Below are positions 1 to 64,000 of a DNA stretch of 64,000 nt, one piece after another. The stretch lies in IMG/VR virus record IMGVR_UViG_3300035162_000505. One strand, given 5' to 3'. Under the pieces are notes generated by a model that saw nothing but the letters and a program-made list of their open reading frames with translations, ran no database searches and was not told the origin of the DNA. Made by a program: the position numbers and the translations under genes. This DNA comes from an uncultured virus (IMG/VR IMGVR_UViG_3300035162_000505). Its lineage: Duplodnaviria > Heunggongvirae > Uroviricota > Caudoviricetes. Position 1 is the stretch's first letter. The number at the start of each line of letters is the position of its first letter.

Positions 1-15
1 GTGCGTATTTCATAT

Positions 16-72
16 CGAATCACTTTCTTTATTACCTACTACCTTTATAGTATAAATAGAGGTGAATGTCAA
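16..72 (-). promoter_or_regulatory. sigma70-type early promoter plus leader for a gene running off the left edge
   Basis: Minus strand reads TTGACA-17nt-TATAAA...AGAAAG TGATTCG AT ATG. Confidence 0.75.
51..58 (+). promoter_or_regulatory. T4-type late promoter
   Basis: TATAAATA 32 nt upstream of the ATG at 91. Confidence 0.75.
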
Positions 73-90
73 CCCTTGTGAGAGAAATAA

Positions 91-738
91 ATGAAAAATT
101 TTAAAACTATAATGATAAGAGTTAAAGATAATTATTTATCAGATCAATATGCAGAGCATTGCTCTAAATCTTGGAATGACTTTGATTTAAAATATTTTGA
201 TGCTATCACGCCAAACAATCTCTCCCAGCAATCAGGATTAACTTTTGGTAAAAGAGGAAACGGTGCAGAACTTACTGATACTGAGAAGGCTTGTTTTTAT
301 AGCCAATATCATCTTTGGAAAAAATGTGCGTTTGAGAGAGTTCCTATTTTAATTTTAGAACATGACGCATGGTTACAAAGGCCAGAATTTATAACCTATA
401 ATCCAAGTTTATTCGTTCAGTTTTTTGGGCAACACGCTATGGAAGCAGTGATGTTTCATCCACAGTTCTGTGACAGAATATTAGATCACGTATCAAAGAA
501 TCCTGTTAGTGGACCAATGAATTTAGTTGATGGCTTGCTGGGCTACTTTAATAGAGGAGAGCAAAGTAGGTATGGATTACCTCATTCTAGATATATGGGG
601 AAGTTGGCACCAGTACATTCTGTAGTAGATCCTGTTTTAGGAACCACTGTTACTCATCCATCTGGAACAACTGTTGATAGATTAGAAAAAGATGCGGATT
701 TGTTTAGATTGGTATCCCTTAAAAATAATAACCAATAG
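91..738 (+). CDS. GT25 (LpsA)-like glycosyltransferase
   Basis: FDAITP, TEKACFYSQYHLWKKC and ILEHDA motifs. Confidence 0.7.
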   Translation: MKNFKTIMIRVKDNYLSDQYAEHCSKSWNDFDLKYFDAITPNNLSQQSGLTFGKRGNGAELTDTEKACFYSQYHLWKKCAFERVPILILEHDAWLQRPEFITYNPSLFVQFFGQHAMEAVMFHPQFCDRILDHVSKNPVSGPMNLVDGLLGYFNRGEQSRYGLPHSRYMGKLAPVHSVVDPVLGTTVTHPSGTTVDRLEKDADLFRLVSLKNNNQ

Positions 739-1315
739 CCATAAATCTTGTATAGTTATCTAGTTTTTTGTTACCCTTATAAAGTATGTTAGTTAAATTA
801 TTCTGTTTAGCTAATTGTTTTTCACTATCGACACAGTTTATATGCTGATCTTTTATATCTCTATAGTTATTTGATTGTAGAGCATACGTAGGTCCAAACA
901 CCGCTGGTATATCTTTCATGTGTTCGCAACTAGTATTGATTATCAAATCATAAGATTGGTGATCAGAAAACTTTGTAGCGTCCATAGTGATACTACTATA
1001 GTTTTTAAATAAATTGTTTACATTAAAGTAAAGATCTCTGTCTCTGTGACAATCTGGATTACTATCTAAAAAGTCAAAGTGCTCAACGTCACAGTGTGTG
1101 GACATAAGTTCATACAAGAGTAAAGAGTTCCAACTCCCCAATACAAGAACTTTCTTCCAGTTCATATTAACATTGGCTATCTCTTGCACTAGCCAAGACT
1201 TACATTCTATTTGTTTAGGTCTGAAACTCTCTAATAATTTTTTTGCGCTTGTTTTATTTTTTTGCATAGCAAAACCTGTTTCAGCCACTCTACCTAAAAC
1301 TTTTTCATCTATCAT
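719..1315 (-). CDS. SAM-dependent methyltransferase-like protein
   Basis: VLVLGSW motif I-like segment, FLD, YDLIINTSCEHM. Confidence 0.6.
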   Translation of the reverse strand: MIDEKVLGRVAETGFAMQKNKTSAKKLLESFRPKQIECKSWLVQEIANVNMNWKKVLVLGSWNSLLLYELMSTHCDVEHFDFLDSNPDCHRDRDLYFNVNNLFKNYSSITMDATKFSDHQSYDLIINTSCEHMKDIPAVFGPTYALQSNNYRDIKDQHINCVDSEKQLAKQNNLTNILYKGNKKLDNYTRFMAIGYYF

Positions 1316-1854
1316 ATCGTTTCTTTCAATATAGGAATCAGATCGTGATTAATCTTTGATAGCCAAGTATCTATCTCGTATTTAGCGCATTGTTTGAATC
1401 TCTGCTTCCGTTTGCTCATCCACTTAAAATCAAATATAATAAGTTGATTGCCATTTCTACTCATATTGGCTTTGGCACCATTGAATTTGTAAACACCAAC
1501 ATCTCTGAAATGTCTATAAACATCTATAATTTGATCTTCTATATTCATTCCACTATAGTTTTGTTGTAGTAAATCTGGCCCATAATACTCTAATGTAATT
1601 GAACGATCTTCTTCATTATAATCCACAAGTCTAGGAGTCCATGGCATATCTTGAAACATCTTCATATATGTCACTTCTGATTTCCATCGCCTATGTAAAA
1701 ACAACTCTTTCTTATCAATTCTATTTCCACTACACGACAACCCCCCATTAATGTAATGTCTTTTAATAAGAGTTTTATCTTGATTAAGATATAAGGAAGC
1801 AACAGTTCCTAACTTATGATGATTGTGATGTGGAAAGAATGGATACCAAGTCAT
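1312..1854 (-). CDS. protein kinase-like (Kdo/RIO-like fold) protein
   Basis: LIKRHY, E...TPRLVDY, ITLEYYG, NM...LIIFDFKW. Confidence 0.55.
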   Translation of the reverse strand: MTWYPFFPHHNHHKLGTVASLYLNQDKTLIKRHYINGGLSCSGNRIDKKELFLHRRWKSEVTYMKMFQDMPWTPRLVDYNEEDRSITLEYYGPDLLQQNYSGMNIEDQIIDVYRHFRDVGVYKFNGAKANMSRNGNQLIIFDFKWMSKRKQRFKQCAKYEIDTWLSKINHDLIPILKETI

Positions 1855-1861
1855 TGTGTCA

Positions 1862-2725
1862 CTACTGTTTCTCTATATTTTGAAAAAACTTTTTCACGTT
1901 TGGGTTTAGCATTTCAGATATACACACCCTGTTAATATCATCATCACGTTTACAATCATTATATCTATTAAAGTAATCCAAACCAAATATCACAGTACGT
2001 GATGGTATAAGGTTATATTCTTCGCATACTTTTAGTTGTGCATTTCTATATGTATCATATGCCCAATCAGGGGATCTATTTAAAATCAAGTCAAGATGTA
2101 GGTTTGCCTGTGTGATTAATGGGTAGTGCCATCTGTCGTAATGTTTACAAGGGAAGTTATCTTTAGTGAACAGCATACCAACCCTGTGCAACCCTGTCCC
2201 AAAAGTTTTGGAAAGACTAAAGCATACGCTGTGAATGTTTCTAAACTTTGAGAAGTCAAAATCTATATCGCTACAGATACCAAAAAATGCACAATCTACA
2301 AATATAGGTTTATTGTACTTGTCGGCAATCTTCAGTAGTTCCATGGCACAGTTACCCGTAGCACTGAATGGATGGCTGACAACTATACAATCAGCCTTAG
2401 TCAAATCATGAGTCACATTCTTGTTTACTAATTGATGATAACCATACTCACCTTTAAATATTCCTATGGTTTTATACAGTCCATACAGTTGATTAAACGC
2501 ATCTGTTACCCCAGATACAACAACAGGCGCAGTGTTATCTACGCCCTTCACAGGTTGATTTGAACTGTGTATCCAATCGTAGTAAGTGTCCCTAAATTCT
2601 TTATATTTTCGGTAGTCAATGGGGACTGCTATATCAATCGGTAGTGCCTGTCTACTGTAGAGCAACACGCACGTATTCCTCTCCAAGAAGTTGTAGCATC
2701 CTAGTGGTAGCCTGACGTTTAACAC
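1862..2725 (-). CDS. PLP-dependent aminotransferase/decarboxylase-like protein (true start probably a GTG near 2678)
   Basis: FVDCAF and FSLSKTFG...RVG, typical of the fold-type I PLP lysine motif. Confidence 0.65.
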   Translation of the reverse strand: MLNVRLPLGCYNFLERNTCVLLYSRQALPIDIAVPIDYRKYKEFRDTYYDWIHSSNQPVKGVDNTAPVVVSGVTDAFNQLYGLYKTIGIFKGEYGYHQLVNKNVTHDLTKADCIVVSHPFSATGNCAMELLKIADKYNKPIFVDCAFFGICSDIDFDFSKFRNIHSVCFSLSKTFGTGLHRVGMLFTKDNFPCKHYDRWHYPLITQANLHLDLILNRSPDWAYDTYRNAQLKVCEEYNLIPSRTVIFGLDYFNRYNDCKRDDDINRVCISEMLNPNVKKFFQNIEKQ

Positions 2726-2855
2726 ACTCGTTACGCCACATCTCTACTAGCCCTGTTGGTTCTGAAGTGCGATACAAAATTTCGTCAGCCCAAGCAATCC
2801 CTTGATCTTGTAAGGCGATAGCGGCATCATGTGCTTTACGATCAAACATTGGCAT
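2652..2855 (-). CDS. hypothetical protein
   Basis: ORF in tandem with neighbours in an early operon. Confidence 0.5.
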   Translation of the reverse strand: MPMFDRKAHDAAIALQDQGIAWADEILYRTSEPTGLVEMWRNECVKRQATTRMLQLLGEEYVRVALQ

Positions 2856-3054
2856 CAGCCCTCACCCACGTATCAAATTCAGTGCCTTTCCAGTGCCAGC
2901 CCTGAGACATTTTATATACCTCATATGCTACAAGAACTTTATGAGGTTGACCAATGTAGTTTCCATTGTCCATATTCTCAATTAACCAATCGAAGCTCTT
3001 ACCGAAGTATTCACTCCGCTTATTGAGAACAGTCATTGCACCTTTAATTTTCAT
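2842..3054 (-). CDS. hypothetical early protein
   Basis: AAGGAG-TGATTCG-A-ATG directly after an early promoter. Confidence 0.6.
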   Translation of the reverse strand: MKIKGAMTVLNKRSEYFGKSFDWLIENMDNGNYIGQPHKVLVAYEVYKMSQGWHWKGTEFDTWVRADANV

Positions 3055-3055
3055 T

Positions 3056-3108
3056 CGAATCACTCCTTATTACTCTTATAGATTAGCATACGTTTAACTT
3101 GATGTCAA
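3056..3108 (-). promoter_or_regulatory. early promoter/leader cassette (53-bp dispersed repeat)
   Basis: TTGACATCAAGTTAAACGTATGCTAATCTATAAGAGTAATAAGGAGTGATTCG; 3 mismatches to the copy at 12974-13026. Confidence 0.85.
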
Positions 3109-3839
3109 CCCCTAACATTCATGCGATTTGGCTCTCGACCAGTTTGTACACTAAAACTCTTTTTAGTTTCATCTACAGCAAAGTTTTTAGTTCTCATATA
3201 TTCTTCAAAGGGTTGTTTGTAGTTTGCTCTCATATCAGGATGAAGCATATAAAATTCTATGAATACTTCGTTTCTTAGCAAAGGAAATATCGTCTGTATA
3301 TTAAAATGTGCGTAGGCTCTATGAGCCTGATACATAAATCTACATAGTAACATAAAGTCATTAGTATAAAATTCGTCAGTTCCTAATCCAGAATATAGAT
3401 ATGAGTTAGGTATATGTTTACTTAAAATGAAATGACTTTGAGGTCGATACTTACCAAATTCAGCATCAGTAAATCCAGCCTTTTCCATATCGTTCCACGC
3501 ATCATCTACTTCAGCATCTGTTTGATCTGGGATAATTTTTGTTGGAACATCTAAGTATTTTATTCTATTATGTAAAACATCAAGGTTCTCATTACCTTCC
3601 ACGCAACACAGAGTAAACTTTTTATTAGAAGCATGAAGAGCCGTTGCTATAGTTCCACTATCTGCACCACTTCCCATACCAAGTACGGGAATGGTTTCAG
3701 ATGGATAACATATATCAACAGCATATTCTATAGCTTTAAAGAAGTCTGAATAACCAGTTTTATATTCCAATGGACTTAAAACCAACCTACAACTATGCCA
3801 ACTATCCAGAAAAGAACCATAGCAACTATGGCTCCACAT
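3105..3839 (-). CDS. asparagine synthetase C-terminal (PP-loop) domain-like protein; true start probably a TTG near 3770
   Basis: GSGADSG PP-loop-like, YSGLGTDEFY, IFPLL; a separate small membrane ORF (MMKKYEDYIICG...) overlaps the first part of this frame. Confidence 0.55.
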   Translation of the reverse strand: MWSHSCYGSFLDSWHSCRLVLSPLEYKTGYSDFFKAIEYAVDICYPSETIPVLGMGSGADSGTIATALHASNKKFTLCCVEGNENLDVLHNRIKYLDVPTKIIPDQTDAEVDDAWNDMEKAGFTDAEFGKYRPQSHFILSKHIPNSYLYSGLGTDEFYTNDFMLLCRFMYQAHRAYAHFNIQTIFPLLRNEVFIEFYMLHPDMRANYKQPFEEYMRTKNFAVDETKKSFSVQTGREPNRMNVRG

Positions 3840-4034
3840 ATAATATAGTCTTCATACTTCTTCATCATATACTCCGTATCCACTTGAGTTCTTTTTGAAA
3901 GTCTTCGATCATACCTTTAGTAGCATTTATGGCTCGTAGGCAATCATCAGAAGGGTTTTTAGTTTGCTCAATCACTAGTTGAGCAAGATTAGATTTACAA
4001 GCTTTTATATAGTTTTCTACTTGCTGTATCATTA

Positions 4035-4235
4035 TTACACCATATCCATAGGATCGATTTTAACAAAAGCGTGTTGTGGGTTTTTATATCCCATGCTCTC
4101 TACTTCATCGAAACCATAAAGAACCATGCCTTCTAGCAATGGATTTTCGCCCTTCTCATACTCAACAAGATCATATCCTACTGGAATAGAACCTTCAAAA
4201 CTGTCAATGTTGATTTTCATAACTTGCTCTTGCAT
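4035..4235 (-). CDS. hypothetical early protein
   Basis: AGAAAG RBS; promoter at 4268-4295. Confidence 0.55.
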   Translation of the reverse strand: MQEQVMKINIDSFEGSIPVGYDLVEYEKGENPLLEGMVLYGFDEVESMGYKNPQHAFVKIDPMDMV

Positions 4236-4237
4236 AA

Positions 4238-4295
4238 TGATTCGCTTTCTATCTTATTACTCCTATAAGATAGCATAAGTTTAACTTCATGTCAA
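4238..4295 (-). promoter_or_regulatory. early promoter/leader
   Basis: TTGACATGAAGTTAAACTTATGCTATCT; TGATTCG in reversed orientation at 4238-4244. Confidence 0.8.
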
Positions 4296-4304
4296 GTGTT
4301 ATTT

Positions 4305-4532
4305 TTAAGTTCTAGAGTCCCAATGAGTTTTACTTAACTCTCCACGAAGGGCTGTTTCTCCAGTTCTACGCACTTCAGTATAAACTTTGTGCGTTCCATC
4401 AGTCCTAATACCATTGGTTTGCTTCTGCCACAATGGTCTTAGTGGACTAGTTGCTCCGGGGTCTGATGGCGAGTTATTATACTGCCAACCAGTTGCGGCT
4501 CCAGCACCATTAGTTACATTTACAAATGCCAT
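4305..4532 (-). CDS. hypothetical protein
   Basis: GAGGA RBS; clean ORF. Confidence 0.55.
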   Translation of the reverse strand: MAFVNVTNGAGAATGWQYNNSPSDPGATSPLRPLWQKQTNGIRTDGTHKVYTEVRRTGETALRGELSKTHWDSRT

Positions 4533-4544
4533 GATTGTTTCCTC

Positions 4545-4943
4545 TTAATATCTAATGATTTTGTTTGGCGTCTTGAAGTTCTTCTTACGCATTATTGTTT
4601 TCATCACAACATCAAACTCATCATTACGTTGGTCATACGTAACTGCGACAGGAATGTTCAAGTCTTTCTGAATGTCTTTCACAACAGCTTCAGCACCCGC
4701 TATGCCCTTCAGAGACTTACCCTGCTTTGCATAGATCTTCTTAATGAACTCTGCTAGTTCTTTGAGTGTTATACAAGGGTTGTTACGCTCATCACTCATA
4801 CGATCAGCAAAGTGTCTAGTAAACTTAAAGTCAATATCAAACTTCTTAAACAGTTGATCAACAATCTTTTCGAACTGTTGTATCTGCTTCATGCCTATCA
4901 GGTCACACTGAGCTTCTGTTAAGTGATGTTTGAATGACAGCAT
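4545..4943 (-). CDS. hypothetical protein with capsid-targeting-like N-terminus; weak RelE/DUF4258-like signature
   Basis: Starts MLSFKHHLTE; FTRHFADRM...VVMKTIMR. Confidence 0.55.
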   Translation of the reverse strand: MLSFKHHLTEAQCDLIGMKQIQQFEKIVDQLFKKFDIDFKFTRHFADRMSDERNNPCITLKELAEFIKKIYAKQGKSLKGIAGAEAVVKDIQKDLNIPVAVTYDQRNDEFDVVMKTIMRKKNFKTPNKIIRY

Positions 4944-4944
4944 C

Positions 4945-5502
4945 TCAGTATTCCTTGATCTTTTTTTCAATAGCACTAATAATCTTATTATGAGATTTAC
5001 TTAAGTATCTATCTTTTCTAAGACGATCTAATGCTAAACGAGTTTGACTAGCATATCTCTTTTGAAATTCGGGTGGCCTAGTATCGATATCTTGTACATT
5101 AGCAAGACGATCAGCAAGTTTAACAACTAATGCCCAACTAGACATTTTAGCCATTTTTCCAGCAATGTATTCACCCTTACCGATAGCATCAGAAGCTTCT
5201 TTATCTGTGGTTAATTGCTGAACCATATCTGCTACCAACGCACCAAATTGTTTAACTAAGTCTTTATAAGTTGTGTCAGTATCTTCTAATGTGTCATGTA
5301 AATATGCGGCTTGTATCATAGCAGAAAGATTGTTAGACTTTTTAAACTGTTTAACAAACCTAGCCACTTCTTTAGGGTGATTTATATAATCTCCACCACT
5401 CTTTCTAGTTTGTCCAGAATGAGCCTTAGTAGCAACTCTTAAGGCTTTAAGAGCATTCTCATTTAATGGCTGATCTACTAAGTGATGTTTGAATGACAGC
5501 AT
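4945..5502 (-). CDS. HD-domain small alarmone hydrolase-like (Mesh1/RelA-SpoT hydrolase family)
   Basis: HSGQTRKSGGDYINHP, AAYLHDTLED, VKLADRLAN. Confidence 0.85.
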   Translation of the reverse strand: MLSFKHHLVDQPLNENALKALRVATKAHSGQTRKSGGDYINHPKEVARFVKQFKKSNNLSAMIQAAYLHDTLEDTDTTYKDLVKQFGALVADMVQQLTTDKEASDAIGKGEYIAGKMAKMSSWALVVKLADRLANVQDIDTRPPEFQKRYASQTRLALDRLRKDRYLSKSHNKIISAIEKKIKEY

Positions 5503-6449
5503 TACCAATCAATTCCTTTAGGAACATATTTGACAATCTTCATACGGATTTCTTTTTCTAGTTTTGCTACTGGTGTCGGCACTTTACCTCTACGTTTGAC
5601 ATAGAAGTAGTTCGCATCTACAACATACTGTCCACCTTTTGTACTGCCCTTCATACCAATCTTTTTACCTGACTTATCAGACTTAGCAAGATTGCTATCA
5701 ACACCAATTTTATTAAATGCAAACGCTATGTCTCCATCCATATATTTACGTAGACCTTTACCCATATTGAGAATATCATTCATAGTAGCAGAAGCCCCTC
5801 TGTGAGTATTCACTAGAATGTCTGCGGGAACTACACGCCCTCTCTTAGGGTCTTTGTTCTGTGCCTTTGCAACTTCAATATCATTTACCACCCAAACAAT
5901 GTGGACATTCTCTTTAGGATATCCGATAGCAGATACTTGACGTGTAATCTTCTCTAACTTCTGTAAGTCTTTTAAAGTCACATCAAATATTATATTAGGT
6001 TTTCTATCAGGTGGTGCAGTCATTATAGAAGTATACAAAGTCTTCATTCGCCTATCATCAAGATTTAAATAGTCACCTACAATAGCATGAAGTTTACCAA
6101 CATTGTCTTCATTGCTTAAGTCAGATCCTATTTTCTTTATGTCTTTACCCATCTCTTTCTTCACACGCTTTTGGATCATAGGAGAAGCCACAGCAAGTCT
6201 TTTTAGTTCATCTACGTCAAAAGTATAACCTTCAATGCCTACCAGAGTATCCTTCACAAAACCCTTACCTGATCCAGCACCACCAGCCATGATAACCACG
6301 TTGCCAAACTTAGGATATGCCTTACCACCAAATGTAATAAGTTTCTCTAATAGTTCTTCGTACTGCGCTTCGATATACTGTTCCCTGATAGGATCAGATA
6401 TCTTTACACCATCTACGAGTTCATCTATGAATGAAGAGAAATTATGCAT
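5502..6449 (-). CDS. P-loop kinase, zeta-toxin/AAA_33-like
   Basis: IMAGGAGSGKG Walker A, DVDELK, NIIFDVT, AQN...RGRVVP. Confidence 0.7.
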   Translation of the reverse strand: MHNFSSFIDELVDGVKISDPIREQYIEAQYEELLEKLITFGGKAYPKFGNVVIMAGGAGSGKGFVKDTLVGIEGYTFDVDELKRLAVASPMIQKRVKKEMGKDIKKIGSDLSNEDNVGKLHAIVGDYLNLDDRRMKTLYTSIMTAPPDRKPNIIFDVTLKDLQKLEKITRQVSAIGYPKENVHIVWVVNDIEVAKAQNKDPKRGRVVPADILVNTHRGASATMNDILNMGKGLRKYMDGDIAFAFNKIGVDSNLAKSDKSGKKIGMKGSTKGGQYVVDANYFYVKRRGKVPTPVAKLEKEIRMKIVKYVPKGIDW

Positions 6450-7567
6450 TACTTTAACCTTATCTTAAGACCTACACGTGTTGATCCTGATGATTTTCCA
6501 CCGTATGTTGCTAGAAGAAATGATTTGAAATTAGGTAGTTCTGGCAATTTTAATACGTTACCAGCACTACCACCGCCAACATAATATGATTTAAATGTAT
6601 TACTTTTTTTATTATGAACAATAAAATAATCATCTCCACCATCTTTACCTTCTTTAAAGTGATCAATAACAACTTTTCTTAATTTTGAAAGTATCGAACT
6701 ATCAGTAATAGCAAATTCAGAAGGCAACTTACCAGAAGATTTCACTCCTTCATCACCAGCAAATCCTATTGTCGAATTACGAGATTTGAAATAATCTATT
6801 ATTCCGACAAAAGTTGAGGGAAGTTTCATTCTTTTCATTTCAGTTGAAACTTTTTTACCATCTACTTTTAAACTATCTATATAAATGTCAGCAAGTTTTT
6901 GTATAACTTTTATTTCACGACCACCACGGTTTACAGACTTATCGAAAAATGTAATAAGAGGGTCACCGCCCCCAGCCGTACCTTTAATTTCAAACTGAGT
7001 TCTTTTCTTATTAATAGTCATGACTAGATCTGGTTTTGCAGATCCCGCCCTTGCTGTTTTAAATTCATTTTCTATTTCAATACCTTTTTTTATAACCAAC
7101 TCTTTTACGTGTAGTGCTACCGCATTTTGACTAAGGTGACCAGCTTGAACTCTCGCTTGGCCCTCACCAGCGGGTTTGTCTACAGCAGAAATTTTAACGT
7201 ATCCATCCATTTTCTTTTTATAACCTTTTAAGGAAACAGCCGCACAAATGCTCTTGCTTCCTTTAATGTCAAAGTCTTTGGCCCAATGAAGTGTGGCTGG
7301 AATAGTAAAATGAACTCTATCTCCTTTAGATAGTTTTTTCAATACTTCACCATCTTTTGAATACAATGAACTAGCCTTAAACATTGGAAAGCCTTCTGGA
7401 TATTTGTAATCTTTTCCCCTCATAGGAATATAAGGTGGTGGCCCTCCCTTAGGCTTAAAAGAAACATGATCACCAACATCAGTAATATCTTTACTAGTTC
7501 CAACGTTTGGTGGAAAGTGTTTTTTCTGAAAAGATGCTTCAGTCAGAAATGTTTGGAATGATTGCAT
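6449..7567 (-). CDS. putative PD-(D/E)xK nuclease-like protein with capsid-targeting-like N-terminus
   Basis: Starts MQSFQTFLTE; AGSAKPDLV...QFEIKG. Confidence 0.5.
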   Translation of the reverse strand: MQSFQTFLTEASFQKKHFPPNVGTSKDITDVGDHVSFKPKGGPPPYIPMRGKDYKYPEGFPMFKASSLYSKDGEVLKKLSKGDRVHFTIPATLHWAKDFDIKGSKSICAAVSLKGYKKKMDGYVKISAVDKPAGEGQARVQAGHLSQNAVALHVKELVIKKGIEIENEFKTARAGSAKPDLVMTINKKRTQFEIKGTAGGGDPLITFFDKSVNRGGREIKVIQKLADIYIDSLKVDGKKVSTEMKRMKLPSTFVGIIDYFKSRNSTIGFAGDEGVKSSGKLPSEFAITDSSILSKLRKVVIDHFKEGKDGGDDYFIVHNKKSNTFKSYYVGGGSAGNVLKLPELPNFKSFLLATYGGKSSGSTRVGLKIRLK

Positions 7568-7592
7568 ACGATTTTACTCTACTGTTTCATTG

Positions 7593-7600
7593 TATTTATA
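7593..7600 (-). promoter_or_regulatory. T4-type late promoter
   Basis: TATAAATA 25 nt upstream of the ATG at 7567. Confidence 0.8.
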
Positions 7601-7619
7601 ACACTTTGGTACTTGGAAT

Positions 7620-7820
7620 TTATCTAAGGTTGGGGGTGCTTCTCAGGAAAATGGGAACTTAGTTGTGTCACAATGCTTCATTTTCCTCCACATTCTCCCC
7701 CAACGTTAACGCAACTTAGATTGCGGCTTACTCGCTTCGGCTATTTTTTTGTGGTAGTGACACCACTTCTTATCATTGGGGATTGCCCCCCAACTAGGAC
7801 CAGAACAACTGGCACACGTC
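7620..7820 (-). ncRNA. candidate structured RNA downstream of tRNA-Arg
   Basis: GC-rich ORF-free gap with stems TTGGGGG-GCAA-TCCCCAA, GTGGT/ACCAC, GTTGGGGG/CCCCCAAC, AGGAAAATG/CATTTTCCT, TCTAAG/CTTAGA. Confidence 0.5.
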
Positions 7821-7822
7821 TC

Positions 7823-7899
7823 TGGTGGTCTCTACTGGACTCGAACCAGTAACCTACTGCTTAGAAGGCAGTTGCTCTATCCAGTTGAGCTAAGAAACC
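7823..7899 (-). tRNA. tRNA-Arg (anticodon TCT), CCA encoded
   Basis: GGTTTCTTAGCTCAACTGGATAGAGCAACTGCCTTCTAAGCAGTAGGTTACTGGTTCGAGTCCAGTAGAGACCACCA folds as a cloverleaf. Confidence 0.95.
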
Positions 7900-8732
7900 A
7901 ATTTACGTTCAGCACGTTTTTTTGCCCAACCCGCCCTCATCTTGTTTCTTTTTTCAAGTTCCTCAGGACTAGGATCGATTGGAATAGGATCTTCTTTTTC
8001 TTCCACCTGTTCGAGAGTAGGAAGAAATGTTCTGAAGGCATTTGTATTCATTTCAAAACCAATGAAGGTTCTTCCAAATCGTAAAGCAGTGCGAGAAGTA
8101 GTGAACCCACCACAGAATGGGTCCATAATAGTTTCTCCTCTATTACTACTATACAAAATAAACTTCTCAATAAAGTCTTCACTCAGTTGATTTTTATTCT
8201 TGATCTGCCCCGGTTTATAATCACGTGGCATAGGTTGTACATCAAGTCTATCGTGATAACTATCTTTTTGATCAGAGTAGTACACATTCGTATTGAATAC
8301 ACGCTTCTGCTTTCCCTTATCAGGTTTTTGCCAAAATAATATGTGATAATGACTACTTACCCATTTTTTCTTAGTGCTAACACCAAAAGAGTATTTTGAA
8401 ACGATATGATTTACTTCTTGCAAATCTGTACCATGCAAAGCATTTAGCACATGATGTAAATTTGTGTATCCACTAACAATGTAAATACTTCCACCCGGAC
8501 GTAAGCATCTAGCACATTCAGTAATCCAATCTTTAGAAAACTGATCATATGTTTCTAGAGGTACTTCAACATAACCATCAACCACATTACTCTCATCTCT
8601 GTGATAAAGAACGTCAAGTTTGTCACCTTCGATGCCATAAGGTGGATCAGTAAATATGCAATCTACTGTACCATCTTTCACATGATTACGCATACCAGTT
8701 ATGCAATCTTCATTATAAACATCATAAAACAT
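7890..8732 (-). CDS. DNA N6-adenine/N4-cytosine methyltransferase, beta class
   Basis: IFTDPPY precedes DPFCGGFTT...FIGFE. Confidence 0.9.
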   Translation of the reverse strand: MFYDVYNEDCITGMRNHVKDGTVDCIFTDPPYGIEGDKLDVLYHRDESNVVDGYVEVPLETYDQFSKDWITECARCLRPGGSIYIVSGYTNLHHVLNALHGTDLQEVNHIVSKYSFGVSTKKKWVSSHYHILFWQKPDKGKQKRVFNTNVYYSDQKDSYHDRLDVQPMPRDYKPGQIKNKNQLSEDFIEKFILYSSNRGETIMDPFCGGFTTSRTALRFGRTFIGFEMNTNAFRTFLPTLEQVEEKEDPIPIDPSPEELEKRNKMRAGWAKKRAERKLVS

Positions 8733-8791
8733 TAAGACTCCTACGTCAGCGACTAATACATTTTAACATATTGTAAAACTAATGTCAACAG

Positions 8792-8983
8792 TCAAGAAGG
8801 TGGGGTCTGGACGTAGCACACGTCTCCATTAGCGTCTTCTAAATAGACTTCATTACGATAATGAGGTTTTCTACAACCTTCAATAACTTCCCACGTATAG
8901 CCGTTTTCGGCATTTTGTTGTGTAACAGTAAAGAACTCTTCATTCTCTGCCGCCCACAAACCTAGCATTAAACCAAATAACAT
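8792..8983 (-). CDS. hypothetical protein
   Basis: AAGGA RBS; hydrophobic N-terminus. Confidence 0.45.
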   Translation of the reverse strand: MLFGLMLGLWAAENEEFFTVTQQNAENGYTWEVIEGCRKPHYRNEVYLEDANGDVCYVQTPPS

Positions 8984-8995
8984 TTTACTTCCTTT

Positions 8996-9283
8996 TTAAA
9001 CTCCAAAACTTTCTCCACAACCACAACTAGCCGTGGCATTTGGATTCACCACTTTTAAGTACGATCCACCAAGTTCGTTTACATAATCGATTGTGCAACC
9101 AAAAACAAACATCTCAGCCATTGGATCAAGCCACAGGTTCTCTATAGTAGGATCTTTATCAGTAACACCCCACTCGTATTGGAAACCAGCACAACCACCA
9201 CCCTTTACAGCCAGTGACACATTTGGTTTCCCAACTTCTTTCATATATTTCTTAGCATCATCAGTAAGAGATATACTAGCCAA
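8996..9283 (-). CDS. iscA: A-type Fe-S cluster carrier (HesB/IscA family)
   Basis: GGGCAG and NPNATASCGCGESF; TTG start after AAGGA. Confidence 0.9.
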   Translation of the reverse strand: MASISLTDDAKKYMKEVGKPNVSLAVKGGGCAGFQYEWGVTDKDPTIENLWLDPMAEMFVFGCTIDYVNELGGSYLKVVNPNATASCGCGESFGV

Positions 9284-9503
9284 AACTATATTCCTTTGGA
9301 CCAAAATGATGCTCCAGAACATCGATCTTATCTTGGGCAGAAGCAATCTTGTCGAGTTCGCTATCTACTGCTTCAAGAATATCGGAATGTTCTCCGATAC
9401 CAACTGAGTTCTCAAAGTATATCTTAACATTAGCTTCTGCTAATCCAATGATACCTTCGTAATATTTTATTAAGCCTTTTCTAATGTGAACTTCACTAGA
9501 CAT
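9276..9503 (-). CDS. conserved phage hypothetical protein
   Basis: NSVGIGEHSDI motif recalled from T4-like marine phages; GGGAG RBS. Confidence 0.6.
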   Translation of the reverse strand: MSSEVHIRKGLIKYYEGIIGLAEANVKIYFENSVGIGEHSDILEAVDSELDKIASAQDKIDVLEHHFGPKEYSFG

Positions 9504-9524
9504 TATATATCTCCCTAAGATATT

Positions 9525-9971
9525 TTATTTTTGAAATGGAACGTTGTAACGCTTGCCGTTTAGAAAAAACCTAATAGTTGAGTGACTATAAGTTTCTATA
9601 TTACTGTTCTGGTATACTGTAATATCATTACAATGTACTTCAGTCTTATATCCAGTAACCCTAGTCTTCTTACCATTCTCGTTTGCAATGATGCCACCAA
9701 TGACTGCACCAGCCGCCGCACCATTATCTTTTTTAGTAGCGGCCTTTCCTAGTAAGCCACCTAGCAGTATACCCGCCAACAGATCTCCACCGCTTGCGCC
9801 TTGGCTCTGTTGATATATAGGGACGTTTACGTCTTGGCATCTACGTTCAGTTACTGGAACGGATTGCGTCACACGCTTGGTGTGATCGTAAACTTTAATA
9901 TCAGTTATATCACTTGCATGGGCTGGACTACAAAAGCCCAAGATTACCAATAAGGCTAGTGAGTGTTTCAT
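9525..9971 (-). CDS. glycine-zipper 2TM (YcfJ-like) exported protein
   Basis: Signal peptide; GILLGGLLG...GAVIGGII. Confidence 0.75.
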   Translation of the reverse strand: MKHSLALLVILGFCSPAHASDITDIKVYDHTKRVTQSVPVTERRCQDVNVPIYQQSQGASGGDLLAGILLGGLLGKAATKKDNGAAAGAVIGGIIANENGKKTRVTGYKTEVHCNDITVYQNSNIETYSHSTIRFFLNGKRYNVPFQK

Positions 9972-10121
9972 TCGATTGCTCCATCTTTTACATAAGGATT
10001 GTCCTTACCGTAAATTGTTTTTGCAGACTTCCAGCCATCAATTCTACCTAGCATATAACTCACAATCACAATGCATACAATAATGCCACTTAAACTAATA
10101 TAATCATCCATAATGTTCTCC

Positions 10122-10514
10122 TTAAGAACCTGTTGTTAACTCTATAGTTCCATCTTCGTTCATAGTGAAGTCTTCAATAAACGAGTGGTGAGTTTTTGAT
10201 TGTGTAATAACACTCTCAGCCGCTTTCCATAAATCTAACCAAGTATCTCCACCAACAAAGGAAGAATATACCGCTGTTGACCTATGACCGCCATCACTAA
10301 TATCTAGAGCAACTTCAGCGTCAGTCGCATCAGGATCAATGGTTTCATAAACAACTTTCTTACCAGCCGTTTTAATAGCCGCTTCAGCATACACATCAGA
10401 TACCTCATAGATAGACCATGTAGTATTTAGACCTTCAGTGTTCCTAACTTCATTGAATTTTTCCATTTGATTTGTGAAATGTTCGTTAGCGGCGAGTTGT
10501 GTCATAGATATCAT
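10122..10514 (-). CDS. hypothetical early protein
   Basis: ORF behind the promoter at 10541-10570. Confidence 0.55.
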   Translation of the reverse strand: MISMTQLAANEHFTNQMEKFNEVRNTEGLNTTWSIYEVSDVYAEAAIKTAGKKVVYETIDPDATDAEVALDISDGGHRSTAVYSSFVGGDTWLDLWKAAESVITQSKTHHSFIEDFTMNEDGTIELTTGS

Positions 10515-10573
10515 AATAAACCTTTTTCTGATTACAGAATCATATTAGTATACGTTTAACTTAATGTCAACCC

Positions 10574-11158
10574 TTAAGTTAACATTTCGTAAATTTCTTT
10601 CCAGCCATAAACTACTGGAGCTTTACCACCATAGCCATAGTTGTGTTCGTGTCCAATCAAGACACCATCTAACCCCAACTCAATACCAAGGTCAACGTTC
10701 TCTGGCTTGTCTTCAACCCACAAGCAACCACTACCAGCATAAGGCGCTAGAGCATCATCTTTGTCGGCACCAGTGTCGAGATAGACATACCGCTCAAAAA
10801 CAGTATCTCCGAACAACTCCCGAAGGTTCTTAGTCCGTAAGTGCTGGGCATAAGGATCATCACTCAAACTAGTAATGGCATGGAATACATATCCATGTTC
10901 CTCATGAAGCTTCTTTACATACTTGATTGCGTCCCGTAAAGGCGGCATCTTCCGAACTTGAGCACTCTCGTTAAACATCCGAACAAGCTTCTTGCTCTCA
11001 GCCTTTTCAAGGCCATACTTAACGTTAATGTCGTAGACACCAGTTTCGGCTATTGAATAGCCATGCCGATGCATCCACGAGTCAAAGCCGTACTCCCAAT
11101 CAAGGAGAACGCCATCACAGTCAGTCAGAATAGTTTTGTTACTTAATACATGAATCAT
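10574..11158 (-). CDS. HAD-family 5'(3')-deoxyribonucleotidase-like protein
   Basis: LTDCDGVLLD, AITS, K, WVEDKPEN. Confidence 0.8.
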   Translation of the reverse strand: MIHVLSNKTILTDCDGVLLDWEYGFDSWMHRHGYSIAETGVYDINVKYGLEKAESKKLVRMFNESAQVRKMPPLRDAIKYVKKLHEEHGYVFHAITSLSDDPYAQHLRTKNLRELFGDTVFERYVYLDTGADKDDALAPYAGSGCLWVEDKPENVDLGIELGLDGVLIGHEHNYGYGGKAPVVYGWKEIYEMLT

Positions 11159-11207
11159 TTATTTTTCTTTCCTTACAGAATCATATTAGCATACTCTTGA
11201 CTTAATG

Positions 11208-11645
11208 TCAAGAGGTTTCTGTAAGTTTATATGGTTTATTATACTTACCGATATTGATACCCATGAAGTAAGCACTATCGAAATAGTCAGTCATGATATC
11301 ATCATTATTGTAATACATGGTTCCCCGCATTGCAACTTGAAGTTCGTTAATAAACTTCTCTACAATGGTTAACTCACGATCATAAGGTTCGTAAACCCGA
11401 TAAGAATTTTCTTGGTAATAGCCATCACAGATCTGTTTACCATAACCTCTTATGTTACCCCGATCAGCCTGTTCTTTTGCTTCAGCATTATAGATGCCAA
11501 TGAAATCGATATCACCTTCTTTGATGTTCACATTTAAAGAAGTGTTATGATTAATAGAAATCGTACCTTTAACTCCGAACTTTTTCAAAACAGATTTGAT
11601 TGCTGGAGCAAGTTCTTTTTTCATTTCTTGGGTAATGTATGCCAT
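11208..11645 (-). CDS. hypothetical early protein (possibly LPD29-like)
   Basis: DDIMTDYFD C-terminal motif; own early promoter. Confidence 0.45.
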   Translation of the reverse strand: MAYITQEMKKELAPAIKSVLKKFGVKGTISINHNTSLNVNIKEGDIDFIGIYNAEAKEQADRGNIRGYGKQICDGYYQENSYRVYEPYDRELTIVEKFINELQVAMRGTMYYNNDDIMTDYFDSAYFMGINIGKYNKPYKLTETS

Positions 11646-11764
11646 TTAGAATCACTTTCTCTTGGTTACATTTTATATTAGCATTTATTTAACTTAATGT
11701 CAAGTAAAAAGATGTGCAGTAAGATGCCATGACTAACCATAAGTCCACTTACTACACTAGGTGA

Positions 11765-12097
11765 TTATCTTAAATAATGTGGTCCTGTCCAAGAAACACT
11801 ATAATCACCGTTTACGATATTACCACGTGCGGAATTCCTTGTAGGACTTGCCCAACTCGCTGGCTTTAAAATATCTCCGATTTTAAACTTACTGTCGTTT
11901 TCAGTGTTGACTACAAAGCCCCACACAGAACCACCAGACATAATCTTAATATATTTTTTGCCTACTTTAAACTTAAGACCTTCGTTAAATGTAGTAATCA
12001 TATTACTACGGATTTCTGGATCACCATTTGACCAGTTCTTTAGTTCAGCATAAGACGCTTTGATATCGTCTAAAAGATTTTCAATCGAATCATTCAT
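11765..12097 (-). CDS. conserved phage hypothetical protein
   Basis: GKKYIKI...GDILKPASWASP..ARGNI; own early promoter. Confidence 0.55.
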   Translation of the reverse strand: MNDSIENLLDDIKASYAELKNWSNGDPEIRSNMITTFNEGLKFKVGKKYIKIMSGGSVWGFVVNTENDSKFKIGDILKPASWASPTRNSARGNIVNGDYSVSWTGPHYLR

Positions 12098-12156
12098 AAT
12101 ATTTCTCCTTATTACCCTATCATATTAGCATATGTTTAACTTGATGTCAAGTCTTT

Positions 12157-12444
12157 TTATGCCATATAACATGGATTAATTTTAGCCATTATGTCAGACA
12201 TTTCATCTTCATCAACAAGCTTTAATAAAAGTTCTTGAGTGGCTTTGAGTTGATCTTTTATATTATCAGCCTCATGCTTGCAGTAAACTAGGTGCTCTTG
12301 AAGATGTGAAATTATTTTATCATCATCCAAATCTTGAATATCGTTGCCACGTACAGCATCTTCCATGATAGTTTTTGCATTTTCTATAATGCTATCAAGA
12401 TCACTAGCAATACACTGTATTTCAGTTTTCATAACTTCGTTCAT
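12157..12444 (-). CDS. hypothetical protein
   Basis: AAGGA RBS. Confidence 0.5.
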   Translation of the reverse strand: MNEVMKTEIQCIASDLDSIIENAKTIMEDAVRGNDIQDLDDDKIISHLQEHLVYCKHEADNIKDQLKATQELLLKLVDEDEMSDIMAKINPCYMA

Positions 12445-12453
12445 AATATATCC

Positions 12454-12765
12454 TTATTGAATACTTCTATAATATCCTGCTTCCATAACATAGTAGCCTT
12501 TTGCTTCGACATTAAATACTTCGCCCTCAATCAAAACTATTTCAAGTGATGAACCAGTGAAATAGGAACAGGCATCTTTCATTAGAGTTTCTTCAGTGCA
12601 ATCAATTCTAGTCTTGATTGGCATCTTCCAGTTATCCATATCTTCTGTGAGTTTATCAAAAGCTTCTGCTAACTGACCATGAGTAAATCCGTTTGCACTC
12701 ACAACTTTATCGTTTAACGATGCTACATGGTTAAACCCATGGAGAGGTAGATTAGTTACTTGCAT
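12454..12765 (-). CDS. hypothetical protein
   Basis: GGAG RBS; NWKMPI motif. Confidence 0.5.
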   Translation of the reverse strand: MQVTNLPLHGFNHVASLNDKVVSANGFTHGQLAEAFDKLTEDMDNWKMPIKTRIDCTEETLMKDACSYFTGSSLEIVLIEGEVFNVEAKGYYVMEAGYYRSIQ

Positions 12766-12771
12766 AATGAT

Positions 12772-12972
12772 TTACTCCAACCAAGAAAAATCATGTGAAC
12801 TAACATGACTTTTTTCTAAAAACAAACAAGCACTTTCCATGCTAAAACTCTGAACAGAAGCCCACTCGCCACTGTTGCTCAACTCACCATGCAACTTCCT
12901 TGACGCCGCTTGACTTAATGAAGAGACTAAATGAAAGTCTCCATTAGGATTTTTTGCTTCTACTTGCCACAT
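12772..12972 (-). CDS. hypothetical early protein
   Basis: AAGGAG-TGATTCG-T-ATG after a promoter. Confidence 0.55.
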   Translation of the reverse strand: MWQVEAKNPNGDFHLVSSLSQAASRKLHGELSNSGEWASVQSFSMESACLFLEKSHVSSHDFSWLE

Positions 12973-12973
12973 A

Positions 12974-13026
12974 CGAATCACTCCTTGTTACTCTTATAGA
13001 TTAGCATATGTTTAACTTAATGTCAA
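12974..13026 (-). promoter_or_regulatory. early promoter/leader cassette (53-bp dispersed repeat)
   Basis: TTGACATTAAGTTAAACATATGCTAATCTATAAGAGTAACAAGGAGTGATTCG. Confidence 0.85.
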
Positions 13027-13209
13027 GTCCTTTTCTTTATCAACCCAAAATCTTATGCCAATTAAGTTAGGGCTATCTGGATGCACCATTGAGTGACCAA
13101 TCAAACTAGGGCTATCTTCGTCACTAGCGTCTGGTGGGTCGGGACGTGTTGTCACAACATATTCTACACCCAACTTGTTTAGATGCGCTGTAAGTTCTTT
13201 AGCAGTCAT
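13012..13209 (-). CDS. hypothetical protein
   Basis: AGGGGA RBS before MTAKEL. Confidence 0.45.
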   Translation of the reverse strand: MTAKELTAHLNKLGVEYVVTTRPDPPDASDEDSPSLIGHSMVHPDSPNLIGIRFWVDKEKDLTLS

Positions 13210-13373
13210 TCGATATCCCCTATTACTTTTCAAATCGAACCATAGAATCCAGTAAAGGATCATCAGGTTCTAGGTTTATTCCTAGTGCAGATAAATCAGT
13301 CTTACTGGCACTATCTCGTTTTGTCCATCCATCTAAAGTTTCATTTGAAATATCGTCAATAGGACCATCATCA

Positions 13374-13670
13374 TTATTTGTATGATTGTCTAACACTTTC
13401 AAGTGCTCCTTTTATTTGTGGTGGATATTCTCCAGTGTACGTCCCAGCCTCTAACATATCTTTATTTAGAAAGTCTTTGTGTACATGAGATATATTATCC
13501 CACTCTTTTATTATTCTTTTGGCAAGTCTGTCAAAAGATCCGTCAGTTAATATAGGATCGTCTTCTTCATAATAAGCATAAGATGCCATAAGATACCATG
13601 GCACTGTCATGTTTGAGTTATTGTCGATAACATCAATACACGCTTTGTCTAGCCCGTTATTTACTTCCAC
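13374..13670 (-). CDS. stand-alone NAD-dependent DNA ligase N-terminal (Ia) domain-like protein
   Basis: YAYYEEDDPILTDGSFDRL resembles LigA YY..D.P.isD..YD.L. Confidence 0.6.
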   Translation of the reverse strand: MEVNNGLDKACIDVIDNNSNMTVPWYLMASYAYYEEDDPILTDGSFDRLAKRIIKEWDNISHVHKDFLNKDMLEAGTYTGEYPPQIKGALESVRQSYK

Positions 13671-14028
13671 TTAAGTATTCCTTTAATAGTTCCTTCTCCA
13701 TCGCATGGGCTTCGATTTCTTGCCACCGATTTTCGTAATCACTATCAAGATCCATAACAAGATACTTGAGGTGTTGGCTTACGTGAACTAGTTCGTGTAG
13801 AACTGTAGTTATTAAATCTGTTATGGAAAGAGTTCTGTTAAGACGAATAGTAAAATCCTTATCGTCTTCAAACATTACATCACCGCAAAGTCCTTCTTTG
13901 TTGATGGCTTGAATATTTATATAAACAGCATCTTCTGAAGGGAATAACTTCTCTGCCGCAAACCCTATAGCGGAGCAAATCAAGTCTTGTCTTTTTTGGG
14001 AAAATCTACCTTCGAACTCAACTATCAT
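13657..14028 (-). CDS. HEXXH zinc metallopeptidase-like protein
   Basis: TVLHELVHVSQ...WQEIEAH. Confidence 0.75.
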   Translation of the reverse strand: MIVEFEGRFSQKRQDLICSAIGFAAEKLFPSEDAVYINIQAINKEGLCGDVMFEDDKDFTIRLNRTLSITDLITTVLHELVHVSQHLKYLVMDLDSDYENRWQEIEAHAMEKELLKEYLSGSK

Positions 14029-14078
14029 AAGAATCTCTCGTTGTTACAAGTATAGACTACACTATGAATCTTTTATTG

Positions 14079-14711
14079 TCAACCTCTTTTATGAGTATAA
14101 ACCTCAACGTTATCAGGTAGTTGTATTTTAGATTGATCGTGGTTGTGATGTAAAACGAATCGGATATCTTTGAACTCACCAAATATTCCGTTCCAAATAG
14201 GTCTCCACCTGTCTGCTAACCTTACGTTATTAGTAGCCTCTCTATCAGACTGTAATACAAAATCAGTATAACTTCTTAAGTTCATATCGAATATAGAGTC
14301 AAACCCATACATATGAATCTCATCAGGCTTTAATCTATTTGCAGTGTAATGAACTGCTAGGTGACCACAGTTGAAGTTTGTATACATATTTCCTTCGTTC
14401 TCATCAGGAAACAGTTTAGTATATGGTGGTAGATATGTGTAGAACTCTTTTATCTTATGACCAAATCGCATCTTGAAGTTGCCGTTGTTTTGATCATACC
14501 AGATCTTAGGTCTATAACCTAGTACCCAATCTCCGGGGATTTCCACACTGCCCTCAGTGAGTGCCGCTGACATTTTAAAGTCCACGATACAAGAAGCAAA
14601 TAGATTTGGAATAGGCATGGGCGGTTGATTACAAGCAACCTTAATACCCTTGGAAGGTGTATACAACTGTGCCTGATCACCATTACCTATAACATGGGCA
14701 ACTCTACTCAT
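14079..14711 (-). CDS. glycan-related hypothetical protein (Maf/sialyltransferase-like)
   Basis: VIGNG, ACN, VD, CG, EIHMYGFD. Confidence 0.45.
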   Translation of the reverse strand: MSRVAHVIGNGDQAQLYTPSKGIKVACNQPPMPIPNLFASCIVDFKMSAALTEGSVEIPGDWVLGYRPKIWYDQNNGNFKMRFGHKIKEFYTYLPPYTKLFPDENEGNMYTNFNCGHLAVHYTANRLKPDEIHMYGFDSIFDMNLRSYTDFVLQSDREATNNVRLADRWRPIWNGIFGEFKDIRFVLHHNHDQSKIQLPDNVEVYTHKRG

Positions 14712-15399
14712 TATTCCAATAATCCTTAATCCATTCCTGTGGCTCGAATGTTGCCATTGGAGTTTCAATAGTTTCAGTAAAAGCTTGTTCTATGCTTGGG
14801 CGTCCATGAAATACCACGATAGCAACATCTTTGCGTGGTGGGTTTGGATACACATCATACTTATAAGACTTTAATTTGTTAAAGTATTTGTTCTGAAGAA
14901 GTGTTCTCTGGTAAGGATTAATAACGGATGATAGGTATTCGCCATCACCTCTAAAGGTATCTACTACATTGTCATAGGATAAAACAAAGGTAGGCCATAT
15001 GAAAGACACTGGAGTCGCACCCCATGCCATAACACCAGTTTGTAGAACGTTCTTTAAGTGTGGTTGGTGAGCGTTAACGGCACCTACATCTTCGATACCC
15101 ATGAACCAAGATCTGTCTTCTAACAGCCAATCGATATTACTTGTGATGATAGTATCTAGGTCTAGGTAAACCATTCTCTCATTAGTAAACTGTGCTGGAT
15201 CAAACAACTGTAGTTTATTCCACCACCCTTCGTATCCGGGCTTTAGTATTTTAGTCTCAATACCTTTAATGCCCTTATCAGAATAACACACGAACCTATG
15301 AGGTATTGTGGTGTTTCGTTCAACTGCCGCTTTCAAGTTGTAAACATAATCTAAGGAAAACTTTGTTCCCCAATGCACACAGGCAACTGTAACTGTCAT
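14704..15399 (-). CDS. GT-A glycosyltransferase
   Basis: CVHWGTKF, WWNKLQLF, YLDLD, GDGEY, VFHGRP. Confidence 0.75.
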   Translation of the reverse strand: MTVTVACVHWGTKFSLDYVYNLKAAVERNTTIPHRFVCYSDKGIKGIETKILKPGYEGWWNKLQLFDPAQFTNERMVYLDLDTIITSNIDWLLEDRSWFMGIEDVGAVNAHQPHLKNVLQTGVMAWGATPVSFIWPTFVLSYDNVVDTFRGDGEYLSSVINPYQRTLLQNKYFNKLKSYKYDVYPNPPRKDVAIVVFHGRPSIEQAFTETIETPMATFEPQEWIKDYWNNE

Positions 15400-15400
15400 A

Positions 15401-16048
15401 TCAAACGTCCTCTATAATATAATCCTTAGAGTACATATGTTTCGCCAAGCATCCTTCAGTCTTTTGGATAGTGGAGAAACTTTCTCTGACCTCTACGGGC
15501 CAAGGATAGTACTCTTCTAAAAATGGAAAGGTATCTAGGTTAAGAAATATGTCTGTCGGACTTGCTTCTAACCTAGCTCTCTCCACTAGTTGTTTTGCTC
15601 CCCTTGGATTTAACCTATAGGCATGAGCGCCGGGGAAGTATCTTTTAGATGTTAGAGGATTTGTTCCTAATGTGCTAGGTGTAACCCACTTACCATAGGA
15701 TGGCTTTCCAAGAGATATGCAACCATTATAACTCATTTCTGGGATGGGGTCAACTACTATTGCGTCATGCTCAAAGATAGTTGCTTCTTCGTTTGTTTCA
15801 GCCACCATCTGCCACAGGGAAAAGTGTGAACAGAATGCCGCTCTAGCATTGTCTTCTCTAGAATACTTATTATTGTTGAAACCTATATCGTTTATCTTTT
15901 GTTCTTTGATAAACTCCTTACAGTCTGATGGAATGTAAGCATCATAGTAGTCTACTTCTAAGTCAAACTTAGCGGCAGACTCTATACATTTAGTTGCGGC
16001 AATTAAAGAGTTGTCATTCTCACGAATAGTAATAACGAAATTTTTCAT
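15401..16048 (-). CDS. GT25-like glycosyltransferase
   Basis: FCSHFSLW, IFEHDA, GAHAY, PTD. Confidence 0.75.
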   Translation of the reverse strand: MKNFVITIRENDNSLIAATKCIESAAKFDLEVDYYDAYIPSDCKEFIKEQKINDIGFNNNKYSREDNARAAFCSHFSLWQMVAETNEEATIFEHDAIVVDPIPEMSYNGCISLGKPSYGKWVTPSTLGTNPLTSKRYFPGAHAYRLNPRGAKQLVERARLEASPTDIFLNLDTFPFLEEYYPWPVEVRESFSTIQKTEGCLAKHMYSKDYIIEDV

Positions 16049-16050
16049 AG

Positions 16051-16929
16051 TTAACCTTGTGTTGTAGATTTTACACCTTGAAGTTCTGTTACAAATGGAT
16101 ATATTTGCTTTAGTTTAAATGGAAAGATTTGTTTACACATCAATGCGTCATTAGGCCAAATTCCTATTTCTGCACACTTAGTGAAGAGAGATCTTGCCAT
16201 ATCTGGTGTAATAATATATGCAGAGTTTCCAGCAAGACCTTGAGGAGCATCTCTATTATCATCCACCCAAGGTGCATCAACTACTTGGTGTCTTCCATAG
16301 GTTTTCTGTTGGGGTGTAGATTTACTAATACTTTCAGAAACACTGTCATAATATACAGAACTTTTTCTAGTAGCACCTTTAGGATTATTTAAACCAATAA
16401 TACCAGAACCTACTTGATCTAAACTCTTACCACCATTTTCTTTACTAGCTTTTTCGTAAAAATCTAGTTTTTTTACAAATATAGCATCGTGTTCTAATAT
16501 AACACAAGGGTAACGTTGACAAGCGGCAACAAGCCAACATCTCATATGAGAAACCATACAAGATATAACTTTTTCTATATCATTAGCACCGTAACCAGTT
16601 ATGTGTAGTCCAGTTTTTAAATCTATTCTTTTTTCACCTTTTAAAGGATACGTCCAATCATTTTTAGTCTGATCAAAAAGTTTAAGGTGTTCTGATAAAG
16701 TTTCTGGTGTTGTTGCTGGAATTATAAGAGGAGCAAGTTTACTTTTAGTAGTGTTTATAGAATTTAGTACATTTCTAGCCCCTGCCGTAGATACAGAATT
16801 ATTTATGTCAGATATTATAAATGCAGGAATGTAAGTGAGAGCTGAACTTACTTTTGTCTGAAAATTAAATTCAGTATCTGTGGCATCAGCTTCTCCACTA
16901 TATTTTTCTACGTAATCTTTTAAAGACAT
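16051..16929 (-). CDS. GT25-like glycosyltransferase
   Basis: CMVSHMRCW, ILEHDA, GNSAYIITP, WPND. Confidence 0.75.
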   Translation of the reverse strand: MSLKDYVEKYSGEADATDTEFNFQTKVSSALTYIPAFIISDINNSVSTAGARNVLNSINTTKSKLAPLIIPATTPETLSEHLKLFDQTKNDWTYPLKGEKRIDLKTGLHITGYGANDIEKVISCMVSHMRCWLVAACQRYPCVILEHDAIFVKKLDFYEKASKENGGKSLDQVGSGIIGLNNPKGATRKSSVYYDSVSESISKSTPQQKTYGRHQVVDAPWVDDNRDAPQGLAGNSAYIITPDMARSLFTKCAEIGIWPNDALMCKQIFPFKLKQIYPFVTELQGVKSTTQG

Positions 16930-16933
16930 ATCT

Positions 16934-17521
16934 CTACCTTCTTTTTAAAACAGTGTATCCAACATTCTGTTCGTTTCTCTCAACTATTTCCCAAGGATAA
17001 TCAAGACAGAAATTCTGCATACAATCATAAAGCCTTGAATCTTTTTTACCATGTAGGATACTGGTATCATGGGCTATGATATATTTATAAGTATTTGAAT
17101 GATGTAATCTTAACTCTTGTATCATATGTGTAGGATGATGTAATGAATCAATCATTAGCATATCTGTTTTAGCAGTTGACTTCATACTAAGAGAACTTAT
17201 CTCCATTACCTTTAAGTCTATATCATTTTCTTCAGCATACTCTTCAGCCAAGGGTTGTAGAAATAATTTGTATCTGCTAGTATCAATATCAACTAATCGA
17301 ACACTACTTGGCTTACACAATAAGGCTGTGGATGCTGTTCCACCCTGATGTGTTCCTAACTCAGTGTAGGTGTTGCAGTCAGCCATGTACTTTTTTATAG
17401 CATCATGTATCCCACAATAGTATTCACCATGTGCCTCTTCTTGCTGACGTATGATCTCTTTGTTAAATTCTTCTACAGATTTTACGTGACCTAGTTCTGA
17501 GTTAATCATGATTTTTTCCAA
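16934..17521 (-). CDS. class I SAM methyltransferase (Methyltransf_24-like)
   Basis: TELGTHQG, DMLMIDSLH, IIAHDT. Confidence 0.7.
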   Translation of the reverse strand: MEKIMINSELGHVKSVEEFNKEIIRQQEEAHGEYYCGIHDAIKKYMADCNTYTELGTHQGGTASTALLCKPSSVRLVDIDTSRYKLFLQPLAEEYAEENDIDLKVMEISSLSMKSTAKTDMLMIDSLHHPTHMIQELRLHHSNTYKYIIAHDTSILHGKKDSRLYDCMQNFCLDYPWEIVERNEQNVGYTVLKRR

Positions 17522-18452
17522 AGTAGTTTCTATACCATTGAATGAAGTTACTAACTCCTTGTTCCATTGGTGTTGTAGATTTATAACCTAGTTTCTCAAT
17601 CTTAGTTGTGTCTGACCAAGTTTCTTGTGCATCCGCTGGGTGTAATGGTCTTAGTATTTTCTCTGCTTTTTTATCTAGGTTCTTTTCAATCTCATAGATG
17701 AAATCCATTAAGTTGACTTGTCTGCCATTACCAATACAATAGGTTTCTCTGTTAGTCATGTTCTGTGATACTAACCAGATCCCCTGCACGATATCATCAA
17801 TATATGTGAAGTCTCGCTTCATGTCTCCATTATTAAAAACTTCTATAGCATTGTCTGCCAAGATGTTTTTAGTGAAGTCAAACAGAGCCATATCAGGTCT
17901 GCCCCAAGGTCCATACACAGTGAAGAACCTTAGGCACACTGCGTTAGCAATCTTAGATATATTGAACATATCCTCTGTGGTCTGCTTGGTGTATCCATAC
18001 GGACTTAGTTGTGGTCCTAACTTTACATCAGGAGACCAAGGTAGAGGATTGCCATGCATAACACAACTGGTAGAAGCAAACATAACATCAGGTACATTCG
18101 CTTCTTCGCAAGCTTTAATAAGGTTGTTGGTGCCTGTGATATTGTTGTCAATGTATTCATCAGCGTGATCCATAGAATATCGCACACCAGCCATAGCCGC
18201 TAAGTGTAGAACGAGAGTTGGGGCAAGATTGCCTACAAGTAAAGACATAGAAGTGGCATCACGTAGATCTCCTTCGTGTACGGTTATACCATACTCTTTC
18301 TTTAGATGCATTGCTCTATCGTATTTTAGTTCTGGATCATAGTAGTCATTGAAGTTATCAAAACCACAGACCTCATAGCCTTCTTTTTTAAACCTGATAG
18401 CAGTATGAAATCCAATAAACCCTGCCATGCCTGTGATCATAATCTTTTTCAT
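17502..18452 (-). CDS. NAD-dependent epimerase (UDP-glucuronate 4-epimerase-like)
   Basis: TGMAGFIG, HLAAMAGVRYS, YGYTK, RFFTVYGPWGRPDMA, RDFTYIDDI. Confidence 0.9.
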   Translation of the reverse strand: MKKIMITGMAGFIGFHTAIRFKKEGYEVCGFDNFNDYYDPELKYDRAMHLKKEYGITVHEGDLRDATSMSLLVGNLAPTLVLHLAAMAGVRYSMDHADEYIDNNITGTNNLIKACEEANVPDVMFASTSCVMHGNPLPWSPDVKLGPQLSPYGYTKQTTEDMFNISKIANAVCLRFFTVYGPWGRPDMALFDFTKNILADNAIEVFNNGDMKRDFTYIDDIVQGIWLVSQNMTNRETYCIGNGRQVNLMDFIYEIEKNLDKKAEKILRPLHPADAQETWSDTTKIEKLGYKSTTPMEQGVSNFIQWYRNYFGKNHD

Positions 18453-19015
18453 TTAGCCATCCCACAAATAAATATTACACCACCGTGTTGTATGCCATCT
18501 CTCCAGATCTCTTCAACAATCATTCCGTTATCTCCAATCAATGATGATATTTCTTTGTTAGTAGCATCCAAAGGATCTTGACGGTGACCTCTACTACTTC
18601 TTTCAGAATACTCCAAGAATATTTTTCCTTGAGGATTAAGTTGATCTCTCCACGTAGTAATAGTTTTTTCTGGATCTATAGTATGATCAAATGAGTTGGA
18701 GTATATAATATCAGCCTTACCAATCCACTTCTCTACGGGAAATGTAAAGTCGTGGTGTAGTGTCATAGGAAACTGTGTTGCGGTCTCACTGATCTCTGTC
18801 CCGATAATATAAGCATTAGGACAGTTATCTTTAAAGTATTGCTGTTCCGTTCCATTCCTAGTTCCATGACATATTATAAAAGCGGCATAAGGCTTGTGTT
18901 CACAAATCCTTTTTATAGTATGAGGCTTTACATATCTCCACGTAAGTTTCTCTTTATTGGTCCAAGTCTGTGCTTCTACATAATCATCGTAGTCTTCATA
19001 CTCATAAACTCTCAT
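18449..19015 (-). CDS. methyltransferase-like protein
   Basis: ICHGTRNG, GTEIS, DIIYSNSFDH, LNPQG. Confidence 0.65.
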   Translation of the reverse strand: MRVYEYEDYDDYVEAQTWTNKEKLTWRYVKPHTIKRICEHKPYAAFIICHGTRNGTEQQYFKDNCPNAYIIGTEISETATQFPMTLHHDFTFPVEKWIGKADIIYSNSFDHTIDPEKTITTWRDQLNPQGKIFLEYSERSSRGHRQDPLDATNKEISSLIGDNGMIVEEIWRDGIQHGGVIFICGMAK

Positions 19016-19707
19016 TAAAAGTAAACTCCTGATGTGGTCTTAGGAATATATCCTAGTTCAGTCTTCAAAGCACCACGATGTGTATCCCATTGGCTTTCGT
19101 CTAAAGCATTACCACCGACAACAGCATTGCCAGTTTTATATGGGGTTATCTTTATTTCCTCGTATGAGTTTATATATCTATTCATATTATCATGCCCTGC
19201 GAATCCTATCTTATCATATATCGCATTATATTTCAAGGCATATGTTGGATTACAAGTATAGCCATGTGTAGCCTGTTCTCTGGCACACAGGTTAACAACT
19301 CTAGAAGTATATGGTTGATTTAAGTCTAAAGGTCTTCCAACAATAGCATCGTGTTCTAATACTATGGCAGTATGTCCTTTATCTATAATCTTCTTACGAA
19401 CCTGATAATGACTCATAGTCATACATTGTTGCATAACAATCATTCGGTTTTCTATTTCTTTGGTAGGTTCTTTACCCGCTTTTCTTCTGTAGTTGCCAAG
19501 AAGTCTTTCTCTATAGTCCTCTCTCACTTCCCACATAGGATAATATTCTTCTAGAGTGTAGGGAGTGATGGCATCAAATAATATAGGGTTGACATTGTTT
19601 GCTTTACAAGTATCATACGCTCTTTGAGTAAGCTTCTTAATTTTATCAGTGCCAAAAGTATTAATGGTTGTTATGATATAAGCATCAAACATTACGGAAG
19701 ATCCCAC
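19015..19707 (-). CDS. GT25-like glycosyltransferase
   Basis: FDAITP, CMTMSHY, VLEHDA. Confidence 0.65.
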   Translation of the reverse strand: MGSSVMFDAYIITTINTFGTDKIKKLTQRAYDTCKANNVNPILFDAITPYTLEEYYPMWEVREDYRERLLGNYRRKAGKEPTKEIENRMIVMQQCMTMSHYQVRKKIIDKGHTAIVLEHDAIVGRPLDLNQPYTSRVVNLCAREQATHGYTCNPTYALKYNAIYDKIGFAGHDNMNRYINSYEEIKITPYKTGNAVVGGNALDESQWDTHRGALKTELGYIPKTTSGVYF

Positions 19708-20504
19708 TCGCTCTGTGGTTTGTTAACGATAGTGTAATGCCATGGACCATTGTGATTGTCTGCGTTCCTGAGTTGTACGTGACAAAGCTTTGCTTCTCTA
19801 TCATCTCTACCATCATATACTGGTCTAGGTGTTACATCAGAGTTGCCAGCATAATGAATGTAGGTATTCCAGCCATGATCCATTTCGGTTATATCCATGT
19901 CAGCAATGAACATCATAGCATGAAGATAGTTCTGATCGATCTGATAAAATCTAGGTAGTGATGTGCCTCTGAGATAGTCTATGTATTCTTGGAACGGCAC
20001 AAACCCTTTACGTGCCTTCTCTCTACCCTCAGGCGAATACATTACAACACCAGTATTAAAGATCTTCATATCGCCATTATCGTTCAATGGCATATCTACT
20101 TTGTATTTGGTTTTAAGATAACTGTTCCAAAGCTTGTCTGTCTTGTTATTGAAGATGCCCTCGCCTCTTCCTCTGGTTATCTCTTTATGCTCTTCTCTAC
20201 AGATACCAATATCAGCAATCTTCTGATCAAAGATACTTTCTTTTAAACAGTCTACTGAGAATACATCTGTATCCGCAAATAGAATGTTGTCATACTCTTC
20301 AAACCTCTCTGCCCATATAGGTTCAAAGGCATTATAGTATGTTGGAATGTCGCAATACATTTGCGCCCAATAAGGATCTGTTTTAAAAATATAATCAGCA
20401 CCAATACGATCAGCATAGTTCTTCATGTTCTCTGCGCCGTACTTGACTGCCTCACCGGGGGTGCCTAGCCAATACTGATATATTAAGTTCTTCTTTTTTA
20501 CCAT
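19692..20504 (-). CDS. GT-A glycosyltransferase (GT8/GT34-like)
   Basis: YADRIGADY, FADTD, FNTGV, DQNYL, WN. Confidence 0.75.
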   Translation of the reverse strand: MVKKKNLIYQYWLGTPGEAVKYGAENMKNYADRIGADYIFKTDPYWAQMYCDIPTYYNAFEPIWAERFEEYDNILFADTDVFSVDCLKESIFDQKIADIGICREEHKEITRGRGEGIFNNKTDKLWNSYLKTKYKVDMPLNDNGDMKIFNTGVVMYSPEGREKARKGFVPFQEYIDYLRGTSLPRFYQIDQNYLHAMMFIADMDITEMDHGWNTYIHYAGNSDVTPRPVYDGRDDREAKLCHVQLRNADNHNGPWHYTIVNKPQSEWDLP

Positions 20505-21097
20505 GGTCGATTTGCCTCTATCACTGCCGAATGAAATGCCCTCACTTGGCCTACTGTATCAATGTTCTGAAACTCAGGCAGTCCACTTTCCTGATATTTC
20601 TTTTCCTTTACATTAATATAACCCATTTCTTTCATTGTGTCAACAAGTTCTTTCTTGCTCCAGATGTGCTTGTGCTCTCCATTCTGCCACAATATACCTT
20701 CAGCGCACTGATCTTGTATTCGCATATTCTCTGTTTCTTTGGGAGCAAAGTTATGCTTCTTCACATAGAAGTTATAATAGTGCTTGACCCAACCATGTTC
20801 ACTTAAGTCTTCATCTTGACGTAACCACTTAACAAACTCCATAGGAGGCCAAACAGTTCTGATAGTTCCAAGAGGTTTCATTACACGTAACATCTCTTTT
20901 AGAAAGTTAATGCCTTCGTCCTTGGTCAAGTGCTCTATGAAGTGTTCGTTATAAACTCCACTATAGGTCTGATCATCTACACCCTTCATAGGGAGATCTG
21001 TCATATCGTAGACCATAACTCCGGGCATCTTTACATCACGAACAGCATCCCAATTTAATCCACGTTGTTTAGAACCAGCGATCTCTAGAAATCTCAT
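20498..21097 (-). CDS. SAM methyltransferase (Methyltransf_11-like)
   Basis: LEIAG, EHFIEHL, RVMKPLGTIRTVWP. Confidence 0.75.
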   Translation of the reverse strand: MRFLEIAGSKQRGLNWDAVRDVKMPGVMVYDMTDLPMKGVDDQTYSGVYNEHFIEHLTKDEGINFLKEMLRVMKPLGTIRTVWPPMEFVKWLRQDEDLSEHGWVKHYYNFYVKKHNFAPKETENMRIQDQCAEGILWQNGEHKHIWSKKELVDTMKEMGYINVKEKKYQESGLPEFQNIDTVGQVRAFHSAVIEANRPW

Positions 21098-21894
21098 CGC
21101 ATATCCTTTATGTTTACTAACTTGGCAAGTTCTTCAATGTTCTCTCCTTCCATGGGCAGAACAGTTTTGTGGAAGAAATGTATGAAGTGTGCTTCTTGAA
21201 GTTTATCATTAGGAACGGCATTATACAAACCATTCCATTTCCAATCCAAATGCTTGAGACGCATCTTCTCTTCTCGAACCCAAGTGTTAAGAAGTGTCTG
21301 ATCTGTTGACCACTTCCATGGACCTAGACCATCAATGAATGGTTTGAACCTTGGTCTACGTAAGAACTGTGCTGGTGTTTCTCCGTTAAGGAAATCGCCC
21401 ATAGACTTATTCATTAACATCATACCCATGTTAAAGAACTCTGCGCCATGCTTGTTCCACTTCCAATCAACATTCTTGATTGTTTGATACTGCATACGAG
21501 AGTAGTTTGTGATCTTCTGTAGATACTGATCGTTCAATGGCATCTGACGTTCTATAACACCAGCGAAGTCATAGTCACTACTGATCTCATCAAAGATGTT
21601 TGGTGCTGTTTCTCTGATGTAGATATCACCGTCAATCAATGCTATTTTGTCATAGGATCTGAAGTATGCAAAGGCATTCTCTTTCTCATAGATAGGAAGG
21701 AACCCGCCATACTTACCATAGGATTCAGTTGATCTATTTGTTTGAAAAATGTCAGGCTTGATCATAAGAATAGGGTGTCGCTGAACAACATAGTCAGCCC
21801 CTATTCTATCAGCATATGCCTTAACTGATGCAGTACAAAAGTCGTAAAGTTTCTTACGCTTTCCTGTGTATACTTGGTATATCAATGTCTTCAT
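21094..21894 (-). CDS. GT-A glycosyltransferase (GT8/GT34-like), paralog of 19692..20504
   Basis: YADRIGADY, LIDGD, FNMG, DQTLLN, WKWN, HFIHF. Confidence 0.75.
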   Translation of the reverse strand: MKTLIYQVYTGKRKKLYDFCTASVKAYADRIGADYVVQRHPILMIKPDIFQTNRSTESYGKYGGFLPIYEKENAFAYFRSYDKIALIDGDIYIRETAPNIFDEISSDYDFAGVIERQMPLNDQYLQKITNYSRMQYQTIKNVDWKWNKHGAEFFNMGMMLMNKSMGDFLNGETPAQFLRRPRFKPFIDGLGPWKWSTDQTLLNTWVREEKMRLKHLDWKWNGLYNAVPNDKLQEAHFIHFFHKTVLPMEGENIEELAKLVNIKDMR

Positions 21895-22507
21895 AATTTA
21901 AACCTATAAAATTTCTTCTTGGAGATTGGTGATCAATGGTATTTAGTCCATCAAAACAAATTTGATCTATGTAATAAAAGTCTTTCATTTTTTCCTGTGC
22001 GTCAAAGTTTAACATATTGCTAATAAAACCATCGCTGTTAAGTGTTATTTTTTTGCTCACCGTATTGGCAACTAGTCTTTCTGCAACTCTTGGCGTTAAA
22101 TAGTAACCAGATCCTACTGACATATGGAGATTGGTTTCTGAACTATATGAAAGAAACTTATATCCTTCTTTACTCATGTCAGGTAATGGCTTCATAAGTT
22201 TTGAGTCATGCTCTACTATAATAAGCGGCCCTTTGTTAACACACTTACACCATAAATCGAAGTGACTATACCAAACTGCTTTTTCAGTAGAGGTAAAAGG
22301 TCTTTTTATTCTTCCACCTCTTTTAATATCAAATGTTAACTGGTTTCTATATGCTAAATCTTTCGGAGTTGTTGCTTCATGTATTGTGGGAGTTATACCA
22401 TGATCTTCCCAAGATGGCATAACTTCTCTAACATACATTTGAGAAATAGGATGGTCAGTCATAGCAATCATATAAACAGGTATCATTTTATTATGACTAC
22501 TTACCAA
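21854..22507 (-). CDS. GT25-like glycosyltransferase
   Basis: TEKAVWYSHFDLW, IVEHDS, YYLTP, NSD. Confidence 0.7.
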   Translation of the reverse strand: MVSSHNKMIPVYMIAMTDHPISQMYVREVMPSWEDHGITPTIHEATTPKDLAYRNQLTFDIKRGGRIKRPFTSTEKAVWYSHFDLWCKCVNKGPLIIVEHDSKLMKPLPDMSKEGYKFLSYSSETNLHMSVGSGYYLTPRVAERLVANTVSKKITLNSDGFISNMLNFDAQEKMKDFYYIDQICFDGLNTIDHQSPRRNFIGLNYEDIDIPSIHRKA

Positions 22508-23000
22508 AAACTAAACGATCTGGTGCCTGTGTAAAAATATCTATTGACTCTCGTTCTATACTGTTTAAAATGTTTTGCGCTCCAACATGATCCATCACAT
22601 GAACATAATTAGAAGTTGATATTTTTTTAGGATTACCCATACTGAGCATTCTGTGATTTAATACAGATCTAGGTATATCTTTTCTAAAGTTGCTTACACT
22701 AGAAAAAGCTATTATAAAATGTTTTTCTAACTTCCTTGCTTTTAACAAAACTGACCAATATGCATACCATTGAAGAATACCAATCAAACCAACATCTTTT
22801 TGTCTCACAGGTAATTCAAATCCTAACTCATGATTTGCCACTTGCTTAACTGTCGGGTAGTACTGTATAGTTGGAGCATATCCAAACACCCTAAACTCTG
22901 CGACTAGTTTCTGTTTGGCTATTATATGAGAATCTTTTTGTGCAGATGTTAAAATAAACACCCTAGTATCTTTAGGTAAGTGTAATGGATCTTCTATCAT
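22497..23000 (-). CDS. hypothetical protein (possibly degenerate GT25-like)
   Basis: Similar layout to neighbours but lacks EHD. Confidence 0.4.
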   Translation of the reverse strand: MIEDPLHLPKDTRVFILTSAQKDSHIIAKQKLVAEFRVFGYAPTIQYYPTVKQVANHELGFELPVRQKDVGLIGILQWYAYWSVLLKARKLEKHFIIAFSSVSNFRKDIPRSVLNHRMLSMGNPKKISTSNYVHVMDHVGAQNILNSIERESIDIFTQAPDRLVFGK

Positions 23001-23956
23001 CTGTAATCATCCAAGTTAAAGTTTGTGCCATACATTTTATAGTTTTCACGCCCATGATTAGTATACACTAAAACTTCAGGATCGTCAATCAAGAAGTCGC
23101 AACTCTTACAGAAATCAGGATAGTCTCCTGTCTCGTGTTGCTTTCTTAGTTTATTATACGCATCACCATTAAATATTTCTTCAAGTGTATTTAGTGAACC
23201 ATGACCTAATACTGCTTCATCATCCCTGCCTAGAACCTGACAACAAGGATGTATTGCACCAGTAGCATCACCGATGCCCCCAGCCCTAATAACAAGATCA
23301 GGAGAAAAAGGTCTTCCACAGGTTTTCTTTTCACCCAATCTATCATACGTTGGATCATATACACCGCTCCAGTTATGCATCTTCCATATCTCTGTGTCTA
23401 CATTTGCAGACTTCACAATCTTTTGATACTCAGCAACCTCATAATCTATGTTATCATTATCTAGTATCAAATGATATGTAGCAACAACACAATCAGATTT
23501 AGAACTAATAGTGTATCGTTTCATATCATGTAGATTAGTTATTACCTTATAAAAGTTATCACTATTCATCCACTCCTTATATTTATCATAGTTATAACCT
23601 ACAATGCTAAATCTAAAGAAATCTAATCCAGCATCAACACATTCCTTCATAAAGTTACCGTTCATACGATAACCATTAGAAAATATGACTGCCTTTGCTT
23701 TATGTTTTTTTACTACGGCAATGTATTCTGCTAGGTTTCTATTGATTGTAGCTTCACCAGAACCATCTAGGTTTACTACATTAAGTCCAGCCTCAACACA
23801 CTGTTCAACATAATCCTCAAACTCGACAAGAGGCATACGCTTCATCCAGTTTTTACCACGTGCTCCAGTGGTTCCATCTTCTTTAGTTTGTGGACACATC
23901 TGACAAGTGTAGTTACACCCACCATTTATCTCAATAACGGCTCTATCTATTTGCAT
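22997..23956 (-). CDS. radical SAM protein with SPASM/twitch domain
   Basis: CNYTCQMC, GSGEA, C-terminal CGRP...PCC...CKSC. Confidence 0.9.
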   Translation of the reverse strand: MQIDRAVIEINGGCNYTCQMCPQTKEDGTTGARGKNWMKRMPLVEFEDYVEQCVEAGLNVVNLDGSGEATINRNLAEYIAVVKKHKAKAVIFSNGYRMNGNFMKECVDAGLDFFRFSIVGYNYDKYKEWMNSDNFYKVITNLHDMKRYTISSKSDCVVATYHLILDNDNIDYEVAEYQKIVKSANVDTEIWKMHNWSGVYDPTYDRLGEKKTCGRPFSPDLVIRAGGIGDATGAIHPCCQVLGRDDEAVLGHGSLNTLEEIFNGDAYNKLRKQHETGDYPDFCKSCDFLIDDPEVLVYTNHGRENYKMYGTNFNLDDYR

Positions 23957-24796
23957 TTAAAATCCATTCACAAATCTAAAGAAAACATTTTTATAGTTTT
24001 CTGCTCTTTCTGTTGCCGACTCAATATAGTATTCAAATTTATCTAAATCCTTATGTATATAAAAATTTCCTAAATCTGGCATACCTCTTTCAATCATGAC
24101 TGCCGCTGGTGTGTGCCATTTAGTTATAGCCGAATCACTAAGAACTATATGAGGTTTAAATAAGTTTTTAGCCACATAGTGCCACATACCTTCATATGAT
24201 AAACAGCACTCGCAAGTACGTATATGATACAAGGCTTCATGTATAGGAGTTCTATAATCTATCTCAGTAATATTGTATCCAAAATCTTGTAACCTATCGA
24301 TAAGTCTCTGCCACTCAGAATCTAATAGCATACTCTTTGAGTTACCCATTTGCTGATGCATATTACCACTAGGTCTCCATAAGGTTATTTTATTATCTTC
24401 TGGAGTAGTATTTATAGTAGGATCTAATGCCCAATAGCGATATAGTTCAGAGTGTTTATGCCTACTTATACCTTGATAAAACTTTTTATATAATGCAGTG
24501 TCTTTACTATCAAAAACATATTCAACGTCTACAATATCTTTCCACATATATCTACTACGAATGTATTCAACCCTTTCAACAACGCTCTCAGGATCTTCAT
24601 AGTGGTGTACGTAGTCTTTAGGATGATAGAAGTGTATCTGAAACTTAGTAGGCTTTTGATTAGCAAACGCCCTCATGTAAGCAATATTGAGACCATACAT
24701 ACTGTCACCAATACCAACAGTAGTTTTCCAACGTATAGAATCTAGACCATGATTATCTCGCCAGTTGCCTACCCAATGATTCCACAGGTCGCTCAT
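23957..24796 (-). CDS. hypothetical protein (GT-B/GT9-like)
   Basis: GIGD near the N-terminus; SYEGMWHYVA. Confidence 0.45.
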   Translation of the reverse strand: MSDLWNHWVGNWRDNHGLDSIRWKTTVGIGDSMYGLNIAYMRAFANQKPTKFQIHFYHPKDYVHHYEDPESVVERVEYIRSRYMWKDIVDVEYVFDSKDTALYKKFYQGISRHKHSELYRYWALDPTINTTPEDNKITLWRPSGNMHQQMGNSKSMLLDSEWQRLIDRLQDFGYNITEIDYRTPIHEALYHIRTCECCLSYEGMWHYVAKNLFKPHIVLSDSAITKWHTPAAVMIERGMPDLGNFYIHKDLDKFEYYIESATERAENYKNVFFRFVNGF

Positions 24797-24992
24797 AATA
24801 ATCTACAATCTCTTTTGCTAAACTCATGGCTTCGTTAAAATTTTTACGGAACCGATTATTCTTATGACCGTTTTCTATAAAGTTCTTTAGGTTATTTATG
24901 TCACCATCATAACTAGGTAAATCATATGATTTCCTATATGACACCATAGTTTCCCATTCAAACCTCAGATTTAATATTTTAGCTAAACTCAT
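24753..24992 (-). CDS. conserved hypothetical protein
   Basis: GHKNNRFR; operonic position. Confidence 0.5.
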   Translation of the reverse strand: MSLAKILNLRFEWETMVSYRKSYDLPSYDGDINNLKNFIENGHKNNRFRKNFNEAMSLAKEIVDYYERPVESLGRQLAR

Positions 24993-25584
24993 AATTACCT
25001 TCCATTTTAAATAGTCCCATTATTCCCGGACTTTTTAGTTCACATTCTTTTGCTGATGAATATTTAATATTAGTATAAAACCAATACATAGGTTCATACT
25101 TTAAAGAGAATAGGTTTTTGTCCATTTTAACTACCCACCTAACATCAGAATGTTCTAAGTTATCAATTACAATGTATTTTGGTTTTATTTTCATACAAGA
25201 AATTAAGTCTTCTTTTACAAATTCATATATATGATTGCCATCCACAAATATTAAATCTATATCACTATGTCTGTCCTCGTTATTCCAAATAGCATCCTTA
25301 TAATAAGTGTGTTGGGGCCAGAACTTTTTTATTTGTCTAGCATTACTTTCAGACACAAGGTTAGGATCATAACTAACTAAAGATTGTAAGTTCTTAAATA
25401 CAGTCATCATCAACAAAGCAGAATGACCAGCCCACATACCGATTTCTATTACCTTCTTAGGATTCACAATCTCTTGTATTTCAATCCAAGGATTTACCAT
25501 ATCGGGGTTATTTAAGTCCGTACCACCCCATGCATCTTTAGGATAATGTATATAATGATCGTCAATGTCTAAAAGATTCTTCAC
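24979..25584 (-). CDS. class I SAM methyltransferase (Methyltransf_24-like)
   Basis: IEIGMWAGHS, DLIFVDGNH, IVIDN. Confidence 0.75.
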   Translation of the reverse strand: MKNLLDIDDHYIHYPKDAWGGTDLNNPDMVNPWIEIQEIVNPKKVIEIGMWAGHSALLMMTVFKNLQSLVSYDPNLVSESNARQIKKFWPQHTYYKDAIWNNEDRHSDIDLIFVDGNHIYEFVKEDLISCMKIKPKYIVIDNLEHSDVRWVVKMDKNLFSLKYEPMYWFYTNIKYSSAKECELKSPGIMGLFKMEGNYEFS

Positions 25585-26152
25585 CTAATTGTCCAATCAA
25601 TTCTCTATCAACCATAAAATCTATGTTAGTAGAAATTATAGTTTTCCTGAGATTACTTTTAATAACAGGGGATCTGTGGTTTAAAAAAGTAGGAAAGAAT
25701 AATATGTCACCTTCTTTAACATCAAACTTCCCATAGTTTAAAAATTCTGTAGCCTCTTTTGTGTCAGGTAACTCGACATAATATATAAAAGCCCAATGAC
25801 CTCTATGCTCATGCCAACCAAAATCAGAGCCTTGTAAATATTGTTGAAACCAAAATTGGAATATTTTTAAACGTTTTAAACCATATATGCCACAAATCTC
25901 TTCAAGAGGAGATAGTAGTATATTATCCATTGAGGTCTTATATGTTCTTGGTGCTTTAGGAATATCAAAATCATAGTAATACCCCTCTTTATTAAGCTCA
26001 ATATTATTGTCTGCTTTCATCTGATCTATTGATGATAGCAGTTTAGGTTTCCAATAATCATGATCTTCCACAGAAAATATGTGAACGTGATCTGGTAACT
26101 TAGCCTTGGAGTTGTTGGTTGTCAAGGTCTTCGAAATCGTTTTCGTCATCAT
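25562..26152 (-). CDS. 2OG-Fe(II) oxygenase (TIGR02466-like)
   Basis: WFQQY...WHEH...YYV...EGDILFFP..LNH...RKTIIS. Confidence 0.75.
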   Translation of the reverse strand: MMTKTISKTLTTNNSKAKLPDHVHIFSVEDHDYWKPKLLSSIDQMKADNNIELNKEGYYYDFDIPKAPRTYKTSMDNILLSPLEEICGIYGLKRLKIFQFWFQQYLQGSDFGWHEHRGHWAFIYYVELPDTKEATEFLNYGKFDVKEGDILFFPTFLNHRSPVIKSNLRKTIISTNIDFMVDRELIGQLGEESFRH

Positions 26153-26285
26153 ACATCACTTCATTCAACTGTTGCTTGCCATCATCATTCGATACTTCTC
26201 GTATACGAACATCTCCATTCAAAGATTTACTTTTCTGATTGCCGCTTTTTTTATTACGGGAATCGTACCTAGTATATTTTGCCAT
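26100..26285 (-). CDS. small hypothetical protein
   Basis: GAGG RBS before MAKYTRYD. Confidence 0.5.
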   Translation of the reverse strand: MAKYTRYDSRNKKSGNQKSKSLNGDVRIREVSNDDGKQQLNEVMYDDENDFEDLDNQQLQG

Positions 26286-26296
26286 TTTAACCTCTC

Positions 26297-26992
26297 TTAG
26301 TATCCTAGCATTTCTTTTGTCATAATATAGTCTCTTACAAAATCTGAGCGAACAATATCTTCCCAACCAAAGTTCACTATAGTAAAGTTCTTTAACTGTT
26401 CAACTATCTGTAGGAACTTTATAATACCATTTTTCTCATCATCGAACTTAAAATCACTTTGTTTAAAGTCTCCTGAAAATATAATCTTACTTTGTTTACC
26501 GACACGAGTTATAACAGAATCTAACTCATGAAAGTTAAGGTTCTGCATCTCATCTACTACTATCACACAGTTGTCGTAAGTAGTTCCTCTGATAAAAGAT
26601 GTTGAGTCAAAAGATATTTGACCTGATGTTAACATTTTATTGTATGATGCTTTATCTCCAAACAGTTCATTACAAATGTTTTTATAAGGAGAAGTAAAGG
26701 CATCTTCTTTCTCTTCCTTTGTCCCCGGCAAAAAACCCATGTCTCTTGTGGGAACCATAGATCTTACTATAACTAGTCTGTCATAGTCTTGCTCTTCTAA
26801 CACATCCTCTAATGCAAGGTATAAAGCCATAAAGGTTTTACCCGTACCAGCCGATCCCGTGAGAACTAGGTTATCACCTTCATCCCACGATTTAAAAGCA
26901 GTTTCCTGATTGGCTGTTAAAGGTTCATGCTGAAGCAAGTCAGCCAATTTAACAGTCATAGAATTATTTAAAGTCTTCACACGATTTTTCAT
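26297..26992 (-). CDS. phoH: PhoH-family ATPase
   Basis: GSAGTGKT, GFLPG, FIRGTT, DEMQN, GDFKQSD, DIVRS. Confidence 0.95.
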   Translation of the reverse strand: MKNRVKTLNNSMTVKLADLLQHEPLTANQETAFKSWDEGDNLVLTGSAGTGKTFMALYLALEDVLEEQDYDRLVIVRSMVPTRDMGFLPGTKEEKEDAFTSPYKNICNELFGDKASYNKMLTSGQISFDSTSFIRGTTYDNCVIVVDEMQNLNFHELDSVITRVGKQSKIIFSGDFKQSDFKFDDEKNGIIKFLQIVEQLKNFTIVNFGWEDIVRSDFVRDYIMTKEMLGY

Positions 26993-26993
26993 T

Positions 26994-27227
26994 TTACACG
27001 TCTATATTATTATCTCTACCAGCACCTGATTTTACTCTGCGAAGAACATCTTTCCACCCATCACCAGCCTTGTTATGAGTTGACCCATGCTGAGATATAA
27101 ACGTAGGAGTTATTAACTTCTGTTTATATTCACCATTAGACAAGAACTCATCACGCTCTGTTACTGACATGAACATTTCTTTTTCTTCATTATTCGACAC
27201 ATTTATCATTGTATATGTGGGCATCAT
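26994..27227 (-). CDS. FmdB-like small protein
   Basis: MPTY N-terminus; GWKDVL; position upstream of phoH. Confidence 0.55.
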   Translation of the reverse strand: MMPTYTMINVSNNEEKEMFMSVTERDEFLSNGEYKQKLITPTFISQHGSTHNKAGDGWKDVLRRVKSGAGRDNNIDV

Positions 27228-27241
27228 TATAACCTTTTAAA

Positions 27242-27391
27242 TTATGCGGCTTCCAACCTTGATTCCAGAAAATCACGTTTACGTTTTAACTTTAAAACTA
27301 AATCCATCTTACCTTTTTCCTTTACTTTATTTATGTATAGGTTTAAATCTTCTAAATCTTTTCTGAGTCTCTCATGTTGGATTCTACTCAT
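27242..27391 (-). CDS. small basic coiled-coil protein, 49 aa (not in ORF track)
   Basis: AGGAGAAGG RBS; MSRIQHERLRKDLEDL...LEAA. Confidence 0.6.
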   Translation of the reverse strand: MSRIQHERLRKDLEDLNLYINKVKEKGKMDLVLKLKRKRDFLESRLEAA

Positions 27392-27410
27392 ACCTTCTCC
27401 TTATAGTATT

Positions 27411-27845
27411 TTATTTAACAATTAAGTCTGGGAAAGCCTCCTTTACAAGTTTCTTTGTAATACCCTTGATAGGCATATCTTTATTGATCATACCCACAAG
27501 AAGATCTGCATCTCTTGGGTGTACTGTTTCAAGTATATCTAAAAACATTTTTTCTCTTTTTACGGCTGGCATCTTAGCACCAGAAGTGTTGGGTAAGAAA
27601 TACGCAAACTTTCTATTATGAGTGGTTAAATTTGATGGCACTGACCTAACATCAGCGGGTTCATAAGGAACCTTACCAGTAGGCAAGTTCCATTTCACCA
27701 GATCATCAAAGGTGCCACGCAATATATCTTTCATTGCCCAATTATTATTATTCTTTTGTAAGATTTGTATTTTGTCTGTGCGACTTTTTGCTTTAGATAC
27801 TTGATCTAAAATCTCAAACACCATCCAAGTTGTCTTATTAACCAT
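27411..27845 (-). CDS. conserved T4-like phage hypothetical protein
   Basis: WNLPTGKVPY, KREKMF..LE.VHP.DA, VKEAFP. Confidence 0.65.
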   Translation of the reverse strand: MVNKTTWMVFEILDQVSKAKSRTDKIQILQKNNNNWAMKDILRGTFDDLVKWNLPTGKVPYEPADVRSVPSNLTTHNRKFAYFLPNTSGAKMPAVKREKMFLDILETVHPRDADLLVGMINKDMPIKGITKKLVKEAFPDLIVK

Positions 27846-27846
27846 A

Positions 27847-28692
27847 TTAAATAAAGTCCTCTATATCCTCAAGTAACATTCGGCATCTGTTCTCTACTAA
27901 GTAAGGAAACACTTTGCTTCTGTTGTTCACTATATTATCTTGTTCATCAAAACTATTTAGTATTTTAGATTTTACCAAACTAGGAGTTTCTTCTAAATCT
28001 ATTAACTTTTTATTACGGCAATAGTTTCTATAAACCTCATCGCCCATAGCTTTAATATCTTCTACTAGAGTATCTATAGTAGTTTGACGCATGGGTGTTT
28101 GACGTATTCCTTCTACAAAGCAATTATCATTGCTAAGAACATTAGGTACACCATCTGAAGTATCACCCTTTAATATCAACTCTAATAGTTGTTGTCTAGG
28201 ATTATTTTCTACAACAAAGGTTTTCTTTAAGGGAGAGTATTGTTTTACATTATTATACTTCTGTAACTGTGCGAAGTCTTTATCTGAAGACACAATCATT
28301 ATAGGTTCATTCTTACCAAACTCTTGTGATGCATCTACTAGAGTTCCTATAACATCGTCTGCTTCACATTCATCTATAAGAACAGTCTTGTATGGAAAGT
28401 GTTCGCCAATCTCATCATAAACCTTAGAAGTTATTCTAAAGAGTTCTTTCCAATCAGTATTATCTTTCTTACGATTGGCTCCACGTTTAAACTTATAGTT
28501 AGGGAAGTATTCTTTACGCCAGTTCTTTCTGCCATCACCACACACAACTATCTCACCGTATTTGTCTTTAAACTTATTACGATACATTCTTACGTTGTTT
28601 AAGATGAGATGCCTAAACAAATCCTCATTCATCTCATCTTTCTGTAGTATCACACTTCCGATAGCTACAGCATTATAATCAATCAAAATCAC
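27847..28692 (-). CDS. rnh: T4-type RNase H (5'-3' exonuclease)
   Basis: ILIDY, WRKEYFPNYK, EADDVIG, SSDKDFAQL, GDTSDGVPN. Confidence 0.92.
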   Translation of the reverse strand: MILIDYNAVAIGSVILQKDEMNEDLFRHLILNNVRMYRNKFKDKYGEIVVCGDGRKNWRKEYFPNYKFKRGANRKKDNTDWKELFRITSKVYDEIGEHFPYKTVLIDECEADDVIGTLVDASQEFGKNEPIMIVSSDKDFAQLQKYNNVKQYSPLKKTFVVENNPRQQLLELILKGDTSDGVPNVLSNDNCFVEGIRQTPMRQTTIDTLVEDIKAMGDEVYRNYCRNKKLIDLEETPSLVKSKILNSFDEQDNIVNNRSKVFPYLVENRCRMLLEDIEDFI

Positions 28693-28784
28693 TGGTCTTA
28701 CTCCTAATATAATATGGATATACTATCCACCTCAAAAACCTTTAGTTTATTATATACTAATCTGACGATTCGTCAACCCCTTTT

Positions 28785-29288
28785 TTATCCATCATGAGGA
28801 TCTTCATTTAAATGTTGTTGCCTCTCAGCCATTAAGATTACCTGTTTAGCATACTCAGCTTTGTCAACAACACCTTCTTCAAGTAGTCGTTGTCTATTAA
28901 CCTCATGTGCCGCTATAGTATCTTCTTTAGATCCACCAGAGTATGGAACACAATGTCCTTCTTCAGTTAAGATCTCTGTGACCTTACGTCCATCAGGTAC
29001 ACGAAAGTCTCCAAGGATACGTCCAAACTTACCCTTCATGTCTTCGCCATGTCTATCTTCTGTTGTGATTAGCTTGCCGCCATCTTTCATAAGTTCTATC
29101 AGTCGAGCCTTTGCCGCTTCGCCAAATAGATCTTCTACCTTATCAGATGTTCTTGACTCAGGTGTATCAATACCCATGATCCTTACTCGTTCATCTTTAA
29201 GACAAACACCAAATCCTAGATCGATATCAACATCTACTGTGTCTCCATCTAGAACCTTGATTACTACTACGTCATATTCATTTTGCAT
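28785..29288 (-). CDS. thermonuclease (SNase) family
   Basis: VLDGDTVD...RVRIMGIDTPESR...GKFGRILG. Confidence 0.9.
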   Translation of the reverse strand: MQNEYDVVVIKVLDGDTVDVDIDLGFGVCLKDERVRIMGIDTPESRTSDKVEDLFGEAAKARLIELMKDGGKLITTEDRHGEDMKGKFGRILGDFRVPDGRKVTEILTEEGHCVPYSGGSKEDTIAAHEVNRQRLLEEGVVDKAEYAKQVILMAERQQHLNEDPHDG

Positions 29289-29289
29289 T

Positions 29290-29697
29290 TTATTTTCCCA
29301 GTATATGTTTACGGTGTATTTTTCCTCCAATAAATGCATTATAATATTCGTCAGGTTTTAAGAGAACGTCTCTCTCTATCTGATATTTCATTTCATAGTA
29401 TGAGCATAAGCCCTTTGTCTTGCAGAGTCTTAGTATCTCTCTTCTAAAGTTTTCTGCCCCTTTAGTTTCCACTAGCATTTTTACTTCGGTGCTACTGCCA
29501 TAGTATTTACGCCAATCGCTCTCAGAACGGCTCCTAATGGCTCTCTTACGTGTCCTAGTGATAGGGAGCTTCTTTGGCTTCCAAAAGAACTTCTTGCCAA
29601 TGTATTTCATACCAGTATCTAACTCAGTTATCTGATACACAAAACCTTGATACTCTTCTGGTGTTTCATCAAACACTTCATCATCATAATACCACAT
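29290..29697 (-). CDS. GIY-YIG endonuclease
   Basis: GFVY...KYIGKK, YYGSS, FRREIL, YYN. Confidence 0.8.
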   Translation of the reverse strand: MWYYDDEVFDETPEEYQGFVYQITELDTGMKYIGKKFFWKPKKLPITRTRKRAIRSRSESDWRKYYGSSTEVKMLVETKGAENFRREILRLCKTKGLCSYYEMKYQIERDVLLKPDEYYNAFIGGKIHRKHILGK

Positions 29698-29726
29698 AAA
29701 AAAATAGCCCCACTATTACATGGGAC

Positions 29727-29734
29727 TATTTATA
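29727..29734 (-). promoter_or_regulatory. T4-type late promoter followed by a hairpin
   Basis: TATAAATA upstream of 29697. Confidence 0.7.
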
Positions 29735-29735
29735 A

Positions 29736-29870
29736 TCAATCTTCTAGTTGTTCAAAGTACAAGGGAGACCCGCACATCGGACAATATTGAGGAACCTCTT
29801 CACTATCCACAACTAATACTTGTGTCTCAGTTTCGCAAGCAATACACTCTGCCCAATATTCTTCTTCCAT
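29736..29870 (-). CDS. small zinc-ribbon/rubredoxin-like protein, 44 aa (not in ORF track)
   Basis: GGAG RBS; MEEEYWAECIAC...YCPMCGSPL. Confidence 0.7.
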   Translation of the reverse strand: MEEEYWAECIACETETQVLVVDSEEVPQYCPMCGSPLYFEQLED

Positions 29871-29880
29871 GTCTTACTCC

Positions 29881-32109
29881 TTAAAAGGTTATTTCACAAG
29901 CACCACCTTGGCAAGCAATCGCACCCATAGTGTCTATGTCAGTGAACCTCTTCTCAGCAAGCTCCCCAACAAAGTCTATTGGCTTAATGTTTTGCTGGAT
30001 CTTCTCCCACTTGTGTAGAAGGAAAACATCCTTAAGGCAATACTCTGTCTCTTTCAAATCATTCATGAAGTAGTTATCAGCAAACTTATTAAATCTACGT
30101 AGCCATTCAGCACGTTGATCTGACACTTCGCCAAGATACTCAGGTGGCGTTTGAGCTATCATTGTAGCTTCCCATAAGTCACGGAATCCAGCCTTGCGAG
30201 TATCTACGATAAGACCTGACGCAAACAATGCGGCCTTACCATACTTTTCCACAATTTCTTTCTCTGACAATACTTCTGTCATTGGAGCCTGTGCAAAGTC
30301 TTTATCGCCCATACCAGCCAAGAAACTAATACCAGCAAAGCTATGACGGTTTTCGAAAACATAGTCTTCGATCTCAGACCATTGATGCGGCATTACTGTT
30401 ACAGTGTTGGATACATTGTGACGTGTCTTTGGGTTAGCGCATAACTCAACATTTGTGCCAGCCTCTACCCAATTATTTTGAACCAGTTTAACTTTTTCCA
30501 ACAACTCTGTTGCATACAAGTCTTCCCGATACAAAGAACCCTTAGGTGAAATGATTGGGAAACCTACACAGTAATCAGTGTTGTTAGATGACCATACAGA
30601 CTCTTCAACCATGTATGGATTAGTTTTCGCTATTAACTGTCCAACCTCAGTATCTTTGTTAAGTTGAATATGGCGAATGTAGCGTGGGCTATGCTCACCA
30701 TGAATACCAGATGCTGTTTGTAAAAGAACTGAAGCGTTTCCAGATGGCTTTACACACGTGGTTCTGGCGGCGGCATTAATACCAATAAGTTTAGCAACCT
30801 CTTTGTTAACTTTCTTAACAATCTCTGCGCCTTCACGCTGAACTTCTGCATCCAGCAATACTTCTGGGTTATTCATCCAACCTGTGACCGACACACCTAA
30901 CAATGCTTCACGCTCAAATATTTTTTTACTTGTTTCTGTTAGGTATTTGAAATTAGTATAACCAGCTTGAAGCGTTCCCATAATAGCGCCTGTTCTACAC
31001 GCCTTAAAGAACTCTTCTTTAGATGTACACTTAGAGCCATTGATCTCTGTTAAGTTACATCCCTGCCAACCACTCTCTCCATCTATCTGTGGAAACATTC
31101 CAATCTCGACACATGGGTTAGTAGTAATATCTTTGTCATCCACAAAGAAGAAACCGGGCTCTCCAAACTCTTTGATGGACTGCATGATATCTCTAAAGTC
31201 TTCACGCTTGATCTCATCTCGTACAATAACCGCTGAGTTGTTAGAACGTCCACGCTGTGGATTATCAACAAACCAGTTACCTGTTTTAGCACTAATCATT
31301 TCTTCATCGTCTACACTGAACAAGCAGATCGTTGCGGATCGTCTTACACCGCCAGCCAACACTGCATCTGAACCATGCATTGCTATATCGTAAATGTGAA
31401 TAGGCTTTAGGCGAGTAGCACCATTTAGAACTTGTGATTGAATAAGATGTTCAATCTTATCTAATGCTCTACGCAATGGCTCTGGGCCGGGGGCTTTAAA
31501 TCCACCATTAATCATAGCACCCTTTGGACGCACATGAGTAAGATCGAAATATACCTTACGGCCTTCCATCTCAGGGAACTGTCCACCACCAACAAAGTAT
31601 GATGACATTAGTGCTCCAAGAGCATCAGCCCATCCTTCAATAGAGTCTTCTACTACCCAACCCTTTGCTTGCTTCTTACGTTCTGCTATATCTGGCATTT
31701 TGTCGGCATGATGCTTTTGCACTGAGAAACCAGCCCCTGCGCCACAGAGAAGCACGTAGAACAACTCTGAGAAAAATCGTGGGCGGTCAGCATACGTTGA
31801 AGTGCAGTTGTACATCCGCATCATGTGCTTCAATAACTGGTCTCCACCAAACTGTAATGCTCTCTGTGCGCCTAGCGCATACTTTAACTTATATGATGCT
31901 TCTGCTTCATCTATTAATAGAGCGAGTTCAGGACTCATTTTCTCTTCGTAGAAATCTCTGTGCATTTCCATAACACGTGAGACTGAATCGTCCCAACTTT
32001 CATAACGTTCTTTTGTATCATCCCACCTACTATATCCTTCGTAGAATTTAGTTTCGGACATGAGATTCCTTGTATCCCTATCTCTATTGTTGTTGACAAG
32101 CTTGAGCAT
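29881..32109 (-). CDS. nrdJ: class II (adenosylcobalamin-dependent) ribonucleotide reductase
   Basis: YNC, AGGVRRSA, TNPCVEI, CNLTEI, TCVKPSGN, C-terminal ACQGGACEI; no adjacent small-subunit gene. Confidence 0.9.
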   Translation of the reverse strand: MLKLVNNNRDRDTRNLMSETKFYEGYSRWDDTKERYESWDDSVSRVMEMHRDFYEEKMSPELALLIDEAEASYKLKYALGAQRALQFGGDQLLKHMMRMYNCTSTYADRPRFFSELFYVLLCGAGAGFSVQKHHADKMPDIAERKKQAKGWVVEDSIEGWADALGALMSSYFVGGGQFPEMEGRKVYFDLTHVRPKGAMINGGFKAPGPEPLRRALDKIEHLIQSQVLNGATRLKPIHIYDIAMHGSDAVLAGGVRRSATICLFSVDDEEMISAKTGNWFVDNPQRGRSNNSAVIVRDEIKREDFRDIMQSIKEFGEPGFFFVDDKDITTNPCVEIGMFPQIDGESGWQGCNLTEINGSKCTSKEEFFKACRTGAIMGTLQAGYTNFKYLTETSKKIFEREALLGVSVTGWMNNPEVLLDAEVQREGAEIVKKVNKEVAKLIGINAAARTTCVKPSGNASVLLQTASGIHGEHSPRYIRHIQLNKDTEVGQLIAKTNPYMVEESVWSSNNTDYCVGFPIISPKGSLYREDLYATELLEKVKLVQNNWVEAGTNVELCANPKTRHNVSNTVTVMPHQWSEIEDYVFENRHSFAGISFLAGMGDKDFAQAPMTEVLSEKEIVEKYGKAALFASGLIVDTRKAGFRDLWEATMIAQTPPEYLGEVSDQRAEWLRRFNKFADNYFMNDLKETEYCLKDVFLLHKWEKIQQNIKPIDFVGELAEKRFTDIDTMGAIACQGGACEITF

Positions 32110-32193
32110 CTAGCACCTCTTTTAGTGAATAATTGTCGGCACCGCTAGTCCGTATAACTAGCAGTCGAATTAGTGTTTGTATCTTATTGGTGT

Positions 32194-32237
32194 AGTATAT
32201 AGTAAAACTAATAATCTTACAACCACATATTGTGGTA
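32194..32237 (-). promoter_or_regulatory. nrdJ promoter with an adjacent NrdR-box-like palindrome
   Basis: TTGTAA-17nt-TATACT; AACCACATATTGTGGT at 32221-32236. Confidence 0.45.
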
Positions 32238-32251
32238 AAAATATATTATTT

Positions 32252-32683
32252 TTATTCTTCGGGAGTTTTTGTCACAGGCTCTTCAGTCAAGGCTTCTTCA
32301 TAGTAACCTATGATGGCCTGTGTATCTTTGATATACCTACGCATCTCAGCAATGCCAAGTGCTAGGTTCTCATATCCTTTAGGAGTGATGGCAAAGAAAA
32401 CTATATTGCCAGTGTTCGCTTCTAGTTCTGCTAGTTTTTCTTCTAGGTTTTCTTCAGTAACTACATACCAATCAACAGGTGGGAACCTGACTGCTTTAGG
32501 TCTTTCCTGAATAGGGACACTCTGTTTGGCATACTCTGTCTGAATAACTACTTCTGCTTCAGGTGCTCTACTGCAACTCCACAGTAGGAACGGTAATGTC
32601 AGTAGGAGGAGTGGTTTCAGATTCAATTCTGTTGAGTAGTTTAGTGACTGCATTGTCAACCCTTTCTTCAAGTCCTTGTGCAT
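32252..32683 (-). CDS. o-spanin-like lipoprotein (true start probably ~32625)
   Basis: Lipobox LLWSC; overlaps the 3' end of the i-spanin-like gene. Confidence 0.7.
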   Translation of the reverse strand: MHKDLKKGLTMQSLNYSTELNLKPLLLLTLPFLLWSCSRAPEAEVVIQTEYAKQSVPIQERPKAVRFPPVDWYVVTEENLEEKLAELEANTGNIVFFAITPKGYENLALGIAEMRRYIKDTQAIIGYYEEALTEEPVTKTPEE

Positions 32684-32981
32684 TTGTTAATGCTTCCATA
32701 GTCAAATCAATTTTAGCAAACACGCCTCTAAGTTTATCTAAATGTGATTGCGATTGCTGTAGTCTTTTACTTAAATCTTTATTTAGCTGTTCATTTTTCT
32801 TTTGATCTGCTTGCATATTCTCGACAGTTGCTTGTAAGGTTTCAGCGGCAGACTTTAGTTTAACGTTATTTTCTCTCAGTGTATTTATAGTAGCCTCTGA
32901 CCAGAGATAGTAGTTGTAGCCACCATAGCCTAAACCACCTAACAAACTTGCTATAATAATGATTAAATATAACTTAGCCAT
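32568..32981 (-). CDS. i-spanin-like protein
   Basis: N-terminal TM followed by a long coiled coil. Confidence 0.7.
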   Translation of the reverse strand: MAKLYLIIIIASLLGGLGYGGYNYYLWSEATINTLRENNVKLKSAAETLQATVENMQADQKKNEQLNKDLSKRLQQSQSHLDKLRGVFAKIDLTMEALTNAQGLEERVDNAVTKLLNRIESETTPPTDITVPTVELQ

Positions 32982-33990
32982 TGTTCTCTAAATGCTTTCT
33001 ATACATTGTCAATAGTCTTGGTGTCTTATCTTTCTTACGTCTACGATCAGTCACGTTTATTGGAACACCCAACTTACGTCTTAATACATTTGTAGGGAGC
33101 CTTTTCCTTGGACCCATGTTTTTAGTATCTTGTGGAATACCAGCATCAGCCGTTGTCATGGTTTCTTCTTTCATCTCTCTACCTTCAGTTTTCTGTAGTT
33201 TTAATTGTTCTTTTTCTTTAAACCATTTTAAATAGTTTAACGCTGGGTTCTTTAAATACCAAGCAATATCTCTGTATGTTTTAAACTTTGCTTGTAGTAA
33301 TTCTTTTTTAATATCACCAAATCCCGGTTTACTTCTTGCCCGATTATCAAATGGGACATTTACAAGTTCTTTAGATTTTTTACCAGTATACTTTTGTAGA
33401 AAATCTTGTAGGTTAAGCATATAGTAATAAGGTGTATCTACAATAATTTCGCCCTGCCATATACTTTGACTAGGAACTCCCTTTTTGTATCCCTTTACTG
33501 CTTTGTTTACTTCTTTTGACCAATCGTAATTTTTTGGATGAGCTATGGTTCGAGATCCACCGCCACCTGTGTCTTTCCGAACATACTTTTTATTATAGCC
33601 TTCAAACCCCCCAAGGTCTCTTATTTCTGGGTTCCACATTGCTTTCATATCTCCACTTGGTATCATAATATAGTTTGTACCGTGGAAACCTTTTATGTTG
33701 CTAGGTGTTGCAGTAAGTGCTTGAGTAGGATTCTTTACTTTCAATGCATCAAATATTTTTCTTTGAAATGGTAAATGGTCACCTTTTACACCTTTACGAC
33801 CACTGTTATCAACTTTGATCATCATATTGTAAACGTTGCGGCGTCCATCGCCACCTTGAAACATTCTGTATAATATAGGAGTATTTCCTAATTTTTCGCA
33901 CATCTTAGCCGCAAGTTTTACACGCTCAATAGCGTGGTCTGTGTCATTCACTATCTTTATATCTTCACTAAAACTTGCGAAACCTTTCAT
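32974..33990 (-). CDS. hypothetical virion/internal head protein
   Basis: N-terminus MKGFASFSE; C-terminal EETMTTADAGIPQDT module. Confidence 0.5.
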   Translation of the reverse strand: MKGFASFSEDIKIVNDTDHAIERVKLAAKMCEKLGNTPILYRMFQGGDGRRNVYNMMIKVDNSGRKGVKGDHLPFQRKIFDALKVKNPTQALTATPSNIKGFHGTNYIMIPSGDMKAMWNPEIRDLGGFEGYNKKYVRKDTGGGGSRTIAHPKNYDWSKEVNKAVKGYKKGVPSQSIWQGEIIVDTPYYYMLNLQDFLQKYTGKKSKELVNVPFDNRARSKPGFGDIKKELLQAKFKTYRDIAWYLKNPALNYLKWFKEKEQLKLQKTEGREMKEETMTTADAGIPQDTKNMGPRKRLPTNVLRRKLGVPINVTDRRRKKDKTPRLLTMYRKHLENNG

Positions 33991-34604
33991 CGTATCAGTT
34001 CTCCTACAGAAACGTATACGTTCCTCTTAGTCCTTGCGTGTGTAACTTCGTATATATTTATACCAAATAGGCATCCTACTGGATAGCACTCAGCATCAAC
34101 TTTAACATTGTCTCTGGCATTTACCGTTTCATCTAACGTATCGTTTAAAAGTTTTTCGTTCATTACTTTATAAGATCCGGGGGATAGCCGTTCATCTTCA
34201 AGTACAAACCATTCACTTTGCTCTGTCAAGAAGTCTGCTTCAGTAACGCCCAATACTTTTAGACTCTCCAGAAGTTTTCCCTGAGGCATACTAAACTTTT
34301 CTTTTAGTAGAAATAATGCGGCGGCATATGAAGCAAGTTTACTTCCACCACCCGGTGCTTTCGCCATGATCTTTTTTATATTAAAGACAAGTTTATGGAA
34401 TGGTGTATAGTAGTTACGATAGTTGTCTCTATCTTCCATATTATCAAGAGTAAAAGATTTTTGTCTCTTACCCTTCGCATCTATAATGCCTAGCTTAAAT
34501 GCTTCAGTATCTTCGAATGAAGTCGTAAGTAGTCTTAAGAACCTGAAGGTGTATACCAGATCACCCGCTCTTTTTAGCATACCTTCGGTTTGTAGCATAC
34601 GCAT
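33987..34604 (-). CDS. conserved T4-like hypothetical protein
   Basis: YTFRFLRLL...AFKLGIID..G, FHKLVFNIK, SYAAALFLLKE. Confidence 0.6.
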   Translation of the reverse strand: MRMLQTEGMLKRAGDLVYTFRFLRLLTTSFEDTEAFKLGIIDAKGKRQKSFTLDNMEDRDNYRNYYTPFHKLVFNIKKIMAKAPGGGSKLASYAAALFLLKEKFSMPQGKLLESLKVLGVTEADFLTEQSEWFVLEDERLSPGSYKVMNEKLLNDTLDETVNARDNVKVDAECYPVGCLFGINIYEVTHARTKRNVYVSVGELIR

Positions 34605-34608
34605 TATA

Positions 34609-34770
34609 TTACTCTGCTTTCCACATAGTCCAACAGCCGTATGCGATAGCACCAACAGCGGCAAGTTTAATAAAACTGGTTGCAAACAAAGCAACTATTC
34701 CTATACCTATGAGAACTGCACCGTCCATAGTAGTGCGTTCATCTATACGGTTTTTAATCCAGTTCCTCAT
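34609..34770 (-). CDS. small two-TM membrane protein, 53 aa, holin-like (not in ORF track)
   Basis: MRNWIKNRIDERTTMDGAVLIGIGIVALF...YGCWTMWKAE; GAGGGA RBS. Confidence 0.55.
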   Translation of the reverse strand: MRNWIKNRIDERTTMDGAVLIGIGIVALFATSFIKLAAVGAIAYGCWTMWKAE

Positions 34771-35138
34771 TATATGTCCCTCAGTCTTTCTATTACTTTT
34801 TTGTCCATTTCGATATCAGTGTATTCATCATTCTTAATTGTTTTTAAGAATATTAAAAATGGCTTTAGTGCTTGCCAATATTTATCATTCATATGAAACT
34901 CTAACATCTTTAAAGATGGCTTAATATCAAACACATTAAATATCACAATAAGATGATTTAATATAAGTCTATCAGCCAATTCACCAGTATTATAGTAACG
35001 GTTTAACAGACGCTTCAAGTACATGAATCTCTTAAGATCATCATAAAACTCTTCAGCATCTATCACGTTTGGTTTATAATAATGTTTAGCCGCATACAAA
35101 AGTATATTGCTATCATCTAAAGTATCAAATAGTTTCAT
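34770..35138 (-). CDS. conserved T4-like hypothetical protein
   Basis: YAAKHY, EEFYDDLKRF.YLKRL, LILNHLI..FNVF. Confidence 0.7.
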   Translation of the reverse strand: MKLFDTLDDSNILLYAAKHYYKPNVIDAEEFYDDLKRFMYLKRLLNRYYNTGELADRLILNHLIVIFNVFDIKPSLKMLEFHMNDKYWQALKPFLIFLKTIKNDEYTDIEMDKKVIERLRDI

Positions 35139-35170
35139 TTTCCATCCAAATTAAATCTCTTTGATTTTAT

Positions 35171-35635
35171 TTAGGACAGTAAATCCTTCATAGTTTTGAG
35201 TAAAGACTTTTTAGTTTTACGCCTATCTAACTCAACACCATGCTCACGTCCAAGTGCTTCAAGTTGTAGTTTATTCATATCCTTAAGACTATCCACATCA
35301 GTATGATCGAATGACATAGCATCTTTAGAAACAGCGGCTACGTTCATTGCAAATCCATTATCAGAAGCAACATTAGGTAAATCTACATTAGGCTGTTTAG
35401 AAGGCACGAACCCTTTAGAACTTTCATTCTTCATTCGTGATTCTTCGGCATCCCATTTACCTTCAACAATAGTAATATCATCAGCGGTCACTGGCGTATT
35501 AGCCTTTTGCCATTCATCTATTTGCTCATGAGTAAATCTAGAAGAAACCATAACTTCTCCTGATGGACTTACCCAACCCTGACTTAATACTGGTGTAGCA
35601 TCACTACACCAGTTCGGTGCTTCAATAGTCTTCAT
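35171..35635 (-). CDS. hypothetical protein with C-terminal Rho-N/SAP-like helix module
   Basis: MNKLQLEALGREHGVELDRRKTKKSL. Confidence 0.55.
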   Translation of the reverse strand: MKTIEAPNWCSDATPVLSQGWVSPSGEVMVSSRFTHEQIDEWQKANTPVTADDITIVEGKWDAEESRMKNESSKGFVPSKQPNVDLPNVASDNGFAMNVAAVSKDAMSFDHTDVDSLKDMNKLQLEALGREHGVELDRRKTKKSLLKTMKDLLS

Positions 35636-35636
35636 A

Positions 35637-36776
35637 TTACTTTCCCTTCATTGGTGTTGCAGAAGGCATAATCTTCTTATCACCTTTCATGTTGTCAGAT
35701 GGACGTGCCTTCGTTGATGGACCCGCTCTTCCAGCCTTACTAACATCGTCATGACCTTTTGCTTCAGTGTCATCTACTTGAACGTTATCTGTGTGAGACT
35801 TTACGAAATCAGCTTCACCTTTGGAAGCAGTCGATCCAGCCTTTTCACCCTCAGGATTTTTACGAGCCTCAATAATACGAGCATAGACTGTTGGAAGTTC
35901 AAATCCTTCGTAAGACGCAGATAAATTCTTAGATAATTTGTCTGTAGCAAGTGCCGCACCTGTTTTACGATTCTTTTTCTTAATCTCATGCGACCACATT
36001 TTTTTCATGTCTTTCATATCGCCTTTTTTGGCCTTTCCAATCGCACCTTTTTTCATCTTATCTGCTTGCTTCTGCTGATAATTAGTATTATTTTGAGACA
36101 CCGCTCTTTTGGCGTAACTAGCAAGAGTCTTATTTGACAATTCGTTCACATCGGAAGACTCAGCCATTCCACCATCAACTTCACCCTTATTGTCTTTCTT
36201 GTCTTTCTTGTCCTTAGAAGGATTCATAACGATATTCTCTTCGCTTCCCTCTTTCTTTTCTTTTTCCCATGGTGCTTTCTTAAGGCTAACAAGTTTTCTG
36301 CCCTTCGCACTAGAGGCAGAAGCTTTTGCTAATTTCTTGGCAAGTTCTGCTTTTTGTGATTCGTCCATTGTAGTTTCCTCTACTCCTTCGTTTTTCTTCT
36401 GAGCCGCCAAGTAACTTTCTTTAGGCGTCCAATATGAAGCTTGAAGATCTTGTGAATCATTTTCACAGTTACAATCTTCATTTGGATTTTTTTGCTCACA
36501 ACCGCAATCTTCGCAGACCATAGTTCCTTCGTAAGCTTCTTCAACATCCTCATTTTTCTTATCTTCATCTTTCATAGCTTTCTTAACAGTCTTACGGCGA
36601 TTGTGAAGATACTCATCAGATTTGTCTACGTCACCATCGTTGTCAATGTCTCCATCTTTACGATCAGCGGCATCATCCTTGTTCAATGCTTTCGCATCTA
36701 CTGGATCTAGTTTCTTTTTTTCGTTTATGTTGACTTCTGCATATGCCTCAATCAACTTAGTAGTTACATTGCCCAT
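35637..36776 (-). CDS. low-complexity charged protein, likely internal head protein
   Basis: DGDIDNDGDVDKSDEYL module; many (L/I/V/M)xE sites. Confidence 0.55.
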   Translation of the reverse strand: MGNVTTKLIEAYAEVNINEKKKLDPVDAKALNKDDAADRKDGDIDNDGDVDKSDEYLHNRRKTVKKAMKDEDKKNEDVEEAYEGTMVCEDCGCEQKNPNEDCNCENDSQDLQASYWTPKESYLAAQKKNEGVEETTMDESQKAELAKKLAKASASSAKGRKLVSLKKAPWEKEKKEGSEENIVMNPSKDKKDKKDNKGEVDGGMAESSDVNELSNKTLASYAKRAVSQNNTNYQQKQADKMKKGAIGKAKKGDMKDMKKMWSHEIKKKNRKTGAALATDKLSKNLSASYEGFELPTVYARIIEARKNPEGEKAGSTASKGEADFVKSHTDNVQVDDTEAKGHDDVSKAGRAGPSTKARPSDNMKGDKKIMPSATPMKGK

Positions 36777-36787
36777 TTGTTTTCTCC

Positions 36788-37066
36788 TTAAACCATAAGT
36801 TGAGCGGCGATTGATCCCACGATAGCTATTAAGACTATCCAGAATAATTTATTAATAGTGGTTACTGTTCGTGCATTCTCATCAACTGTCTTCTCAATTC
36901 TATCAAGTTTCTCTGAGAACCTATTCATACGTTCCCAAGAATCAGTTCTATAGTCACCATATGAATCTATCTTACCTTCAAAACGGGCTAAAGTGATTAG
37001 CACTTCCCCCATCTTATCTAGCTTCTCTTCGATTCTATCTAACCTTTTACCTGTTGTGTCTGCCAT
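36788..37066 (-). CDS. coiled-coil protein with C-terminal TM
   Basis: RLDRIEEKLD; hydrophobic C-terminus. Confidence 0.6.
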   Translation of the reverse strand: MADTTGKRLDRIEEKLDKMGEVLITLARFEGKIDSYGDYRTDSWERMNRFSEKLDRIEKTVDENARTVTTINKLFWIVLIAIVGSIAAQLMV

Positions 37067-37085
37067 TTAAGTACCTATATTTCTA

Positions 37086-37394
37086 TTACCATTTTACCTT
37101 ATCAGCCCAATAAGCGGCAGACATTTTACCCTTTGCTATGTTTTTTCCATGACGGGCTTTAAAAGATTTCCTTTTAGCTTTCATCTTAGAAGACTCCCCA
37201 GATTTTGGATCACCCGCTGTTGACGCACCCTGTTCTCCAAAACGTATTGTTTTGATATTGCTACCATCTTTAGCAACAACAATATGAGACTTCTTAGGGT
37301 GACTTGGTGTCCCTTTAGGTTTATTAAAACCAGACACACCAGCACGAGCTAGTCTTGGGTCTTTTTCTTCAAAGAAAGTTTTAAAAGTTTTCAT
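37086..37394 (-). CDS. conserved basic protein with capsid-targeting-like N-terminus
   Basis: MKTFKTFFEE; IRFG...RKSFKARH...SAAYWADKVKW. Confidence 0.65.
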   Translation of the reverse strand: MKTFKTFFEEKDPRLARAGVSGFNKPKGTPSHPKKSHIVVAKDGSNIKTIRFGEQGASTAGDPKSGESSKMKAKRKSFKARHGKNIAKGKMSAAYWADKVKW

Positions 37395-37396
37395 TT

Positions 37397-39307
37397 TTAA
37401 CTCTCAGGTTTATCATGGGTATAACCCATCTTTTTCATACGCAAATGATCTTCTTCTTTTTCAGCCTTGTGAGCTTCACCAGTTTTAGGATCATACATCA
37501 TGTGTGGAGTAAAGTCTTCTCTTCTAGCCATCTTATCAGCACGTTGACGAATAGAACTAAGTTGCTTCTGAGTATTAGTCATCTTCTTAGGTTTATTATA
37601 CTTCGCCATATGTGCGGCCATCTTCTGAGGATCAATCTTAGGTGCGGCTTCCATCTGCATAGAGTGCTGTCCAGTTTTTCTTACCTTTTCAGCTTCTTTG
37701 CTTGATTTATAAGGTTTACCTTGATTTGTAAAAACGCCCTTAGTCATACGCTGAACTTGATATCCCTTGTTACCAGCCTTGGCAACATTAAGGTGTTTTC
37801 TAACTTCAGGATTATTCTGTCTGGCAAGATCGATAATACGAATAGTTCCTTCAGGAGATTTTGCTTCTTCTACAGATTCTTTTCGCAATGAACTTGCCGC
37901 TCTATTGACTCCCATTGCCTTCATCTTAGCAAGTTTCATGCCATGTTTATTAGAAGTTGCTTTATCTTTTGCCGCCCCAGCACTATTACCTCTCATGCTA
38001 TTTGCCGCTGAACTATTCGCCGCACTATCCTGTTTATCTTTTCTTCCAGCAACTGCTTTGTTATACAAGTAAGGAGATATTTCTCTAACAACAGACTTCA
38101 TTCGCATCTGTTCAAAGGTAAGTTCGTTTTCATTCATTCTCTTAAGAACTGCTTTAATCTGAGGGTGATCAGATAAACCCTTTTTGATTTTCTCTATCGC
38201 TTTGGATGCACCTGTCATGTTATTAGCATACTTCTTATTAGATGCTATGCCTATACCCATCTTAACTTCTTTATCATTATACCTTGCGGAGAAGTGAGTT
38301 CTGACTGTACTACGAGATACTTCGTCAAGATCTTCTTTAATCTTGTCACCCACTTTATATTTTTTGTTGTTCTGACTGAAGTTGCCGCCTTTTTGACCAG
38401 CCTTTGCTTGCTTCATACTCATCTTACGCATATCTCCTTTGTTACCAACCGCTGAGACAACGCCAGTGCCATCAGCATAATAGTATTCAAAAGACCCCAT
38501 TGCTTCATCAAGAGATTCTTTATACATATTCAATTCATATTTACTACCAGTGTTGTAAACTTGAACTTGAATAGAACCCTTGTCACCTTTGAGACGATAC
38601 GTATTCGTCTTACCATTAGATGGCTTACGTGGACCAGATGCAACCTTATCATCAATTTCGCTGGACTTGACTGTAATACCATAGTTCTTTTTGGCAGAAG
38701 CATATGCGTGTTGCATAGCACCAGAGAAGTCTTTGTGGTAAATCTCGTAAGAAGCTTTGGCTTCATCAAGCATCTTCATCTTACCCTTAATGATTAGGGC
38801 AGTGACCGCAGATGTGGAAATCCACTTAATGTCTGCCTTTGCAAGTTGTACGAGTTCTTGATCACCAAACTTCTTAACCATAGCACTCATCTTGATTGCC
38901 GCATCAGTAGAGATACGTTCACCAGTAGTTGCGTACTGCTTTTTTAGTTTATCAATCATCGCAGGGGAAATAGCTTCATCAAGTTCTTCATTCTTCTTAC
39001 CATGATCCATAACCTTTTTACCTAGTGGTGTAAGGTTACCTTTTTTGTCATACATCTGAGCCATTAACTTTTTCTCAGCGGGAGTCAAGTATTCGTTCAC
39101 AGGATGATTACTAGTAGCACCATGCTCCACACCAGCGTTAAGACGTTTACGCATAGCGGCTAAATCAGCAATAGTTTTATCTTTACTCTTGCCCATGGCT
39201 TTTTGAATGCCCTGTGTGCCAGTAGACTGTGCTACTTTTTTAGTAAGGTCTTTGATGCTAATCTCATCAACATTACCTTTTCTCATCTCTTCGAATGTTT
39301 TTGACAT
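37397..39307 (-). CDS. modular Lys-rich protein, likely internal head polyprotein
   Basis: Short modules separated by VDE/LDE/VEE/QME sites. Confidence 0.55.
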   Translation of the reverse strand: MSKTFEEMRKGNVDEISIKDLTKKVAQSTGTQGIQKAMGKSKDKTIADLAAMRKRLNAGVEHGATSNHPVNEYLTPAEKKLMAQMYDKKGNLTPLGKKVMDHGKKNEELDEAISPAMIDKLKKQYATTGERISTDAAIKMSAMVKKFGDQELVQLAKADIKWISTSAVTALIIKGKMKMLDEAKASYEIYHKDFSGAMQHAYASAKKNYGITVKSSEIDDKVASGPRKPSNGKTNTYRLKGDKGSIQVQVYNTGSKYELNMYKESLDEAMGSFEYYYADGTGVVSAVGNKGDMRKMSMKQAKAGQKGGNFSQNNKKYKVGDKIKEDLDEVSRSTVRTHFSARYNDKEVKMGIGIASNKKYANNMTGASKAIEKIKKGLSDHPQIKAVLKRMNENELTFEQMRMKSVVREISPYLYNKAVAGRKDKQDSAANSSAANSMRGNSAGAAKDKATSNKHGMKLAKMKAMGVNRAASSLRKESVEEAKSPEGTIRIIDLARQNNPEVRKHLNVAKAGNKGYQVQRMTKGVFTNQGKPYKSSKEAEKVRKTGQHSMQMEAAPKIDPQKMAAHMAKYNKPKKMTNTQKQLSSIRQRADKMARREDFTPHMMYDPKTGEAHKAEKEEDHLRMKKMGYTHDKPES

Positions 39308-39346
39308 TATGCTAGATCCTTGTCGTGGTATAGTTTTTAAAGTCGA

Positions 39347-40735
39347 TCATGGGTTAATACCTTTATTTTTACGGAGCATTCTTGCTCTTCTTGCTTTATC
39401 TAATATTCTATCATGACGTACTGCTTGAGCATCATCACTTCTTTTTTCTATATCTTTTTCACGATCAATACGCTTACGTGCCATTTGAACAGCGTCTTCT
39501 TCCATCATTTTGTTTACTGCTTTAGTATATTTAGAGGGTTTAGTTTTTGCTGTTTTATCACCCGGGGCTGGCTTGTAAGCAGAGGAATCATTATCTGCCT
39601 TCTTACCATGCTTCTTAAAGTGTCTATCACGTGCAACCTTAGTGGCTGTCTTAAGACCTGAGTGATATCTCTTAGGTTGAGTGCCTTCTCTATCTTTAAT
39701 ATCAGGATCTTGTGTAGACTTTTCTTTCATAGGATCTTGTTTAAGATAAGTTTTTCTAGAAATCTTTGGACCACCATACTCAGCGACACAGTTAGGAACC
39801 ATCTTTTTGCCTTTTGGTTTCATACCAACTTGCTTGTAACCATCCCAACACGCTTCATCTTGGCCGGGGGTCATTTTCTTAGCCTTTGCTGTGGACTCAG
39901 GTGTGCCATAATCAGGCACAATCTTTTCTACAGCCTCAAGCCATTGTCTGGTCTTACCTTCACTGGTCTCAACTATGACATAGTTTGATCCCAACACAGA
40001 TATCCTACCAACCATATCAGTCTTTTTGATAACTACTTCTTCACCTTCAGTAAACAAATTACCGCTAACAAAAGCTTCTCTTGTTTCTGATACTGAATTA
40101 AGTTGTACGTGTCTCTTAAACTCGTTCTGTTCTTTCAATCCCATACCCTTACGTACAGCATTAAACAGTTCCTTCGCATCCTTATTAGATACGTTCTTAG
40201 GAAGACCTTGAGCGAATGTAGTAAAGTCGTTCTCTTTAGCCGCATTCCGTTGTTTAGTAGCAGAAACACCCTCAACACCTTTGGCATTGGGGTCTCTGCC
40301 GCCCACACTTACAAACTTCATAGACTTGAAGTTATAAAATCCGTGACGTGCTTCTTTACCATTATACTTGTTTAAAAGTATTTCGTACTCTCTAGTGCGA
40401 TCAGCATCTGCCATCATCACAACGCTTTTGTAACCTTCGTTATAAAGTTTAACTGCCGCATCTATAGGGTTCTTTACCTTAGTATCCATTATGACAGATC
40501 TGGCGTGTTTCGGAAACATTTTCCTAACAAACTTAATCTTGTCTTTATATCCTAAAGGATTTTTCTTTGCATCGTTTGACTGTGATACAAATACTCTGTA
40601 TGGATTCTTACCAGCCGCTTTAGATACTTTGTCTAAAAGCATACCATGACCCATCGTGGGTGGATTGAATCTACCCATTGTAAAAAATGCTGTCTTTTCT
40701 TCTTCAACTAGAAATTGACTAAATCTATTTATCAT
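39347..40735 (-). CDS. cytidylyltransferase-like (HxGH) protein with modular C-terminus
   Basis: MINRFSQFLVE; GRFNPPTMGH, KNPL, SATKQR. Confidence 0.75.
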   Translation of the reverse strand: MINRFSQFLVEEEKTAFFTMGRFNPPTMGHGMLLDKVSKAAGKNPYRVFVSQSNDAKKNPLGYKDKIKFVRKMFPKHARSVIMDTKVKNPIDAAVKLYNEGYKSVVMMADADRTREYEILLNKYNGKEARHGFYNFKSMKFVSVGGRDPNAKGVEGVSATKQRNAAKENDFTTFAQGLPKNVSNKDAKELFNAVRKGMGLKEQNEFKRHVQLNSVSETREAFVSGNLFTEGEEVVIKKTDMVGRISVLGSNYVIVETSEGKTRQWLEAVEKIVPDYGTPESTAKAKKMTPGQDEACWDGYKQVGMKPKGKKMVPNCVAEYGGPKISRKTYLKQDPMKEKSTQDPDIKDREGTQPKRYHSGLKTATKVARDRHFKKHGKKADNDSSAYKPAPGDKTAKTKPSKYTKAVNKMMEEDAVQMARKRIDREKDIEKRSDDAQAVRHDRILDKARRARMLRKNKGINP

Positions 40736-40736
40736 A

Positions 40737-41165
40737 CTAACCACGTTTTCTTGCTAACTCTGCTTTGCGAATCTTCGGCATAAGTTTTTTAGCGAGTCTG
40801 CCAACCTTACCCGACATCTTATCTAGGCGCTTTTCTATCTCCGCTTTTCTAGAAGGAGTTAGATCTGCCTTAGATATGCCTTTAGTAAGTTTTTTAGTGA
40901 TTGCATTACGTGCGGCTCTACGTGATCTTTTTTCAAGTTTACCTTTATCGGCAACTTTCATAGAAGCTTTCTTACGGCCCATCTTTAAACGTGCCGCAAA
41001 CTTTTTCATTTGTAAACCTTTTTTACGTCTCGCCGCCATGCTCAACGCTTCATCTGTAGGCTCTACAGCTTCTTTTCTTTTCTTAGCATTCAATGCTAGT
41101 TGTGGATCACCCGTTTGTGTGTAGTCCACATTTATATAATCTCTAAAGTTTAATTTCTTCGCCAT
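40737..41165 (-). CDS. basic hypothetical virion protein
   Basis: EALSMAARRK; Arg/Lys rich. Confidence 0.55.
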   Translation of the reverse strand: MAKKLNFRDYINVDYTQTGDPQLALNAKKRKEAVEPTDEALSMAARRKKGLQMKKFAARLKMGRKKASMKVADKGKLEKRSRRAARNAITKKLTKGISKADLTPSRKAEIEKRLDKMSGKVGRLAKKLMPKIRKAELARKRG

Positions 41166-42363
41166 CTACTTTACTTTCTGGTTTATCCCATCCCTTTAAA
41201 ATATTCGGTGAAAAGTTGTTGTATGAAAACTCCATACGATCAACCAATTTCACTGCTTCACCACCTAGTGTATCTATAGCCACGTAACCTTCGGCTTTTG
41301 TGGCCTTGTAGCCACAGTCAGTCTTAACGAAAGTTTTAACTTCACTCACAATATCAAGAGTATTTATAACTTTTATTTTGGCTGAAACTAAGTGTTTTTG
41401 TAAATCGAATATCTTTTTTAGGTCTGATTTAGTGTCAGTAGTAAAGAAAGATAGTATATCATCTAATAGTTCTTGCTGAACAAGCTTGCCTTTAGATGTT
41501 TTCCTCTTATCGATCTCTGTTTGAAACCGTGAAGAGATCCAACCAATGAAGCCTGATACATGACTTGCTGTATCTCCAATGGCTTCGCCCTTCCTAACAA
41601 AAGTATTATTGAATTGCTCAATAAACATTGGTAGAGTTTTATGGGATTGGATATTGTTGAGTGTGTTGCTAGGGATCTTATTGAAGAGTTTACCACACTC
41701 AGATAAATCTTCTGATACTTTTACAATGCTTTCGTTAGTGATGCTCTCATTAATATCCATCATAGAACTAATATAGAACACATCATCACTCTTATGAAAC
41801 GCATTTAGGTCTACACCAAAGGTTGCTTCCATAGTTTCAAAGGAGTTACCCTTATAGGAAGTGTGCCATACGATGCCAATCTTGGCTGAAGTAATGGCCT
41901 TTGCTGTATCTGAATTAGCAGGGACACCATACACAATAGTGTTAGGGTGGAAAGTAACATAATCATTTCCTTCAATAGTTTGCTGTTCCAGATCATCTGA
42001 CTTGAACAGCCAGTCACCTTGGACAACACCTGTGATACCTAGAGAAGGTAAGTGCTTAAGAGCAAGTTTAAGTTTAATGGATAGGCCACCACTAGTATCG
42101 GCATCCACATCTGCATCTGACTTGTAAACTTTAGGAGTTTTGTTGAAGATACCTTTCTTTGCTACGAAGAAAGCCCCATCACTAGGGTCAATACCAGCAA
42201 AGATAGAGGGAGTACCATCCCACTTGACAGAGACAGACCCACTTTGGTCGCTCCTTAATAAGTTCTTTAGTTCACGTACAGCAACGATGGCCTGACGAGT
42301 CCCGTCAACACCACCGTATAGTACCTTATCTTCAAGGTGAGTCATATGTGTATTCTTTGTCAT
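41143..42363 (-). CDS. conserved phage protein (DUF6267-like, nucleotidyltransferase/ligase-like motifs)
   Basis: THLED, VKWDGTP, QGD, FHPNT, EGYV, KLVDRMEFS. Confidence 0.6.
   Translation of the reverse strand: MTKNTHMTHLEDKVLYGGVDGTRQAIVAVRELKNLLRSDQSGSVSVKWDGTPSIFAGIDPSDGAFFVAKKGIFNKTPKVYKSDADVDADTSGGLSIKLKLALKHLPSLGITGVVQGDWLFKSDDLEQQTIEGNDYVTFHPNTIVYGVPANSDTAKAITSAKIGIVWHTSYKGNSFETMEATFGVDLNAFHKSDDVFYISSMMDINESITNESIVKVSEDLSECGKLFNKIPSNTLNNIQSHKTLPMFIEQFNNTFVRKGEAIGDTASHVSGFIGWISSRFQTEIDKRKTSKGKLVQQELLDDILSFFTTDTKSDLKKIFDLQKHLVSAKIKVINTLDIVSEVKTFVKTDCGYKATKAEGYVAIDTLGGEAVKLVDRMEFSYNNFSPNILKGWDKPESKVDGEEIKL
41361..41368 (-). promoter_or_regulatory. T4-type late promoter for the putative virion-protein cluster
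   Basis: TATAAATA ~200 nt upstream of 41165. Confidence 0.55.
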
Positions 42364-42399
42364 ACTTATGTTATACACTGATTCGTTATAAATGTCAAG

Positions 42400-42594
42400 T
42401 CATAATCGCCTAATATATGCTTTTTTTCCTTTGCATTCTGCTTTGAATTGATACTTATCAAAGCCGCTATCAACAAGATCTTTATTCATATTCTGAACCA
42501 TCTTATCCAGATCTTTAAAATCTTTTTGAGTTTCTATAAATCCTAATAGGTCGGGTTCGCTATTGTCTTTTACTAAGATCACCAATCCATCCAA
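42400..42594 (-). CDS. hypothetical protein
   Basis: ORF only; start uncertain. Confidence 0.4.
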   Translation of the reverse strand: MDGLVILVKDNSEPDLLGFIETQKDFKDLDKMVQNMNKDLVDSGFDKYQFKAECKGKKAYIRRL

Positions 42595-42687
42595 TCATAT
42601 TCACTGTTTTTACGTTCTTCCTTGGCCTTACGCAACAGCCACTCGTGGTAGAGTTCGTGTTGAACCCCACCACTATCGTCACTATCC

Positions 42688-43656
42688 TTATGAGGCTGTT
42701 GCATATTCTACAGCCTTATTTACTGCTTTGATCTTACGAGCCTGATTAATACCAAACCATGCTGACTGCATACGTGAGTCTGCGTTACGGCCCATCTTGT
42801 GATCAGTCAAGTAGGTTACTGAGTTAAGTGCTTGCCACCAAGTACCTTCACCAAAGTTAGCGCCCGGCTGTGTATCCAACACTGCGTAAGCATCTTGTGC
42901 GTTCTTTGACAAGTCTTCTACAGTGCTAGGTGCTTCAGAAGTCTTGTGAGTGTATGGAAACACTTCAGCATAATAGTTGATCAAAGCATCTACTGAGAAC
43001 TTTTTAGTTGATAGGAACTCAGCCATATCTTTATACTGTGCAAACTTCTCAGAAGCCAGACCCATTTGCTCTTTAACCATATCAGCATTGAACTTGGTGC
43101 GGTGGTTTAACTTTACAAAGTTAGATGAACGAGTGTTCAAAGAAAATGTAAGTGTATTGTTACACACAACCCGAATAGGTGTAAACCGAATATCGATAGC
43201 CTTGCCATACTCATGTGGATTGCTGAACAACAAATAAGAGTCTACCTGATCTTCACCAAGGATGGAGAATGATTCATTAACCTTTGCCAGAGCAAATACA
43301 TTCCTACCACCCTTTAAAGAACCAGCGGTATTCATTTCCATGTCACCAGCGAGAACATACTCTGAAAAGAACTCAAATGCTTCTGTGTTCTGAACAGGGT
43401 TCCATGCTCCACCAACATTGGTAAGCACCTTGTTATCTGATGAGCGGATCAAAGACTTCTGACCCGTAGGGATCTTATCGCCATTGAAGTCTACATAAGA
43501 CTCAACCTCGTGGACAGTCCAATCTAGACCAGCCTTCGTTTGCATCTGTGCGGGTGATAGTTCATTCGATACCTGAGTACCCAAGCCATGCCAAGGAGTT
43601 TCCCCCGCATAAGCCATTTGTGCTACGCCTTCTACTACTTCTACTTCATGTGCCAT
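42688..43656 (-). CDS. DUF932 / phage-plasmid protein TIGR03299 family
   Basis: MAHEVE, PWHGLG, AGLDW, TAGSLKGG, TPIRVVCNNTL, GTWWQALNSVT. Confidence 0.85.
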   Translation of the reverse strand: MAHEVEVVEGVAQMAYAGETPWHGLGTQVSNELSPAQMQTKAGLDWTVHEVESYVDFNGDKIPTGQKSLIRSSDNKVLTNVGGAWNPVQNTEAFEFFSEYVLAGDMEMNTAGSLKGGRNVFALAKVNESFSILGEDQVDSYLLFSNPHEYGKAIDIRFTPIRVVCNNTLTFSLNTRSSNFVKLNHRTKFNADMVKEQMGLASEKFAQYKDMAEFLSTKKFSVDALINYYAEVFPYTHKTSEAPSTVEDLSKNAQDAYAVLDTQPGANFGEGTWWQALNSVTYLTDHKMGRNADSRMQSAWFGINQARKIKAVNKAVEYATAS

Positions 43657-43667
43657 GATATATCTCC

Positions 43668-43859
43668 TTAAGCAACCATTTGATTACAACTGTAACCGTC
43701 TTCATTTATTTGAGCCTCAAAGGATAATACTTGAGCCTCTTTACGCTCTACTAAAGCTTGTAACGCCCATATAGCACTACGCCGCTCATCTGAAGCGCCT
43801 TCATCTAATGCTGTTAAAGCATCTGTAATAGTGTTAATATCTTCTAAAATATCTATCAA
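43668..43859 (-). CDS. hypothetical early protein
   Basis: AAGGAG-AATCAG-TTG; ALDEGASDERR. Confidence 0.5.
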   Translation of the reverse strand: MIDILEDINTITDALTALDEGASDERRSAIWALQALVERKEAQVLSFEAQINEDGYSCNQMVA

Positions 43860-43907
43860 CTGATTCTCCTTTGTTACCACTTATAGTAACACTTATTTAA
43901 CTTCATG

Positions 43908-44549
43908 TCAAGCGGCAATCTTTTCCCTTGCCATTGCCAACCGCTGATATCCAACAAGCCAATCCTCAGGTTGTTGAACTTTCTGGCTGATAGACATTTT
44001 TAAACCTTGCTCCTTAAAACATTTCTTAAGAAACTTAGCGGCACTTGCCCCTATGAACCGACTAGTCAAACGAACTATACACTGTCGAAAGGATACATCG
44101 TGGTGCATATGACCAGCAACGTGAGCCATCTCATGAAGTAGTGTATAAGCATCCATGCCATTCATAGCGCATAGATCAATGTGTCCACGCCAAGCCCTAC
44201 CAGCGGTTCTACCTCTAAAGGGCCGCACGTTAAGAGTAGGTACTTTACAATCAAGTCCACCACATAGTTCTAACCATAACTTGGAATTTACAATACGCTT
44301 CATATACTTCTGCGCTTCTTTGGCATTGTCAAAATCTACAATATCGTATTTAAACTTTGATTGGAACTTCCACTCTGCCTTGTAAGTCTTAGACTTACCA
44401 CTGTCGGTAAAGGCTGTACGCCCTGTTTTAAAGACACGACTTTTACAGTTTATGTATTTTAAATATTTGTTAATAAGATTATCACTCCAATCTTTGGATT
44501 TCAAATCTCTTATAACATCACCTTGGTTTATATGAGATAGATCTATCAT
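43908..44549 (-). CDS. HEXXH metalloprotease-like (SprT-like) protein
   Basis: TLLHEMAH...HHDVSF. Confidence 0.7.
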   Translation of the reverse strand: MIDLSHINQGDVIRDLKSKDWSDNLINKYLKYINCKSRVFKTGRTAFTDSGKSKTYKAEWKFQSKFKYDIVDFDNAKEAQKYMKRIVNSKLWLELCGGLDCKVPTLNVRPFRGRTAGRAWRGHIDLCAMNGMDAYTLLHEMAHVAGHMHHDVSFRQCIVRLTSRFIGASAAKFLKKCFKEQGLKMSISQKVQQPEDWLVGYQRLAMAREKIAA

Positions 44550-44938
44550 ACAGATTCCTTATAGGTTACAACTTCTAGAAGTTCCTTGAGAAGGACTTTA
44601 CCATAGTCGGTAAACAATACCCCTTGGTCCCAGACCCAATGCTCAACATCCTGTGAATGACAGAAAGTTTCATTCTGAGTCATCCAGCGTAGTGCCACAG
44701 ATCTATCTTCAGCACCCAAGTTAATAATACCTTGGATGGCTGTTTCAAGATTTTCTATAGCTTTGAATTCAGCTATACGTTCTGCTTTTTGATTTTCTTT
44801 AAATGTAAGACCAAGCTCATCCCAAATGGATTGCTTTTCTTCATCACATTCTGCGTAGAAACGATGGTCTCTAGGACGGTATCCATAAACATCTTTATGG
44901 AAGTCTGAAAACAAATCGTTTGAAAATGTAAAACTCAT
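44546..44938 (-). CDS. conserved hypothetical early protein
   Basis: SDFHKDVYGYRPR; GAGG-TGATTCG-AT-ATG. Confidence 0.6.
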   Translation of the reverse strand: MSFTFSNDLFSDFHKDVYGYRPRDHRFYAECDEEKQSIWDELGLTFKENQKAERIAEFKAIENLETAIQGIINLGAEDRSVALRWMTQNETFCHSQDVEHWVWDQGVLFTDYGKVLLKELLEVVTYKESV

Positions 44939-45012
44939 ATCGAATCACCTCTTGCTATACTATTATTCTAGCATGAGTTTAACTTAATGTCAAGAGGAAT
45001 TTTAAATAAAGT

Positions 45013-45213
45013 TTATTTCTTTTTGCGAGACTTCAATATGTCTGCCATCACAACGCTTGCGGTTGTGGGGAATAGACTTGGTGCTACACTATGAACCAGA
45101 AGTACTGGAACTAACATCTGTAACTTAGCGGCTATCTTTAGAGCTTCAGCCATATGCTTTAGGGGTGTTTCGTTGGCATTATTTAAATGCTCTTTACATT
45201 TTGCGCTAAACAT
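45013..45213 (-). CDS. DUF6356-like small protein
   Basis: HL...ET...HM...VHS..P.LFPTTAS. Confidence 0.5.
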   Translation of the reverse strand: MFSAKCKEHLNNANETPLKHMAEALKIAAKLQMLVPVLLVHSVAPSLFPTTASVVMADILKSRKKK

Positions 45214-45447
45214 TAGTTATCCTTTTTTTGCGGAAATCTAGGAAAAATGCATAAAATAGCAAGTATGATCCAAAAAGTAGTAAGCATTATTCTTCCTTTA
45301 TAAAATATTTTTTAATACATGGAATGTGTATTGCTTTTTCACAATAGACCTCACCATCTTCTTGGAATGCTCCCCATAGTATAGGAACACCAACCATAAG
45401 AAATGCGATAAGCGCAAACGATAATGCTAAATGAGACCAACGCACCA

Positions 45448-45708
45448 TCATTCCAATTCTTTTATTCTGGCTTCAAGTTCATCTATCTTCTTAGTCACGT
45501 GTGGATACTTTTTGCGCCATGCGTCCTCTGGTTGCTGTAACCATGTCCATCCATAACGTTCTACTAAAAAGTCTATACATCTATCGACTTGAGCATATGC
45601 CCATAGACCCATACGTGTAGTGCTTAAGTATGCTAGACATACTGCGCCAAGGATACTACCAGCAATGCTAGTATAGATCCATGTTGTATCTGAGAATAAA
45701 GACTCCAT
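45448..45708 (-). CDS. membrane hypothetical protein
   Basis: N-terminal TM; WRKKYP. Confidence 0.55.
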   Translation of the reverse strand: MESLFSDTTWIYTSIAGSILGAVCLAYLSTTRMGLWAYAQVDRCIDFLVERYGWTWLQQPEDAWRKKYPHVTKKIDELEARIKELE

Positions 45709-45841
45709 TATTTTTTAACACCATTTCCTTTTTCAGCCGCTTCAACTTTACGTTCTTTTATCACCTTCAATATAGCAGTCCTCACTTCTTGTGGAGTCTG
45801 TATAGGTGGCACTGCGTAATAAATGGCCCTAGAAGAATCTA

Positions 45842-46027
45842 TCATTGCTTTTCTATATCTGCTAAATCTACTGATAAACATACAACAGATGTATTAGTAT
45901 CTGCGACTAAGACTTCTGCCCTCTGTCTATATTGCTCACACATTGTTCTGTTTTCAAAGGTGTCCAACTGATAATGCTCAACAGGCATTCCAGCATTGAT
46001 CTGTAACCAAACTAATATCCAAGCCAT
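45842..46027 (-). CDS. hypothetical protein
   Basis: W.LVW...C...C pattern; AAGGA RBS. Confidence 0.5.
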   Translation of the reverse strand: MAWILVWLQINAGMPVEHYQLDTFENRTMCEQYRQRAEVLVADTNTSVVCLSVDLADIEKQ

Positions 46028-46039
46028 ATAAAAATCCTT

Positions 46040-46264
46040 TTAAACTCCGTTATCCGATATCGGTAACCAACTAGTACATTTCGCATAAGCAACCTCATGA
46101 CCATTAGTTGTCTCAGGATATCTTTCAAAATATAGAACCCTTATATTAATAGATGCCCAACAGGTCTCTTCTGTTTTATACTTCGCTTTGCCATAGGCAA
46201 CACTACAAGTTTCAAAGGATCTTTCAACATCCATTAAACACATCATTATAGCGGCTGTAAACAT
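46040..46264 (-). CDS. hypothetical Cys-containing protein
   Basis: AGGAG RBS; TATAAATA at 46282-46289. Confidence 0.55.
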   Translation of the reverse strand: MFTAAIMMCLMDVERSFETCSVAYGKAKYKTEETCWASINIRVLYFERYPETTNGHEVAYAKCTSWLPISDNGV

Positions 46265-46293
46265 AACATTCTCCTAATTGTTATTTATATATT

Positions 46294-46788
46294 TTATCCA
46301 TACACACAACCAACAATATGAACTCTAGAGTTCTTCGAAGCATTAACTGCCGTGTGACGTAAGGTTGTATTTGTTAGATATACTTTTCCAATTTCAAGTA
46401 TATAATTTTTATTGTCTATCACCATGAAGCAATCATCATTTGTGATAAGTGGTATGTGTATGCGTTTAGTCATGTCTTGATGTAATGTTAAACACGTTTT
46501 AGGATCACTCTGCATAATCCTAGTACGTAACATTCCATACTTTTCCATCAACCTATTTATGATAGGTAGTTCGAATAAAGAATATTTGAAGTAGGTCTCA
46601 GGGTATTGTAGTTTATCTACTCTACCAATAGAAGATCCCCACTCTTTCAATGGATCTAAGTCTGGCTTGTGTCCTTGGATACCCACCTGACCTATGTTAG
46701 CCCAGCCTTTATTCAACATCACTTTAACTGTATTGGCTTCTTCTAAAACTTTTAGGTGGTCAATCTCTTCTAATACTTCTATATGCAT
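46294..46788 (-). CDS. 2OG-Fe(II) oxygenase (Asp/Asn beta-hydroxylase-like)
   Basis: LTLHQD, RIHIPLITN, HTAVN, RVHIV. Confidence 0.7.
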   Translation of the reverse strand: MHIEVLEEIDHLKVLEEANTVKVMLNKGWANIGQVGIQGHKPDLDPLKEWGSSIGRVDKLQYPETYFKYSLFELPIINRLMEKYGMLRTRIMQSDPKTCLTLHQDMTKRIHIPLITNDDCFMVIDNKNYILEIGKVYLTNTTLRHTAVNASKNSRVHIVGCVYG

Positions 46789-46871
46789 AATATTCCCTAA
46801 AGTAGATGGGGGCTAACCATGGCCCCCTACGCACCTATTTAGCGGTGAACCTATCCAAAATATATTTTAGA

Positions 46872-47243
46872 TTAGAATGCGAATGACATACCGATAGTTG
46901 TGTCACCGAAATCTAGATCTCCATCAGAAGATATCTTACCAAAAAGAGACATACCATCAAAACCTAATGGGTAAGTTCCTTTTACGTCTACACCTTGGAA
47001 CACATCTACAGTTGAACCACCATCAAAACCTAATAGGTCGAAGTTGGATGTTACTGATGTGCCGATTCCCCAAACGCTTGTGCTCACTTTTGGCATTACT
47101 TTTAATGCCCAGATGCCTGAGTCAACGTTCATTGAAGTTTCAACTTCTCCACCAAAGTCTAGTCCCATGCTGGAAGAACCTTCGGCTGAAGCTTGGTTTG
47201 CAACTAGAAGTGCTGTTGCTGTTGCGATTACTGCGAGTTTCAT
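46872..47243 (-). CDS. small outer-membrane beta-barrel/porin-like protein
   Basis: Signal peptide (ASA), amphipathic beta pattern, C-terminal GMSFAF. Confidence 0.65.
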   Translation of the reverse strand: MKLAVIATATALLVANQASAEGSSSMGLDFGGEVETSMNVDSGIWALKVMPKVSTSVWGIGTSVTSNFDLLGFDGGSTVDVFQGVDVKGTYPLGFDGMSLFGKISSDGDLDFGDTTIGMSFAF

Positions 47244-47269
47244 TTATTTTCCTAATATGAAGTTTAAGT

Positions 47270-47650
47270 TAGTGTCACTTTTCTGTTGCTAGGTAAGTGA
47301 CCAACCCCCTTTGTTAGGCCGCTATTGCGGTGTAACCAGATGGTGCAAAGTTATTGTTTGCGTTTAGTAGTTTGACTTATAACGAGGTCAATCGGTAAAC
47401 TCCACTTTCATCTTCACACCTGTCGATCCTATTTCATCCCCATCATAATGACACTTTTTTCCACAGTGAGTACAGTATAATTTTGTTGGCTTCCAGTCTT
47501 CCATAGTCGCAACTGACCACCACCCCTTACAATCAGTGCAAACTAAATGCCATATTATCTCTCTGTTTCGTTCCATAAATGTCCTTATGGTGGAGATGTC
47601 GGGTACCGCCCCCGAGTCCAGTATGTGTCCACGTTGCTTCAACGTTTACA
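47270..47650 (-). ncRNA. ssrA: circularly permuted (two-piece) tmRNA
   Basis: Acceptor piece ends TCGGG-GGCGGTA-CCCGA-CATCTCCACCA at 47588. Coding piece starts GGGGATG at 47441, giving the G3.U70 pair. Tag ORF 47314-47361 reads ANNNFAPSGYTAIAA*. Confidence 0.93.
47388..47576 (-). CDS. 62-aa zinc-ribbon protein starting in the tmRNA intervening segment
   Basis: AAGGA RBS, ATG at 47576, CTDC...CTHC. Confidence 0.65.
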   Translation of the reverse strand: MERNREIIWHLVCTDCKGWWSVATMEDWKPTKLYCTHCGKKCHYDGDEIGSTGVKMKVEFTD

Positions 47651-47656
47651 GATATA

Positions 47657-47685
47657 CTTATATCACAAAAGGGGAGTCTTGTCCA
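47657..47685 (-). promoter_or_regulatory. tmRNA promoter
   Basis: TGGACA-17nt-TATAAG with GACTC in the spacer. Confidence 0.55.
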
Positions 47686-47727
47686 CCCCCCTTTCGCTAA
47701 ATTTTATATTGTGGTAAATATATCACT

Positions 47728-48210
47728 CTAGAACTTTCCAAGATACCTTGCAATATTTCCAACAAATGGTAGCAGGGCTACAGCCATTAATAGGTTCATA
47801 CCCGTATGTGCTACAGCAATTCTTAAAGTATCACCTTTTGGCATACCATCAGATACTAATATTCCAGCCAACCAAATAGTTCCAGTTGTCCCAATGTTAG
47901 CACCAAGCACTGCCGCAATAGCCGCTGGTAATGGTACGGCTCCTGATGCAACTAATGCTATAATAGCAGTTGTTGATAATGAAGAAGACTGCCATAGCAG
48001 AGTCATCACTATACCGCCAACAAACATATAATATACGTTGCTGGTAAAATATGACAAGTGGTCCATGTTACCCATAGATTTCATGCCACCTGAGAATGTT
48101 TTCAAGCCAATGTAGAATATAACCAATCCTACAAGTGCTGTAATAACAGGGTTACCCATATCCATTTTTTTTACTTTCTTTGTTAGTTTCTGAATAGTAG
48201 TTTTTGCCAC
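47728..48210 (-). CDS. Na+/Pi cotransporter family protein (single repeat)
   Basis: LWQSSSLST, GANIGTT; hydrophobic. Confidence 0.85.
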   Translation of the reverse strand: MAKTTIQKLTKKVKKMDMGNPVITALVGLVIFYIGLKTFSGGMKSMGNMDHLSYFTSNVYYMFVGGIVMTLLWQSSSLSTTAIIALVASGAVPLPAAIAAVLGANIGTTGTIWLAGILVSDGMPKGDTLRIAVAHTGMNLLMAVALLPFVGNIARYLGKF

Positions 48211-48231
48211 GACTCATTTCTCCTAAAATGA

Positions 48232-49101
48232 TTAATAACTTTGGGCTAGACGCCACATTAAATATTCTTTACTCTCTATTGGTTCGTATTTATCCTTTGC
48301 TTCTATTAGGTTGCTTACTATAGTTCCGGGGGTTGGATCTACAAAGTGTGGCATAGAATATCTGTTTAGATGCATATGACTATTCACCACTCTATGCTTT
48401 GTGCTTTTAAAATAATCGTTGGTCCAACGTTGTAGTAAATCACCTATATTAACAACAACACCATTGTCAGCATAAGGGACTGGATGCCAAGCACCACCAA
48501 GATCTTGAACTTGTAACCCCGGAACGTCATTAATCTGCCAAAGAAGCGTGATAGTTCCATAGTCGCTATGCTCTCCGATTCTTAATTGTCGCTCTTCAAA
48601 TTCCTCTTCTAATTCAAAAACTGATGGATAATGAATAACTCTGGTAGTGTTGTATGGTTTTATATGTGCATCGACAAGAGTATTGCCAGTGCCAAGTATA
48701 TCGTCAAACTTTCTTAAAATACGTAATGTCAATTTATCAGCAATGTCTATACTCTGAAGAGCACTTGCTTTAAAGTTTGGAAGATCTTTAGGCCAAAGGT
48801 GATCACCCATCCTAGTATTATTATAGTTAAAGCTTTCTTTTAAATCTTTAGGTGCAGTAGGATCTACATTCTCATCACCCACGACACTATACCCCAAGTT
48901 GGTATCACCTTCATAGGGGTATTTCATTTTTGTCTCTAGGTCCAAGTCAAAGAATAGTTTCATTTCATCAAACCAGCAACTCATGTCACTCTGTTCGTTT
49001 GAACTCAAACAATTCGTAAAGACCGCAAAGCCCACTGTTGTGTAGGCTCTGCGTATCTGACCGAATGCGTCTCTTGCTTTCAAGTCTATTACTGGTATCA
49101 T
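48232..49101 (-). CDS. isopenicillin N synthase-family 2OG-Fe(II) dioxygenase
   Basis: IPVIDL, DLKESF, HSDYGTITLL, GLQV, NIGDLLQRWTND..KSTKHRV, RYSMP. Confidence 0.9.
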   Translation of the reverse strand: MIPVIDLKARDAFGQIRRAYTTVGFAVFTNCLSSNEQSDMSCWFDEMKLFFDLDLETKMKYPYEGDTNLGYSVVGDENVDPTAPKDLKESFNYNNTRMGDHLWPKDLPNFKASALQSIDIADKLTLRILRKFDDILGTGNTLVDAHIKPYNTTRVIHYPSVFELEEEFEERQLRIGEHSDYGTITLLWQINDVPGLQVQDLGGAWHPVPYADNGVVVNIGDLLQRWTNDYFKSTKHRVVNSHMHLNRYSMPHFVDPTPGTIVSNLIEAKDKYEPIESKEYLMWRLAQSY

Positions 49102-50168
49102 GACGGTGGTGTAGCCGTAATGCCTTCGACATAGAAGTCCATTGTGTCAAGTTGCATACGTGTTGCGACTTCACCAACTTCTAAGAATACTGAACCATCT
49201 TGCTTATTGATTGGTCCCGTAAATCCATGTAACGTTCCAGCCGAAATAGCATCCTTTACTATCTGTGCTTCTAATGCTACATTTGCTGGCATATTAGTAA
49301 ACGGTGCCATTTGAACAGCACCCGTATTCATGTGACCAAAGTAATCACCTGTCTTCCATGTGCCATCTAATACTTGACCAACTTTGTCAATATAGTATGG
49401 ACCCCAATTATCAATAGTAGCAGTCAACTGTGCTTTAGGAGCAAACTTAAGTTGATCTGATGCCTGACCAAAACCAACCTTACCAGCCTTTTCAGCGGCA
49501 ATCAGTGGTGCTGGTGAGTCTGTATGCTGTGCTACAACATCACAACCTTGTTCCATCATAGATTTAGCGGCATCACCTTCTTTGGCTGGATCATACCAAG
49601 TATAAACCCACACGATACTTAACTCTACATCAGGGTTCATCTTCTTTGCGCCCAAGTAATATGTGTTAATTTCACGCATAACTTCTGGGATTGGGAAAGA
49701 AGCAACGTAACAAATCTTATTTGTTTTTGTCATCAACCCAGCAATGATACCTTGAACGTGGCGTGATTGATATAACTTCAATCCATAGTTCGCCGCATTC
49801 TCAGACTGCTTGTATCCAGTAGCGTGTTCAAACTTTACGTTAGGAAACTTTTTAGCCACTGATAGAACTGAGTCCATGTAGCCAAAAGAGGTTGCAAAGA
49901 TAATGTCTGCACCTTTAAGAGCCATAGCAGTCATTACACGTTCTGAGTCTGGACCTTCTGGTACGCTCTCAACAAAGACTGTTTCAACTCTGTCTCCATA
50001 AGCTTCTTCAACTTGCTGGCGTCCAATGTCGTGACGGTATGTCCAGCCATGATCTCCTGTGGGTCCAACGTATATAAAGCCAACTTTAACTTTATCCTTT
50101 GCTACTGATGAAGTAGTAAGACCTACCATCAGTAATAGTGCAGTTAGCACTGTTGTAAATAGTTTCAA
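49098..50168 (-). CDS. BMP-family ABC transporter substrate-binding protein (nucleoside/purine type)
   Basis: KVGFIYVGP.GDHGW, TSFGY, FEHATG, IPEV, WYDP, QHTDSPAP, NWGPYY. Confidence 0.9.
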   Translation of the reverse strand: MKLFTTVLTALLLMVGLTTSSVAKDKVKVGFIYVGPTGDHGWTYRHDIGRQQVEEAYGDRVETVFVESVPEGPDSERVMTAMALKGADIIFATSFGYMDSVLSVAKKFPNVKFEHATGYKQSENAANYGLKLYQSRHVQGIIAGLMTKTNKICYVASFPIPEVMREINTYYLGAKKMNPDVELSIVWVYTWYDPAKEGDAAKSMMEQGCDVVAQHTDSPAPLIAAEKAGKVGFGQASDQLKFAPKAQLTATIDNWGPYYIDKVGQVLDGTWKTGDYFGHMNTGAVQMAPFTNMPANVALEAQIVKDAISAGTLHGFTGPINKQDGSVFLEVGEVATRMQLDTMDFYVEGITATPPS

Positions 50169-50410
50169 TTTGTATTCCTTTTCGAGGGTGTTAAGGCAGG
50201 GTCGACTCTGCCGTTTGAGGTTTCTTTTTTGGCGTAGGCTTCCTTGAAGCCTTCTTCATGGACATAGTTTTCAATATTGCCCCATGCTCTTCTTAAATAA
50301 CTATCGTGTGATGATAGTATTTGTTCTTCTGTAGTATCTAGGTGACCTTTGGTTATCCAATATAACCAGTGTGCTCTACGGTGGTTTTCCGCATCCCATT
50401 CTACACTCAT
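50165..50410 (-). CDS. hypothetical protein
   Basis: ORF abutting the BMP gene. Confidence 0.45.
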   Translation of the reverse strand: MSVEWDAENHRRAHWLYWITKGHLDTTEEQILSSHDSYLRRAWGNIENYVHEEGFKEAYAKKETSNGRVDPALTPSKRNTN

Positions 50411-50537
50411 TTTGTTTTTCTTCTTATTTTTTTAAAAGTATTCTGAATACTATATATCACAGATTTTTGAGAGGTTATAATTATTACCATACCATCATCT
50501 CCATAAAGAATATATTTTCTATTCTCTTTTAAGAGTT

Positions 50538-50720
50538 TCACTTCCTAACTTCTTTTCTCGAAGTTCTTTTACCATAACCTAATCTCTTCATTACTTTCTG
50601 TCTTTCATAATAAGACATTTTAGACCATTTAGAAATTTCTTTTCCTGTTCTTCCACACCCTATACAAACCTCAGAAAAAGGATCTATTCTACATATCTGT
50701 ACGCATGGTGTTATATACAT
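50538..50720 (-). CDS. DUF1289 family (predicted Fe-S) protein
   Basis: TPCVQIC...CIGCGRT..EI..W. Confidence 0.85.
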   Translation of the reverse strand: MYITPCVQICRIDPFSEVCIGCGRTGKEISKWSKMSYYERQKVMKRLGYGKRTSRKEVRK

Positions 50721-50926
50721 TAGAAGGGTGGTTGTTCATAATCAAATGTTGGTTTCCACGAATTAGACACACCAGTGCGTAATGCACGTGCGTATTCTGT
50801 TTCTTCTATGGGCCAAACAATATCTGGTTTTGCTGGCATATGTTCTATTGGCATAACACCATTCTTTAACATCCAACACTCTAGTTCAATCGGTATCTCT
50901 TTTATCATCATCGTCCCAAACTCCAT
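50720..50926 (-). CDS. hypothetical protein
   Basis: ORF; C-terminal WKP...EQPPF. Confidence 0.45.
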   Translation of the reverse strand: MEFGTMMIKEIPIELECWMLKNGVMPIEHMPAKPDIVWPIEETEYARALRTGVSNSWKPTFDYEQPPF

Positions 50927-51410
50927 CCCATGTATAAAATAGATGATTTCCTATAACTTTCGATAAGGTCATTTCTTTTGCCCAATAAGGATTCTTAATC
51001 CAGTTGGCATGATAGAATACTGCACCTTTTGTAGGGTCTACTACATTACCTATCAACACGTCTCTTGCTATAACTTGTGCTCTTTTCCAAGCCTTTGTTT
51101 CTTTGGGGGATTGATTTTTTATGAGGTGCGTCCAACTAAACTGTTTTGGCTGATAAACTACTTCGCATATAGTAGAAGGCCACTGAGTATGTTTCACTCG
51201 ATTTATTGTGGTAAAGGCTACTGCGATTTGACCTTCCGCTCTCTCGCCACGACTCTCATGATAAATATTCATGGATAGACATTCATGGTCTTTTGAAACT
51301 AACTCAGGTGGAGCCATCATAGCCGCACCAACTAACGCCATACCTACTATACCCATTGTTATACCACCACTCGCTATATGTATTCCATTTTTTTTGATAA
51401 ATTTATACAC
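50886..51410 (-). CDS. SleB-like cell wall hydrolase (Hydrolase_2)
   Basis: CLSMNIYHESRGE, NRV, QFSW, GAVFYHA, IGNHLFY. Confidence 0.9.
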   Translation of the reverse strand: MYKFIKKNGIHIASGGITMGIVGMALVGAAMMAPPELVSKDHECLSMNIYHESRGERAEGQIAVAFTTINRVKHTQWPSTICEVVYQPKQFSWTHLIKNQSPKETKAWKRAQVIARDVLIGNVVDPTKGAVFYHANWIKNPYWAKEMTLSKVIGNHLFYTWDGVWDDDDKRDTD

Positions 51411-51476
51411 GAATCATTCCTTAATGTTCTATACAAATATACCCCACATTTATCATGATGTCAAGAGCCTTTTTTT

Positions 51477-51484
51477 TATAAATA
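51477..51484 (+). promoter_or_regulatory. T4-type late promoter
   Basis: TATAAATA upstream of 51510. Confidence 0.75.
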
Positions 51485-51509
51485 CTTGTAAATATATAGG
51501 GTTATTGAG

Positions 51510-51941
51510 ATGTCTGATGATGATAATAAAAATTCGTTTGGAGTAGAAATGTCAACTAAAGAATCTAAAAATAAAGGGGGAAGCCTCACGCTTCAACCAG
51601 AAAGTATTTTCGCTCATTTAGATGCAGATGGTGATGGGATTATCACTGATGAAGAAATGGCACGTGCCAAAGAAATAGCAGAGTTTGAACACACTAAGAA
51701 ACGTCATGAAAATGAAGATGCTAAAGAGGATCAGATCAGAGCCATGGCATGGTTTGCGCTCTGGGGAATGCTTCTATACCCCGGACTAATAATGATCACA
51801 TCTCTTTTAAAGATGGAAGGTGCCGCAAAAATAATAGGAGACATTGCTCCTACCTACTTTGTCGCTATTGCTGGTTTGGTGGCGGCGTTCTTTGGAGCAC
51901 AAGCTTACTCTAAAGGTAAAAATGATACTCCAAAAAAATAA
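51510..51941 (+). CDS. EF-hand-containing two-TM membrane protein (holin-like)
   Basis: DADGDGIITDEE; two hydrophobic segments. Confidence 0.6.
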   Translation: MSDDDNKNSFGVEMSTKESKNKGGSLTLQPESIFAHLDADGDGIITDEEMARAKEIAEFEHTKKRHENEDAKEDQIRAMAWFALWGMLLYPGLIMITSLLKMEGAAKIIGDIAPTYFVAIAGLVAAFFGAQAYSKGKNDTPKK

Positions 51942-52175
51942 CTAGGTTCCTAAGATCCTACGAATAGCAATAGGATCATCTGAATATAGATTGCCACCAT
52001 TGTTGATATGCTCAACGATTTGTTCAAAGTAAAACTGTGCGTCACTATCTTCATCAACAACACTTGCGGCTGTGCGGAAGAAGTTGCGTAGTTTCATATC
52101 TGTGTTGCCATCGGGCATAGCCGCTGGTTTCCACTTACCTGATCTTTGATTGCTCATTGCATCAACCTCAACCAT
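51942..52175 (-). CDS. hypothetical protein
   Basis: ORF only. Confidence 0.45.
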   Translation of the reverse strand: MVEVDAMSNQRSGKWKPAAMPDGNTDMKLRNFFRTAASVVDEDSDAQFYFEQIVEHINNGGNLYSDDPIAIRRILGT

Positions 52176-52249
52176 TCATTTATTTCTTTTGCTCTCTTTA
52201 TCCGCAAGTTATATAATGCTTCAGCCATTCCTACACTCCTACTTCTCAT

Positions 52250-52453
52250 TTACTGCAACCTAACTCTAACAACAGTATTAGTACTATTGTCTGTCAAAGT
52301 ATCAACTGTTCTATTAACATTCCTAGCCAAAGACCAGCACTCCCACCAAGACTCTGCTTCAGCCCAAGTATCAACAGTCATACCATTAGTGTGCAGTTCT
52401 GTTGTACTTTCCCAAGTATACTCACTTTGTGTTGAATTTAATGTCCATGACAT
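52250..52453 (-). CDS. hypothetical early protein
   Basis: AAGGAG-TGATTCG-T-ATG behind the promoter 52455-52507. Confidence 0.55.
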   Translation of the reverse strand: MSWTLNSTQSEYTWESTTELHTNGMTVDTWAEAESWWECWSLARNVNRTVDTLTDNSTNTVVRVRLQ

Positions 52454-52559
52454 ACGAATCACTCCTTGTTATTCTTATAGATTAGCACAAGTTTATCTTC
52501 ATGTCAAGAGAAAAAAGGAGAGACCATTTCTGATCCCCCCTTTTAAATTTAGTAGCCTA

Positions 52560-53681
52560 TCAATACTTGTTAATAGGAATAAGCTTATTGCCTTTTATAT
52601 CATGTTTTCCAATGATCTGAGGAACAGCCCCTTTTATAACATACCAGTCTGGTGGTATTTCTGAGGGCGGTACTTTCATTATTGCTTCATACATACGCAT
52701 AATAATCTTATCAAGCCGCCCTTGAAACCCTTTAATGGCTTTAGTAGCATCACCAGAATTATCACTCGTTGTAAACAAAATAATCTCAACAGGATCGTTA
52801 TAATGCTGATTACACATATTAGGTAATATATCCCTTGTAAGACAACGTGCTGGATCATCGGGATAGTCTGCACATACAATCACACGTTTTGCCGCTGTCA
52901 GTTTAATATTAAACTGGTCCGAACAGATTTTTTGCCATGTTTCTCTACTGTGTGTTCTGGTCTGCAAAATATCATTATTATTTTGCATATCTACTTTTTT
53001 CCAGCATTCGTTAATAATTCTCTGAAGCATTCCACCCCTATCAGAAAACACTTTTGGCGCAACAGATACATCTTTAACATAATCACTGATGGCCCGTTGG
53101 GTAGGTTTAAGATCTTTGCTTAATATAAGATCCATCACTTCGTTAACAAAAGTATTTTTGTTCTGTATAGTATGTGGGGGCATTACATTCGCCGCATTAT
53201 AGTATGCTTTTCTTTGTAGAGCGGTTACACCTTCACACCACTCATAAATACCGCAACCAATCCATCTAGTACCTTCAACTGTTTTCTCATCATGGTAAAT
53301 TTTTGCGGAAGCTTCTATACGAATCCTGCCGTTGATTATGTTTTCAGTGCCTATCTCAAGTGCTGGTAAAGGTATTTTATTATTATAATCATATCCGCTA
53401 AGACACAGACTATTCACCATTTCATCAACTTCTTTTTCAGCTTTATCACGCTGTTTCGTGCCTTCTTGTGAAAACTTTTCTGAATCAGGCTTTATGGTTT
53501 TAAGGTCCAACCATTCGTTTCCTAACCATTTGGCAATGACTTTTCCATTTAATGTTAGGTCGTTCTGTTCATGGACTTTGTTTGAGAGATTAATTTCTTT
53601 GCTCTCTGCAGTTTCTATGCAGTATATTTCTCTGATCTTTTTTGTTCTATTTTGTTCTAAGTCTATTATATTTTCAGTCAT
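52560..53681 (-). CDS. hypothetical protein, weak ParB/Srx-like N-terminal motif
   Basis: IINGRIR; promoter at 53766-53794. Confidence 0.45.
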   Translation of the reverse strand: MTENIIDLEQNRTKKIREIYCIETAESKEINLSNKVHEQNDLTLNGKVIAKWLGNEWLDLKTIKPDSEKFSQEGTKQRDKAEKEVDEMVNSLCLSGYDYNNKIPLPALEIGTENIINGRIRIEASAKIYHDEKTVEGTRWIGCGIYEWCEGVTALQRKAYYNAANVMPPHTIQNKNTFVNEVMDLILSKDLKPTQRAISDYVKDVSVAPKVFSDRGGMLQRIINECWKKVDMQNNNDILQTRTHSRETWQKICSDQFNIKLTAAKRVIVCADYPDDPARCLTRDILPNMCNQHYNDPVEIILFTTSDNSGDATKAIKGFQGRLDKIIMRMYEAIMKVPPSEIPPDWYVIKGAVPQIIGKHDIKGNKLIPINKY

Positions 53682-53793
53682 ATCATTTTCTTTCCGTTAA
53701 TTGCCTAGTTGCTTTAACTAAAGAGAGAAGGTTTAGAATCATTCTGTTATCTCTCTTATATGACTATTATATCATAATATACCTTTTAAGTCA

Positions 53794-53945
53794 ACATCAT
53801 CTTTTATGATGTATACTGTTTACTGCTACACACCTATCAACGCTTCCTCTCTCACCTAGCCTTATTGACATTGCTAGTTACGTTTGGTTGCTCCTTGTGT
53901 GTAGTAGTAAACAGTCCTTATAACGAATCACTCTTTGTTACTCTT
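53794..53945 (-). ncRNA. candidate early-expressed small RNA with a 19-bp closing stem
   Basis: Inverted repeat 53815-53833/53897-53915, inner helices, 3' hairpin 53794-53812; promoter 53950-53976; leader lacks RBS and ATG. Confidence 0.6.
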
Positions 53946-53987
53946 ATAGATTAGCACAAGTTTATCTTCAAGTCAAGTGCCTTTTTT

Positions 53988-53995
53988 TATAAATA
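53988..53995 (+). promoter_or_regulatory. T4-type late promoter
   Basis: TATAAATA upstream of 54018. Confidence 0.75.
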
Positions 53996-54017
53996 GTAGT
54001 AATAAAAGGAATAATAA

Positions 54018-54494
54018 ATGATAGATCCATTTACAGCTATCGGTTTAGCCACTTCAGCATTTAAAGGAATCAAATCTGCTATAGATGCTGGGAAAGATCT
54101 GCAAGATATGACTTCCCAACTTGGACAGTGGGGAAAAGCTATAAGTGATTTAGATTTCTCACATAAAAAAGCAGAGAAGCCACCTTGGTGGAAAAAGATG
54201 GGTGGTGGCGTGGAGGCCAATGCCCTTGAAGTGTTCATGCATAAGAAAAAGGCAGACGATATGCGTGAAGAACTCCGGGAATATATATCGCTATATTACG
54301 GACCATCGGCTTGGCGTGAAATCGTGCATACTGAAAAAGAGATGAGGAAGCACCAAAAAGCCACAGTACAAGCCGCTATAGAAAGAAGAGAAGCAATGAT
54401 TAACGCTATAATCATTGGGGCTATAGTTCTGACTGCGATAGGTATGGCATCAGGCGGTATCTGGTATGTCGGATCAGTTAACGGGAAGTGGTAG
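54018..54494 (+). CDS. conserved hypothetical membrane protein
   Basis: MIDPFTAI; C-terminal TM; AAGGA RBS. Confidence 0.65.
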   Translation: MIDPFTAIGLATSAFKGIKSAIDAGKDLQDMTSQLGQWGKAISDLDFSHKKAEKPPWWKKMGGGVEANALEVFMHKKKADDMREELREYISLYYGPSAWREIVHTEKEMRKHQKATVQAAIERREAMINAIIIGAIVLTAIGMASGGIWYVGSVNGKW

Positions 54495-54753
54495 GACGTT
54501 TCGGAGTCATTACTTTTGTCCTATCAGTTCTCTTGTCTATCACATAAGAACCTTCTGGTAACTGCCATGCTTTCATTAAAGCAAGATACATCTCTGAAGT
54601 TAACGTGACAATCTCCCAATAGTTTATACTTTGGTTCCATTGTCTTATGTGGCAGTAATCATCATAGAGTAAGATGTTAACGTCTTCAAGTTCACCTGTG
54701 TTATCTAACAAGGTGATACAAGTCTCATCATCATCAAACTCTATGGTGAACAT
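54478..54753 (-). CDS. conserved hypothetical protein
   Basis: MFTIEFD...IRQW...LPEG. Confidence 0.55.
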   Translation of the reverse strand: MFTIEFDDDETCITLLDNTGELEDVNILLYDDYCHIRQWNQSINYWEIVTLTSEMYLALMKAWQLPEGSYVIDKRTDRTKVMTPKRPTTSR

Positions 54754-55325
54754 TAAGACCTTGCCTCTTCTATAATCTTTCTTTGAGCGGCTAGTTTTGC
54801 TGTTTTATAATCCAACTGGATTGCTGGTGTTTCTTCAACATCACTAGGTTTAAATAAGAATGTAAGATCATCAAAGGGTATATGTGCTTCAATACCATCT
54901 GGCACTCCGACTAGCCAAGGTTGTACCTCTTTAAAGGATATAATAGCAATCGAGTCTTGCTGGCCTATCATATAAAAGTCGGCTGGATTAGATATCTCAA
55001 CACCCTTATTTTTACCAAGACTGTTCTTTAGTTTAACTTTAACTATATTCTTAGGTTGCTTACCTATCTTAGTAAACATACCATCAGCAACATATTTAAA
55101 TTCTAAATCAAAGCCAGTGTTTAAATCAGTATGATCCCTGCCTACCAAATCAACATACTTTAATCTATTATCCGAATAGACTTCTATACTTTGTTCAATG
55201 ATATCACTTTTATCAAATCTGTCTTTAGGCGAATTTAGTTGTGTGCCTAAGTTAAACACTAGACTTGAATAGTCTTTAAAATTAATTGCAGAACGTAGAT
55301 CGTTAGCATATTCTTTAGTATTCAT
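54753..55325 (-). CDS. hypothetical early protein, possible PD-(D/E)xK nuclease
   Basis: GRDH...LEFK; AAGGAG-TGATTCG-T-ATG. Confidence 0.4.
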   Translation of the reverse strand: MNTKEYANDLRSAINFKDYSSLVFNLGTQLNSPKDRFDKSDIIEQSIEVYSDNRLKYVDLVGRDHTDLNTGFDLEFKYVADGMFTKIGKQPKNIVKVKLKNSLGKNKGVEISNPADFYMIGQQDSIAIISFKEVQPWLVGVPDGIEAHIPFDDLTFLFKPSDVEETPAIQLDYKTAKLAAQRKIIEEARS

Positions 55326-55375
55326 ACGAATCACTCCTTCTTATACTTACAGACTAACATATGTTTATCTTTAAG

Positions 55376-55768
55376 TCAAGAACTAAGTATAAACTTTTTT
55401 AAGTACGCTACTGCACATTCAACACCTTCTAGAGTGTCGCCAAATTTACCTAAACCATGATTACACGGTTCGCATATCCATCCCCTAAACTGTAGAGACT
55501 TATGGCAATGATCAACAACTAAGCCCTTTGATGGTATCTCACCACAGCAATCACAAGCAATCGTCTTGAGATGGGCAAAGCGTTCTTTAAAACTTTTCCT
55601 GAGTTTATTTTGTTCTTTTACGCATTCCCTGCATCTATTGTCAAGTCTAGTTTTAAACTGCCTATGATAATTAAATGCTGATGTTGGTTTATCGACAGAG
55701 CATACCTTACATATTTGATAGCCCACTCTACTATCATAATCGCCAGTTTTCAAAAATAATTCATTCAT
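55376..55768 (-). CDS. endonuclease VII-like (HNH) protein
   Basis: CDCCG...LVVDHCH...RGWICEPCNHGLG. Confidence 0.85.
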   Translation of the reverse strand: MNELFLKTGDYDSRVGYQICKVCSVDKPTSAFNYHRQFKTRLDNRCRECVKEQNKLRKSFKERFAHLKTIACDCCGEIPSKGLVVDHCHKSLQFRGWICEPCNHGLGKFGDTLEGVECAVAYLKKFILSS

Positions 55769-55777
55769 ACTTTTATA

Positions 55778-56161
55778 TTATAGTCTCAAATCAACGAAGG
55801 CTTTCAAGTCTGGTGGTCTCCAACCATCAGGCTTAAGAACTTTGCCATCTTCACGCTTGCGAACCTTTCCAGTATCAGGATCTATCTTAGCAAAGTTAGT
55901 ATCCATGACTTCTTTCCATGCACCTTCACCATTCATGTTACCAGCACGAATAGCACCAATAGTAACAACAAGAATATCTACAAGAGCATCTAGTTGTTCT
56001 ATAGGATCTTTTGCTATCACTGCTTCTACAAGTTCACCATACTCTTCATCAATAAGACCAAGGTACATATCATAGTTCTCAGCACTAGGTGCTTGATCAC
56101 AAGCACTTTGAAATACATCTATATCTTTAAACACATTACTCATCGGTGTGTCTCTTTCCAT
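55778..56161 (-). CDS. MazG/PRA-PH-like NTP pyrophosphohydrolase
   Basis: LIDEEYGEL, DALVDI, NFAK, DGKVLKPDGW. Confidence 0.85.
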   Translation of the reverse strand: MERDTPMSNVFKDIDVFQSACDQAPSAENYDMYLGLIDEEYGELVEAVIAKDPIEQLDALVDILVVTIGAIRAGNMNGEGAWKEVMDTNFAKIDPDTGKVRKREDGKVLKPDGWRPPDLKAFVDLRL

Positions 56162-56367
56162 CGTTCTTTCATTCTATTCAAATACCAGATGGCCTTATCA
56201 ATATCTTCAAGACCATTCTTTCTCTCGCACCTCCACATATATTTTAATACATTAGCGGCATGAGGTGCAATGGCTCCACTCATAGTCTTTGTCATAGCTT
56301 CCATCGCATCAATACACTCAATGTCACCTGTGGCATAATGAACAGGTGAGTTTACCATGTCTGTCAT
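56140..56367 (-). CDS. DUF3310 family protein
   Basis: VNSPVHY, IECIDA, KY.WR...KNGLEDI.KA.WYL. Confidence 0.85.
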   Translation of the reverse strand: MTDMVNSPVHYATGDIECIDAMEAMTKTMSGAIAPHAANVLKYMWRCERKNGLEDIDKAIWYLNRMKERWKETHR

Positions 56368-56609
56368 AATAAGGTTCTTTCATACATTATATTATCATCT
56401 AGTTTCTTTATCCCCATAGTCCAGTTTTCTGCGGCATCTTCAACATATCTTAGTGCTTTGTTTCTAAATTCTTCAAGGTGAAAATACGCAGATGATTCGG
56501 CCCTATAGTACTTAATATACAACAATTCTTCTTTCATGTCAATATGTACTTCGCAATAATCTCCGTCTGTAGTATCTCCACAGTAGTATGTTGAAAGTTT
56601 TTTGCCCAT
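56364..56609 (-). CDS. conserved hypothetical protein
   Basis: YVEDAAENW. Confidence 0.55.
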   Translation of the reverse strand: MGKKLSTYYCGDTTDGDYCEVHIDMKEELLYIKYYRAESSAYFHLEEFRNKALRYVEDAAENWTMGIKKLDDNIMYERTLL

Positions 56610-57308
56610 TTAAATCTCCGATTCTATGTCTTCTATGAGTTGATCTTTCATAGCCAAAATTTGCTCTTTCATATGTGGTTTATCCCACCATCTGAACAGA
56701 GCGCAAATAGTAATACGGGGTACGTTAGTGTATGCAGAGTGCCAACAATGATCTTCCTTTTCTTCGCCAAAGTGATAGCATCTGACTTGCCAACCAGCAA
56801 CATCAGGTATCTTAACTATCTCTTCTTTTTTCTTATCATAATATTGAAAGTATCCATCACCTTTTTCAGACCAAGAAAAGATAAACTGGTAGCCTGAGTT
56901 ATTCTGATTAGTGTGCCAACCAACACCACCACCTTTAGGATAATATGTAAAAACAGCATCAGAGTTTGCACCTAAGTTTGCTATAAAATCTCCTTTAGCA
57001 AACTTAACAATTTCTTTAAAGGCACCGTGGTGATCTAGACCACGATCACTGTGTTGATCTAGAGGATGTGCATAATATTCTATTGGAAACCCTATATGTT
57101 CGGGGTCACTCATATGTTTTTTAAGATATTCCTCACTCACAAATTTTTCGTTAAGTTTTAAATCCTCTCTGTTATAAGGCATTTTACTATCGACATACTC
57201 AAAATGACCACCAACATCATTTAACAGATTCATCTTAGGATATACTGCGTCCCTAACTTTCTCTAAGTCAGCCAAGATATCTTTATTTCTTAGTATCAGT
57301 TCTGTCAT
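56610..57308 (-). CDS. 2OG-Fe(II) oxygenase/cupin-like protein
   Basis: YPKGGGVGWHTN...CWHSA...RIT; start MTELIL after GGAG. Confidence 0.55.
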   Translation of the reverse strand: MTELILRNKDILADLEKVRDAVYPKMNLLNDVGGHFEYVDSKMPYNREDLKLNEKFVSEEYLKKHMSDPEHIGFPIEYYAHPLDQHSDRGLDHHGAFKEIVKFAKGDFIANLGANSDAVFTYYPKGGGVGWHTNQNNSGYQFIFSWSEKGDGYFQYYDKKKEEIVKIPDVAGWQVRCYHFGEEKEDHCWHSAYTNVPRITICALFRWWDKPHMKEQILAMKDQLIEDIESEI

Positions 57309-57987
57309 TACTAAACTCCAAGATTTGTGGGTATATTTTAGATAAGGCTTTGGCAATCTCAACAGCAATATCTTGATGCTCTTGCTGTGTGCCATTAGCA
57401 GATCTTAGTTCGATATAATGTATCCAACTACGAATAGTTCCATTCACATACATCTTAGAGACGGTATTACCTTCTGGTAAGATTACCCTTGCTTGCTCCT
57501 TGGCAATACCTTTGTCTCTTGCTTCTTTATATATCCTACCAACGTGTTCAATAATAAACTTCTGTTGAGCATCCCACCAAGCATCTAGTGCTACATCATC
57601 ATTTGGAATACTATTCTGTCTATTGGTTTCGTCTTGTAGACGTGCCTCACGAACAACAAACGCACTATCCATATCACTAGGATCTGCGTAACGTTGTGAG
57701 AACTCTTGAAATGAGAATGAACGATGCCTTAGAAACTGTCTGGCAATGTCACGTGTTGTTTCAACTTCAAGACAAGCAGAGGCCATTTCGAATGGAGACC
57801 AATGCTTGTGCTTCATCAGATAACCTAATAGTTTCTGTGTGGTTTTTGTGTTTGCTTGGTTACTAGGGTTGGATACTCTAGCACAGTATGCTATAAGATC
57901 TTGGATATTCTCCAAGCCTCTTACACCGGATTCTCCAGCATGAACATGACGCACTGGCTGAGAGTGAGATAGTAACTTAACTTTCAT
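57283..57987 (-). CDS. thyX: FAD-dependent thymidylate synthase
   Basis: ARVS, HWSPFE, RHRSFSFQEFSQRY, EQAR, HYIELR, QQEH. Confidence 0.95.
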   Translation of the reverse strand: MKVKLLSHSQPVRHVHAGESGVRGLENIQDLIAYCARVSNPSNQANTKTTQKLLGYLMKHKHWSPFEMASACLEVETTRDIARQFLRHRSFSFQEFSQRYADPSDMDSAFVVREARLQDETNRQNSIPNDDVALDAWWDAQQKFIIEHVGRIYKEARDKGIAKEQARVILPEGNTVSKMYVNGTIRSWIHYIELRSANGTQQEHQDIAVEIAKALSKIYPQILEFSNDRTDTKK

Positions 57988-58109
57988 TACCCTTGGCCTC
58001 TATACTTTTTATAGTTGCGTCTCTTGTCTTTGTTCATAGAAGAGGTTTTAACATTACCTTTGCCTACACTTGTCTTCTTCTTATTTGTTATGCCTTTAAC
58101 TGCCATCAT
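57987..58109 (-). CDS. small basic protein (not in ORF track)
   Basis: ...KKTSVGKG...KKYRGQG, recalled as a T4-like marine phage motif. Confidence 0.5.
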   Translation of the reverse strand: MMAVKGITNKKKTSVGKGNVKTSSMNKDKRRNYKKYRGQG

Positions 58110-59483
58110 TTACTCCATTTTAAAATCTTTAAATCGTTCTGCCGTATCAGACTTATCGAAGGTAGGCGTGTCATCTATCAAGTTACCTAGAGCATCATCT
58201 ACATCAAACAGTTTCATTCTAGATCTATCGACACCAACCACAAACCTCTTATTAGCACTAGGATCGTTATATCTATTCTTAAGTTGTTTGATCATAATCT
58301 GTCCAAGTGCTTCTAGTTCTTCACTTGAAATCAAAGCAAACATCAAGTCGGCTGTAGCGGGTAATCCAAAAGACTCACTCGTATCTTCAAGCCCAACATC
58401 TGAGTTACCATAACCACTACGAGTCGTTTGCGTTGCAGTGACAATCGGAACTTCGAACTCGACTGCGAGTCCACGTAGTTCTTCCGCAATAGATTTGATA
58501 TAAGTGTACGAATTGATTGATCCCCCCATGCCCTTCATTCGACTAGATGCACATATGTTGAGATAGTCTATAAAGATCATCTCAGGTATAAAGTCTTTCT
58601 TTAGTTTAAGTTCATTCAGTAATGCTCTAAAGTGACCCGTGTGCGCTGAACCAGTTGGGTATTCCTTAACAATAAGTTTACCATTATTCTTACCCGCAAT
58701 GTTGTGAACCTTATCGGTTAACATCTCTTTTGATAGCGTCTCTAATTGATCAAGCGGTATGTCTAAAAGGTTTGCGTCTATACGTTCAGCAATACGTTCC
58801 TCTGCCATTTCCATTGTAATATATAGCACATTTCTACCTTGGGTCATAGCGTTAGCCGCCACGTGACACATGAATAATGATTTACCCACACCAGTGCCAG
58901 CAAGTGCCACGTTCAGTGTTTTGTTAGGTAGACCACCTTTGGTAATTCTATTCATATATTCAAGATCAAATGGAATGCGTTCTTCTTGAGCATGATAGAA
59001 GTCATAACGTTCTGACACATTGTCAACATAATCGTGACCAATATTCGCATCAAAAGAAACTGCCAAGGCTTTGGTCAATAGATCAGGGAGAGCGTTCTTA
59101 GTAAGATCTCTGTGCTTACCATCAATAATGGAGATAGACTCCATAATAGCATTATGTATTGCTCTATCTTGACACCACCTCTCAGTAGTGTCCTCTAACC
59201 ACTTGTCATTTGCCTTGACAGTTTCTTTATCGAATATGTTTGGAAGTATCTCAAGTACGGCTGTATATTGATCGTCTGTGAACTTTTCACTCAGATCTAT
59301 CTCAATCTTAAAAGCCTCTTGAGTTGGTAGCTTGTTATACTTGGCTACATACTTCGCAATCTGATTAAATATTTGATTGTAGACTCCTTGAAAGTATTCT
59401 GGTTTCACAAAGGGAAGAACCTTACGCATATAAGGTTCATCGATTAATAGGTGTCTTAATATGACTTGTTCTACATTGCTCAT
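58110..59483 (-). CDS. 41: T4 gp41-like replicative DNA helicase
   Basis: LAGTGVGKS, ITMEM, KEYPT, IDYLNIC, TATQTTRSG, SESFGLPATAD, KNRY. Confidence 0.95.
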   Translation of the reverse strand: MSNVEQVILRHLLIDEPYMRKVLPFVKPEYFQGVYNQIFNQIAKYVAKYNKLPTQEAFKIEIDLSEKFTDDQYTAVLEILPNIFDKETVKANDKWLEDTTERWCQDRAIHNAIMESISIIDGKHRDLTKNALPDLLTKALAVSFDANIGHDYVDNVSERYDFYHAQEERIPFDLEYMNRITKGGLPNKTLNVALAGTGVGKSLFMCHVAANAMTQGRNVLYITMEMAEERIAERIDANLLDIPLDQLETLSKEMLTDKVHNIAGKNNGKLIVKEYPTGSAHTGHFRALLNELKLKKDFIPEMIFIDYLNICASSRMKGMGGSINSYTYIKSIAEELRGLAVEFEVPIVTATQTTRSGYGNSDVGLEDTSESFGLPATADLMFALISSEELEALGQIMIKQLKNRYNDPSANKRFVVGVDRSRMKLFDVDDALGNLIDDTPTFDKSDTAERFKDFKME

Positions 59484-59501
59484 TTTATTATTATACCATA
59501 A

Positions 59502-59798
59502 TCATTTAGGAGACACAACCCCTTCAGCGTCTTTTTCTACTCGTTCAGCCTGTTGTTCTAGGATATCATACAAGATATCTCCAGTAGTATGATGCCAATC
59601 AAGATCATCATGAGCAATCCAATCATCACCAAGCCCCCCTGATATTACTGTAGATGTAAACTTTATAGTCTCGCCATCTTCTGCAACCCTTAGTTCACCA
59701 AAGTTAAAAACAGTTTCTACATATTTTCCTGTTTTAATTCTAATATTCCAGTGATCGTTATCACCGGGGGTTAGTTCATAATCTTCATTTTGTTTCAT
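59502..59798 (-). CDS. hypothetical protein (syntenic with T4 gp40)
   Basis: Position between uvsX and gene 41. Confidence 0.45.
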   Translation of the reverse strand: MKQNEDYELTPGDNDHWNIRIKTGKYVETVFNFGELRVAEDGETIKFTSTVISGGLGDDWIAHDDLDWHHTTGDILYDILEQQAERVEKDAEGVVSPK

Positions 59799-60853
59799 TC
59801 GTCAACTGCCTCAACTATAGCATCCATGTCTACCACAGACCTATGCCCTATCTGATACTGTTTCTTTAAGAACTCTTTAAAATCTGTACCAGAAAGGATT
59901 GGACTCCAGAAGGATTCATCAAGAGTGGCATCGTGCCGTACTTTAGATCCAACTTCTCCAGTGTCCTGATCGACCACAGCATACCAGCCATTGGAAGGCT
60001 TAGTAACATAACCGCCAGCAAGAGCGCAATCGAGAAGGCCAGAGTAATGCTTGACACCACCATCCCAAGACACAGTAATAGGTATTTTTGACTTCTCTTT
60101 AACAAATCTACTTTTTTCAACATTAATAACAAAATGATATCCTTGTATTTCAGTTCCCTTTTTATCTTGTTGCCTTCCAACAATCCAAACAGTATCGGCT
60201 GAATAGGTTATACCAGTGCCACCGCCGACTATATCTTTAGGGAATAATCCGATTTCTTTGTAAGTATGATTAACTGCAATCATAGGTATATTCTTCATGC
60301 TTAAGTATGGTGTTACCATACGGAACAGACTCTTAAATGCTTTGGCACGAGACATATCTGCCACAGACTTTTCGTCCTTTGCATCTTCTAGTTCTTTCTT
60401 AGATGCTAGATTACCAATAGAGTCGATGACAATCATAATGTTATCTTTTTCATCCATAGCCTCTAACTGAGAAATAAGATCAAACTTTAACTCTTCTACA
60501 TTAGTAATAGGAGTATGTAGTACTCGACTTGTATCAACATCAAACTGATCAAAGTACGCCTGAGGTGATCCAAACTCTGAATCGTAAAAAATAATTACAG
60601 CATCAGGTTTTGCTTTTAGCCATGCTGAAGCCATCATTAAAGCAAAGGATGTTTTGAAATGCTTTGATGGACCAGCAAGAACTGTTAGACCTGATGATAA
60701 CCCACCATCCACATCACCAGATAGTGCCACATTCATCATAGGCACATCCGTAGGAGTCATCTCCTTATCGTTAAAATACTTGGAATCAATCAGGACTTCC
60801 GTTGTCTTTATCTTGCTGTTCTGTTTCAGTTTGTCCATTATCGAAGTTGACAT
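59795..60853 (-). CDS. uvsX: UvsX RecA-like recombinase
   Basis: AGPSKHFKT, YDSEFG, DSIGNLASKKE, VNHTY, GGGTG. Confidence 0.95.
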   Translation of the reverse strand: MSTSIMDKLKQNSKIKTTEVLIDSKYFNDKEMTPTDVPMMNVALSGDVDGGLSSGLTVLAGPSKHFKTSFALMMASAWLKAKPDAVIIFYDSEFGSPQAYFDQFDVDTSRVLHTPITNVEELKFDLISQLEAMDEKDNIMIVIDSIGNLASKKELEDAKDEKSVADMSRAKAFKSLFRMVTPYLSMKNIPMIAVNHTYKEIGLFPKDIVGGGTGITYSADTVWIVGRQQDKKGTEIQGYHFVINVEKSRFVKEKSKIPITVSWDGGVKHYSGLLDCALAGGYVTKPSNGWYAVVDQDTGEVGSKVRHDATLDESFWSPILSGTDFKEFLKKQYQIGHRSVVDMDAIVEAVDE

Positions 60854-61724
60854 TTTGTTCTCTTTCTCTATCGTTTAAATCGTATTCACTTCTAATTTCA
60901 TTATTAAGCGATTGCACAGTCTTCCATATCGCTGAAGACTGATCAGTCTTAGTATCCACAAAGTTTATAAATGCGGATAAGTCTTTTGGAAAGCAAGCCC
61001 CACCAAATCCATCTTTACCATCAGGTCCGGGGATCTTCATATGACTATGCCCCATACGAGGTTCAGCCATTAGAGCACGTGACAACTGGTTATAACTACC
61101 ACCAAAGTCATCCATAACTTTCTTAAGTTGGTTCATAAACGTTACCTTCATAGAAAGGTAGTTGTTCACTGTATACTTAAAGAAGGATGCTTCAACAGGA
61201 GACATAGTAACAATCTGTGTAGGGTTAGCCAAAGAAAAATGGTTATACAGTCCTTCTAGGTGTTGAGCGGCCTCTTGTTGATGTACACCAAAGACCCTAA
61301 AACGTGCTTCTATCATATCCTGTTTAGAATTACTCTCTTGTAGAAACTCAGGTTCGTATACAATACGACCATCTATACGAGATAGACGATCAATAGCATC
61401 AGGTGGAACAGTTGACTTGATAACAATAAAAGATTCTGTTAGGTTAACCAACCGCATCACTGCATCATCAATGTCTTTAGTATCCACACCACCACCATCT
61501 TTTGCTGGAGTTGGGAGACAGATGAATACACACTGAGGTTCCCAATCACAAAGGTCTTGTAGAGTATTATCATTTTCTTTAGGGTCAATTATAAACTTGG
61601 TAACACCTTGAGTAGAAAAACAGTAGTCCACTGCTTTACCGACAAAACCATGACCAATGATCCCTAGCCTAAAGTTCCTTTCCCTACGTTTAACTACGGG
61701 TTCTAGTGTCGCTTCTTCAATCAT
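60786..61724 (-). CDS. UDP-glucose/GDP-mannose dehydrogenase-like protein
   Basis: GHGFVG, CLPTP, KSTVPP, PEFL, GFGGACFPKD. Confidence 0.85.
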   Translation of the reverse strand: MIEEATLEPVVKRRERNFRLGIIGHGFVGKAVDYCFSTQGVTKFIIDPKENDNTLQDLCDWEPQCVFICLPTPAKDGGGVDTKDIDDAVMRLVNLTESFIVIKSTVPPDAIDRLSRIDGRIVYEPEFLQESNSKQDMIEARFRVFGVHQQEAAQHLEGLYNHFSLANPTQIVTMSPVEASFFKYTVNNYLSMKVTFMNQLKKVMDDFGGSYNQLSRALMAEPRMGHSHMKIPGPDGKDGFGGACFPKDLSAFINFVDTKTDQSSAIWKTVQSLNNEIRSEYDLNDREREQNVNFDNGQTETEQQDKDNGSPD

Positions 61725-62178
61725 TTGAAGTGTCCTTTTCTGCTTCTATATCATACACTCTTTCTCGCAAGTCGCTAGATGAGAATCTATGATCTCTCTT
61801 ATTGTAACGAATTTCTATACCTCTTTTGGCACAGATCTTTCTTCCTGTGAATGTAGTATGCTTATACTCTTCACCTATTATTCTAACATGAATCTCAAAT
61901 AATTGCAAGATATCTTCTACATCTTTTTCGTTTTCATAGGGAATTATTTCATCTACATAACTTACACCTTGTAGTTGTGTCCATCTCTCGACCAGAGATT
62001 GCACAGGTGCTTTCTTGTCTTTACGGTCTATAGATGGATTTACTTGTAGACCACATATAAGGTGATCACATTTAGTCTTTGCTTCTCTCAGCATAGCAAT
62101 ATGCCCTGCGTGTAGTAGATCAAAAGTGCTAAAGGTTATCCCTACAACCCTTTCAGTGCTTTCCATGTATCTTTCCAA
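61717..62178 (-). CDS. glycerol-3-phosphate cytidylyltransferase-like protein
   Basis: TFDLLHAGH, RDHRFSSS. Confidence 0.8.
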   Translation of the reverse strand: MERYMESTERVVGITFSTFDLLHAGHIAMLREAKTKCDHLICGLQVNPSIDRKDKKAPVQSLVERWTQLQGVSYVDEIIPYENEKDVEDILQLFEIHVRIIGEEYKHTTFTGRKICAKRGIEIRYNKRDHRFSSSDLRERVYDIEAEKDTSND

Positions 62179-62852
62179 TCTCTGACATGGAGTGTAGCCC
62201 CATGCTCATATTCTTCTAATGCTTGAGCCAGTAAGAAATCATTCCCACCAACACCCACTTTATCGCCAAAGAAAAATATTCTGTCTCTATCATCAAAGTC
62301 TTTCAATATCTGTGACTTATCATTTCCTTTAGCAGATATATCCATTCCAGTTTCGCCAGCAACACTAGCAAGTAAATCTGGAAACATAGTATTAAAAGCC
62401 TTTGCTATCTTAACTCGTTCTGAATATATCTTATCATATTCGTAATATGCTTTACGATCAGTGCTATCAGCATTACGCCCTACAACACTGAAGTTTATCA
62501 TACCACATCTTTCTTCAATATGCAACCCCGTTAATGTAGGCCAATCAGATTCATATAGGCATTGATCAAGAAAGTCTCTTGCCATGTCAGGTAAGACCCA
62601 TGAACTACTTCTTACATTGCGGTCACCTTCATACACGTCACAACCAGAACAGTTATACACACGTTTACATACGTGGTATATTGGTTCTCCTATCTGTTCT
62701 ATAGTCTTAGGTCTATCGCTTCCCGTAACTAGATACACATCGTGAGTAGGCCATTCACAAAATTTGTGAAACCATGCACCAAATTTCTTGTCTATTTTAC
62801 CTCTACTAGGAGTTAAGGTTCCATCTACATCAAAGATAAACTTATCAGCCAT
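62142..62852 (-). CDS. HAD-IIB phosphomannomutase-like protein
   Basis: FDVDGTLTPSR, VTGSD, ERCGMINFS..GR, DK, FFGDK...GGND. Confidence 0.85.
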   Translation of the reverse strand: MADKFIFDVDGTLTPSRGKIDKKFGAWFHKFCEWPTHDVYLVTGSDRPKTIEQIGEPIYHVCKRVYNCSGCDVYEGDRNVRSSSWVLPDMARDFLDQCLYESDWPTLTGLHIEERCGMINFSVVGRNADSTDRKAYYEYDKIYSERVKIAKAFNTMFPDLLASVAGETGMDISAKGNDKSQILKDFDDRDRIFFFGDKVGVGGNDFLLAQALEEYEHGATLHVRDWKDTWKALKGL

Positions 62853-63891
62853 CTCCGTATACTCTGTTGTGAGTATTGTTCACTCTAACGAATGTAGTAC
62901 ACTTAGGTAAGTCTTTTATCTTAGCGGCTCCAACATATGTAGAAGCCGATCTTATTCCACCAAGAATGGCTTGTATAGTAGTTCCGACTTGTCCTTTGTA
63001 TGGTAAACTAACCTCTTTACCTTCTGAGGCTCTATAGTCTTTCAGTCCACCAAAGTGTTTGTCGTTGGCAGTCTCTGAACTCATGCCATAAAAACTGATC
63101 TTGTTGTCCACTACTTCTCCACCACCTTCATCATGTCCAGCCAACATACCGCCAAGCATCACAAAGTCTGAACCAGCACCAAAAGCTTTGGCTATGTCAC
63201 CAGACGTAGTACAACCTCCATCAGCAATAATATGGCCTGAGAGACCGTGAGAAGCATCAGCACATTCAATAACCGCTGAGAGTTGAGGATAACCAACACC
63301 TGTTTGTATACGAGTCGTACATACACTGCCCGGTCCAATACCGCATTTAACAATATCCGCACCATTTAAGATTAACTCCTGTGTCATATCTCCTGTCACA
63401 ACATTACCCGCTATGATAACTAGATCAGGATAGTTAGAACGTAAATCGTATATAAAGTTACTGAACATCTCTGTGTAACCATTTGCTACATCTACGCATA
63501 GGTATTTAAGTATACCATCAGTAAGTTTGTATACCTTTTTAAACTTTTCTAAATCACTATCTGATGTTCCAATAGACATGGCAACATTCTGTTGACGATG
63601 TATAGTATTCTCTATATCAGATTGGTTAAAGAACTTTGCTAGGTCTTCTGCGCTATATGTCTTTACCAGACAAGTGAAGATATCTAATTTAGAAAGTGCG
63701 TCTGCCATTTCAAACGTGCCGACACCATCCATGTTAGCCGCCATGATAGGAACACCTTGATATATGCGTTCACTATTTCTAAACTTCATGGGTCTTAACA
63801 GATCAACCTCTTTACGAGATTTTAAAGTAGACCTCTTTGGTCTAATAAGAACATCCGAATAGTCTAGTTTTATATCGTCACTAATCAGCAT
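62845..63891 (-). CDS. guaC: GMP reductase
   Basis: LIRPKRSTLKSR, ANMDGVG, DVANGY, GIGPGSVCTTR, FYGMSS, YRASEGK. Confidence 0.95.
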   Translation of the reverse strand: MLISDDIKLDYSDVLIRPKRSTLKSRKEVDLLRPMKFRNSERIYQGVPIMAANMDGVGTFEMADALSKLDIFTCLVKTYSAEDLAKFFNQSDIENTIHRQQNVAMSIGTSDSDLEKFKKVYKLTDGILKYLCVDVANGYTEMFSNFIYDLRSNYPDLVIIAGNVVTGDMTQELILNGADIVKCGIGPGSVCTTRIQTGVGYPQLSAVIECADASHGLSGHIIADGGCTTSGDIAKAFGAGSDFVMLGGMLAGHDEGGGEVVDNKISFYGMSSETANDKHFGGLKDYRASEGKEVSLPYKGQVGTTIQAILGGIRSASTYVGAAKIKDLPKCTTFVRVNNTHNRVYGDG

Positions 63892-64000
63892 TGGTTCCTA
63901 CCGTCTCTCTTATAATATCATTATGATTAAACTCTGCCCAATATAACTCAAACGCTACACCATCTTCAAGACATTCAAACTGATGATACACCCCCGGCTT

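Follow-up and report, generated by a model that had tools for sequence, protein, structure and literature searches.

It is usual to regard tmRNA genes as coding for RNA alone, and to see in the intervening sequence (IVS) of the two-piece form a short spacer that is discarded; we know of no explanation so far for why phages carry tmRNA. The locus described here raises the question of what a small open reading frame (ORF) with its own ribosome-binding site is doing inside such an IVS. The window, that is, the whole analysed stretch of 64,000 nucleotides from an uncultured virus (IMG/VR record IMGVR_UViG_3300035162_000505; Caudoviricetes), looks like a large marine myophage. Its GC content is about 0.33-0.43, and a 411-aa protein encoded at 41143-42378 has matches in 408 phage records, most of them from cyanomyophages, with Phage C48C1 (53.9%) and Melnitz phages (41.8%) ranking best. 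Genes in the neighbourhood encode, among others, a 2OG-Fe(II) oxygenase and a Bmp/PnrA-like binding protein, and there is a short ORF that resembles a Na/Pi-cotransporter. Megablast of 15 kb revealed no near-identical phage, and the nearest record (G001, 17% complete) contains no tmRNA. A blastn search with the tmRNA returned only T-arm matches, to three roseophage/Rhodobacter phage tmRNAs whose IVSs are GC-rich and 106-111 nt long.

Anatomy of the tmRNA gene and its reading frame

A permuted tmRNA with the tag ANNNFAPSGYTAIAA is identified by ARAGORN on the minus strand (47223-47681). Two Rfam models agree with it, both scoring above their curated thresholds: RF04321 (tmRNA_permuted), which aligns to 47314-47649, reaches 111 bits (gathering 47, E 8.6e-21), and RF01849 (alpha_tmRNA), which aligns to 47271-47689, reaches 99.5 bits (gathering 50). 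We take the RF01849 limits, 47271..47689 (-), as those of the whole two-piece alpha-type gene, which is read in the order acceptor piece, IVS, coding piece. The acceptor piece (47588..47649, -), delimited by the start of the RF04321 alignment at 47649, the sequence and the fold, comprises the T-arm and the 3' acceptor strand and ends with an encoded CCA (...CTCCACCA, last A at 47588). The coding piece (47271..47441, -) begins, according to the Rfam alignments, with G+1 at 47441, the predicted RNase P site. Since the CCA ends at 47588 and G+1 lies at 47441, the IVS that would be removed in maturation spans 146 nt (47442..47587, -), and it appears in both Rfam alignments as a long unaligned insert between ...CUCCACCA and GGGGAUG.

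The features expected of the tRNA-like domain were all found, i.e., a T-arm, a 7-bp acceptor stem and an encoded CCA. Read from the sequence, GGGGATG pairs with CATCTCC, the third pair being the G3.U wobble, and both the T-arm and the acceptor stem are present in the minimum free energy (MFE) fold of the precursor. The tag reading frame (47314..47361, -) runs from the alanine resume codon GCA at 47361, through a hydrophobic end of the tag, to a TAA ending at 47314; ARAGORN places this coding part at 321-368 of the gene. A TGAT leader before the GGGG is kept in relatives. A promoter and terminator scan that does not cover phage promoters showed no sigma-70-like site just ahead of the tmRNA on its own strand, the minus strand. 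We conclude that the tmRNA gene is real and encodes a two-piece tmRNA of a marine phage that is predicted to work. The permuted arrangement had first been proposed in a sequence-only reading of this DNA, which left confirmation to ARAGORN and Infernal; on the minus strand, all of its coordinates proved correct to the base.

The ORF in question also lies on the minus strand. An AAGGA at 47586-47582 precedes an ATG at 47576, from which 45 codons run within the IVS (47576-47442) and 17 more within the coding piece (47441-47388, including the stop), exactly as the sequence-only reading had described. The stop codon, TGA at 47390-47388, lies upstream of the tag frame, so that the ORF (47388..47576) consists of 62 codons plus TGA. 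Its 62-aa product (P0001) carries two CxxC knuckles, CTDC at residues 13-16 and CTHC at residues 35-38. According to the ORF list, the frame is open over 47388..47642. A longer, 84-aa ORF from a TTG at 47642 was rejected because its start falls within the acceptor piece and lacks a ribosome-binding site.

The same ORF occupies the same place in four IMG/VR contigs (L004-L007), with 78-92% amino-acid identity. For the final 40 codons of the IVS, the nine pairs with synonymous differences have a pN/pS of 0.07-0.19, and the variable columns fall on codon positions 1, 2 and 3 in a 4/4/12 ratio (12 of 20 at the third position). The sequence-only reading had pointed to dN/dS of the spacer ORF as a measure of its reality, and by this measure the ORF is conserved: judged from its substitution pattern, it is a real gene under purifying selection. 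One could still suppose that the frame is incidental and that the conserved IVS is a structured RNA element. The precursor does fold better than shuffled sequences (z = -3.35), and many ORF-less IVSs of 60-110 nt among the matches listed look structured. However, changes concentrated at third codon positions with such low pN/pS, a ribosome-binding site followed by an ATG, and homologues that, down to about 30% identity in other contexts, preserve an invariant C4/GWWS core all speak for a translated frame, and we find the purely structural explanation hardly credible.

Transcript data were also consulted, in the form of assembled contigs from four marine metatranscriptomes, which stood among 16 RNA runs with partial word sharing. 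The low-depth contigs cover 47200-47445 only, and those of high depth belong to other tmRNAs, which have 8-21 letters where the IVS would be. The zinc-ribbon IVS is covered by no contig of these four sets, which is evidence neither way.

Cargo of phage intervening sequences

A 17-nt motif of the coding piece retrieved at least 120 viral stretches, 80 of which had full flanks. Together with the loci found earlier, 122 tmRNAs were parsed among the matches listed, yielding 112 unique IVSs of 3-247 nt, and 57 of these 112 were at least 95 nt long. An ATG-initiated ORF spans at least 60% of the IVS in 35 of the 57 long viral IVSs listed, compared with 13.4% of shuffled IVSs and 4/57 reverse complements. 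When a ribosome-binding site 4-15 nt upstream was required as well, 23 IVSs in 13 unrelated families remained among the matches listed. In seven of these 13 listed families the frame ends within the IVS, using the TGA in the conserved TGAT leader in five cases and a stop of its own in two; the other six read across into the coding piece. In addition, one IVS (L111) holds a tRNA-Arg.

Bacterial IVSs are different. Among the matches listed, 79 bacterial alpha-type tmRNAs, drawn with a slightly different seed motif from the viral ones, have IVSs of 1-83 nt (median 29). None of the 79 reaches 95 nt, the three longest (68-83 nt) contain ORFs of at most 21 codons, and no ORF families of the phage kind, with a ribosome-binding site, were found in them. 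Within these samples, long ORF-carrying IVSs are common in permuted phage tmRNAs, and the sequence comparison marks the IVS as a phage-specific cargo slot.

The contents of the slot and its surroundings have distinct histories. Compared with the window, locus L008 is 94% identical in the acceptor piece and 89% in the coding piece, whereas its IVS is only 61% identical and carries a different ORF; for this ORF family (family B), only its own cluster was found and no free-standing relative. Conversely, the flanks of L006 and L007 share only 73-76% identity with the window, and their IVSs 92-93%. Such discordance between IVS and tmRNA flanks indicates cassette exchange of IVS content between tmRNA genes, as far as can be told from alignments.

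These observations lend themselves to a simple explanation, in which the IVS serves as a 'safe harbour', tolerant and strongly transcribed, that takes in unrelated small genes, tRNAs and RNA elements, the zinc ribbon being one such passenger and functionally unrelated to tmRNA. The occupation of the same slot by 13 unrelated ORF families and a tRNA-Arg among the matches listed is what such a harbour would produce, as is the mosaic of IVS and flanks. Whether this passenger explanation suffices depends on where else the family is found.

The zinc-ribbon family and its neighbours

Seven protein clusters were found by a word-based search, two of which (P0006 and P0007) bear unrelated extensions at the C-terminus. 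With a profile built from 18 sequences, 817 representative clusters were matched at E<=1e-3, including 99 at E<=1e-10; most measure 45-90 aa. Twelve positions are invariant in the 18 sequences (E6, H10, C13, C16, G18, W19, W20, S21, A23, C35, C38 and G39), including all four cysteines of the CTDC...CTHC pattern on which the sequence-only reading had based its zinc-ribbon assignment. The conserved domain of this profile ends at residue 39-40, well within the part encoded by the IVS. In the AF2 model, a beta-rich core has pLDDT 70-80, with strands at 6-13 and 19-25, and the tail read from the coding piece (residues 46-62) has pLDDT below 50 and is predicted to be disordered. The two conserved CxxC knuckles and the modelled beta-hairpin scaffold identify the protein as a C4 zinc ribbon.

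Named families gave little to compare it with. Pfam contains no match above cut-off, the best being Zn_ribbon_10 (15 bits vs 24.2), and a Pfam scan at E<=0.1 gave only weak zinc-ribbon/DUF matches and no ArfA. The relatives likewise stay under the Pfam cut-offs, with the exception of one two-domain protein, and PHROGs yielded nothing above cut-offs for the protein or its relatives. The structure search envisaged in the sequence-only reading for the 62-aa protein, carried out with Foldseek against the PDB, found no match at E<=1e-3; the best (0.11) were generic zinc ribbons such as S27e. In the ESM Atlas, only unnamed viral clusters were matched. None of these family and structure searches gave a match that points to an activity. 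A homing endonuclease was considered and rejected, as the ORF has no LAGLIDADG, HNH or GIY-YIG match in Pfam or PHROGs and 45-62 aa is too small for one. The protein is a zinc ribbon of about 40 residues, of the C4 type, in an unnamed and mostly viral family.

A profile-guided scan of viral contigs produced 168 relatives, the best 80 of which were kept with 700-nt flanks; contexts were called by Rfam at gathering thresholds and by ARAGORN, and four of the loci (L289-L292) are the contigs of L004-L007. A permuted tmRNA lies within 700 nt of 20 of these best 80 loci, a sample biased to tmRNA-linked relatives because it was ranked by similarity to an IVS-borne query, and one whose counts are not independent events because the loci fall into about 6-7 lineages or arrangements. 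Three positions were observed among the best 80. At ten loci the ORF lies inside the IVS, four of them of the type seen in the window and six of a second type (L293, L296, L297, L299, L311 and L321). Nine loci have it upstream, on the strand of the tmRNA, at a distance from the core that ranges from about 1 nt (L337) or about 60 nt (L327) to about 390 nt, and several of these nine tmRNAs are beta-type (RF01850). At one locus (L306/L156) it lies downstream. The two IVS-borne groups are divergent: IVSs are 146-152 nt long in the window-type group and 133 nt in the second, where the ORF has 42 codons within the IVS followed by 8 within the coding piece, and no clear ribosome-binding site ahead of its ATG.

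Of the other loci among the best 80, eight have only tRNA genes within 700 nt and 52 have neither tRNA nor tmRNA. The linkage is therefore not obligatory. When ten records of this last group were searched whole, a permuted tmRNA was found elsewhere on the contig in three, one of these being the sole record among the ten that is at least 90% complete. Free-standing homologues outside tmRNA genes on other viral contigs carry their own stop codons, and at two of the eight tRNA-only loci (L323 and L325, identical to each other) the zinc-ribbon ORF ends 10 nt inside a tRNA-Pro gene. As eight loci adjoin tRNA genes alone, the family may simply sit in a general tRNA/small-gene region, and tRNAs and small genes are in any case grouped in large phages; there would then be no functional tie to tmRNA.

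By gene order, the zinc-ribbon family is syntenic with tmRNA genes of both the alpha and the beta type, in three positions. This linkage, which we consider the strongest fact about the locus, was absent from the sequence-only reading. It also bears on the passenger explanation. The 52 of the best 80 loci with no tmRNA nearby, and the occurrence of the family next to plain tRNA arrays, are as expected of a gene that has nothing to do with tmRNA. On the other hand, a mere passenger of the slot would hardly recur in three positions relative to tmRNAs of two types, nor would it, for one and the same tmRNA type, be found either inside the IVS (the L293 group) or 290 nt downstream (L156/L306), all the more since permuted tmRNAs are rare in phages: two-piece tmRNAs number 53 in 18,146 phage genomes according to the available text of the Melnitz paper (PMC9004378). 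Weighing both sides, we regard an unrelated passenger as rather unlikely, although it is an explanation to be taken seriously. The synteny leads us to infer instead a protein that works on, or together with, tmRNA or trans-translation, with a role that may lie, for example, in maturation, binding or modulation.

Translation, processing and known systems

The position of the ribosome-binding site suggests how expression of the ORF might be coupled to the RNA around it. In the MFE fold, most of the AAGGA (4 of its 5 bases) is taken up in pairing with the 3' end of the IVS. The 5' strand of this closing stem (47577..47589, -) holds the AAGGA (47582-47586), and the 3' strand (47444..47456, -), from fold and sequence, doubles as the last IVS codons (..KCHYD). 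Closing stems are general in the slot. With in-register pairing of the first and last IVS bases and at least 7 of 9 pairs as the threshold, 95 of the 99 viral IVSs of at least 40 nt among the matches listed have one, with a mean of 8.63 pairs as against 6.38 for mismatched 5'/3' partners. Among the same matches, the 5' stem strand reads TAAGGA or AAAGGAG in IVSs whose ORF has a ribosome-binding site, and TAGATAC, TAAACAC and similar in ORF-less ones. Many ORF-less IVSs of 60-110 nt in the listed sample have a structured appearance. Because the ribosome-binding site is paired in the closing stem, translation should take place mainly before the precursor folds and not on the excised spacer.

On balance we consider it probable, if only just, that the locus is a tmRNA-linked small protein gene, co-transcribed in the pre-tmRNA, whose translation competes with RNase P processing. 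The zinc-ribbon gene would be transcribed as part of the pre-tmRNA, and ribosomes would load mainly on the nascent, unfolded precursor, before the 3' stem strand is made about 130 nt later. The ORF has no stop before G+1 and would borrow one 51 nt into the coding piece. A ribosome reaching the TGA at 47390-47388 must unwind the acceptor stem, so a given molecule would be either translated or processed; translation to the stop and the RNase P cut at G+1 would be mutually exclusive per molecule. A cut at 47441/47442 would part the ORF from its only in-frame stop. The cleaved IVS would then form a 3' trailer on the acceptor piece and is expected to be trimmed back to the CCA, as in tRNA 3' maturation, and ribosomes caught on the cleaved RNA would be nonstop substrates. 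Purifying selection on the protein implies that some of it is produced in stable form, for which the simplest and most likely source would be nascent or unprocessed precursors.

The sequence-only reading had gone further, proposing that RNase P makes the IVS into a stop-less mRNA whose product is tagged by tmRNA and degraded, in an ArfA-like feedback. We hold this to be improbable, and we are just as doubtful of its consequence, namely that the zinc-ribbon protein accumulates only when processing or trans-translation is limiting. Several facts do point this way. Homologues that always stop before the coding piece would have told against the proposal; instead, none of the 11 IVS-borne copies, which belong to two divergent tmRNA groups, stops within the IVS, and 11/11 cross the cleavage site in the same frame (GAT before the cut, GGG after it). 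The tail past the site is not conserved, with 3, 8, 14, 17, 18 or at least 30 residues, and its predicted disorder and variable length fit a part that is dispensable or never made. Linkage of the family to tmRNA would suit a factor tied to trans-translation, and the relative that ends 10 nt inside tRNA-Pro also overlaps an RNase P substrate. Regulation of arfA through a nonstop mRNA, as described in the passages available from PMC10107115, provides a precedent.

However, among the matches listed, the split of 7 IVS ORF families that stop in the IVS against 6 that read across is about what a random choice of frame would give, as 2 of 3 frames read across. The last IVS codons fall in the closing stem and the conserved TGAT leader, which together set them, so the missing stop may be a mere constraint of the RNA. 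Furthermore, family members outside IVSs have normal stops, the ribosome-binding site is paired in the folded RNA, the IVS left by an RNase P cut would be a trailer that tRNA 3' maturation is expected to trim, and Pfam gives no ArfA match. What holds from the proposal is the anatomy, the coding and conserved ORF, and the point that the cut would remove its only in-frame stop; stop-lessness as a general design does not hold, with 7/13 families stopping inside the IVS. The fullest version, in which the zinc ribbon would be a dedicated trans-translation factor whose synthesis is gated by pre-tmRNA maturation, with ribosomes loading on nothing but the nascent precursor (its ribosome-binding site being held in the closing stem), every round after cleavage a nonstop event tagged by the tmRNA of the phage, and its level a readout of tmRNA supply and demand, we likewise judge to be a long shot. 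If it were true, an ArfA-like feedback loop would be written inside the tmRNA gene itself, and phage tmRNA IVSs would form a class of processing-coupled expression slots for small proteins.

With competition between translation and processing as the preferred reading, the zinc ribbon can be tested as a candidate for a new partner protein, or regulator, of trans-translation, and the locus may offer a natural case of translation and RNase P processing competing on one transcript. In practical terms, annotation pipelines that mask tmRNA genes will miss such small genes. A literature search found no report of tmRNA-IVS ORFs or of a tmRNA-linked zinc-ribbon family, with Keiler 2000, Sharkady & Williams 2004 and Mao 2009 outside its scope; both are thus provisionally unreported.

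The tmRNA itself resembles the two-piece tmRNAs of alphaproteobacteria and phages (RF01849/RF04321) in gene order, encoded CCA, G3.U pair and a tag ending in AA. It differs from the bacterial ones in its IVS, which has 146 nt and codes for protein, whereas the bacterial IVSs among the matches listed have 1-83 nt and ORFs of at most 21 codons. Permuted tmRNAs are known from Melnitz-type marine myophages, together with a glnA riboswitch in the 3' domain (available text of PMC9004378); the word 'intervening' does not occur in that text. Cargo in tmRNA genes has been described in a 2025 database paper (PMC11915505), the accessible passages of which report group I introns with homing-endonuclease genes in the T-loop and, as cargo of the IVS, one tRNA-Ala and one repetitive element; the tRNA in the IVS is called a unique feature, and IVS ORFs go unmentioned in these passages. 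The present case is similar to the cargo in those passages in that the mature RNA lacks the part of the tmRNA gene where the foreign element is located, but here there is neither an intron nor an endonuclease domain, and the element is a small ORF with a ribosome-binding site, to be read from the precursor.

The likeness to arfA-type genes, in which regulation acts through a nonstop mRNA (PMC10107115, in the passages available), is that an endonuclease cut would remove the stop of a small ORF linked to ribosome rescue. The differences are that the zinc ribbon has no sequence relation to ArfA, that RNase P would be the cutting enzyme and a tmRNA precursor its substrate, that tagging is only proposed, and that relatives of the ORF outside IVSs have normal stops. 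Finally, the protein shares two CxxC knuckles and a beta-rich model with small C4 zinc ribbons such as Zn_ribbon_8/FmdB-like, Lar-like and DUF7836 proteins. Matches to the C4 zinc ribbons of Pfam stay below their cut-offs, and the C-K-G-W-W-S motif and the synteny with tmRNA genes are particular to this family.

Other ORF families in the intervening sequences of phage tmRNAs

Besides the zinc-ribbon ORF, other ORF families were found in the intervening sequences (IVSs) of phage permuted tmRNAs. A second common type is a tryptophan-rich ORF (viral loci L008, L013, L018, L025, L058, and L067; IVS of 139-149 nt), which has 41-43 codons and ends at a TAG located 10 nt into the coding piece. The tmRNA flanks of this set are 89-94% identical to those of the window, and a search for a free-standing relative of the ORF found none. 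One IVS family of 159-177 nt (L037, L061, L065, L072, L079, L082, L085, and L104) contains two overlapping ORFs, both with a ribosome-binding site. The first product is an acidic peptide of 18-23 aa with a conserved GDSDE motif, and the second is a hydrophobic peptide of 38-44 aa, whose stop is a TGA directly before G+1 (the first base of the coding piece and predicted RNase P site). In addition, the 182-nt IVS of L024 and L098 carries an ORF for a very basic 55-aa product with a CxxC; the leader's TGA serves as the stop codon of this ORF.

Zinc-ribbon homologues outside the intervening sequence

A zinc-ribbon homologue at L158:1195-1399 (same as L159, L323, and L325) overlaps a tRNA-Pro gene, with its final three codons and stop falling within the 5' strand of the tRNA; therefore, RNase P cleavage would take the stop away. 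The start codon of this homologue is doubtful because it is a TTG without a ribosome-binding site, overlapping the end of the upstream ORF. In the region L156:890-1353, another zinc-ribbon gene lies 290 nt downstream of a tmRNA whose IVS is short (27 nt), and comes after an IscA/HesB-like gene, overlapping it at ATGA. In close relatives of this phage, the L293 group, the zinc-ribbon gene is located within the IVS, not downstream.

Genomic surroundings of the tmRNAs

The tmRNA of the window is adjoined by a row of host-like genes (46294-50168, minus strand), namely an Asp/Asn beta-hydroxylase-like protein (46294-46788), a 160-aa Na/Pi-cotransporter-like ORF (47728-48210), a 2OG-Fe(II) oxygenase (48232-49101), and a Bmp/PnrA-like substrate-binding protein (49098-50168), all on the minus strand. 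The stretch that separates the Na/Pi-like ORF from the tmRNA contains a G-rich hairpin with a T run behind it (47690-47715, minus strand). This element resembles a terminator and lies immediately upstream of the tmRNA; it is absent from the list produced by a consensus promoter and terminator scan.

In Ruegeria phages vB_RpoS-V10 and DSS3P8, a GOLLD RNA (Rfam RF02032; L002:852-1285 and L003:852-1285) was observed upstream of the permuted tmRNA, at a distance of ~170 nt, its score of 151 bits being barely above the threshold of 150 bits. The records of these phages carry no annotation for either RNA.

tRNA-Arg genes in a phage tmRNA and in the window

The permuted tmRNA at L111:92-511 has a tRNA-Arg(TCT) gene (202-278) nested in its IVS. 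A tRNA in this position is described as a "unique feature" in a tmRNA database paper of 2025, which gives a single case, tRNA-Ala (PMC11915505). The window also contains a tRNA-Arg gene (7823-7899, minus strand) sharing the anticodon TCT with the nested tRNA of L111, and the same anticodon is reported among the tRNAs of Melnitz, a marine myophage group with a two-piece tmRNA, and pelagimyophages (PMC9004378).

Follow-up and report, generated by a model that had tools for sequence, protein, structure and literature searches.

The stretch of DNA analysed here (the window) comprises 64,000 nucleotides of an uncultured virus of the Caudoviricetes (IMG/VR record IMGVR_UViG_3300035162_000505). Within the window there are genes for a UvsX-like recombinase, a DnaB-like helicase, RNR and endonuclease VII, a set of the T4-type replication and recombination kind, and no structural genes. 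The phage also has a two-piece tmRNA, a feature that is described for marine Melnitz-like and pelagimyophage genomes in the account that we draw on (PMC9004378). At the locus of interest, a 158-aa gene on the plus strand is flanked on the minus strand by a copy of an early promoter cassette that opens no gene. Read along the minus strand, this orphan copy is followed by a large hairpin, a small hairpin, a second promoter and a 373-aa ORFan, after which a terminator-like stem-loop and a second, intact cassette copy lead into the small MSWTL gene (Table 1).

Table 1. Features at the orphan cassette copy and in its surroundings (positions in the window)
Feature	Position	Strand	Basis or remark
Neighbouring 158-aa gene	54018-54494	plus	
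Orphan early promoter/RBS cassette copy	53924-53976	minus	Repeat family and promoter pattern
105-nt hairpin module	53815-53919	minus	Fold, inverted-repeat uniqueness, matches in other contexts
Small hairpin, ACATCAT-AAAAG-ATGATGT	53794-53812	minus	-5.8 kcal/mol, no U run
Sigma-70-type promoter of the 373-aa gene	53766-53794	minus	TTGACT, 17 nt, TATAAT with TG; 11/12, near-consensus
373-aa ORFan with a possible ParB/sulfiredoxin-like N-terminal domain (weak, consistent matches)	52560-53681	minus	Family-profile and structure comparisons
Terminator-like stem-loop, G/C-rich	52513-52544	minus	14 pairs followed by a T run; immediately precedes the second cassette copy
Second, intact cassette copy	52451-52507	minus	Includes the ATG (52453-52451) that starts the 67-70-aa MSWTL gene
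Insert absent from the four nearest relatives (L003-L006)	52508-53976		1,469 bp, from -35 to -35 of the two cassette copies
Segment missing from form B	53805-53960		156 nt: -10, leader, whole large stem and first arm of the small hairpin

A cassette copy that opens onto a hairpin

The orphan copy belongs to a large family. A repeat search found a 71-nt repeat in nine copies in the window, together with overlapping families of 8 and 10 copies, and the pattern TTGAC-N17-TA...T...TGATTCG had 8 matches in the window where 0.03 were expected, a count that was reached in none of 100 shuffles. With a looser -35/-10 pattern on the minus strand (TTGAC[AT], a spacer of 16-18 nt, TAnnnT) there were 19 matches in the window, 15 of them of the cassette type. 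For twelve of the 19, an ORF of 66-280 aa starts with an ATG 24-31 nt further on, and two more are cassette copies with non-ATG starts, TTG at 43911 and GTG at 51464 (both starts were read off the sequence by eye). Three further matches, at 56542, 26125 and 20643, are without the cassette leader and probably reflect chance. The remaining two are the second promoter at 53794 and the orphan copy itself.

The orphan copy has a -35 element TTGACT (53976-53971), a 17-nt spacer and a -10 element TAATCT (53953-53948) with a TG two bases upstream of it. The same -10 is found in three cassette copies that drive genes, an AT-rich stretch precedes the -35, and the leader that follows the -10 reads ATAAGAGTAACAAAGAGTGATTCGTTAT. 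To judge from these elements, the orphan cassette plausibly retains a sigma-70-type promoter. Further on come a degenerate RBS, AAAGAG (53936-53931), the motif TGATTCG (53930-53924) and then TTAT. Fourteen other copies carry a Shine-Dalgarno (SD) sequence and a start codon at their 3' end (12 ATG, one TTG and one GTG); the orphan copy does not, and no ATG-started ORF of at least 30 aa lies within 70 nt past its -10. An earlier reading of the locus, made from the sequence alone (hereafter the sequence-only reading), had described a cassette copy in which the promoter and TGATTCG are kept while the RBS is altered from AAGGAG to AAAGAG and the ATG is gone, and each of these features is indeed present on the minus strand.

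What follows the orphan cassette is non-coding and strongly folded. The minimum free energy (MFE) of the 156-nt RNA was -42.3 kcal/mol, compared to a mean of -26.5 for shuffled sequences (z = -4.77), and none of 200 shuffles was as good. The fold is closed by a long stem in which 53897-53915 pairs with 53815-53833 (18 of 19 positions; the two 19-nt arms are separated by 63 nt and show 95% complementarity). An inverted repeat of such quality occurs once in the 64-kb window and in none of 30 first-order Markov simulations. Thus both the inverted-repeat search and the fold confirmed the 18/19-bp closing stem that the sequence-only reading had proposed; of the two inner helices that had been proposed with it, CTAGC/GCTAG is part of the MFE structure, whereas AACG/CGTT is possible but absent from it. 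The interior of the hairpin is otherwise weakly paired, consisting of the CTAGC/GCTAG helix and purine-rich internal loops that contain AAGGAG and GAGAGAGGAAG. (Note that the GGA motifs are located in internal loops or stems of the MFE structure and outside hairpin loops.) The sole ORF in the leader has 24 codons (53871-53797), and its ATG lies 19 nt past AAGGAG, a spacing that would be too large for AAGGAG to serve as its Shine-Dalgarno sequence. In the window, TATA is found at both ends of the hairpin.

The small hairpin that lies beyond the large one is real as well, with the ACATCAT/ATGATGT arms (53812-53794) and the stability listed in Table 1, in agreement with the sequence-only reading, in which it ended the transcript. 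The -35 of the next promoter begins, with its first T, on the last base of this hairpin, and a terminator scan found no intrinsic terminator at 53790-53815. With a folding energy of only -5.8 kcal/mol, without a U run and in overlap with the next -35, the small hairpin should let a transcript from the orphan promoter continue into the 373-aa gene. The claim that the orphan promoter drives no protein therefore stands for the first ~180 nt of the transcript and fails beyond them, where nothing stops the transcript before the 373-aa gene.

The 373-aa protein is rare, with two clusters found among 5.8 billion proteins and 31 representatives among 1.84 billion. The protein itself matched no Pfam or PHROG family, tblastn against GenBank phages gave no match, and a PDB sequence search with the profile of its family gave at best an unrelated entry (E 0.019). 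Among 27 members of the family, Pfam found ParB_N in two (best E 0.0026) and ddrB-ParB in one, and NCBIfam found Noc in two and SerK in one; E-values for these matches ranged from 1e-4 to 3e-3. A structure model of the protein (pLDDT 78, pTM 0.60) gave pNOB8 ParB-N as the top Foldseek match (E 5.3e-3), followed by ParB, KorB and Noc chains. VIA-align placed residues ~40-173 of the model on PadC (Z 7.0, rmsd 3.1, 97 aligned), KorB (Z 6.9) and sulfiredoxin (Z 6.8), Z-values below 8 being middling. The individual matches are weak but they agree with one another, and they suggest an N-terminal ParB/sulfiredoxin-like domain.

Three forms of the locus in related phages

The 158-aa gene has relatives in 57 IMG/VR loci. 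The nearest relatives of the window (L003-L006, at 90-95% nucleotide identity) all share one arrangement (form A), in which a single cassette lies between the 158-aa gene and the MSWTL gene, directly drives the latter and is accompanied by no insert. Homology between these four loci and the window ends exactly at 53923, the last base of the cassette; the alignment of L006, for example, covers 49551-52508 and 53923-54753 of the window, with nothing in between. The segment that the four relatives lack contains the hairpin, the second promoter, the 373-aa gene and the G/C-rich terminator-like stem-loop. It is bounded by the two cassette copies. The downstream copy is identical, from its -35 on, to the single cassette of the relatives, and the upstream (orphan) copy retains the relatives' upstream flank, which is exactly the pattern that a crossover inside the cassette would give. 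The direction of the change, be it insertion or excision of the 1,469-bp segment, would have to be judged by parsimony only.

A second arrangement (form B) is that of L060, the only relative found to have the 373-aa gene (97% amino acid identity), with the same gene order as in the window. Searches of IMG/VR for relatives of this gene with the protein itself and with P0003 turned up none. In L060, the first 15-16 nt of the orphan cassette run straight into the loop of the small hairpin, and the flanks of the resulting 156-nt gap are 97-99% identical to the window. We also compared positions 52300-54600 with contigs of four public runs, namely X1 and X2, which are brine metagenomes, X3, and X20, which is an RNA library. 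A 2,388-nt contig of X3, a run from a different study, has the same 156-nt skip. The junction of this skip lies in a run of A, with ATAAA on both sides. In view of the A-run junction and the leftover 15-16 nt of the cassette start, it is more parsimonious to derive form B from the window's form by a deletion than to assume an insertion, and on parsimony only we infer that the event was a deletion. Given that natural siblings exist without exactly these 156 nt, the -10, the leader and the hairpin are dispensable. The window itself represents the third arrangement (form C); contigs of X1 and X2 are identical to it up to 53844, and none of them spans 53845-53996, where these two runs thus speak neither for nor against form C. 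Thus, the locus offers a clean natural series of three states: without the insert, with the insert, and with the insert and a trimmed junction.

We entertained the idea that the inverted repeat might be a parS-like binding site for the ParB-like product of the 373-aa gene. This idea was dropped; the repeat is unlikely to be such a site because form B has the gene without the repeat. Of note, the segment that comprises 54754-55774, which also has a cassette, is absent from L006, in which its flanks are contiguous, and in L005 there are ~1.3 kb of unmatched sequence in its place.

The hairpin in other sequence contexts

In the same comparison with public runs, exactly 53815-53919 was covered by short unitigs of 49-90 nt with 1-4 mismatches. 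The summed depth over the hairpin was 323 in X1, compared to 12.8 in the flanks (~25-fold), and 7,018 in X2, compared to 19 in the flanks (~365-fold); there was no excess in X3 (9.0 compared to 8.4). A 699-nt contig of X3 matches 53823-53919 with 4 mismatches and then runs into other sequence. Indeed, past both limits of the hairpin, other contigs continue into sequence unlike that of the window; beyond 53815 they do so in at least three different ways, and beyond 53919 in two. On the RNA 5' side, the other copies are joined to a leader of the GTAACAA type, similar to the cassette leaders. On the RNA 3' side they have a purine-rich RBS followed 6 nt later by an ATG, and this arrangement was found in two different continuations (X20 and X3). 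In the metatranscriptome X20, a 90-nt contig joins the hairpin and the RBS, although a contig from an RNA library does not prove transcription. (Note that X20 covers 5 of 30 bins with two short contigs, which says nothing either way about transcription of the window's copy.)

We therefore take the hairpin to be a bounded, reused module that, in other and more abundant genomes, immediately precedes other genes' RBS and start codon. In those contexts the hairpin would be part of a 5' leader rather than a stand-alone RNA, since it precedes an RBS and a start codon. In the window, the hairpin lies past the point where the cassette has its RBS, and what comes next is a promoter rather than an RBS; it looks like a displaced or truncated copy. 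At loose ends at 53828 and 53901, the arms of other copies differ from those of the window yet resemble each other. Pairing kept while the inner part (53828-53901) is constant hints at covariation, the visible letters of the other copies amounting to 10-55 per end, from different runs. Two short motifs from the loose ends, when searched for in the window, were found only in an ordinary RBS context at 4539-4553.

Searches of sequence collections did not retrieve the module. There was no exact match to a 20-mer of a hairpin arm in IMG/VR, and none to two inner 21-mers of the hairpin in IMG/VR and the GTDB representative genomes. A gapped pattern of the stem ends gave three matches, all to unrelated coding or other sequence, and a gapped pattern of two purine motifs of the hairpin gave nine, all unrelated and coding-like. 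Searches by blastn of GenBank phages, a collection from which near-identical records may be absent, with a 1,001-nt query and with a 125-nt hairpin query gave no match. BLAST of the hairpin against the full records of five relatives returned only a 14-nt chance match (E 0.09), and in a blastn-short search of the window and 73 loci (347 kb) the hairpin found only itself. Nor did the hairpin match plasmids and E. coli genomes, and as far as these searches go it is thus no contaminant from a vector or E. coli. An integron attC site was considered and dropped; the ends of the hairpin appear unlike the core-site consensus.

Proposed recombination between cassettes and competing explanations

We consider it most likely that the gene-less promoter and the hairpin are a leftover of recombination that feeds an untranslated leader into the next gene, and that they are not a dedicated small RNA gene. 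Specifically, we propose, with a probability of about 0.6, that a cassette-flanked insertion brought a gene into a marine T4-like phage, in its hyperplastic early region, and that the locus is the upstream junction of this insertion. Two copies with a segment between them are the pattern that arises when repeated promoter cassettes undergo homologous recombination, as in the modular shuffling mediated by PeSLs (promoter-early stem-loops). By analogy with the PeSL model, recombination between cassette copies would have placed the ORFan module, or could remove it, possibly via a circular intermediate. The promoter at the junction would still fire early, and its transcript would comprise ~180 nt of untranslated, hairpin-containing leader before passing through the second promoter into the 373-aa gene, for which the orphan promoter would be at most a second, upstream promoter. 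The junction itself would be under little constraint and would have been trimmed in some lineages.

In the published descriptions of T4-type phages on which we draw, a PeSL combines an early promoter of the sigma-70-like kind with an AT-rich part and a stem-loop, and also has an SD and an ATG (Arbiol et al. 2010, PMC2839356). The same source describes an ORFan of RB49 that lies between two PeSLs where phi1 has a single PeSL. It maps the crossovers to the interval from the -10 to the ATG or SD and reports the detection of excised mini-circles. A later account extends the shuffling to other T4-likes and describes how a flanking PeSL can subsequently be lost by deletion (Comeau et al. 2014, PMC4122927). 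As far as these accounts go, the likeness to the present locus is considerable: the cassettes are repeated units of ~70-100 bp that contain an early promoter of the sigma-70 type, are AT-rich in their upstream part and end 3' in an SD and an ATG; they occur in many intergenic copies, concentrated in ORFan-rich regions; an ORFan lies between two cassettes where a sibling has one cassette, with the crossover inside the cassette; and the ORFan carries its own terminator-like G/C stem-loop. The cassettes also mark places where close relatives differ by inserted, deleted or replaced ORFans (the 1,469-bp segment and 54754-55774).

The fit to PeSLs is nevertheless incomplete. A strong stem-loop within 60 nt upstream was found for only 2 of the 16 promoters examined, directly upstream at 52507 (-18.9 kcal/mol, a stem-loop that the terminator scan detected as well) and ~10 nt before the -35 at 11703 (-16.4 kcal/mol), and for the other 14 the upstream stem-loops are weak (0 to -12.7 kcal/mol). 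In addition, the junction copy here has no RBS or ATG and is followed by the 105-nt hairpin and a second promoter, an arrangement that does not figure in the PeSL descriptions cited, and the phage group is marine and Melnitz/pelagimyophage-like rather than enterobacterial or Vibrio. Other observations also sit uneasily with a junction: the hairpin is far above chance and recurs elsewhere at high depth, and its interior seems better conserved than its arms, which look co-varied. Such a pattern is unexpected for a pure scar, and the hairpin quite possibly has its own function. The insert also resembles a moron, in that the cargo comes with a consensus promoter and a terminator-like stem-loop of its own and lies between genes that are adjacent in relatives; unlike here, where two repeated cassettes bound the insert, morons are thought to insert independently of conserved flanking repeats, according to the discussion of them that we cite (PMC2839356).

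If the junction reading is right, PeSL-like shuffling of genes by promoter cassettes would take place in an uncultured group of marine T4-like phages, beyond the enterobacterial and Vibrio phages that figure in the accounts cited (PMC2839356, PMC4122927). It also carries a caution, in that a strong gene-less promoter in a genome of this kind does not have to mark a small RNA gene and can also reflect a recombination junction. The locus would then be another instance of known phage genome plasticity, possibly of interest for its unexplained passenger hairpin.

The sequence-only reading had instead proposed a stand-alone, immediate-early RNA of ~150 nt that acts in trans, as a 6S-like RNA polymerase decoy, a GGA-presenting protein sponge or an antitoxin mimic. 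The orphan promoter is plausibly strong, the fold is very stable, the segment contains no credible ORF, and AAGGAG and GAGAGAGGAAG lie in purine-rich internal loops. Like 6S RNA and the CsrB/RsmZ sponge RNAs, the hairpin is closed by a long stem, is open and purine-rich inside and contains GGA motifs. 6S RNA, however, is ~180 nt long, whereas the folded part here is 105 nt, and the GGA motifs are not presented in hairpin loops. The families that had been named for comparison (6S and Csr/Rsm) were searched for in Rfam together with all others: at the gathering score, the whole window matched only tmRNA (two overlapping families) and one tRNA, and at E-values up to 10, the interval 53600-54100 gave three unrelated, chance-level matches (E of at least 1.7). 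A promoter sequence is present but no terminator-like site defines a 3' end at 53790-53815, though an end made by processing is conceivable, and the copies of the hairpin in other contexts precede an RBS and an ATG. The weightiest argument comes from the relatives, in which the stem is not conserved at the locus: the whole segment is missing from four of the four nearest relatives, and the -10, the leader and the stem are deleted in both data sets that share the 373-aa gene (L060 and the X3 contig). These findings leave a discrete, conserved small RNA gene of the proposed kinds unsupported, and we regard it as improbable. More improbable still, to the point of being hardly tenable, is that the 130 nt past the cassette are what is left, after decay, of a small early gene that the cassette once drove. 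The cassette is otherwise complete, and its end, CGT TAT AA, is similar both to the CGTATG type and to the CGTGTATAA type, with a GTG start, at 51464. On the other hand, a decayed gene would not be expected to contain a near-perfect 19-bp inverted repeat, all frames have stops within 15-24 codons, and these 105 nt are also found in other places as a delimited unit. Moreover, the loci compared showed no similarity to the segment, and among them no relative with an intact homologous ORF was found.

Two other explanations give the hairpin itself a role. One of these, which we hold to be possible if rather doubtful, is that the hairpin is a functional, cis-acting 5'-leader element (a site of RNase III processing or stability, or of translational control) that stands before several early genes of related phages. 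RNase III cuts uninterrupted duplex runs of 18-20 bp, a size that the closing stem would match, and in other contexts the hairpin is preceded by a cassette-like leader and followed, in two continuations, by an RBS and an ATG. The inner part that is common to these contexts, the arms that differ but stay alike, and the metatranscriptome contig that joins the hairpin and the RBS argue in the same direction. Against it, the other copies are seen as fragments of 10-55 letters only, the RNA-library contig is no proof of transcription, form B manages without the element, and the window's copy is followed by a promoter. The window's copy might still serve those transcripts of the 373-aa gene that start at the orphan promoter, or might be truncated, with its RBS and gene lost; either way, a cis-acting leader element is compatible with a recombination junction. 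The other explanation is that the hairpin is a small palindromic mobile DNA element that has spread in abundant marine phages and landed in the leader of the cassette. Bacterial MITEs and the Correia repeat-enclosed elements of Neisseria are non-coding units of ~100-150 bp with terminal inverted repeats that occur in many contexts and are transcribed as leader hairpins. The hairpin resembles them in its size class, in its terminal inverted repeats (18/19), in its several contexts and in having no coding capacity (its only ORF, of 24 codons, has no RBS). It also has sharp limits at 53815 and 53919, with unlike sequence beyond; its depth exceeds that of the flanking phage sequence in two of the three DNA runs; its position relative to the RBS varies, being after it in the window and before it in other contexts; and TATA flanks both of its ends in the window. 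However, no second copy was found in the 64-kb window or in the 73 loci, and no copy in IMG/VR, the GTDB representative genomes, GenBank phages or plasmids. Furthermore, the visible letters of the other contexts show no duplication of TATA or TA at the target site, in contrast to MITEs; it is the interior rather than the ends that seems best conserved; and we know of no transposase for such an element. On balance, we think a mobile element unlikely.

A more general proposal, which we offer as a doubtful one, is that the hairpin is one member of a family, undescribed so far, of structured elements that are highly abundant in marine T4-like phages. Such a family would consist either of a new cis-regulatory leader RNA located between early promoters and RBSs or of a Correia-like mobile element that is spreading among early leaders, and in either case the orphan promoter would express a free copy. 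Unmatched in Rfam and in the sequence collections searched, the module appears to be far more abundant elsewhere than in this phage.

A possible variable site in the hairpin, and the start regions of other leaders

Short metagenome contigs that match the 105-nt hairpin module (53815-53919, minus strand) in other sequence contexts either end at 53869, start at 53871 or cover 53840-53899 with one mismatch. These contig limits alone suggest variation at 53870, the second position of the internal ATG (53871-53869); the start of the 24-codon ORF would therefore be unconserved.

The variant cassette copy with leader ...AACATTAAGGAATGATTCG (see table) is followed by a GTG start codon (GTG TAT AAA ...) and a product of approximately 171-174 aa. 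Its start region is closer to the CGTTATAAGG of the orphan cassette copy, which has no start codon, than the usual CGTATG is. The leader of the ParB/Srx-like 373-aa gene contains a hairpin, AAGAGAGA...TCTCTCTT, together with only a weak Shine-Dalgarno sequence, GGAAAG, and is identical in L060, a relative that carries this gene.

Features of the window considered in this part
Feature	Position	Strand	Evidence or note
tRNA-Arg, anticodon TCT	7823-7899	-	Rfam, 70.6 bits
tmRNA gene, permuted (two-piece)	47223-47689	-	Rfam and ARAGORN
Cassette copy, variant leader	51436-51464	-	
143-aa protein	51510-51941	+	EF-hand hit in Pfam, weak and under the cut-off (E 4.5e-4)
Leader of 373-aa gene	53681-53765	-	
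158-aa protein	54018-54494	+	PHROG 32327, function unknown
193-aa ORFan	inside 54754-55774		
Endonuclease VII-family protein, 130 aa	inside 54754-55774		Pfam E 3e-13
TTGACT-type cassette, another copy	55379 (inside 54754-55774)		

Gene turnover and neighbouring proteins

The region around 54754-55774 is a gene-turnover hot spot. This 1,021-bp segment is missing in L006, one of the four nearest relatives, in which the flanks are contiguous; in L005, another of the four, approximately 1.3 kb of unmatched sequence stands in its place.

The 158-aa protein has a C-terminal hydrophobic helix and relatives in 57 IMG/VR loci. Among these loci are complete genomes of 48-58 kb that carry terminal repeats (G002, G004 and G005); the protein thus occurs both in the large T4-like phage of the window and in far smaller phages. 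The 143-aa protein, the C-terminal half of which is hydrophobic, is kept in both L006 and L060.

Structured RNAs

No glutamine riboswitch reached the Rfam gathering score anywhere in the window. The tmRNA gene scored 111 bits with the tmRNA_permuted model and 99.5 bits with alpha_tmRNA, and its tag peptide, as given by ARAGORN, is ANNNFAPSGYTAIAA. Two-piece tmRNAs are on record for Melnitz-like marine myophages (PMC9004378).
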